A stretch of 24,528 nt of DNA from a virus (IMGVR_UViG_3300028925_003988:1-24528); one strand, 5' to 3'; shown: positions 1-24,528, numbered from the stretch's first letter. Numbers and translations are program-made. The notes: a model not told the origin generated them from the sequence alone.

Positions 1-1902
1 CGCAAAGAAGAAGGCCGACCGTGCCTCACTATTAACAAGCTCCCATCATTTATTCGACAGGTAGTAAACGAGTCACGCCAGAACAAACCCGGCATCATCA
101 TCAACCCAATCGACAGCGGAGCAGATCCAGAAACGGCGAGGGTGCTGAACGGGATCGTCCGTGCAATCCTAAGAAACTCCAACGCCGACCAAGCATTTGA
201 CACAGGCATCGACTGTTCAGTCAGTGGCGGGTTCGGGTTCATGCGGGTCGATATCGAATACGGACACGAGCAAACATTCGACATGGAAGTGAGAGTCAAG
301 CGGATCATGGATCCACTGACCGTCCACTGGGATGTGACGACCGAATCCTTCGACGCAGAGGACTGGAAATATGGATTCGTTTCTTCGTTGATCAGCGAAG
401 CCGAGTTCAAGCAGGAGTACCCAGACGCAGAACCGATTGACTTCGCAGAGGGGGCTCAAGAAGATATTTATAATACTTGGAAAAGCGCAGAGCATGGCGT
501 GAGAGTCGCAGAATATTTTGCCAAGGAAGAAGAGAAGCACGAACTCTGGTTGATTCAAGGGTTCGGCTACCAACGACCTGACGGTGAAGTGATCGACACC
601 AAAGCTATTCGCAAAGATGCGCTGCCCGGTCTGGCGCGACAATGGGGCGAGTCAATGGGGGCTGAGATCCCTGAAAACATTAGCGACGAAGATCTCATTG
701 CTTACTTCTTTGAACTCCGTGGCCTGAAGGTGTTGAAGACCAGAGAAGTCGCAGGCACGAAAGTCGTCAAACGAATCATCACAGGAAAAGAAATCATTGA
801 TCAGTCCGACTGGCCCGGTATTAATATCCCGATCATTCCAGTCTGGGGTGAAGAGGTTGTGACACGCGGCTTTCGTTGGTTCCGGTCAATGATCGCAGAT
901 GCTACCGACTCGCAGATCATGTACAACTTCTGGAGGAGCGCGGAGACAGAGATCGTCGCCATGCAACCGAAGAACCCGTGGGTCATGGAAGAGGGCGCGA
1001 TACCCGCTGACGACGAGAGGAACTGGGAGGATGCTAATAAGAGATCCATTCCTTACCTGACATACAAGAAGGGCTACAAAGCCCCGCAGAGAGCGCAACC
1101 GCCGATGGTCAGTCAGGGCGCACTGCAAAATTCTCTACACGCATCCGATGACATGAAAGCGATCATTGGAATTTTTGATTCCGCATTAGGAGCAAAATCT
1201 AACGAGACGAGTGGTCGCGCCATTTTAGCAAGACAACGCGAGTCCGATGTCAGCAACTACCACTTCGTCGATAATCTTTCTCGGTCAATCACATACCTCG
1301 GCAAGATCTTGTTGGAGGTTATTCCCCATGTCTACTCAGCGCATCAGGTTGTTAGAATTGTTGGTGAGGACGCAAAGGAATCTGTCGCCCATCTGATGAT
1401 GGAGGGTGAAGGCCAAAGTCTTCCCGACATGCCGGGGCAATATGACACAGCAGGCTTAGAGGCAGATGAACTTGGAAACCTAATTTTTGATAAAGAGAAT
1501 CCCCCAAATAGATTGTACGACCTGAACTTAGGCAAGTACGACGTGACAGTAAAGGCAGGCCCATCCTATGCCTCCAAAAGAGAAGAGACGAGAGAAACTC
1601 TTATCGAAATCATGCGACAGGTTCCGGGCTCTGCCATGTTATTGGGTGACATCTTACTTGAACACATGGACTTTGAAGGGGCGGAAGAAGTCGCCGAAAG
1701 ATTGAAAGCATTCGCGGCAACACAAATACCGGGAATGGCTAACATGACCGCAGGCGCGGCGGCTGGGAATCCACCTATGCCACCGGGTCAGCAAAATATT
1801 GTATCGCCAGCCGCAGTCACTTCTCCGCCGGGTAACGTACCAACACCGGGCGGCAGTGGTGCAGGGGCTGGAACACAATTTGTCCAAGGAGCATCAGCAT
1901 GA
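1..1902 (+). CDS. Portal protein, P22-like (5'-truncated by window edge)
   Basis: Frame 1 is open from base 1 (RKEEGRPCLTINKLPSFIRQVVNESRQNKP), in frame with track ORF 142..1902. Motifs RPCLTINKL, IPIIPVWGEE, D.Q.MYN.W.S, SNETSGRAILARQRESD and GKYDVTVKAGPSYASKREE are typical of P22-type portals. It precedes scaffold and coat genes. Confidence 0.92.
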   Translation, partial: RKEEGRPCLTINKLPSFIRQVVNESRQNKPGIIINPIDSGADPETARVLNGIVRAILRNSNADQAFDTGIDCSVSGGFGFMRVDIEYGHEQTFDMEVRVKRIMDPLTVHWDVTTESFDAEDWKYGFVSSLISEAEFKQEYPDAEPIDFAEGAQEDIYNTWKSAEHGVRVAEYFAKEEEKHELWLIQGFGYQRPDGEVIDTKAIRKDALPGLARQWGESMGAEIPENISDEDLIAYFFELRGLKVLKTREVAGTKVVKRIITGKEIIDQSDWPGINIPIIPVWGEEVVTRGFRWFRSMIADATDSQIMYNFWRSAETEIVAMQPKNPWVMEEGAIPADDERNWEDANKRSIPYLTYKKGYKAPQRAQPPMVSQGALQNSLHASDDMKAIIGIFDSALGAKSNETSGRAILARQRESDVSNYHFVDNLSRSITYLGKILLEVIPHVYSAHQVVRIVGEDAKESVAHLMMEGEGQSLPDMPGQYDTAGLEADELGNLIFDKENPPNRLYDLNLGKYDVTVKAGPSYASKREETRETLIEIMRQVPGSAMLLGDILLEHMDFEGAEEVAERLKAFAATQIPGMANMTAGAAAGNPPMPPGQQNIVSPAAVTSPPGNVPTPGGSGAGAGTQFVQGASA

Positions 1903-2912
1903 AAGTAGAAACAGAACCGGAAGCAATCGCCAACGACCGTCCCGCGACGGAAGATGGAACTGCTCCAAAAGAGATCGTAACCGATCCAGTAGAAGACGAA
2001 GTTGATCCAACGCTAGAGGTAGGAGATCCAGACACTGACGCTGACACTTCGGATGACGAAGGAGACGAAGACGCGGACGGGGATTTTACAGATGGTGATG
2101 ATGACGATGTTGAAGGCGAGTCCGACGAGGATGAATACCAATTCGATTTCGGCGGAAACAAATACAACGCCCCAAAAAAGGGTACGTCTAAAGAAGCCGC
2201 AGAAGCATTGCAAAACTACGGCAACGGATTGCAGACATCTTACACTAAAAAATTCACCGCTCTATCCGAAGCGCACAAAGTCATGGAGAATCGTGTCGAG
2301 TCCGTTTCAAAACTAGAGTCGATGAACAACCAAACTCTTAACGAGTACGCGCAAGGTTTAAGCCTAAAAACTGAAATCGCAGAACTGGAGAAAATTGATT
2401 TAGATCCTTATCTCCGATCAGATGACAATCGTGATCATATTGAAGCGCAAAGGATTCAAAATGCAATTGCCCAAAAAACGAGACAGTTTAACAACCACCT
2501 CAATAATGTGAATCAACTAGGACATCAAGCCAACGAGGTGCAACGTCAGGAGAATGTAAGGCGTTACGTCGAAGGGTCGGCAATGATGGATAAAAGGATT
2601 CCAAACTTCTCAAAGAGTGTCGCCAAGGACGTGGTCGCATACGCTGTCAGTAAAGGAGTTCCAGAGGCCCATGCAGCAACGTGGCCCTTGAATCCATTTG
2701 CGGCAGAGACTACATACAAGGCAATGATGTGGGACAAGGCGCAGTCAAAAGCCAAGACGGGTATTCGCAAAACAACAAACAAAAAAGTCACACCCGTGAT
2801 CCCTGTTGCACCGAAGAAAAAGGGCAAAGGTTCTGGAGCTAGGAAAGATCCCGGCAAAATGAGCCAAGGGGAATACGCAGTGTGGTACGCAAAAAAATAC
2901 GGAAAACGCTAG
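1899..2912 (+). CDS. Putative scaffolding protein
   Basis: Lies between portal and coat with an ATGA overlap. Very acidic N-terminus, YTKK motif followed by a helical/coiled-coil middle, and a basic C-terminus. Confidence 0.75.
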   Translation: MKVETEPEAIANDRPATEDGTAPKEIVTDPVEDEVDPTLEVGDPDTDADTSDDEGDEDADGDFTDGDDDDVEGESDEDEYQFDFGGNKYNAPKKGTSKEAAEALQNYGNGLQTSYTKKFTALSEAHKVMENRVESVSKLESMNNQTLNEYAQGLSLKTEIAELEKIDLDPYLRSDDNRDHIEAQRIQNAIAQKTRQFNNHLNNVNQLGHQANEVQRQENVRRYVEGSAMMDKRIPNFSKSVAKDVVAYAVSKGVPEAHAATWPLNPFAAETTYKAMMWDKAQSKAKTGIRKTTNKKVTPVIPVAPKKKGKGSGARKDPGKMSQGEYAVWYAKKYGKR

Positions 2913-2931
2913 GGGCTAGGAGGCCCATCAC

Positions 2932-4158
2932 ATGGCTAATACCAATCTCACCGTAGATCAGGTGACCAACAGAGCGCAGATGGTACTTCATCAGAAGCTC
3001 AATTTTATTGGCAATTGTAACCGCCAGTATGATGATAGTTACAAAACTGGTGGGGCCAAAGGCGGCTCAGATATTCGCATCAAACTTCCTAACGAGTTTA
3101 CAGTTCGTAGCGGGAAGACCTTGAATGTCGAGGACGTTGAAACTCAATCGGTCACCATGTCTACATCGACACAGAAGGGCGTGGACATGAACTTCAGTTC
3201 TCAGGAACTGACTCAGGACATTTCATTGTTCTCGGAGAATTACATCGAACCCGCGATGTCCGCACTGGCGGCTGTTGTGGAGAGCGATGCATTGTCAATG
3301 TACAAAGATGTTTATGACGAAGTGTCTGATGTCAGCGAAGATCCAGCCTTGAGGGACATCCTCGACATGGGTAGTCGGTTGACAGAAAATCTCGCACCAT
3401 ATCAAGATCGTTGCTTGCTCTTGCGACCGCGTTCTGAAGTTGCTTTGATCGACGCTCTGTCGGGCCTGTTCTCGGCCTCGTCCAATTTGGACAAGCACTA
3501 CCGAGAAGGCCGGATCGCTAACAACTTTGTTGGCTTTCAAGACGTATTCTGCAACACCATGCTTCCCAACCACCAGAGTGGGACTGATGATGGAACTGGA
3601 GATTATTTAATTAACGGCGGTACTCTCACAGGGAAAACGCTGACCGTTGACACAGGTGCAGGGACTTTGCTCAAGGGCGACATCCTATTGCTTGAAGATG
3701 TTTTCCGCGTTCATCCTGAAACCAAAGTCACCACAGCGAAGGCACAGCCTTTTGTTGTTACTACCTCCACGGGTACGAGCGCAACCAGTCTGTCGATTGA
3801 ACCGGGTATCACAGCCTCGGGCGGCAGACAGAATGTTGATGCGGCTGCGGTTAACAATAAGTCTCTGCACAAGGTTGAGTCCAATACTCGTCTGATCACT
3901 GGTGTTGACATTGGTGCTTCTGCAAACTACGGCATCGACCTCGCGTTCCATAAAAATGCTTTTGCATTTGCGACGGCAGATTTGGAGGTTCCGAAAGGGG
4001 TTCACTTTGCAGGACGAAGAGTGCAAGACGGTATTTCATTGCGGATGGTTCGTGATTACGACATCAACAATGACAACATGCCTTGTCGCTTGGATATTCT
4101 GTACGGGTACAAAACCATCAGGCCACAGTTGGCTTGTCGTGGTGGTTTCATAGCATAA
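2932..4158 (+). CDS. Major capsid protein, P22 coat (gp5)-like
   Basis: AGGAGG RBS. Begins MANTNLT..., contains NRQYDDS, LAFHKNAFAFATADL and ends GISLRMVRDYDINND.MPCRLDILYG...RPQLACR, characteristic of P22-gp5-family coats. Confidence 0.92.
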   Translation: MANTNLTVDQVTNRAQMVLHQKLNFIGNCNRQYDDSYKTGGAKGGSDIRIKLPNEFTVRSGKTLNVEDVETQSVTMSTSTQKGVDMNFSSQELTQDISLFSENYIEPAMSALAAVVESDALSMYKDVYDEVSDVSEDPALRDILDMGSRLTENLAPYQDRCLLLRPRSEVALIDALSGLFSASSNLDKHYREGRIANNFVGFQDVFCNTMLPNHQSGTDDGTGDYLINGGTLTGKTLTVDTGAGTLLKGDILLLEDVFRVHPETKVTTAKAQPFVVTTSTGTSATSLSIEPGITASGGRQNVDAAAVNNKSLHKVESNTRLITGVDIGASANYGIDLAFHKNAFAFATADLEVPKGVHFAGRRVQDGISLRMVRDYDINNDNMPCRLDILYGYKTIRPQLACRGGFIA

Positions 4159-4171
4159 CCAAAAATGGAGC

Positions 4172-4204
4172 GGGGGCTTCACGGCCCCTCAACCTTTAAT
4201 CTTT
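4172..4204 (+). terminator. GC-rich hairpin after coat gene, possible (leaky) intrinsic terminator
   Basis: GGGGGC-TTCACG-GCCCCT at 4172-4189, followed by a displaced, interrupted T-rich tract. Confidence 0.5.
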
Positions 4205-4220
4205 TAAACGGAGAAGTCCA

Positions 4221-4436
4221 ATGGCAGTTGAATTCTTAGGGACTGGAAACGACGAGGGAGTAAACTTCGGTCGTTCCTCTACCGACAAGATAGGCTTTTA
4301 CGGTCTGACCACGCCAATCGTGCAACCGACCCTGACAGCCTCAAACACAGCTACGGCTACCACCACGATCAACGAGAGGCGTATTGATTCTATCGAAACG
4401 ATTCTAGTTAATCTCGGTTTGTGTACAACCGTATAA
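4221..4436 (+). CDS. Small virion protein (possible head decoration/fibre)
   Basis: GGAG RBS, 71 aa, KIGFYG.TP..QP motif, directly after the coat gene. Function is inferred from position. Confidence 0.65.
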   Translation: MAVEFLGTGNDEGVNFGRSSTDKIGFYGLTTPIVQPTLTASNTATATTTINERRIDSIETILVNLGLCTTV

Positions 4437-4449
4437 GTTAAACCGTGTC

Positions 4450-4475
4450 GGGGGGCTTCGGCTCCCCTTCACTTT
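4450..4475 (+). terminator. Intrinsic terminator-like hairpin
   Basis: GGGGGGC-TTCG-GCTCCCC (cUUCGg tetraloop) at 4450-4467 followed by TTCACTTT. Confidence 0.6.
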
Positions 4476-4487
4476 AAAAGGATCTTC

Positions 4488-5783
4488 ATGAGTTTTTATT
4501 TTACGGACAAAGGACTGCCGAAGGAAAAAGGGAAACGGAAAGTTTGTCTTGCTACTACGGTATACGATTGTATTGAGCCAGCGTATACGTTTGCGATGTC
4601 TAAGTGCCGGGAGGTTCTGCACAAGCGAGGTATACAGACGGCTTATTTTTTATTGCAAGGTAATTGTCATGTGGATGACGCGAGGAACTCAATTGTTAAA
4701 GAGTTTCTGCATTCCGACTGTGATGAATTAATTTTCATAGATGCTGATTCGGGCTGGGAGCCGAAAGATCTGGTGCGAATCTGTAAGCACGATGTGGATG
4801 TTGTTGGTGGGGTTGTCCCTTACAGAGCGGAGAACAGAAAGGCCATGCCTGTCCGTATGGCGGTGGGCGTTAACGGGCCTGATGATCGCGGACTGATGAA
4901 GGTGGACGGTCTGGGAACAGCCTTCCTGCGGATACAGCGCAAGGTGCTGGAGAAACTATTCGACCAAGCCGACAAGCACAACACCGAGTTCGGCAAGGGA
5001 GAGAAGACCGCAATTATTTTTGAAAGAACATTCGCTGATGGTATCAGGTTCGGCGGTGATTTAAGTTTTTGTAATAAAGCCAGAGCCGCAGGGTTTGAAT
5101 GTTATGCAGACTTTGAGATGATACTCACCCATGTTGGCAAGACCGTGTTCCGGGGCAGTCTGGGTCAGACTTTAAGACGGGCCAACAGCGCAACGGTTGC
5201 CCATGTCGCGAAGATATTAGGGGACAAAGCTGAAACGATTGAAACGATAGAAGAGTTGGTGATAGCTATCGGGAATTCTTATTCAATGGACGTGCCGGGT
5301 TTGACCACGCTGATGTTGTTGGCGAGAAAAGCTGACGGCCCTATCCTTGAAGCAGGGAGTGGCCTGTCAACCCTTGTCATGGCGGCGGCGAACCCAGACC
5401 AGATAGTGTATTGCCTTGAACATGATGAAGGTTATGCAAAAAAACTCAGAAGCTGGGCGAACTCTGCGGGGTTGACCAATATTGGCCTGTGCCTATGTCC
5501 TATCAAAGACGGGTGGTACGACTTGGAGGAGATGGACGGCTTGCCTGAACATTTTTCTCTTGCACTTGTCGATGGGCCACCACAGACTGAAGCGAGTCGG
5601 ATGCCATTCTTTGAGCAAGGGTTCGCTGACAGGTGCGACACTGTTGTTTGCGACGACGCAGGCACACATGGCTACGCGGACAAATTAAATGAGTGGGCCG
5701 ATCTGAAAGGCAGGACATTCAATCAGATTGACCCTCGCATGGTTATCATTGGAGAAACGGAGACGGTAGAATGTCTTTCCTGA
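4488..5783 (+). CDS. Glycosyltransferase (GT-A-like) fused to class I SAM-dependent methyltransferase
   Basis: N-terminal half has ARN..V..FL, FIDAD (DxD), GLGTAFLRI and GGDLSFC. C-terminal half has ILEAGSGLST (motif I), LEHD, LVDGPP and VVCDD. Confidence 0.75.
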   Translation: MSFYFTDKGLPKEKGKRKVCLATTVYDCIEPAYTFAMSKCREVLHKRGIQTAYFLLQGNCHVDDARNSIVKEFLHSDCDELIFIDADSGWEPKDLVRICKHDVDVVGGVVPYRAENRKAMPVRMAVGVNGPDDRGLMKVDGLGTAFLRIQRKVLEKLFDQADKHNTEFGKGEKTAIIFERTFADGIRFGGDLSFCNKARAAGFECYADFEMILTHVGKTVFRGSLGQTLRRANSATVAHVAKILGDKAETIETIEELVIAIGNSYSMDVPGLTTLMLLARKADGPILEAGSGLSTLVMAAANPDQIVYCLEHDEGYAKKLRSWANSAGLTNIGLCLCPIKDGWYDLEEMDGLPEHFSLALVDGPPQTEASRMPFFEQGFADRCDTVVCDDAGTHGYADKLNEWADLKGRTFNQIDPRMVIIGETETVECLS

Positions 5784-6499
5784 CAATAGCTCAAGATGTT
5801 TTAATCGCGGTTGACTTTCCATCTCCGTCGAATGCTTTCGCCAACAACGACCCGGCAGTAAAAAAAGTGAGACGATCTATCGAGTCATCTTCCTACGCCC
5901 TTGCAAGAGTTAATGCGTGGAAGACGATGCGCGGGGAACAAACATTCACGTCACTGGCGGCAGAAGTGCAGACAGGAATATTGCCAGCCGGGTTCGACCG
6001 ATTCATACCTGAAACATTTTGGAACCGCACAGATAAAAATTTAGTTATAGGGCCGATCACAGAGGTTGAGTGGGCAAGCCTTAAAGCGTATGGATACGCT
6101 GACACCTCAAGACCCAAATTCATTCAACGTGGCAACACTGTGGCCTCATCCATCCTGATGATACCCGCGCCGTCGGCTGGGAAGACCTTTGCGTTTTCTT
6201 ATGTGAATAGTTATTTCTGCCAGTCCTCTAGTGGGACAGCGCAGTCGGCATGGGCGGCAGATACGGATGTGGCAAGACTTAACCCAGAGCTTGTAACGCT
6301 CGGCGCGATCTCTGACTTCCTCTGGATGGAAGGCATGAACCATGAGAAGGCCGACAGTGATTTTGAAGATCTATTTAATCTACTTGTAAAAAATGATAAC
6401 CCTAGAGCTAGGGCAATGTCCTGCGGAGATATTTTCGGATCACGAAGACATTTCACGGGATCGCCTGCTTCAACGGGAAACTATAACATGACATCTTAG
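5771..6499 (+). CDS. Head-tail adaptor / tail tubular protein A-like
   Basis: MSFLTIAQDV start, W..MR and LP.GFDRFI..TFWNRT motifs; position between head genes and the nozzle-like gene. Confidence 0.65.
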   Translation: MSFLTIAQDVLIAVDFPSPSNAFANNDPAVKKVRRSIESSSYALARVNAWKTMRGEQTFTSLAAEVQTGILPAGFDRFIPETFWNRTDKNLVIGPITEVEWASLKAYGYADTSRPKFIQRGNTVASSILMIPAPSAGKTFAFSYVNSYFCQSSSGTAQSAWAADTDVARLNPELVTLGAISDFLWMEGMNHEKADSDFEDLFNLLVKNDNPRARAMSCGDIFGSRRHFTGSPASTGNYNMTS

Positions 6500-6506
6500 G
6501 AGAAGA

Positions 6507-6944
6507 ATGATGCCAAACTTTATGCAAGGCGGTATGTTCGGGCCGAGCGGTGGGCCGCAGGGAATGGGCGGACTGACAGAGCAAGAACTGAGGATGGTGA
6601 TGGGCGGACAGCAGGGCGGAATTGGTGGGCAGATGCCACAATATAATCAGGCTCCAGCAGGCGGCCCTCCTCCTCCGCAGACAATTGGCGGGGTAGGTCA
6701 AGGCGTAGATCCCAGCATGATTGGTGGCGGGGCGCAGGGCGGTCTTGACGGCATGGACTTCGGTGAGGGAGCTATCACTGGCGGGATGGGCCAAGGTCAA
6801 GCGGCTTTGATGGGGATGGCTCAAGCAAATATGCGAGATGAAGAGATGGCAAAAATGTTATCCCAAATGGCGACAATGCAAGGTTCAGTACCGGGCGGCG
6901 GCGCAGACTATCAATTTGGTGGCAATAACAGCGGAAAATATTAA
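6507..6944 (+). CDS. Gly/Met/Gln-rich low-complexity hypothetical protein
   Basis: AGGAG RBS; fills the gap between the two tail genes exactly; 145 aa. Confidence 0.65.
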   Translation: MMPNFMQGGMFGPSGGPQGMGGLTEQELRMVMGGQQGGIGGQMPQYNQAPAGGPPPPQTIGGVGQGVDPSMIGGGAQGGLDGMDFGEGAITGGMGQGQAALMGMAQANMRDEEMAKMLSQMATMQGSVPGGGADYQFGGNNSGKY

Positions 6945-6946
6945 TA

Positions 6947-8521
6947 ATGATAAGCGCAAAGCGCAGAAAGGCTGGACGAAAAGGCTACGCTTCAAAACGT
7001 GCCAACATCCAGACCATACCTTCGCCAACGGGGGGTTGGGATACACGGCAGGCGGTAAGCGCGATGCCTCCGACCAATGCCGTGTTGCTCGACAACTGGT
7101 TCCCTGAAACGGAGAAGGTAACACTTCGCGGCGGTTCTGAGGCTTATGCTACTGGACTTGGCGGATCTGCGGAGCCTGTCGAAACATTGATGGAGTACAA
7201 CAAGCTCGACGGGACGAATGAACTCTTCGGGGTTTGCGGTGCGGAGATTTACGATGTCACTTCAGCGGGTGCGGTAGGGGCGGCAGTGGTATCGACTCTC
7301 ACTAATGCGCGGTTCCAGTATGTAAACATGGGAACCAGTGGCGGACAGTTTCTTCTCTGCTTTAACGGCGCGGACACTCCGAAACTTTATAACGGGTCAA
7401 CGTGGGCCAACGCCGCTATGGCAGGCCCGACCATTGCGAATTGTATCTGGTGCAACATTCACCATCGTCGGCTCTGGATCGGAGAAGAAAATTCTCTCTC
7501 TGGATGGTACGGTGGCCCGAATGCAATCACCGGAACTTTTGTAGAGTTCTCGCTCTCTGGGGTTTTCTCCAAAGGCGGATACATCGCTGGCATGGGAACA
7601 TGGACACGAGACTCAGGTGAAGGCTCAGAGGATCTCGCGGCATTCGTAAGTAGCGAAGGGCAGGTAGCTTTGTTCAACGGGATAGACCCATCCACTGCGG
7701 CGGACTGGCAGTTGATCGGTGTGTTCCAGATTGGGCGACCTATCGGCAGACGCTTCATGATCAAAGCTGGCGCGGATCTCGTCCTGATAACTACGGACGG
7801 ATTTGTTTCTCTCGGTGCGATCCTTGCGCTGGACAGATCCCAAGCAGAGATGGCATCTATCTCAGCCCAGATAAATGACGCAGTGAATAACGCGGTAAGA
7901 ACGTATGGCACTCAATTCGGATGGGAAGCTATTTTGTATTCTCAAGGGCAACAATTAATTTTCAACATTCCTATTTCTGGGACAGAAAAGCATCAGTACG
8001 TTTTCAATACGCTCACGCAGGCTCCGTGTCGGTTTAAGGGCTTAGAGGCAGTGACTTGGGGCTTGAAGGGTGACGACATTTTTATGGGCATGGAAGACGG
8101 CACAGTCGATAAATACGATGGTGACGATGTAACTTCCGACACTGGTGGCGTTGCGATTAGTGGCGACGGCGTTGCGGCATTTAATTATTTTGGTTCGCCC
8201 AATATGGAAAAGCAATTCCAAGCGGTCGAGCCTATCTTTGAATCAATAGGCAACCCGGTTATCGCTACCGATATGAATGTGGACTTCCAGATAAGAGCCG
8301 CGACAGGTACTGCTGTAGCTGGGCCGACGCATGTCGGAATATGGGGAACTGCAAAGTGGGGCGTGGATCTCTGGGGAGAAGCTCCGCAGGTTTTTAGAGG
8401 GTGGCGCGGTGCGATGAAAAAAGGATTCGCTGGATCACTGCGGGTCAGAATAGAAACCACGGTAAGCAAGCCGTCATGGTTGGCGACGCGGTATCGTTAT
8501 AACCCGAGTAGAAGCTCATGA
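6947..8521 (+). CDS. Tail nozzle / tubular protein B / packaged-DNA stabilization (gp10-like) protein
   Basis: PSPTGGWDTR...MPPTNAVLLDNWFP start, beta-rich composition and W..AKWG..LWG near the C-terminus; position in the tail module. Confidence 0.7.
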   Translation: MISAKRRKAGRKGYASKRANIQTIPSPTGGWDTRQAVSAMPPTNAVLLDNWFPETEKVTLRGGSEAYATGLGGSAEPVETLMEYNKLDGTNELFGVCGAEIYDVTSAGAVGAAVVSTLTNARFQYVNMGTSGGQFLLCFNGADTPKLYNGSTWANAAMAGPTIANCIWCNIHHRRLWIGEENSLSGWYGGPNAITGTFVEFSLSGVFSKGGYIAGMGTWTRDSGEGSEDLAAFVSSEGQVALFNGIDPSTAADWQLIGVFQIGRPIGRRFMIKAGADLVLITTDGFVSLGAILALDRSQAEMASISAQINDAVNNAVRTYGTQFGWEAILYSQGQQLIFNIPISGTEKHQYVFNTLTQAPCRFKGLEAVTWGLKGDDIFMGMEDGTVDKYDGDDVTSDTGGVAISGDGVAAFNYFGSPNMEKQFQAVEPIFESIGNPVIATDMNVDFQIRAATGTAVAGPTHVGIWGTAKWGVDLWGEAPQVFRGWRGAMKKGFAGSLRVRIETTVSKPSWLATRYRYNPSRSS

Positions 8522-10746
8522 ACTTTCAGGAATTAATGGGGATGGCGCGAGATCCAAACACTCTGGAGAAGCCTATGTCTTTTAAGGAGTGGTGGCGTTT
8601 GACCCCAGACCAGTTGAAAAAACGTGACGACGAAGCCAAAGGGACAACGGAGAGGGTGACGAGAAAAATTCTCTCAAAGTACAATCCGCCGGGGATGATG
8701 ATCGTGGCGCAGACATCCAAGCTGGCGAAGAAGGGTGTCGAAGCGTATGCACAGAGCCTGCTGGCAGAAGGCATGGACGAAAAAGATATATGGGAATCGT
8801 CCTTCGACAAGTTCGGGCAGGGGGCATACTACGACCGCTTAGATGATGCGTGGAAGATAATGGTTCCAACTCCAGATGCGAAGTTCAACAAAGAAACATC
8901 TTTCGTGGATGACGGGCCAAAGACAACCGTCAGGAGATGGAATAATAGAACTCTGGAGGAAATAATTAAAGGAATACCCGGCCTCTCCGAGGACAAGGAC
9001 ATGGGGAAGATGAGGGTGCAGAATGTAGAGGCTGGTCGTGGGGTAGAAGAGTACGGAGCCTTTGATCCAAAGGCAAACAAGATTGTGAAGGCGGAAGGGC
9101 CGACCCAAAAAGATGCGTTCAAGGTTCTTATGCACGAAATGCAACACGGCTACCAAGGCAAGCACGGTCATGCTAAGGGAACGAGTCCAGAGGCGCATAG
9201 GATGCTTCCAGAAGACATTAAAGAGTCGCAGAAGAACTTAAAGACGGCAATGGCTGGCACAGAGTGGTTGCAGTACAAAGACAGGCATGGTATCGCCGAC
9301 GGTCAAGAAACAATAAGGCAGTGGAACGACTTTCAAATAGGCTACGAAGCGATAGCTGGTGCGCTACCGACTGGCGATATTAAAGATGCGAAAAGGAAAC
9401 ATTATAATGCGCTTGCGTCCGCCGAAAAAAGAATACGGCACACCCTAGAGAGGGCGAAAAACCCAGAACTAGCATATTCAAGAGCGGGGGGAGAGGGCGA
9501 CGCGAGATACACGATGAACACCCACAAGTGGGACGCGGATAAGCACAGGGCGAATTTTATCAAAGACAAATACGAGGAGAACACCGAACCTTATCCTGTG
9601 AAATTTGAAGACAGGTACAGGCAACTCACTCAGGACGAATACGCGGGGAACGAGGAGGTCTGGGAAAGCGTCGGGAAGAAAAAGCCTAATAAAAAAGTTG
9701 GTGTTAGTGGACTAGCACCGGGGCTGATCGGGGAAAAATGGAAGCCGCCACAGTCGAAGATATTCGACATGGTGGGACTGGACGATCCGTCAAGGTTTAT
9801 TAAGACGGAACAGATCGCGCCAGAGAGATACAGGCCAGCGCGGGGAGTGCCGAAGGACATCCTCCCGGCAGGACACAAGAAAAATATGGACAGGGTCGCT
9901 GGCCTTCTTGAGGACGGGATACAGAAAGGCGGACTCTCTTGGTACAACCTACGACCACTCCGCGATGAGTATCTCAATATGTGGGGTGAGGAGGAAGGGG
10001 CGAAAAGATTTAAGAATTTCGCGGAGATCTTTGCCGCAGGATCACCGAGGTCGAAGGTTATCCAGAACAATAAAAGAACGTCCATGTTTCAAAAACTAAA
10101 AGAAGACGGCGTTGACATATCAAAGGTTTTAAACGCTGGGAAGACTCCAACTCCGCAACAGTTCAATGAGGGTTATACCACCATGCCACAGGGGTACGGA
10201 GACTTCGCGCATGGCTTGCACGTTCCCATTATCGGGGATGTCGAATCCGGTGTAGGATTGGCTGGAGGCGAGAAATTTGGGAGGCCCAAGGTTTCCACCT
10301 TCGGACAGAACCTACAGGGTAACCTCGCAGGCTCTACCGTGGACACGCACAACAAGCAGGCGTTGACGTTGCCCTTGAGCTTGAATGTGGCAGTGAAGGA
10401 TAATGAATACGGGTTCCTCGACGACCTGAATAAGAAGCAGGCCGCTCGTCACGGGATACAGCCAGCGCAGGCGCAGGCATCATTATGGCAAGGCGCAAGC
10501 GAGATCACGGGCGTTGACGACTCAAGGCCGCTGATGCAGATACTTGACGAGCGCATACACGCGACCGCAGACAAGATGAGCATTTCCCCGCAGGCCATGA
10601 GGGACGGTCTTATCAAGGGGAAGTTGCCACTTCTTCAGTTACTGCCACTACAGAAAATATTGAAAGAGTTCAAACCGCGCCAGCCGTACCAGCAAGCACC
10701 AATGGGTGGCGGACTTAACATGATGAGATACGGATCAGGATCATGA
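8518..10746 (+). CDS. Polyvalent-type multidomain protein: zincin-like metallopeptidase (HExxH) plus a C-terminal conserved domain
   Basis: HEMQH at 9133-9147, later Y.RAGGEGDAR. C-terminal WY...SPRS.V..N...KV.TF..NL.G...TVDTH...AQAQASLW. ATGA-coupled on both sides. Confidence 0.65.
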   Translation: MNFQELMGMARDPNTLEKPMSFKEWWRLTPDQLKKRDDEAKGTTERVTRKILSKYNPPGMMIVAQTSKLAKKGVEAYAQSLLAEGMDEKDIWESSFDKFGQGAYYDRLDDAWKIMVPTPDAKFNKETSFVDDGPKTTVRRWNNRTLEEIIKGIPGLSEDKDMGKMRVQNVEAGRGVEEYGAFDPKANKIVKAEGPTQKDAFKVLMHEMQHGYQGKHGHAKGTSPEAHRMLPEDIKESQKNLKTAMAGTEWLQYKDRHGIADGQETIRQWNDFQIGYEAIAGALPTGDIKDAKRKHYNALASAEKRIRHTLERAKNPELAYSRAGGEGDARYTMNTHKWDADKHRANFIKDKYEENTEPYPVKFEDRYRQLTQDEYAGNEEVWESVGKKKPNKKVGVSGLAPGLIGEKWKPPQSKIFDMVGLDDPSRFIKTEQIAPERYRPARGVPKDILPAGHKKNMDRVAGLLEDGIQKGGLSWYNLRPLRDEYLNMWGEEEGAKRFKNFAEIFAAGSPRSKVIQNNKRTSMFQKLKEDGVDISKVLNAGKTPTPQQFNEGYTTMPQGYGDFAHGLHVPIIGDVESGVGLAGGEKFGRPKVSTFGQNLQGNLAGSTVDTHNKQALTLPLSLNVAVKDNEYGFLDDLNKKQAARHGIQPAQAQASLWQGASEITGVDDSRPLMQILDERIHATADKMSISPQAMRDGLIKGKLPLLQLLPLQKILKEFKPRQPYQQAPMGGGLNMMRYGSGS

Positions 10747-11195
10747 TCAAAACGAGACGACCACTGCCAAGAGTTTTATATGACCACGGAAAAGAAGTTG
10801 CCCTGTGGGTTGGCGAAAGAATCAAGGATGTCCTGTACGAGTTCGACAAGTGTAATGCGCTCGGAGTCCTAGACGATCAGAGCAACGTGATGTGCGGAGT
10901 TGTTTACCATGACTACCGACCAGAGTGCGGGACGATGCAGTTGTCCATTGCTTCATCAAATCCAATGTGGGCGCGAAGAGAAACGATCATCGAACTTCTC
11001 TCGTATCCCTTTATAAGTTTAAAACTTTTTAAATGTTGGATAGTAGTCCCGTCCGACAATAAACAATCCCTTGCATTGACCAAGCATATCGGCTTCAAAC
11101 AAGAAGCACTATTGCATAACCAATTCGGGAAAGACCGACACGCTCACTTTATGAAGATGAGCCGTAAGGACTTCAAAAGAATTTATGGGAGATAG
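10743..11195 (+). CDS. GNAT-fold acetyltransferase-like protein
   Basis: N.QSL.L..HIGFKQEALL is a GNAT C-terminal motif. Similar small GNAT genes sit between nozzle and ejection genes in podoviruses. Confidence 0.75.
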   Translation: MIKTRRPLPRVLYDHGKEVALWVGERIKDVLYEFDKCNALGVLDDQSNVMCGVVYHDYRPECGTMQLSIASSNPMWARRETIIELLSYPFISLKLFKCWIVVPSDNKQSLALTKHIGFKQEALLHNQFGKDRHAHFMKMSRKDFKRIYGR

Positions 11196-11198
11196 CCG

Positions 11199-12476
11199 AT
11201 GTACCATCTGACAAAAGTATTCGATCCTTTCGAGCCAGAACTGGTTGAATGGCCTACTAAAATATTGAAGGCGTGTGACCAAGGAAAGGGCGGAGGGTCA
11301 CCTCCAGCACCACCACCTGCTCCGGCTGCCCCAGACCCTGTTGCCACTGCCGTTGCTCAAGGGGCTCAGAATCGGGCTGCTGCAATTAGTCAAGCTGAGA
11401 TCGCAATGGTCAACCAGCAGACTCCTTACGGCGCATTGGCATGGGAGCAACGCGGGACTTCACCGATCAGCGTAGATGAGGAAGGTATCACATACGGCGG
11501 GACTCCGCAGTACACCGCGACTCAGACACTGTCACCGGAACAGCAACTAATCCTTGACTTAGGGAATCAAGCTCAGATCGGATTTGGAGAAACAGCAAAC
11601 ACTCAACTGCAAAATGTTACTGATCGACTGGAGCAACCGATTGACTTCAGCGGGATTGCAGCAGCCCCGACGATTGACATAAATTCTTTTGTCGGCAACG
11701 CTCCGACCGCAGACTTCTCTGGGATCGCGCAACCGGGCCAACTTGATTACTCAAGCCTCGGTACACGTCCTGAGTTCAATCAGCAGTTCATGGATGACGT
11801 ATCCCAAGGCATAAGGAACCGCGCACAGCCTTGGCAGGACAGGCAGCTTGGTCAACTAGAAAACAGGTTGACGAATCAGGGCATCAACATTGGAACCGAA
11901 GCATGGAACAAGGAGATGGATCGGAACCAAGTTGGTATAAATGATTTCAATCTTGCGGCTGATCAGAATGCCTTGCAACAGGCTAGTCAGTTCTTTGCTA
12001 ATGAGCAGGCATCGCGCAACCAAGGACTTAATGAACTGGGTCAACTTCGCTCCTCGCGGGTTTCTGATCGTGACCGTGCAATCGCAGAAGCGTCTCAACT
12101 CTTCGGGTTGGAAGCTAACGCGAGAGATCGTGCAGTCGCAGAGGCTAGTCAGTTGTTCAGCCTACAAGCGGGTGGCAGAGACAGGGCTATCAATGAATTG
12201 ATGTTGCAGAGAAACCAGCCTCTAAATGAGTTGGCTGCAATGTTGAGCGGACAACAGGTAGTCCAGCCGAATTTCCTGACACCGCCACAGCCTACGATTC
12301 AGGCTGGCGATCTACAAGGCGCGACGTACGCAAATTATCAAGGGGCGTTAGGACAACAGCAAATGCAGAACCAAAATAACTTGATCGGCTACCAAGCGAA
12401 TCAAGCGGCGGGTAACGCCATGACGGGTGGGCTGATGGGCCTCGCCGGGTCAGGCATGATGGCATACGCAATGTAA
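11199..12476 (+). CDS. Putative DNA ejection/pilot virion protein
   Basis: GKGGGS-P-rich-APDPVATA.AQ...NQQTPYG N-terminus, Q/N/A-rich helical body and a Gly-rich hydrophobic C-terminus. Confidence 0.6.
   Translation: MYHLTKVFDPFEPELVEWPTKILKACDQGKGGGSPPAPPPAPAAPDPVATAVAQGAQNRAAAISQAEIAMVNQQTPYGALAWEQRGTSPISVDEEGITYGGTPQYTATQTLSPEQQLILDLGNQAQIGFGETANTQLQNVTDRLEQPIDFSGIAAAPTIDINSFVGNAPTADFSGIAQPGQLDYSSLGTRPEFNQQFMDDVSQGIRNRAQPWQDRQLGQLENRLTNQGINIGTEAWNKEMDRNQVGINDFNLAADQNALQQASQFFANEQASRNQGLNELGQLRSSRVSDRDRAIAEASQLFGLEANARDRAVAEASQLFSLQAGGRDRAINELMLQRNQPLNELAAMLSGQQVVQPNFLTPPQPTIQAGDLQGATYANYQGALGQQQMQNQNNLIGYQANQAAGNAMTGGLMGLAGSGMMAYAM
12069..12200 (+). repeat. 54-nt (18-aa) tandem coding repeat, about 2.5 copies
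   Basis: RDRAIAEASQLFGLEANA / RDRAVAEASQLFSLQAGG / RDRAINEL starting at 12069, 12123 and 12177. Confidence 0.85.
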
Positions 12477-13198
12477 TGATTATTCACTTTAGTGGTGGAA
12501 AAGACAGCCTCGCGGTTGTCCATATGTTCAAGGACGATCCTGACCTAGAGTGTGTTTACTTCGGGGACACGGGTGATGCCTACCCGCACATGATGGAGTT
12601 TGCTATTGAGACTTGCAAGAAGTTCAAGGTTCCGCTAAAGATCATAAAGGCAGAGATGAGCCAAAAGGAATACCACGACAAATTCGGCTTGCCTTCCGAC
12701 ATGATCCCGATCGTCAGGACACCGGAAGCAATGCCGATCAGGAAAGAAAGCGGGGAACAAAAGATCCAGTCCTTCGTTCAGTGTTGCGCGGAGATGCTGT
12801 GGCTACCGATATACAACGCATCGCTGGGCAAGACAGTCTACCGTGGCATCAAGAAAAGCGACGAACACAGGACGATGGGCGGGGATAAGATTACAGACAA
12901 GAACGGCATAACGTGGGTTAATCCGATCTACGACTGGACGGACGACGACGTTTTCGACTACCTGAAGAAGCACAACGTCGAGCCTGCGCGACATTATAAA
13001 CAAGTGAACGTCAGTCTGGACTGTGTCCGGTGTACGGCACACACGCACTCACCGACTGCGGTGGACAGATTGCGCTGGACAAAGGAAAATTACCCGAGCT
13101 ACTGGCCTGAAATTGTCAGCAGATTTAAAAAAGTTGATGAAGCTGTTAAGGCAGAAAAGAAATTAATTGACGAACCGTTTGACTTCGTTCTGAACTAA
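12476..13198 (+). CDS. PAPS/APS reductase-family (PP-loop) protein
   Basis: FSGGKDS PP-loop, DTG, RGIKKSD and NPIYDWT motifs; CC (aa 103-104) and CxxC (aa 183-186). TAATG coupling to the upstream gene. Confidence 0.85.
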   Translation: MIIHFSGGKDSLAVVHMFKDDPDLECVYFGDTGDAYPHMMEFAIETCKKFKVPLKIIKAEMSQKEYHDKFGLPSDMIPIVRTPEAMPIRKESGEQKIQSFVQCCAEMLWLPIYNASLGKTVYRGIKKSDEHRTMGGDKITDKNGITWVNPIYDWTDDDVFDYLKKHNVEPARHYKQVNVSLDCVRCTAHTHSPTAVDRLRWTKENYPSYWPEIVSRFKKVDEAVKAEKKLIDEPFDFVLN

Positions 13199-13208
13199 AG
13201 GAAACATT

Positions 13209-14996
13209 ATGCGAAATTATTTGTCCGCAATGACAGGCAATCTCGGTGGTAGCATTGACCCGAGAAGAACTTACGCCCAACAACTTCTCGCACAGGGCGC
13301 AAGCACCAGCCCAAAGAACGCTGGCGAAGGCTTGTCCCAGTTGGCGAAGTCCGCTCTAGGGATGCTGTTGATGAAGCGGTCAATGGCGCAAGAATCCGAT
13401 ATGTGGAAAGGACTGAACGCCCAACAGCCTGACATAATGAGGCCACCTAACGATGAAGAGATAAGGAGCAACCCTGAGATGGCGGCTCTGTGGAAGCAGG
13501 CGGAGACAGGCGTTCCCAACAACGGAATGATGGTTACACCCCCGGCTCCGCTTCCTGACGCACAACTTAGACAGCAGGGTGGCGTACCGGGAACACTGGA
13601 CAAAATCTCTCGCTTTCAAGCAGGATTGAGCGATCAATATGGCAACCCAGACAGCGACAGAAGTAATGCTGTCCGACAAACGGATGAAGCCCTTGCTGGG
13701 GGGATTGCTTTACAAGAGCAAAACTTGCAAAAAGAAATGCAAGGTCTTAGAGAGAAAAGCACTGTTGCACGACCGAGAGACTTGGTGGCGGAGCTTGAAT
13801 CAGGCATGGAGAGATACCGAACAAATCCAGACAACGAAATCATGGAAGACAAGTTGTCACAGGCGGATTGGATGCAACAGCAACTCCGAGGCATGGAAGG
13901 AAACCCTTTCGCAATGCGAATGATGCAGAATCTGATGTTCCAGAAAATGGCACAGGGCCAAGCGGATAGGCTCTATGATCGTGGTCTGGCGGACAGACGG
14001 GATGACTACAGCACTCAACTCGCCGACACGCGACAAGACACGAGTACAGGTCGCAAGTTCCAACCACGCCCGACTCGACCACGTTCTGGCGACGGTGGCA
14101 TGAGGTACGACGAAACATGGAACCCAGAGACAGGTGAATGGGATAAGGGCAACAACTACGATCCTAACATCAAATCAGCGGAGGCACAGGCACAAGACAT
14201 CGCATCGAAGAACGCTGGCAGGACGACATGGCAGGCAATGACGGGGCCGGGGGGTGCGCCTTCAGGGTTCCAACAGAGCAGTAGAGGCAAAATAGCACCT
14301 GTCCCACTAGCTCCGCAACCCAAGGCTGTAGAGGCGGTTGATAAAGCATGGGCAAAACATTACGAAGCAGTTTTCCCAGAAGGGCAGATTCACGATGCCG
14401 TGAAGAACTTAGACCAACTCGACAAAGTAGTGGCGAGACTGGACGCGGTGGCAAGAGGCATCCCCACAAAAGACACCGTTGACGCACAAGGGAATGTCGT
14501 AAAAGGTGAGGTAGAGAATCTCACTGGGTCGGTGATTGGAATGCGTCCTCCATTTCTTGATAGCATGTTTAACCCAGCGCAGGTAGACGTGCAGGACACG
14601 GTCGAGGAAGTTGTCCAGAGAAATCTCCGCGTAGTCTTAGGAGCGCAGTTCACAGAGAGGGAAGGCTCAAGGTTGATCGCAAGAGCATTCAACCCTAAAC
14701 TTCCAGAGGCGGAGAATTACAAAAGAGTGAAGAGGCTTGTGGACGCAATGAGGGGAACCCTACAGAATCAGTTGAACGCTGGGAAATACTACGAAGAGAA
14801 TGACACATTGCGGGGCTGGGGCGGGACTTCATACACTATGTCGATCTCTGACGCAGAAAGTATTATTGATGGAACGCCTTTGCTCAAGACGGGAGAAGGC
14901 GGAAATGTCAGTTTCGACAGGCGCAAAGGCGATCCGTTGAGTCCAGAAAAGAGAAAGCGCATGGAAGAATTAAAGCGTAAAGCGAGAGGCCAATAA
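13209..14996 (+). CDS. Putative internal virion / DNA ejection protein
   Basis: 595-aa Q/M-rich helical protein in the ejection-gene position, with LGAQFTEREG near the C-terminus. Confidence 0.55.
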   Translation: MRNYLSAMTGNLGGSIDPRRTYAQQLLAQGASTSPKNAGEGLSQLAKSALGMLLMKRSMAQESDMWKGLNAQQPDIMRPPNDEEIRSNPEMAALWKQAETGVPNNGMMVTPPAPLPDAQLRQQGGVPGTLDKISRFQAGLSDQYGNPDSDRSNAVRQTDEALAGGIALQEQNLQKEMQGLREKSTVARPRDLVAELESGMERYRTNPDNEIMEDKLSQADWMQQQLRGMEGNPFAMRMMQNLMFQKMAQGQADRLYDRGLADRRDDYSTQLADTRQDTSTGRKFQPRPTRPRSGDGGMRYDETWNPETGEWDKGNNYDPNIKSAEAQAQDIASKNAGRTTWQAMTGPGGAPSGFQQSSRGKIAPVPLAPQPKAVEAVDKAWAKHYEAVFPEGQIHDAVKNLDQLDKVVARLDAVARGIPTKDTVDAQGNVVKGEVENLTGSVIGMRPPFLDSMFNPAQVDVQDTVEEVVQRNLRVVLGAQFTEREGSRLIARAFNPKLPEAENYKRVKRLVDAMRGTLQNQLNAGKYYEENDTLRGWGGTSYTMSISDAESIIDGTPLLKTGEGGNVSFDRRKGDPLSPEKRKRMEELKRKARGQ

Positions 14997-16948
14997 TGGG
15001 ACGATTAACCGAAAGAGAAGAGCTTGAGCTTTTAGAGTTGGAAGCACTAGACAGTCAACAGCAGTCTGCTCCAGAGCCTATGGGTTTCGCTGACAAGATG
15101 ATGGGCGCAAGAAACGAAATCATGAACACCGCTTTCTTCGGTCAGCCTGACCGCCTCGCTGATGCTATCACTGGGCAACCGGGACAGCGCAAGGCCCAAC
15201 GACAAGAGTTCCGACAAAAAGAACCCAAAATGGCGCAGGCAATGAGTGCCACAGGCGCAGTCGTCAACCCTCCGTTTATGAGATACGGCCCTTCCGCGAT
15301 GAAAGGCGCAAAGAATATTATAGACAAGTCGCTCAGAGGCGCAGGGCTAGGCGGAGCGCAGAGAGGCTTGCAGGCGGCAGGCGAAGGCAAGGACGCAGGC
15401 GAGGTTGCCAAGCAGACAGGATTCGGCGCACTCGGTGGTGGCCTCACGCCACTGGTTTTTTGGGGCCTTGAAAAATTATGGGATAACACGGTCGGCGGTT
15501 TGTTAAAACATCTGGAGCCAAATTCTCAGAACGCACACGCCACTAAAGTTGTCATGGATGCGGTCGTCGCTGATGTTAAAGCGAAGTACCCTCACATGGA
15601 GCAAGAGGAAGTCTGGAAGTACGCAGAGCAACGCATGGACGAAATGGGGCCACGCGGTGCGCTTGTGGACATGGGGCCAAATTCACGGTCACTGGCAAGG
15701 CAAGTCTACGAAACACCGGGACAGGGAAGTGCCGACATGGAACAATATTTGAGGCCCCGGTATGAGGGAGCGTCAGATTTTTCCACAGCAGGATCTGGGG
15801 ATGCATTGATCGACGACATCGACAGAATAATTCCAGAGGATTACATTTCGACAAAAAACGAATCTTTAAGACAGGACGAAGCGAAGCCATACTATGACGA
15901 AGCATTTTCCGCGAACCAAGAGATGCAGTCTAACGAGTTGGACTCGATCCTTCGCCATGATGAAGGGAAGAGCGCATTCAAGTACGCGGTGAACGAAATG
16001 AGGGCTGGGGGAAGGAACCCTGTCCTGTACAACAAAGAAGCCACTGACCAACATATAGAGGGCGGTGGCGCGGGGAAGATGGGTATCGGCATCAAGATGG
16101 AAGTCTTGAACGAAGTGAAGATCATGCTCGGGAAGATGGAGCAGGACTCTTATGAGGCGGACGGATTCGGTGGCTTAAAGCCGGGAAGGATGACAAAAAC
16201 ATACGGGGATTTAAGGGAGCGACTTAAAAACGAATTGATCAGACAGGACGCGACCGGATCGTACAAGGTGGCCCTCGGACTCGCGCAGGATAAAATTAAA
16301 AACAGGCAGGCTCTCCAAGCAGGCGGGAAGGCTCTGGGTGGAAGAGACACGGTGGCTGAACGGCAAGAGAATATTGGCAGATATTCAGAGGGAGAGAAAA
16401 AAAATTACGAGATCGGATTGAAACGCGACATCACCAAAAAAATTGAAGACTCTTCACGCGGCGGAGATCCTGTCAAGAGGGTCATGAAGAGCAAGGGGAT
16501 GCACGACAAGACCGAAGCCTCTTTCCAAGACTACGACAAATTTCTTGACTGGAAAAAATCTCTGGAACGGGAAGCGGACATTTCAAAAACATACGCTGAA
16601 GTTCTTGGTGGGCCGAAGACATCGCGGGGCATGGCAGGTAGGGAAGCCACCGAGGAAAAGCTCAAAGCTCCGTTGCGGGGATTGAAGTCGATCAAACTTG
16701 GGCAACCGTGGACTTATTTCAGTGGGCCGATACAGGCGATGCAGGACTTGGGCAAAAGTTTTCCTCTCCTCGAAAACCAAGGCATACAAAAAAGGATGAC
16801 AGATTTATTAACGAACCAAATGCCACCAAGACCATACCCTCAAGGGGGCGTGGCACAGCCGCCGCTTCCACAGAAATTAGCGGAAGACTTTAGATCAAAA
16901 CAATTAATGGAAGCCGTCATTAGAGCGCAGAGCGGGTTCCGATATTAG
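14996..16948 (+). CDS. Putative internal virion / DNA ejection protein
   Basis: 650 aa, TAATG-coupled, Gly/Ala-rich membrane-like segments (GAGLGGA, GFGALGGGLTPLVF), located just before the tail fibre. Confidence 0.55.
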   Translation: MGRLTEREELELLELEALDSQQQSAPEPMGFADKMMGARNEIMNTAFFGQPDRLADAITGQPGQRKAQRQEFRQKEPKMAQAMSATGAVVNPPFMRYGPSAMKGAKNIIDKSLRGAGLGGAQRGLQAAGEGKDAGEVAKQTGFGALGGGLTPLVFWGLEKLWDNTVGGLLKHLEPNSQNAHATKVVMDAVVADVKAKYPHMEQEEVWKYAEQRMDEMGPRGALVDMGPNSRSLARQVYETPGQGSADMEQYLRPRYEGASDFSTAGSGDALIDDIDRIIPEDYISTKNESLRQDEAKPYYDEAFSANQEMQSNELDSILRHDEGKSAFKYAVNEMRAGGRNPVLYNKEATDQHIEGGGAGKMGIGIKMEVLNEVKIMLGKMEQDSYEADGFGGLKPGRMTKTYGDLRERLKNELIRQDATGSYKVALGLAQDKIKNRQALQAGGKALGGRDTVAERQENIGRYSEGEKKNYEIGLKRDITKKIEDSSRGGDPVKRVMKSKGMHDKTEASFQDYDKFLDWKKSLEREADISKTYAEVLGGPKTSRGMAGREATEEKLKAPLRGLKSIKLGQPWTYFSGPIQAMQDLGKSFPLLENQGIQKRMTDLLTNQMPPRPYPQGGVAQPPLPQKLAEDFRSKQLMEAVIRAQSGFRY

Positions 16949-16960
16949 GAGATAGGCATC

Positions 16961-18400
16961 ATGGCAAGAAATGGGTCAGGAACATATAGTTTACCGGAGG
17001 ATGCGTTTGTATTCGATACGGTCATTGATCAGGGAGAGGTCAATAGCAACTTTTCAGACATCGCCGCAGAGATAACTAACTCGGTTGACAAAGACGGGCA
17101 GACTCAGATTACAGGAATCCTTAAACATAGCGTTACGGTCGGGCAGACCGCCAACACTGGCTCTGCTCAAGGTGGCAACGTAATTTCTACAGAGTTTTAT
17201 GAAATTGCCGTCGTAGGATCGACAGGTGACGCTGTGACTTTGCCGTCGGCAGTAGCTGGTTTGTGCGTTACCATTGTCAACAACGGTGCTAATGCCGCAG
17301 ATGTTTTTCCTTCGAGTGGCGATAAGATTGATGGTGGTTCGGCTAACGCGGCGATCTCATTGGCTTCTGGCGAGAACGGGATCTTCTGGTGTCAAGACGG
17401 AACCGACTGGGATATGATCCTGTCTTCCGAAACAATTTTTTCTGGAAAAACTTTTGACTTGGATGCCAACACTCTCACCGGAACATTGGCGGAGTTTAAC
17501 ACCGCGCTTCAGAGTGCGAGTTTTTGTTCTCTCGCTGGATCGGAAACGCTGACAAATAAAACTTTAACGGCTCCAGTTTTAAATGATCCTACTTTTGATG
17601 TAGCAGTAAATGTGACGGCAGACGCAGGTTCAGCGCAGGGGGGCGGGGCTATTACCGCCACCTTTGTCGAAATTTCAACGGTTGGGACAACTGGGGATTC
17701 AGTAACATTACCCACGGCAGCAGCAGGTAAATTGGTTTTTATAGCCAACAACGGGGCTAATTCGGCTGACGTATTTCCTGCTTCTGGGGATAAAATTGAT
17801 GGGGGGTCAGTCAACGTAGCCCTAGCTCTGGACGCTGGAGCAAACAGGATATACATATGCCAAGACGGGACTGACTGGGATACTATTGGTGGTGGTGCAA
17901 CTGAACTGAGCGATGACACAAGCCCCCAGCTTTCAGGAATGTTAGATGTTAACGGTCAGGCATTGGGAGATGGCACTTTAGAGCTTCTAAAATTCTCTGA
18001 AACTGGGAGTGCTATTAATGAGTTTACGATAGCTAATGCAGCCTCTGGAAGTGGCCCCACTCTTTCAGCTACTGGTGATGGAACAAATGTAGATATAAAT
18101 ATAGCCCCAAAAGGGACAGGCGATGTTGTTTTAGCTGGAGACACTGTCAAGGTAGGTGATAGCGGGGCAGCGGCAACCTTAACTTCTAACGGTGCAGGCG
18201 TTCTTACTGTGACAACTGGCGGAGCAACAGATTTGGTCTTGAATACAAATTCAGGAACTAATTCAGGCAGTATAACTATTACCGATGCTGCCAATGGAAC
18301 AATTACTATAGCCTGTAATGGTACAGGAATTATAGATTTGCAATCAACAATGAATCCTTCTTTGACAAGTACAGGCAAAGCCTTAATACTAGGATTTTAA
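16961..18400 (+). CDS. Tail fibre/spike protein with internal domain duplication
   Basis: MARNGSGTYSLP...N.NFSDIA..IT.S..KDGQT tail-attachment-like N-terminus; G/T/A/S-rich; ETLTNKTLTAP and DTSPQL.G.LDVNG fibre-type motifs. Confidence 0.8.
   Translation: MARNGSGTYSLPEDAFVFDTVIDQGEVNSNFSDIAAEITNSVDKDGQTQITGILKHSVTVGQTANTGSAQGGNVISTEFYEIAVVGSTGDAVTLPSAVAGLCVTIVNNGANAADVFPSSGDKIDGGSANAAISLASGENGIFWCQDGTDWDMILSSETIFSGKTFDLDANTLTGTLAEFNTALQSASFCSLAGSETLTNKTLTAPVLNDPTFDVAVNVTADAGSAQGGGAITATFVEISTVGTTGDSVTLPTAAAGKLVFIANNGANSADVFPASGDKIDGGSVNVALALDAGANRIYICQDGTDWDTIGGGATELSDDTSPQLSGMLDVNGQALGDGTLELLKFSETGSAINEFTIANAASGSGPTLSATGDGTNVDINIAPKGTGDVVLAGDTVKVGDSGAAATLTSNGAGVLTVTTGGATDLVLNTNSGTNSGSITITDAANGTITIACNGTGIIDLQSTMNPSLTSTGKALILGF
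17147..17887 (+). repeat. Duplicated 273-nt (91-aa) domain at 17147-17419 and 17615-17887
   Basis: Both copies read TA..GSAQGG...VTLP.A.AG...NNGAN.ADVFP.SGDKIDGGS.N...CQDGTDWD.I. Confidence 0.9.
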
Positions 18401-18413
18401 TTAGGAGAACAAA

Positions 18414-18743
18414 ATGGCATCAGAACTGGTAAAGGTAGCATTACACGCCACTTGTAGTAACTCAGAGGTAAAGCTGATTGACGGGGCTAGTGGACACACT
18501 TACACTATTTTATCTATTACTATGTGCGAAACAGCAGCAGCAGCAGAAACTTTTGACCTTTACGTCGATAACGATGATGGTGGCACTGATTTTTATATCT
18601 ATAAGGCCCAACCATTAGGAGCCAATCAAACATTTGAGCATACTGGTAGAATTGTGCTTGAGGGAACCGACATGCTTGGGTTTATCACTGGTGGTGCGGC
18701 TGACGTGGATGTTGTTGTCAGTTACTTAGATCAGACCCTATAG
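18414..18743 (+). CDS. Small beta-rich virion/tail-associated protein
   Basis: AGGAG RBS, 109 aa, beta-strand-like pattern, follows the tail fibre. Confidence 0.65.
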   Translation: MASELVKVALHATCSNSEVKLIDGASGHTYTILSITMCETAAAAETFDLYVDNDDGGTDFYIYKAQPLGANQTFEHTGRIVLEGTDMLGFITGGAADVDVVVSYLDQTL

Positions 18744-18755
18744 GAGCTATAAAGT

Positions 18756-19349
18756 ATGAGTGGAATAATAGGAAGTATAAACACAAGAGGCTCGGGTCTG
18801 GTTAATACAGGCTCGGCATCAGATGGTCAAATATTAACTGGAACCGGGGTAGGCTTACCGACTGGCTTTGAGGCACTTCCTGCTGGCGTTACCGATAATA
18901 AATTTCTTGCTTGTCTAACTTCTGACCAAAACAACGTAACTGGAGATGGAACAGCTTGGCAGACAAGTTCAACAACAGCTTGGACAGAAAAATATGATAC
19001 AGGTAGCGGATTTTCAAATGGGACTTTCACAGCCCCCACAACGGGAAAATATATATTATTTTTTCAGATGTATATATCAGGACTGTCTAGTGCGCATACA
19101 GAAAATAATTTTTATATTAACACATCTAATAGAAATTACTCTATAGGCCACGAAAATTTCGCTTACATCTATGTCGGAGCGAATTCTGCATTGAACAGGG
19201 GGCCATACACAGTAGTTGCTGATATGGATGCAGGGGATACTGCAACAGGGTATATTACTGCTTATAACGGTGCTAAGTCAGTAGATATAGAAGGCAATGG
19301 TAACAGCAACTCAACTAGCTGCTATTTCGGAGGAGCATTGTTAGGATAA
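18756..19349 (+). CDS. Short tail fibre / receptor-binding protein with C1q-like C-terminal domain
   Basis: DGQILTG.G.G fibre motif; GTFTAPTTGKY.LF, MDAGDTA and terminal FGG.LL resemble C1q-like head domains. Confidence 0.6.
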   Translation: MSGIIGSINTRGSGLVNTGSASDGQILTGTGVGLPTGFEALPAGVTDNKFLACLTSDQNNVTGDGTAWQTSSTTAWTEKYDTGSGFSNGTFTAPTTGKYILFFQMYISGLSSAHTENNFYINTSNRNYSIGHENFAYIYVGANSALNRGPYTVVADMDAGDTATGYITAYNGAKSVDIEGNGNSNSTSCYFGGALLG

Positions 19350-19690
19350 TGAATTTAACTACAGAACAACTCAATATTTTAAATCACGTTGTTGTGGATG
19401 GACAAGGGTGGGCTGACAATGCTGGTGAAAATAATATGCTGGCAAAGGTTGAAAAGTATCGACAGTCTTACCTCGATGCGCAGGGAGAGGGCTACCAAAC
19501 TCGCAAGCAAAAAGAAGATGAAGTTGATCGGATACAAAAAGATGCTAGAGAAAATGTGTCTTATGCAATTAAAAGACAGCGAAGCTATCCATTCATAGGC
19601 GACCAGCTAGATGCACTCTGGAAAGGTGGAGATGACGCAGCAGCTATGAAGGTAATTATAGACAAGGTTAAATCGGACAACCCAAAATGA
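19349..19690 (+). CDS. Tail-fibre-associated (assembly chaperone-like) protein
   Basis: TAATG-coupled. C-terminal R...YP.IGDQLDALW...I.KVKSDNPK motif is commonly seen after fibre genes in aquatic phages. Confidence 0.6.
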   Translation: MNLTTEQLNILNHVVVDGQGWADNAGENNMLAKVEKYRQSYLDAQGEGYQTRKQKEDEVDRIQKDARENVSYAIKRQRSYPFIGDQLDALWKGGDDAAAMKVIIDKVKSDNPK

Positions 19691-19764
19691 CTCAAGAAAT
19701 ACGCATCCCAGTATCTAAGTTTGTTCCAATTAACCGACCAAGCGAAGGGAACTACTATAAGTGA
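19687..19764 (+). CDS. 25-aa micro-ORF (MTQEIRIPVSKFVPINRPSEGNYYK), not in the ORF track
   Basis: ATGA overlap with the upstream stop and GTGA overlap with the downstream start; fills the gap exactly. Confidence 0.45.
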   Translation: MTQEIRIPVSKFVPINRPSEGNYYK

Positions 19765-19970
19765 TCCCAGATGTCAGGTTGGCTTTTTTTCAGGCGTTAA
19801 TTGTTTTAGTCCCAACTTACATGGTCGCATTTTTAACAGACAAAATGGTCTGGACAATCCCAATGTTGGCGGCTTCAGGATTTATAGCATCAAGCATTAG
19901 AAAGGATGCTGTGGAGCGAAAAGTTGATGACGCTGAAGTTGCCCATCATCCTGAAATTGAAGATGGGTAA
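19761..19970 (+). CDS. Small two-TM membrane protein (holin candidate)
   Basis: GTG start; two hydrophobic stretches followed by a charged tail. Confidence 0.5.
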   Translation: MIPDVRLAFFQALIVLVPTYMVAFLTDKMVWTIPMLAASGFIASSIRKDAVERKVDDAEVAHHPEIEDG

Positions 19971-19984
19971 AAAAAAATTAAGCT

Positions 19985-20314
19985 ATGGAAAAAATTGTCG
20001 AGTATGGCTGGGCGTTCATCAGTGCAGTTTTTTGGTTTTTTTTGCAAAGGCTGACAGCTAAACTCGATGATCTTGAAAAAAGCAAGGCAAGTGGTGATGA
20101 TCTTTCTGGCATACGAAAAGGACTCGCGGCATTAGACAGACGAGTTGACGCAATTGACCATTCAACGCAATTGCGACTTGTTCCTAGAGACGAGGTAAAA
20201 AGCGATGTCACACTTCTTCATCAAAGATGCAACGACCTCTCTGAACGCCTCTGTCAAAAGGAAGACCGAATCAAAACTATTCGTGTAACTGAAAATGAAA
20301 AGAAAGTGAAATAA
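19985..20314 (+). CDS. Membrane-anchored coiled-coil protein (lysis-associated candidate)
   Basis: N-terminal hydrophobic segment (GWAFISAVFWFFL) followed by a heptad-like helix. Confidence 0.6.
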   Translation: MEKIVEYGWAFISAVFWFFLQRLTAKLDDLEKSKASGDDLSGIRKGLAALDRRVDAIDHSTQLRLVPRDEVKSDVTLLHQRCNDLSERLCQKEDRIKTIRVTENEKKVK

Positions 20315-20315
20315 C

Positions 20316-20537
20316 ATGGACAATAAACTCAACGAATTATTTCTCACAGCGACAGGAATTATTTTGGGAATTTCAGCATTTATAACTCGTAGATTATTTC
20401 GGGGCGTTGATAAATGTGAGGCCCGAATAAGTGTTCTTGAAAAAAACTTGATTGACCGCGATTACCTAGAATCGCAACTCACCCCGATCCGACAGGACTT
20501 AAATTTGATACTAAAGCATTTACTGGAAAAGAAGTAG
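20316..20537 (+). CDS. Small membrane-anchored protein (lysis-associated candidate)
   Basis: N-terminal TM (LFLTATGIILGISAFI) followed by RISVLEK and IRQDL..I. Confidence 0.6.
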   Translation: MDNKLNELFLTATGIILGISAFITRRLFRGVDKCEARISVLEKNLIDRDYLESQLTPIRQDLNLILKHLLEKK

Positions 20538-20573
20538 TGCTGTAAGTAGCCATTTTTAAAGAGATTATAGTTG

Positions 20574-20601
20574 TTGACATTTCCCCCCATTTTGCTATTC
20601 T
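20574..20601 (+). promoter_or_regulatory. Sigma70-type promoter for the early-type region
   Basis: TTGACA (20574-20579), 16-nt spacer, TG-n extended -10 and TATTCT (20596-20601), with an AT-rich upstream tract. Confidence 0.75.
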
Positions 20602-20651
20602 AAGCAAAGAAATTGATTACATTTTTTTTAAACCTCACCAAGGAGAAAATC

Positions 20652-20900
20652 ATGAAAGCACAAAAGTATTACACCCTCGTAGGAACCTTCCAAAAAAATC
20701 CGTGGGAAATTATTTTCGGTGATTACGACCGAGAAGTCGTTGAAGATGAAAGAGCCGACATTAAAGACTACGGAACCGACTACACCAAATTTAAAATCAT
20801 CACCACCTCTGACGCACAAGCCGACATCGAATGGGCTGTTTCGGTTTTAAACGCGAAGCAATATTTGGGAAATACCACTAACGCTCTGACGAGTCCGTAA
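20652..20900 (+). CDS. Small acidic hypothetical early protein (82 aa)
   Basis: AAGGAG RBS before ATG 20652 (preferred over the track start 20613); YYTL...W.IIFGDYDREVV motif. Its stop codon lies in hammerhead 1. Confidence 0.8.
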   Translation: MKAQKYYTLVGTFQKNPWEIIFGDYDREVVEDERADIKDYGTDYTKFKIITTSDAQADIEWAVSVLNAKQYLGNTTNALTSP

Positions 20901-20930
20901 GGACGAAACTCCCTGCGGGGAGTCAGCGTT
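20880..20930 (+). ncRNA. Hammerhead ribozyme, type I (HHR1); predicted cleavage after C20924
   Basis: Stem I AACGCT/AGCGTT; core CTGACGA (20886-20892); stem II GTCC-GTAA-GGAC; GAA; stem III ACTCCC-TGCG-GGGAGT; GTC cleavage triplet. All core nucleotides are present. Confidence 0.95.
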
Positions 20931-20959
20931 TAAAATTAATCTAATCTCAGGAGATCCAA

Positions 20960-22018
20960 ATGAAAACAGCAAAAAGCATTATCGAACTCGCAACAGAAAT
21001 CCAACGCCAGAACGAATTGAAAAAAGACTTCATCGTCCCGACACAGGTCGCGGCAGTTGCGATCAATGGCGCACAGCAGATCCAGTTCAATGGCAACGTC
21101 TACGACTTGACCGACCACGCACTCGCGCAGGTTGCTGACCGATTGAAGATCCCGAAACGATACCTCGATTATCTTCGCGCAGAGTTCCCTTCTCTGTTGG
21201 AAAATAACATCAACGAACTTTTCAAAAAATTCCCCGAGCAAAGAATGATCCGCACCTTGGATGGTCAGGCCCGTGCATTTTTGTCTGACCGCTACCGACC
21301 GCTTGATAACGCTGAACTCGCCAACGCGGTTTTTCCTGCTCTGCAAAAAGCTGAAGCGAAGATCGTATCTTGTGAGATCACTCCGAAGAAACTTTACATC
21401 AAGGCGGTTCTGCCACAGATCTCCGCGCTGATACCCGGCGGTTCTCACTTAGGTGATGACAACTTAAATCCCGGTCTTACGATCAGTAACTCCGAGATTG
21501 GTACAGGTGGCCTGACAGTTCTGCCAGCCTTGCATGATCCGAAGTGTACGAACCTCTGCACCTTTTCTTTCGCCAAATACAGCAAGTACCACTTAGGCGG
21601 CAAGGGCGCGACTGACGACCAGTACAACGTCTACACAACCGAGACGAAGCAACTCGCCGACGCTACGGTGTTCGCGCAACTGACCGACGTGGTCAAGGCA
21701 AGCATGGGTGGTGAGGTGTTCCAGCAGATCGTTGATCATGTGAAGACGGCACGAGGCAACAAGGTCGCGCCCACACAGGTGACCAAGGTGATCGAAGTTG
21801 TCTCACAAACGCACGGTTTCAATGAGGACGAGAAGGGGTCTGTTCTGGCCCACCTGATCGAGCGTGGTGACCTTTCACAGTGGGGCGTATCTTCCGCTAT
21901 CACCCGAGCGGCAGAGGACGTTGCTGACTACGACAGAGCCTCTGAGCTTGAGACGATTGGTGGTCATGTTATCGAACTCCCTGCCAACCAGTGGCAGACC
22001 ATAGCAAACGTCGCATAG
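20960..22018 (+). CDS. DUF932/DUF945-like phage/plasmid protein
   Basis: AGGAG RBS; RAFLSDRYRPLDN, G..ISNSEIG.G.L.V.P, CTN and H.G motifs; C-terminal A.DYDRA.ELE..GG. Confidence 0.8.
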   Translation: MKTAKSIIELATEIQRQNELKKDFIVPTQVAAVAINGAQQIQFNGNVYDLTDHALAQVADRLKIPKRYLDYLRAEFPSLLENNINELFKKFPEQRMIRTLDGQARAFLSDRYRPLDNAELANAVFPALQKAEAKIVSCEITPKKLYIKAVLPQISALIPGGSHLGDDNLNPGLTISNSEIGTGGLTVLPALHDPKCTNLCTFSFAKYSKYHLGGKGATDDQYNVYTTETKQLADATVFAQLTDVVKASMGGEVFQQIVDHVKTARGNKVAPTQVTKVIEVVSQTHGFNEDEKGSVLAHLIERGDLSQWGVSSAITRAAEDVADYDRASELETIGGHVIELPANQWQTIANVA

Positions 22019-22065
22019 TCCTCTGAAGAGCGCGACACGAAACTCCCCTTCGGGGGAGTCAGGAC
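22010..22065 (+). ncRNA. Hammerhead ribozyme, type I with pseudoknot (HHR2); predicted cleavage after C22060
   Basis: Stem I GTCCT/AGGAC; core CTGAAGA (22023-22029); minimal stem II G22030-C22038 whose loop GCGAC is complementary to upstream GTCGC (22010-22014); GAA; stem III ACTCCCC-TTCG-GGGGAGT; GTC triplet. Confidence 0.88.
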
Positions 22066-22087
22066 AATGGAAAAAAAGGAGAAAAAA

Positions 22088-22312
22088 ATGACGCACTTAT
22101 ACCACGTTACATTTTCAAGAAAAATCACAATTTCAAGTGAGGAAGTCTTGACCGAAGAGGAGATAGCTGAGAAAGCTAAGAAAGATCTTTACACGTTTAA
22201 TAATGTCCCACAAAGTCACCTCGACAACACGGTTGTTTCTGTCAAGGCTTTTCTTAGAAGCTACCATCCTTCAGACTTAATTAAAGACTACGAAATCCAA
22301 CAAACTATTTAG
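22088..22312 (+). CDS. Hypothetical protein (74 aa)
   Basis: AAGGAG RBS before ATG 22088. The alternative in-frame ATG 22067 lies just 3' of HHR2 stem I. Confidence 0.7.
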   Translation: MTHLYHVTFSRKITISSEEVLTEEEIAEKAKKDLYTFNNVPQSHLDNTVVSVKAFLRSYHPSDLIKDYEIQQTI

Positions 22313-22320
22313 GAGATTTA

Positions 22321-22524
22321 ATGCAAACTTTAGAAGACAAGATTAGCATCGTCAATAGGTACATCAGGAACGGCATTAAAACGGGAGACATCCCGCTTCC
22401 TGAAGCCCTTACTCTCGACACGGCGTGGCGTGGTATCCAATGTGAACTGAAACAGCTTCAGCAGCATCCTAATATTACAAGGATACATACTTTAAATAAC
22501 GCCTCGTTATTTAACACCAATTAG
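22321..22524 (+). CDS. Hypothetical protein (67 aa)
   Basis: AGGAG RBS overlapping the upstream stop, then ATG. Confidence 0.7.
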   Translation: MQTLEDKISIVNRYIRNGIKTGDIPLPEALTLDTAWRGIQCELKQLQQHPNITRIHTLNNASLFNTN

Positions 22525-22527
22525 GCA

Positions 22528-22775
22528 ACCGCTTTTAAAACCAATCGCTCTCAGCCAGCGACAAGCGGTCGGGGTGGTGAGGATGTACAGGGTGCTTTGC
22601 CGCTCCAGCCTTTCAGTTTCACAGTAACCACAGGGTGGATCCTCAAGACACCTGACTACTCGCGAGAGGTGGTCAATGCTGTGGATTAAATAGGGCTGGT
22701 GGTCTTTTGCGCTACAACGCACCAGATCGCTTACGGGGGTGATGGGGAATACTTGGGCCTCTCACTCCCTGCCCT
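22528..22775 (+). ncRNA. Unassigned structured intergenic RNA candidate
   Basis: Several nested helices with G-U pairs favouring the + strand, plus a 7-bp potential pseudoknot (details in findings). No credible + strand ORF. Confidence 0.55.
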
Positions 22776-22798
22776 TAACTATGAATCGGAGAGATTAA

Positions 22799-22951
22799 GT
22801 GTATCAATATAAAATTCACAAGGAATCTACAAGGTGGAATCACGACACAATGGAAGACGAAGATGTGGCGTATTGCAACCAGAAAAACTATAGATTGCTA
22901 ACTGCGTGTTGGTCGGATGTGAATTGCGAAATATGCCTTAATTTGAGATAA
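22799..22951 (+). CDS. 50-aa Cys/His-containing (putative zinc-binding) protein, not in the ORF track
   Basis: GGAG RBS, GTG start; MYQYKIH...YCNQ...CWSDVNCEICLNLR with His, Cys and CxxC. Confidence 0.65.
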   Translation: MYQYKIHKESTRWNHDTMEDEDVAYCNQKNYRLLTACWSDVNCEICLNLR

Positions 22952-23094
22952 ATTCATTTACTGGGTCGCTTAAATAATCCCTTTTTAAGTAAGGAGTATA
23001 ATAATGGCATTTAATCATCCATTCGGGAATTTTTTACAGGCTCACCGGGCAGAGTTTTTTGGTGACCTTCCCGACAATTCAAAGGAGACAAATC

Positions 23095-23364
23095 ATGACA
23101 GAAAAGGAACCGCAACAAAGCCAAGCCCCTGTGTATCCACCGCTGATAGTCGGGCAGATGCTAGAGAGACTGACCGACGATGTCGGCAGGATGGCGATTC
23201 AGTCCGCGACGAATCAAGGCTACAACAAGGCGACGTTTGTACAGATCGAAAAACAACTGAAGGATCTAGAGGTAGCGATCGCTAAAATCACGCAGTCGCA
23301 AGTTACTGTCATGGAGTCCTTGAGGTTATTGGTCACAGACATCGACGAGGATAACCAATGCTAA
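23095..23364 (+). CDS. Hypothetical coiled-coil protein (89 aa)
   Basis: AAGGAG RBS before ATG 23095; IEKQLKDLEVAIAKI heptads; overlaps the start of the HU/IHF gene. Confidence 0.7.
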   Translation: MTEKEPQQSQAPVYPPLIVGQMLERLTDDVGRMAIQSATNQGYNKATFVQIEKQLKDLEVAIAKITQSQVTVMESLRLLVTDIDEDNQC

Positions 23365-23633
23365 AAATTGACATAGCGGAGCGGGTGGCTCAAGCCACGC
23401 AACTTGGACGGGCGGAGTCGATCAAAGCGGTCGATGTCCTCTTCGCCACGGTCAAGGCTATTCTTGCCGAAGGCCACTCTCTAGACATCAGAAAGTTCGG
23501 GGGTTTTTCTACACGAAAAAAAAGAGAGCGTATCGGGCGGAACCCGAAGACCAAAGAGCCATGTACAATAACAGCGCGAACAGTTATGAGTTTTAAACCG
23601 AGTAAACAATTAAAAGAAAAGGTGAATTTATGA
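23358..23633 (+). CDS. HU/IHF-family histone-like DNA-binding protein
   Basis: IRKFGGFSTRKKRERIGRNPKT.E...I.AR.V.SFKPSKQLKEKVN signature. Confidence 0.95.
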   Translation: MLKIDIAERVAQATQLGRAESIKAVDVLFATVKAILAEGHSLDIRKFGGFSTRKKRERIGRNPKTKEPCTITARTVMSFKPSKQLKEKVNL

Positions 23634-23768
23634 GAGCATATTCGGAAGCAGATCTACTATTAATTTTGGTCGGCGTGTTGCTGTTTATTTTTGGTAGCAT
23701 CTGCGCTTACGTTTTATATTGTTGGAACGAAGAAGTTTTTGAAGACGAAATAATGGAGGAGCAATATC

Positions 23769-24528
23769 ATGATTACGAATGAACAAAAAGAATTGAAAGC
23801 TGGAAGGCTCGGAGCGTCGCAAGTTGCGGCGGCTCTGGGCCTTTCGCCGTTTCAAACCCCGGCGCAACTGGCAATGGAGATCCTCGGCAGGATACCTGCG
23901 CAGGTAGAGAACGACGCGATGCGTGGCGGGAACATTATGGAACCTGCAATCGCAAAACTGTATACATCACAAACAGGGATTGATATTTTTCCCGACAACA
24001 CAACCTACACTCACCCAGAATACGACTGGCTGATCTGCCATCCCGATTATTATAAACCCTGTGGACTAGAAAGCAGGACTCTGATCGAAATCAAGAACGT
24101 CGGCGCACGTCAGCGTTACCGCTGGGATGAAGGTGTCCCGGTTCACGTGGTCGCACAGGTCGTGCTTCAGTCTTTGTTGACTGGCTGCACTGACGTGGAA
24201 GTCGTTGCCTTCTTCGGCGGCTGGGAGGTGGAGATCTTCCCGCTGACCATTACCAAAAAACAGCAAGACGGATTGCTGTACAAGGTCGCCGCCTTCTGGG
24301 TCGATTGGATTGAAAAAAATATGATACCGCCAGTCTGCGATAAAGATCTTGAAATGATAAAAACCTTGTACCCCACGTCGGACAACGTGGAAGAGGCAAC
24401 CGCGACACCAAAGGTTATGGAAGATGTTAAAAGTTTCAGGGAATATAAAATTCTTCGCAACCAGATGGACAAAACCATTGGGACGCTGGAAGCTAAGATC
24501 AGGTTGATGATGGGGGGCTCGGCGATTC
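23769..24528 (+). CDS. yqaJ: YqaJ-like (lambda-exonuclease family) recombination nuclease, 3'-truncated; not in the ORF track
   Basis: GGAGGAG RBS. MITNEQKELKAGRLGASQVAAALGLSPFQTP...G..MEP.IA...HPEYDWLICHPD...LIEIKN...VP.H..AQ; frame is open to the window end. Confidence 0.9.
   Translation, partial: MITNEQKELKAGRLGASQVAAALGLSPFQTPAQLAMEILGRIPAQVENDAMRGGNIMEPAIAKLYTSQTGIDIFPDNTTYTHPEYDWLICHPDYYKPCGLESRTLIEIKNVGARQRYRWDEGVPVHVVAQVVLQSLLTGCTDVEVVAFFGGWEVEIFPLTITKKQQDGLLYKVAAFWVDWIEKNMIPPVCDKDLEMIKTLYPTSDNVEEATATPKVMEDVKSFREYKILRNQMDKTIGTLEAKIRLMMGGSAI

Follow-up and report, generated by a model that had tools for sequence, protein, structure and literature searches.

Two type I hammerhead ribozymes, HH1 and HH2, are located upstream and downstream of a gene for a DUF932-like protein in a viral DNA of 24,528 nt (IMGVR_UViG_3300028925_003988:1-24528, in the following called the window). 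Judged by sequence comparison, both hammerheads are real and well conserved, and the pair is probably functional. In the reading that we favor, to which we assign a probability of roughly 60%, HH1 and HH2 reside at the first two junctions of a predicted early operon and would cut the nascent transcript into linear messages, each of the two ribozymes being a junction module.

Complete cores (CUGANGA, a G10.1-C11.1 pair, GAAA, and GUC) are present on the plus strand at positions 20886 and 22023, and the respective C17 positions are 20924 and 22060. The cores flank the gene for the 352-aa protein in the same orientation, as originally predicted, and no further CTGANGA..GAAA core is present in the window on either strand. 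Both ribozymes have the features of type I hammerheads, i.e., the core C3UGANGA9, G12AA14, A15.1-U16.1, an NUH triplet (GUC), and three helices, of which stem I is open and stems II and III are closed by loops, with 6/4/6 pairs in HH1 and 5/1/7 pairs in HH2. A type I descriptor found two matches in the window; among 500 dinucleotide shuffles three had one match and none had two. With a covariance model built on 41 hammerheads from other contigs HH1 obtained an E-value of 3.8e-16 and HH2 of 5.1e-8, values that are too favorable, since the majority of the seeds had been retrieved with a pattern derived from HH1 and HH2 and two seeds are close relatives. The next best site in the window had an E-value of 0.17, and thus the model detected no additional degenerate hammerheads there, and in a near-identical contig of 28.7 kb (estimated to be 86% complete) it found the same two hammerheads only. 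The covariance search with Rfam models that had been suggested as a check placed neither ribozyme at its gathering score: a scan of the whole window gave no match at E<=1, and in a narrower search HH1 reached 26 bits as RAGATH-1-hammerhead (gathering score 56.3) and HH2 was not listed under this model at E<=10.

A metagenome scan retrieved 24 loci, 21 of which have 68-93% identity; the other three, with 24-27% identity, were set aside. The upstream flank is visible in 17 of the close loci and contains a whole hammerhead in 11 of them, a hammerhead cut by the contig end in two, and a different element in four. The downstream flank is visible in 13 close loci, with eight whole hammerheads, one that is cut, and none in four cases. 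As 4 of 17 relatives are devoid of HH1 and 4 of 13 are devoid of HH2, neither ribozyme is essential in the clade. In the 12 HH1 and 9 HH2 copies, from loci found by protein homology, the core and C17 are invariant save for N7. Changes on both sides of a pair were found for three pairs of stem I, three pairs of stem II, and two pairs of stem III in HH1, and for one pair of stem I and several pairs of stem III in HH2. Core substitutions without covariation, which would have spoken against the original prediction, were thus not observed in the relatives. Covariation also supports, for both ribozymes, that the regions of stems I and II make a tertiary contact. The shared stem III sequence is not a special link between the two; it varies among relatives, and its pattern is present in 68 viral stretches. 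Deviating stems occur as well: three relatives (L153, L156, L161) have a UUC triplet and a C-U mismatch at the second stem III pair, and in L148 (1126-1200) stem III is long and interrupted.

HH1 (20880..20931, plus strand) consists of stem I (20880-20885/20925-20930), the core (20886-20892), stem II (20893-20896/20901-20904) with a GUAA loop, and stem III (20908-20913/20918-20923), followed by an unpaired U1.7 at 20931. Its isolated fold has a z-score of -3.11 in comparison to shuffles. The upstream ORF of 82 aa traverses stem I and the core, and its stop codon (20898-20900) is within loop II. We predict that HH1 is stabilized by a contact of the GNRA-loop A to U1.7. Among the distinct hammerheads of the fetched loci, eight of nine with a 4-bp stem II and a tetraloop have a U at 1.7, versus 3 of 99 others, and in the sole exception the loop ends in U and an A is present at 1.7. 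The minimal hammerhead with an AL4:U1.7 contact (O'Rourke et al., as described in PMC11875169) shares with HH1 the 4-bp stem II, the GNRA loop ending in A, the 6-bp stem I, and the unpaired U1.7. In contrast to that construct, HH1 is natural, would act in cis, and is part of a phage operon. In the enzyme of PMC11875169 itself U1.7 is described as not essential.

HH2 (22018..22065, plus strand) has a different architecture. Stem I (22018-22022/22061-22065), the core (22023-22029), and stem III (22042-22048/22053-22059, with a UUCG loop) are regular, and stem II is a single Watson-Crick pair, G22030-C22038, which closes a loop of 7 nt; in each of the nine HH2 copies parsed, the next position is a C-A mismatch. 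Therefore, the original description of individually complementary stems I and II does not apply to stem II of HH2. However, the sequence GCGAC of loop II (22032-22036) is the complement of GUCGC at 22010..22014 on the plus strand, which represents the last codons of the gene, GTC GC(A), encoding Val-Ala. This strand ends 3 nt 5' of stem I, which begins with the G of the stop codon (TAG) of the gene. Loop II and the last two codons are thus predicted to form a compact pseudoknot of 5 bp, which covaries with unrelated phages. In one relative, L158, a G-U replaces the A-U pair in the pseudoknot. The isolated fold of HH2 is no better than shuffles (z -1.44), as computed with a folding program that is unable to handle pseudoknots.

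Hammerheads with a one-pair stem II are not confined to this locus. Core scans of viral contigs gave at least 190 distinct matches and at least 21 complete type I ribozymes. Among the matches listed, 12 of these 21 have the pairing partner at -19/-20, which is the spacing of RAGATH-1, four including HH2 have the compact spacing of -8/-9 (one of them, L385, was assigned by visual inspection), and for the remaining five no partner is evident. In eight compact examples 93.8% of the cells pair, and three of the five pseudoknot pairs have changed on both sides, compared to 21-56% pairing in slid registers; the underlying alignment comprises about three independent lineages, and the register of one member, L397, is off by one column. 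Covariation on another alignment (A6) was excluded as evidence, because its members had been picked for pairing. A search with the exact HH2 pattern across viral contigs returned two near-identical contigs and nothing else. Three unrelated phages (L397, L423, and L385, around position 700) contain the same pseudoknot hammerhead devoid of helix IV with a different paired sequence, and in L423 the gene that follows the ribozyme scores above the DUF932 cut-off.

The closest known relative of HH2 is the RAGATH-1-hammerhead (RF03152), or PK hammerhead, with the structure 8YDC (Zhan et al., 2024, PMC11300833). As described there, it has type I topology, and G10.1-C11.1 closes a loop of 7 nt, the middle of which pairs with a sequence 5' of stem I, all of which is also true for HH2. 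In contrast to the PK hammerhead as presented in that paper, HH2 contains neither helix IV nor the AUA4 linker, for which it has no room because only 3 nt separate the partner from stem I, compared to about 14 nt; and its partner strand is coding sequence. For a type II example with a one-pair stem II and a pseudoknot, a cleavage rate above 1.2 per minute is reported at 0.5 mM Mg2+ (PMC3088659).

Genes for a P22-like portal and a P22-type coat protein (Pfam) identify the window as a phage fragment. 3' of the structural genes there is a run of small genes on the plus strand, with ORFs of 82, 352, 74, and 67 aa, an HU-type gene, and a gene for a YqaJ recombinase, which would represent an early operon. 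A candidate sigma-70-type early promoter (20574..20601, plus strand; TTGACA, 16 nt, extended -10) matches the consensus and has the top score (10/12) between 19000 and 24528. As the total of 10 promoter-like sites in this region is within chance expectation (7.8 +/- 2.5), we only infer that it functions as a promoter. No terminator-like site was found on the plus strand from 20601 to 23671. The first gene of the operon (20652..20900, plus strand), found by translation, encodes 82 aa and has no match in Pfam or PHROG; homologs of it precede HH1 in two relatives, L163 and L165. HH2 is followed by an A-rich leader of 27 nt with AGGAG at 22077-22081 and by a gene of 74 aa that starts with the ATG at 22088 and has no match in Pfam (22061..22312 in total, plus strand). 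A tRNA/tmRNA search found no such gene. RNA data consist of two runs of a single sample, which are assembled contigs and share 0.07 of their words, and their coverage is one piece of 197 nt (20613-20809) at the 82-aa gene. Therefore, the runs are silent on expression, ends, and circles; no circle joint was seen in this piece, which lies upstream of both cleavage sites.

The gene between the ribozymes (20960..22018, plus strand) encodes a phage protein of 352 aa that belongs to phrog_1362 (PHROG E 1.1e-47; function unassigned). Its designation as DUF932-like in the original prediction is fair when homologs and fold are considered; the protein itself has no Pfam match at E<=0.01, and it obtains 15.1 bits with TIGR03299 (cut-off 110.7). 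Homologs with 43% identity match PF06067 at E 4e-9, above the cut-off, and Atlas clusters matched at 0.97-0.98 have DUF932 on 30-79% of their members. A structure model (pLDDT 91.9) matches viral DUF932 structures (Foldseek E 3e-20). The protein is thus, according to homologs and modeled fold, DUF932-like, though it stays under the curated cut-offs. In the PDB the model had no Foldseek match, and the best E-value of a sequence search was 0.24. The top ten of VIA-align were RPA and telomere single-stranded-DNA-binding proteins, aligned with residues ~10-111, at Z 5.0-6.9, an rmsd of 3.0-5.7 A, and 84-95 aligned residues, which is weak, below the trust level of the tool, and a lead only; we take these proteins to be OB folds. 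Phage homologs are hypothetical or unannotated among the 25 matches listed, and the identical gene is present in two IMG/VR contigs.

Cleavage by hammerheads leaves 5'-OH and 2',3'-cyclic phosphate ends (PMC6765202). From this chemistry and the positions of C17, a doubly cleaved RNA of 1136 nt (20925..22060, plus strand) is predicted, with a 5'-OH, a 2',3'-cyclic phosphate, and stem III of HH2 as a 3' hairpin. It would begin with an A/U-rich leader of 35 nt (20925..20959, plus strand) and contains exactly one Shine-Dalgarno sequence (AGGAG, 20949-20953) and one ORF, that of 352 aa, so that the size and content given in the original prediction agree with ours. In the mechanism that we propose, one transcript from the promoter at 20574 would be cut twice and yield three linear pieces, the first two of which would end in a stem III hairpin with a cyclic phosphate, and one of the pieces would carry only the DUF932-like gene. 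Each module would have the order upstream stop codon, ribozyme, short A/U-rich leader, and RBS, and each downstream gene would gain a new 5' terminus, a 5'-OH, some 27-35 nt ahead of its start codon. The stability and level of the messages might thereby be set gene by gene. Unmasking of the RBS by cleavage was considered and rejected, because its predicted accessibility is nearly equal in uncut and cut RNA (0.55 vs. 0.54 and 0.80 vs. 0.84). As accessibility does not change, the likely effects of cleavage are on stability and on the insulation of the leaders from the variable upstream gene. The effect on expression could go either way, because a 5'-OH end can promote decay via RNase J1, which has been described to degrade the cleaved glmS mRNA (PMC3997798).

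The view that each ribozyme is a module of its own gains weight from other phages. The counts of phage ribozymes that follow rest on related and partly overlapping contigs. In 81 of 113 non-redundant cases an RBS and a start codon follow the ribozyme within 120 nt, mostly at a distance of 26-31 nt. An RBS-led ORF stops between -15 and +20 of the core at 80 of 111 ribozymes, versus 6.8% of random positions, the control comprising all sites, intergenic or not. At least two hammerheads on the same strand are present in 45 of the 68 loci, and there are up to eight per locus. Seven stretches (L003, L004, L026, L043, L044, L057, and L064) are arrays in which about 5 kb hold 4-8 hammerheads of type I, usually located between a stop codon and an RBS. 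HH2 is likewise followed by an A-rich leader and an RBS of its own for the next gene, which starts 27 nt past the cut. Thus, both ribozymes resemble junction modules of the order stop-ribozyme-RBS rather than the halves of a dedicated excision pair, and the simplest reading is that two junction modules happen to enclose one gene. From the originally predicted self-excising cassette, the processing part is retained, as the hammerheads are conserved and covarying and their predicted cuts would free the one-gene RNA without a host RNase, and the dedicated bracketing pair is not supported.

An excision pair that has been co-selected to release the mRNA of the gene as a unit, possibly for circularization, is unlikely. 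It would be in agreement with the exact content of the freed RNA, one RBS and one ORF, and with the presence of just two hammerheads in the window and in the 86%-complete contig. It would also explain that all nine close loci with both flanks visible have either both ribozymes (seven loci, four of which are near-identical) or neither (two loci) and none has a single one, a pattern that fits independent modules just as well. However, HH2 has a leader and an RBS for the next gene, L162 contains a further hammerhead one gene upstream, and brackets are not found at distant homologs: among 77 distant viral loci with 37-44% identity, taken from the best 80 of 539, a hammerhead is located next to the gene in only three, always on a single side. 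The suggested search for flanking hammerheads at DUF932 homologs thus gave adjacent ones and no brackets at these distant loci. Self-ligation into a circle, as considered here with ribozyme-flanked, retrozyme-like RNAs as the reference, would involve re-pairing of stem I of HH2 by the released 5' end, and pair 3 of the re-formed stem is mismatched both in the window and in L157 (duplex energies 0.0 and +1.5 kcal/mol). Other loci reach -2.4 (L149, L150, L152) and -7.1 kcal/mol (L153), and re-pairing is possible in four of six loci. As the energy ranges from mismatched duplexes to -7.1 kcal/mol, re-pairing for ligation is not conserved, and self-circularization in this genome is disfavored by the C-C mismatch predicted for the re-formed stem I. 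A host ligase of the RtcB type would not need stem I re-pairing to join the ends, so that circles may still form. For the clusters described by Perreault 2011 (PMC3088659), neither circles nor spliced products were found. It is very unlikely that the motifs serve mainly as short repeats for gene swapping by recombination, with cleavage being incidental or slow. This idea is compatible with the different upstream genes that precede the same HH1 3' half and leader in the relatives, with the gain and loss of HH2 and the last codons as a block, and with the downstream gene for a YqaJ recombinase. Yet, compensatory changes keep the structure and destroy sequence identity, which recombination would not select for, and tertiary contacts that are needed only for fast catalysis are kept.

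Alternatively, cleavage might be gated by translation. Ribosomes would unfold the ribozymes, because the pseudoknot strand and the end of stem I of HH2 as well as the 5' half of HH1 overlap with coding sequence or a stop codon; ribosomes that finish the upstream gene would do so, and the release of the next message would depend on upstream translation. Such gating is rather unlikely, albeit the C-termini of the protein lend it some plausibility. All eight HH2-bearing loci, of 12 loci listed, end with Val-Ala-stop (GTC GC(A/T) TAG), and the Val codon is GTC in all seven non-redundant ones, with adjacent codons that vary. Three of the four listed loci without HH2 end with Ala-Ala-stop (GCG GC(A/C) TAA), and 82 of 102 distant homologs also have the AA end. 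In a tree of the 3' part of the gene, presence and absence of HH2 are interleaved, and the switch recurs: L159, without HH2, is sister to the window (support 96/97), and L155, without HH2, is sister to L148 (89/94). Because of this interleaving, ribozyme and last codons seem to be transferred together as a block, and it appears that the compact pseudoknot hammerhead has changed the C-terminus of the protein. Gating would also be in line with the phage ribozymes, as in 80 of 111 of them a stop codon falls within the ribozyme or immediately precedes it. However, genome compaction explains such an overlap equally well, L154 ends with Val-Ala without having HH2, the matching pseudoknot strand lies 3' of the stop codon in L397 and L423, and the cut may be finished before the ribosome arrives or be made just after it has left. 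Because the ribozyme appears to have altered the C-terminus, coupling of translation and cleavage is testable with synonymous mutants.

RNase III cuts the polycistronic early RNA of T7, leaving 5'-phosphate and 3'-OH ends. The proposed processing by junction modules resembles this system, as had been pointed out with the original prediction, in that a polycistronic early phage transcript would be cut into gene-sized pieces; it differs in that cleavage in T7 is protein-catalyzed and the ends here would be a 5'-OH and a cyclic phosphate. More closely related is the arrangement in prophages, where multiple hammerheads often flank individual genes, for which the processing to single-gene mRNAs has been proposed (Perreault 2011, PMC3088659). 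According to that report, three hammerhead clusters cleaved in vitro, one cluster did so in E. coli, and no circles were detected. The clusters described there for C. scindens, A. caulinodans, and A. tumefaciens ardA share with this locus ribozymes on the same strand at successive gene junctions, the proposed single-gene mRNAs, and a variable gene identity. Same-strand hammerheads flank a single gene in a phage with portal and P22-type coat genes also in the present case, so that the locus has the layout of such a cluster. It differs from the clusters of that report in that the flanked gene is DUF932-like, both ribozymes are type I and overlap with coding sequence, and it is known from sequence alone. 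The question of novelty had originally been left to a literature search, and the basic arrangement is of a kind known since 2011. The term DUF932 was not found in the text supplements of Perreault 2011 (PMC3088659). In a literature search that covered few subscription papers, no link of DUF932 to ribozymes or SAM riboswitches was found, nor a pseudoknot strand in coding sequence or a swap of a riboswitch and a ribozyme; figures 2B, 3, and S4 of Perreault 2011 may already show the compact type I form. What is new is, modestly, the compact pseudoknot in the last codons together with the swap of ribozyme and riboswitch. According to reviews, it is still an open question what phage hammerheads do (PMC6765202, PMC6155905). 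The present locus offers a small and clean test case, as it combines one gene with two ribozymes and has natural relatives in which each of the ribozymes is either present or absent, and it adds a compact pseudoknot hammerhead that is missed by Rfam.

In the four of 17 relatives with a different upstream element, HH1 is replaced by a tandem SAM-II-like motif (L155:112-338, L160:70-305, L164:720-945, and L167:976-1201). Its two copies are separated by a terminator-like hairpin with a T run, and the second copy is followed by a hairpin that could pair beside the RBS. The first copy reaches 19-21 bits with the Rfam model SAM_alpha, versus a cut-off of 36. The motif is also present in 59 stretches of bacterial and archaeal genomes, and one copy attains the Rfam cut-off with 36.1 bits. 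Downstream of the motif 54 ORFs were scanned, most of which belong to no family; seven encode AAA_5 ATPases, and four encode SAM synthetase (metK) or Cys/Met enzymes. Three Nitrospina genomes contain the whole cassette at 82-84% identity, and a Nitrosomonadaceae genome contains a shorter part of it at 91% identity. The SAM-like pattern had no match across viral contigs, and the four contigs that carry it are phages or integrated elements. It is a rather improbable extension that the gene junctions are swappable RNA modules, being occupied either by a ribosome-gated compact pseudoknot hammerhead or by a tandem SAM-II-like riboswitch, with a terminator and an RBS-sequestering platform, that is shared with Nitrospina. 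If it were true, phage hammerheads would gain a regulatory job, and DUF932-like proteins would be tied to the SAM or methylation state of the host. The replacement of a ribozyme by a riboswitch is a lead on an uncharacterized and widespread phage protein family.

Several further features of the window deserve mention. The near-identical contigs L001 and L002 are missing about 200 bp (22781-22990, including an ORF at 22799-22951), and about 10 differences to them cluster at 22708-22780, within a predicted multi-hairpin structure (z -2.0). The difference at 22708-22990 looks like a recent module swap. A GC-rich stretch of about 260 nt (22525-22790) between early genes contains no convincing gene on the plus strand; it had no credible Rfam match, and its matches among the fetched loci were confined to near-identical contigs. 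The virion genes include a gene with a PAPS-reductase domain (12476-13198) and an acyltransferase-like gene (10743-11195).
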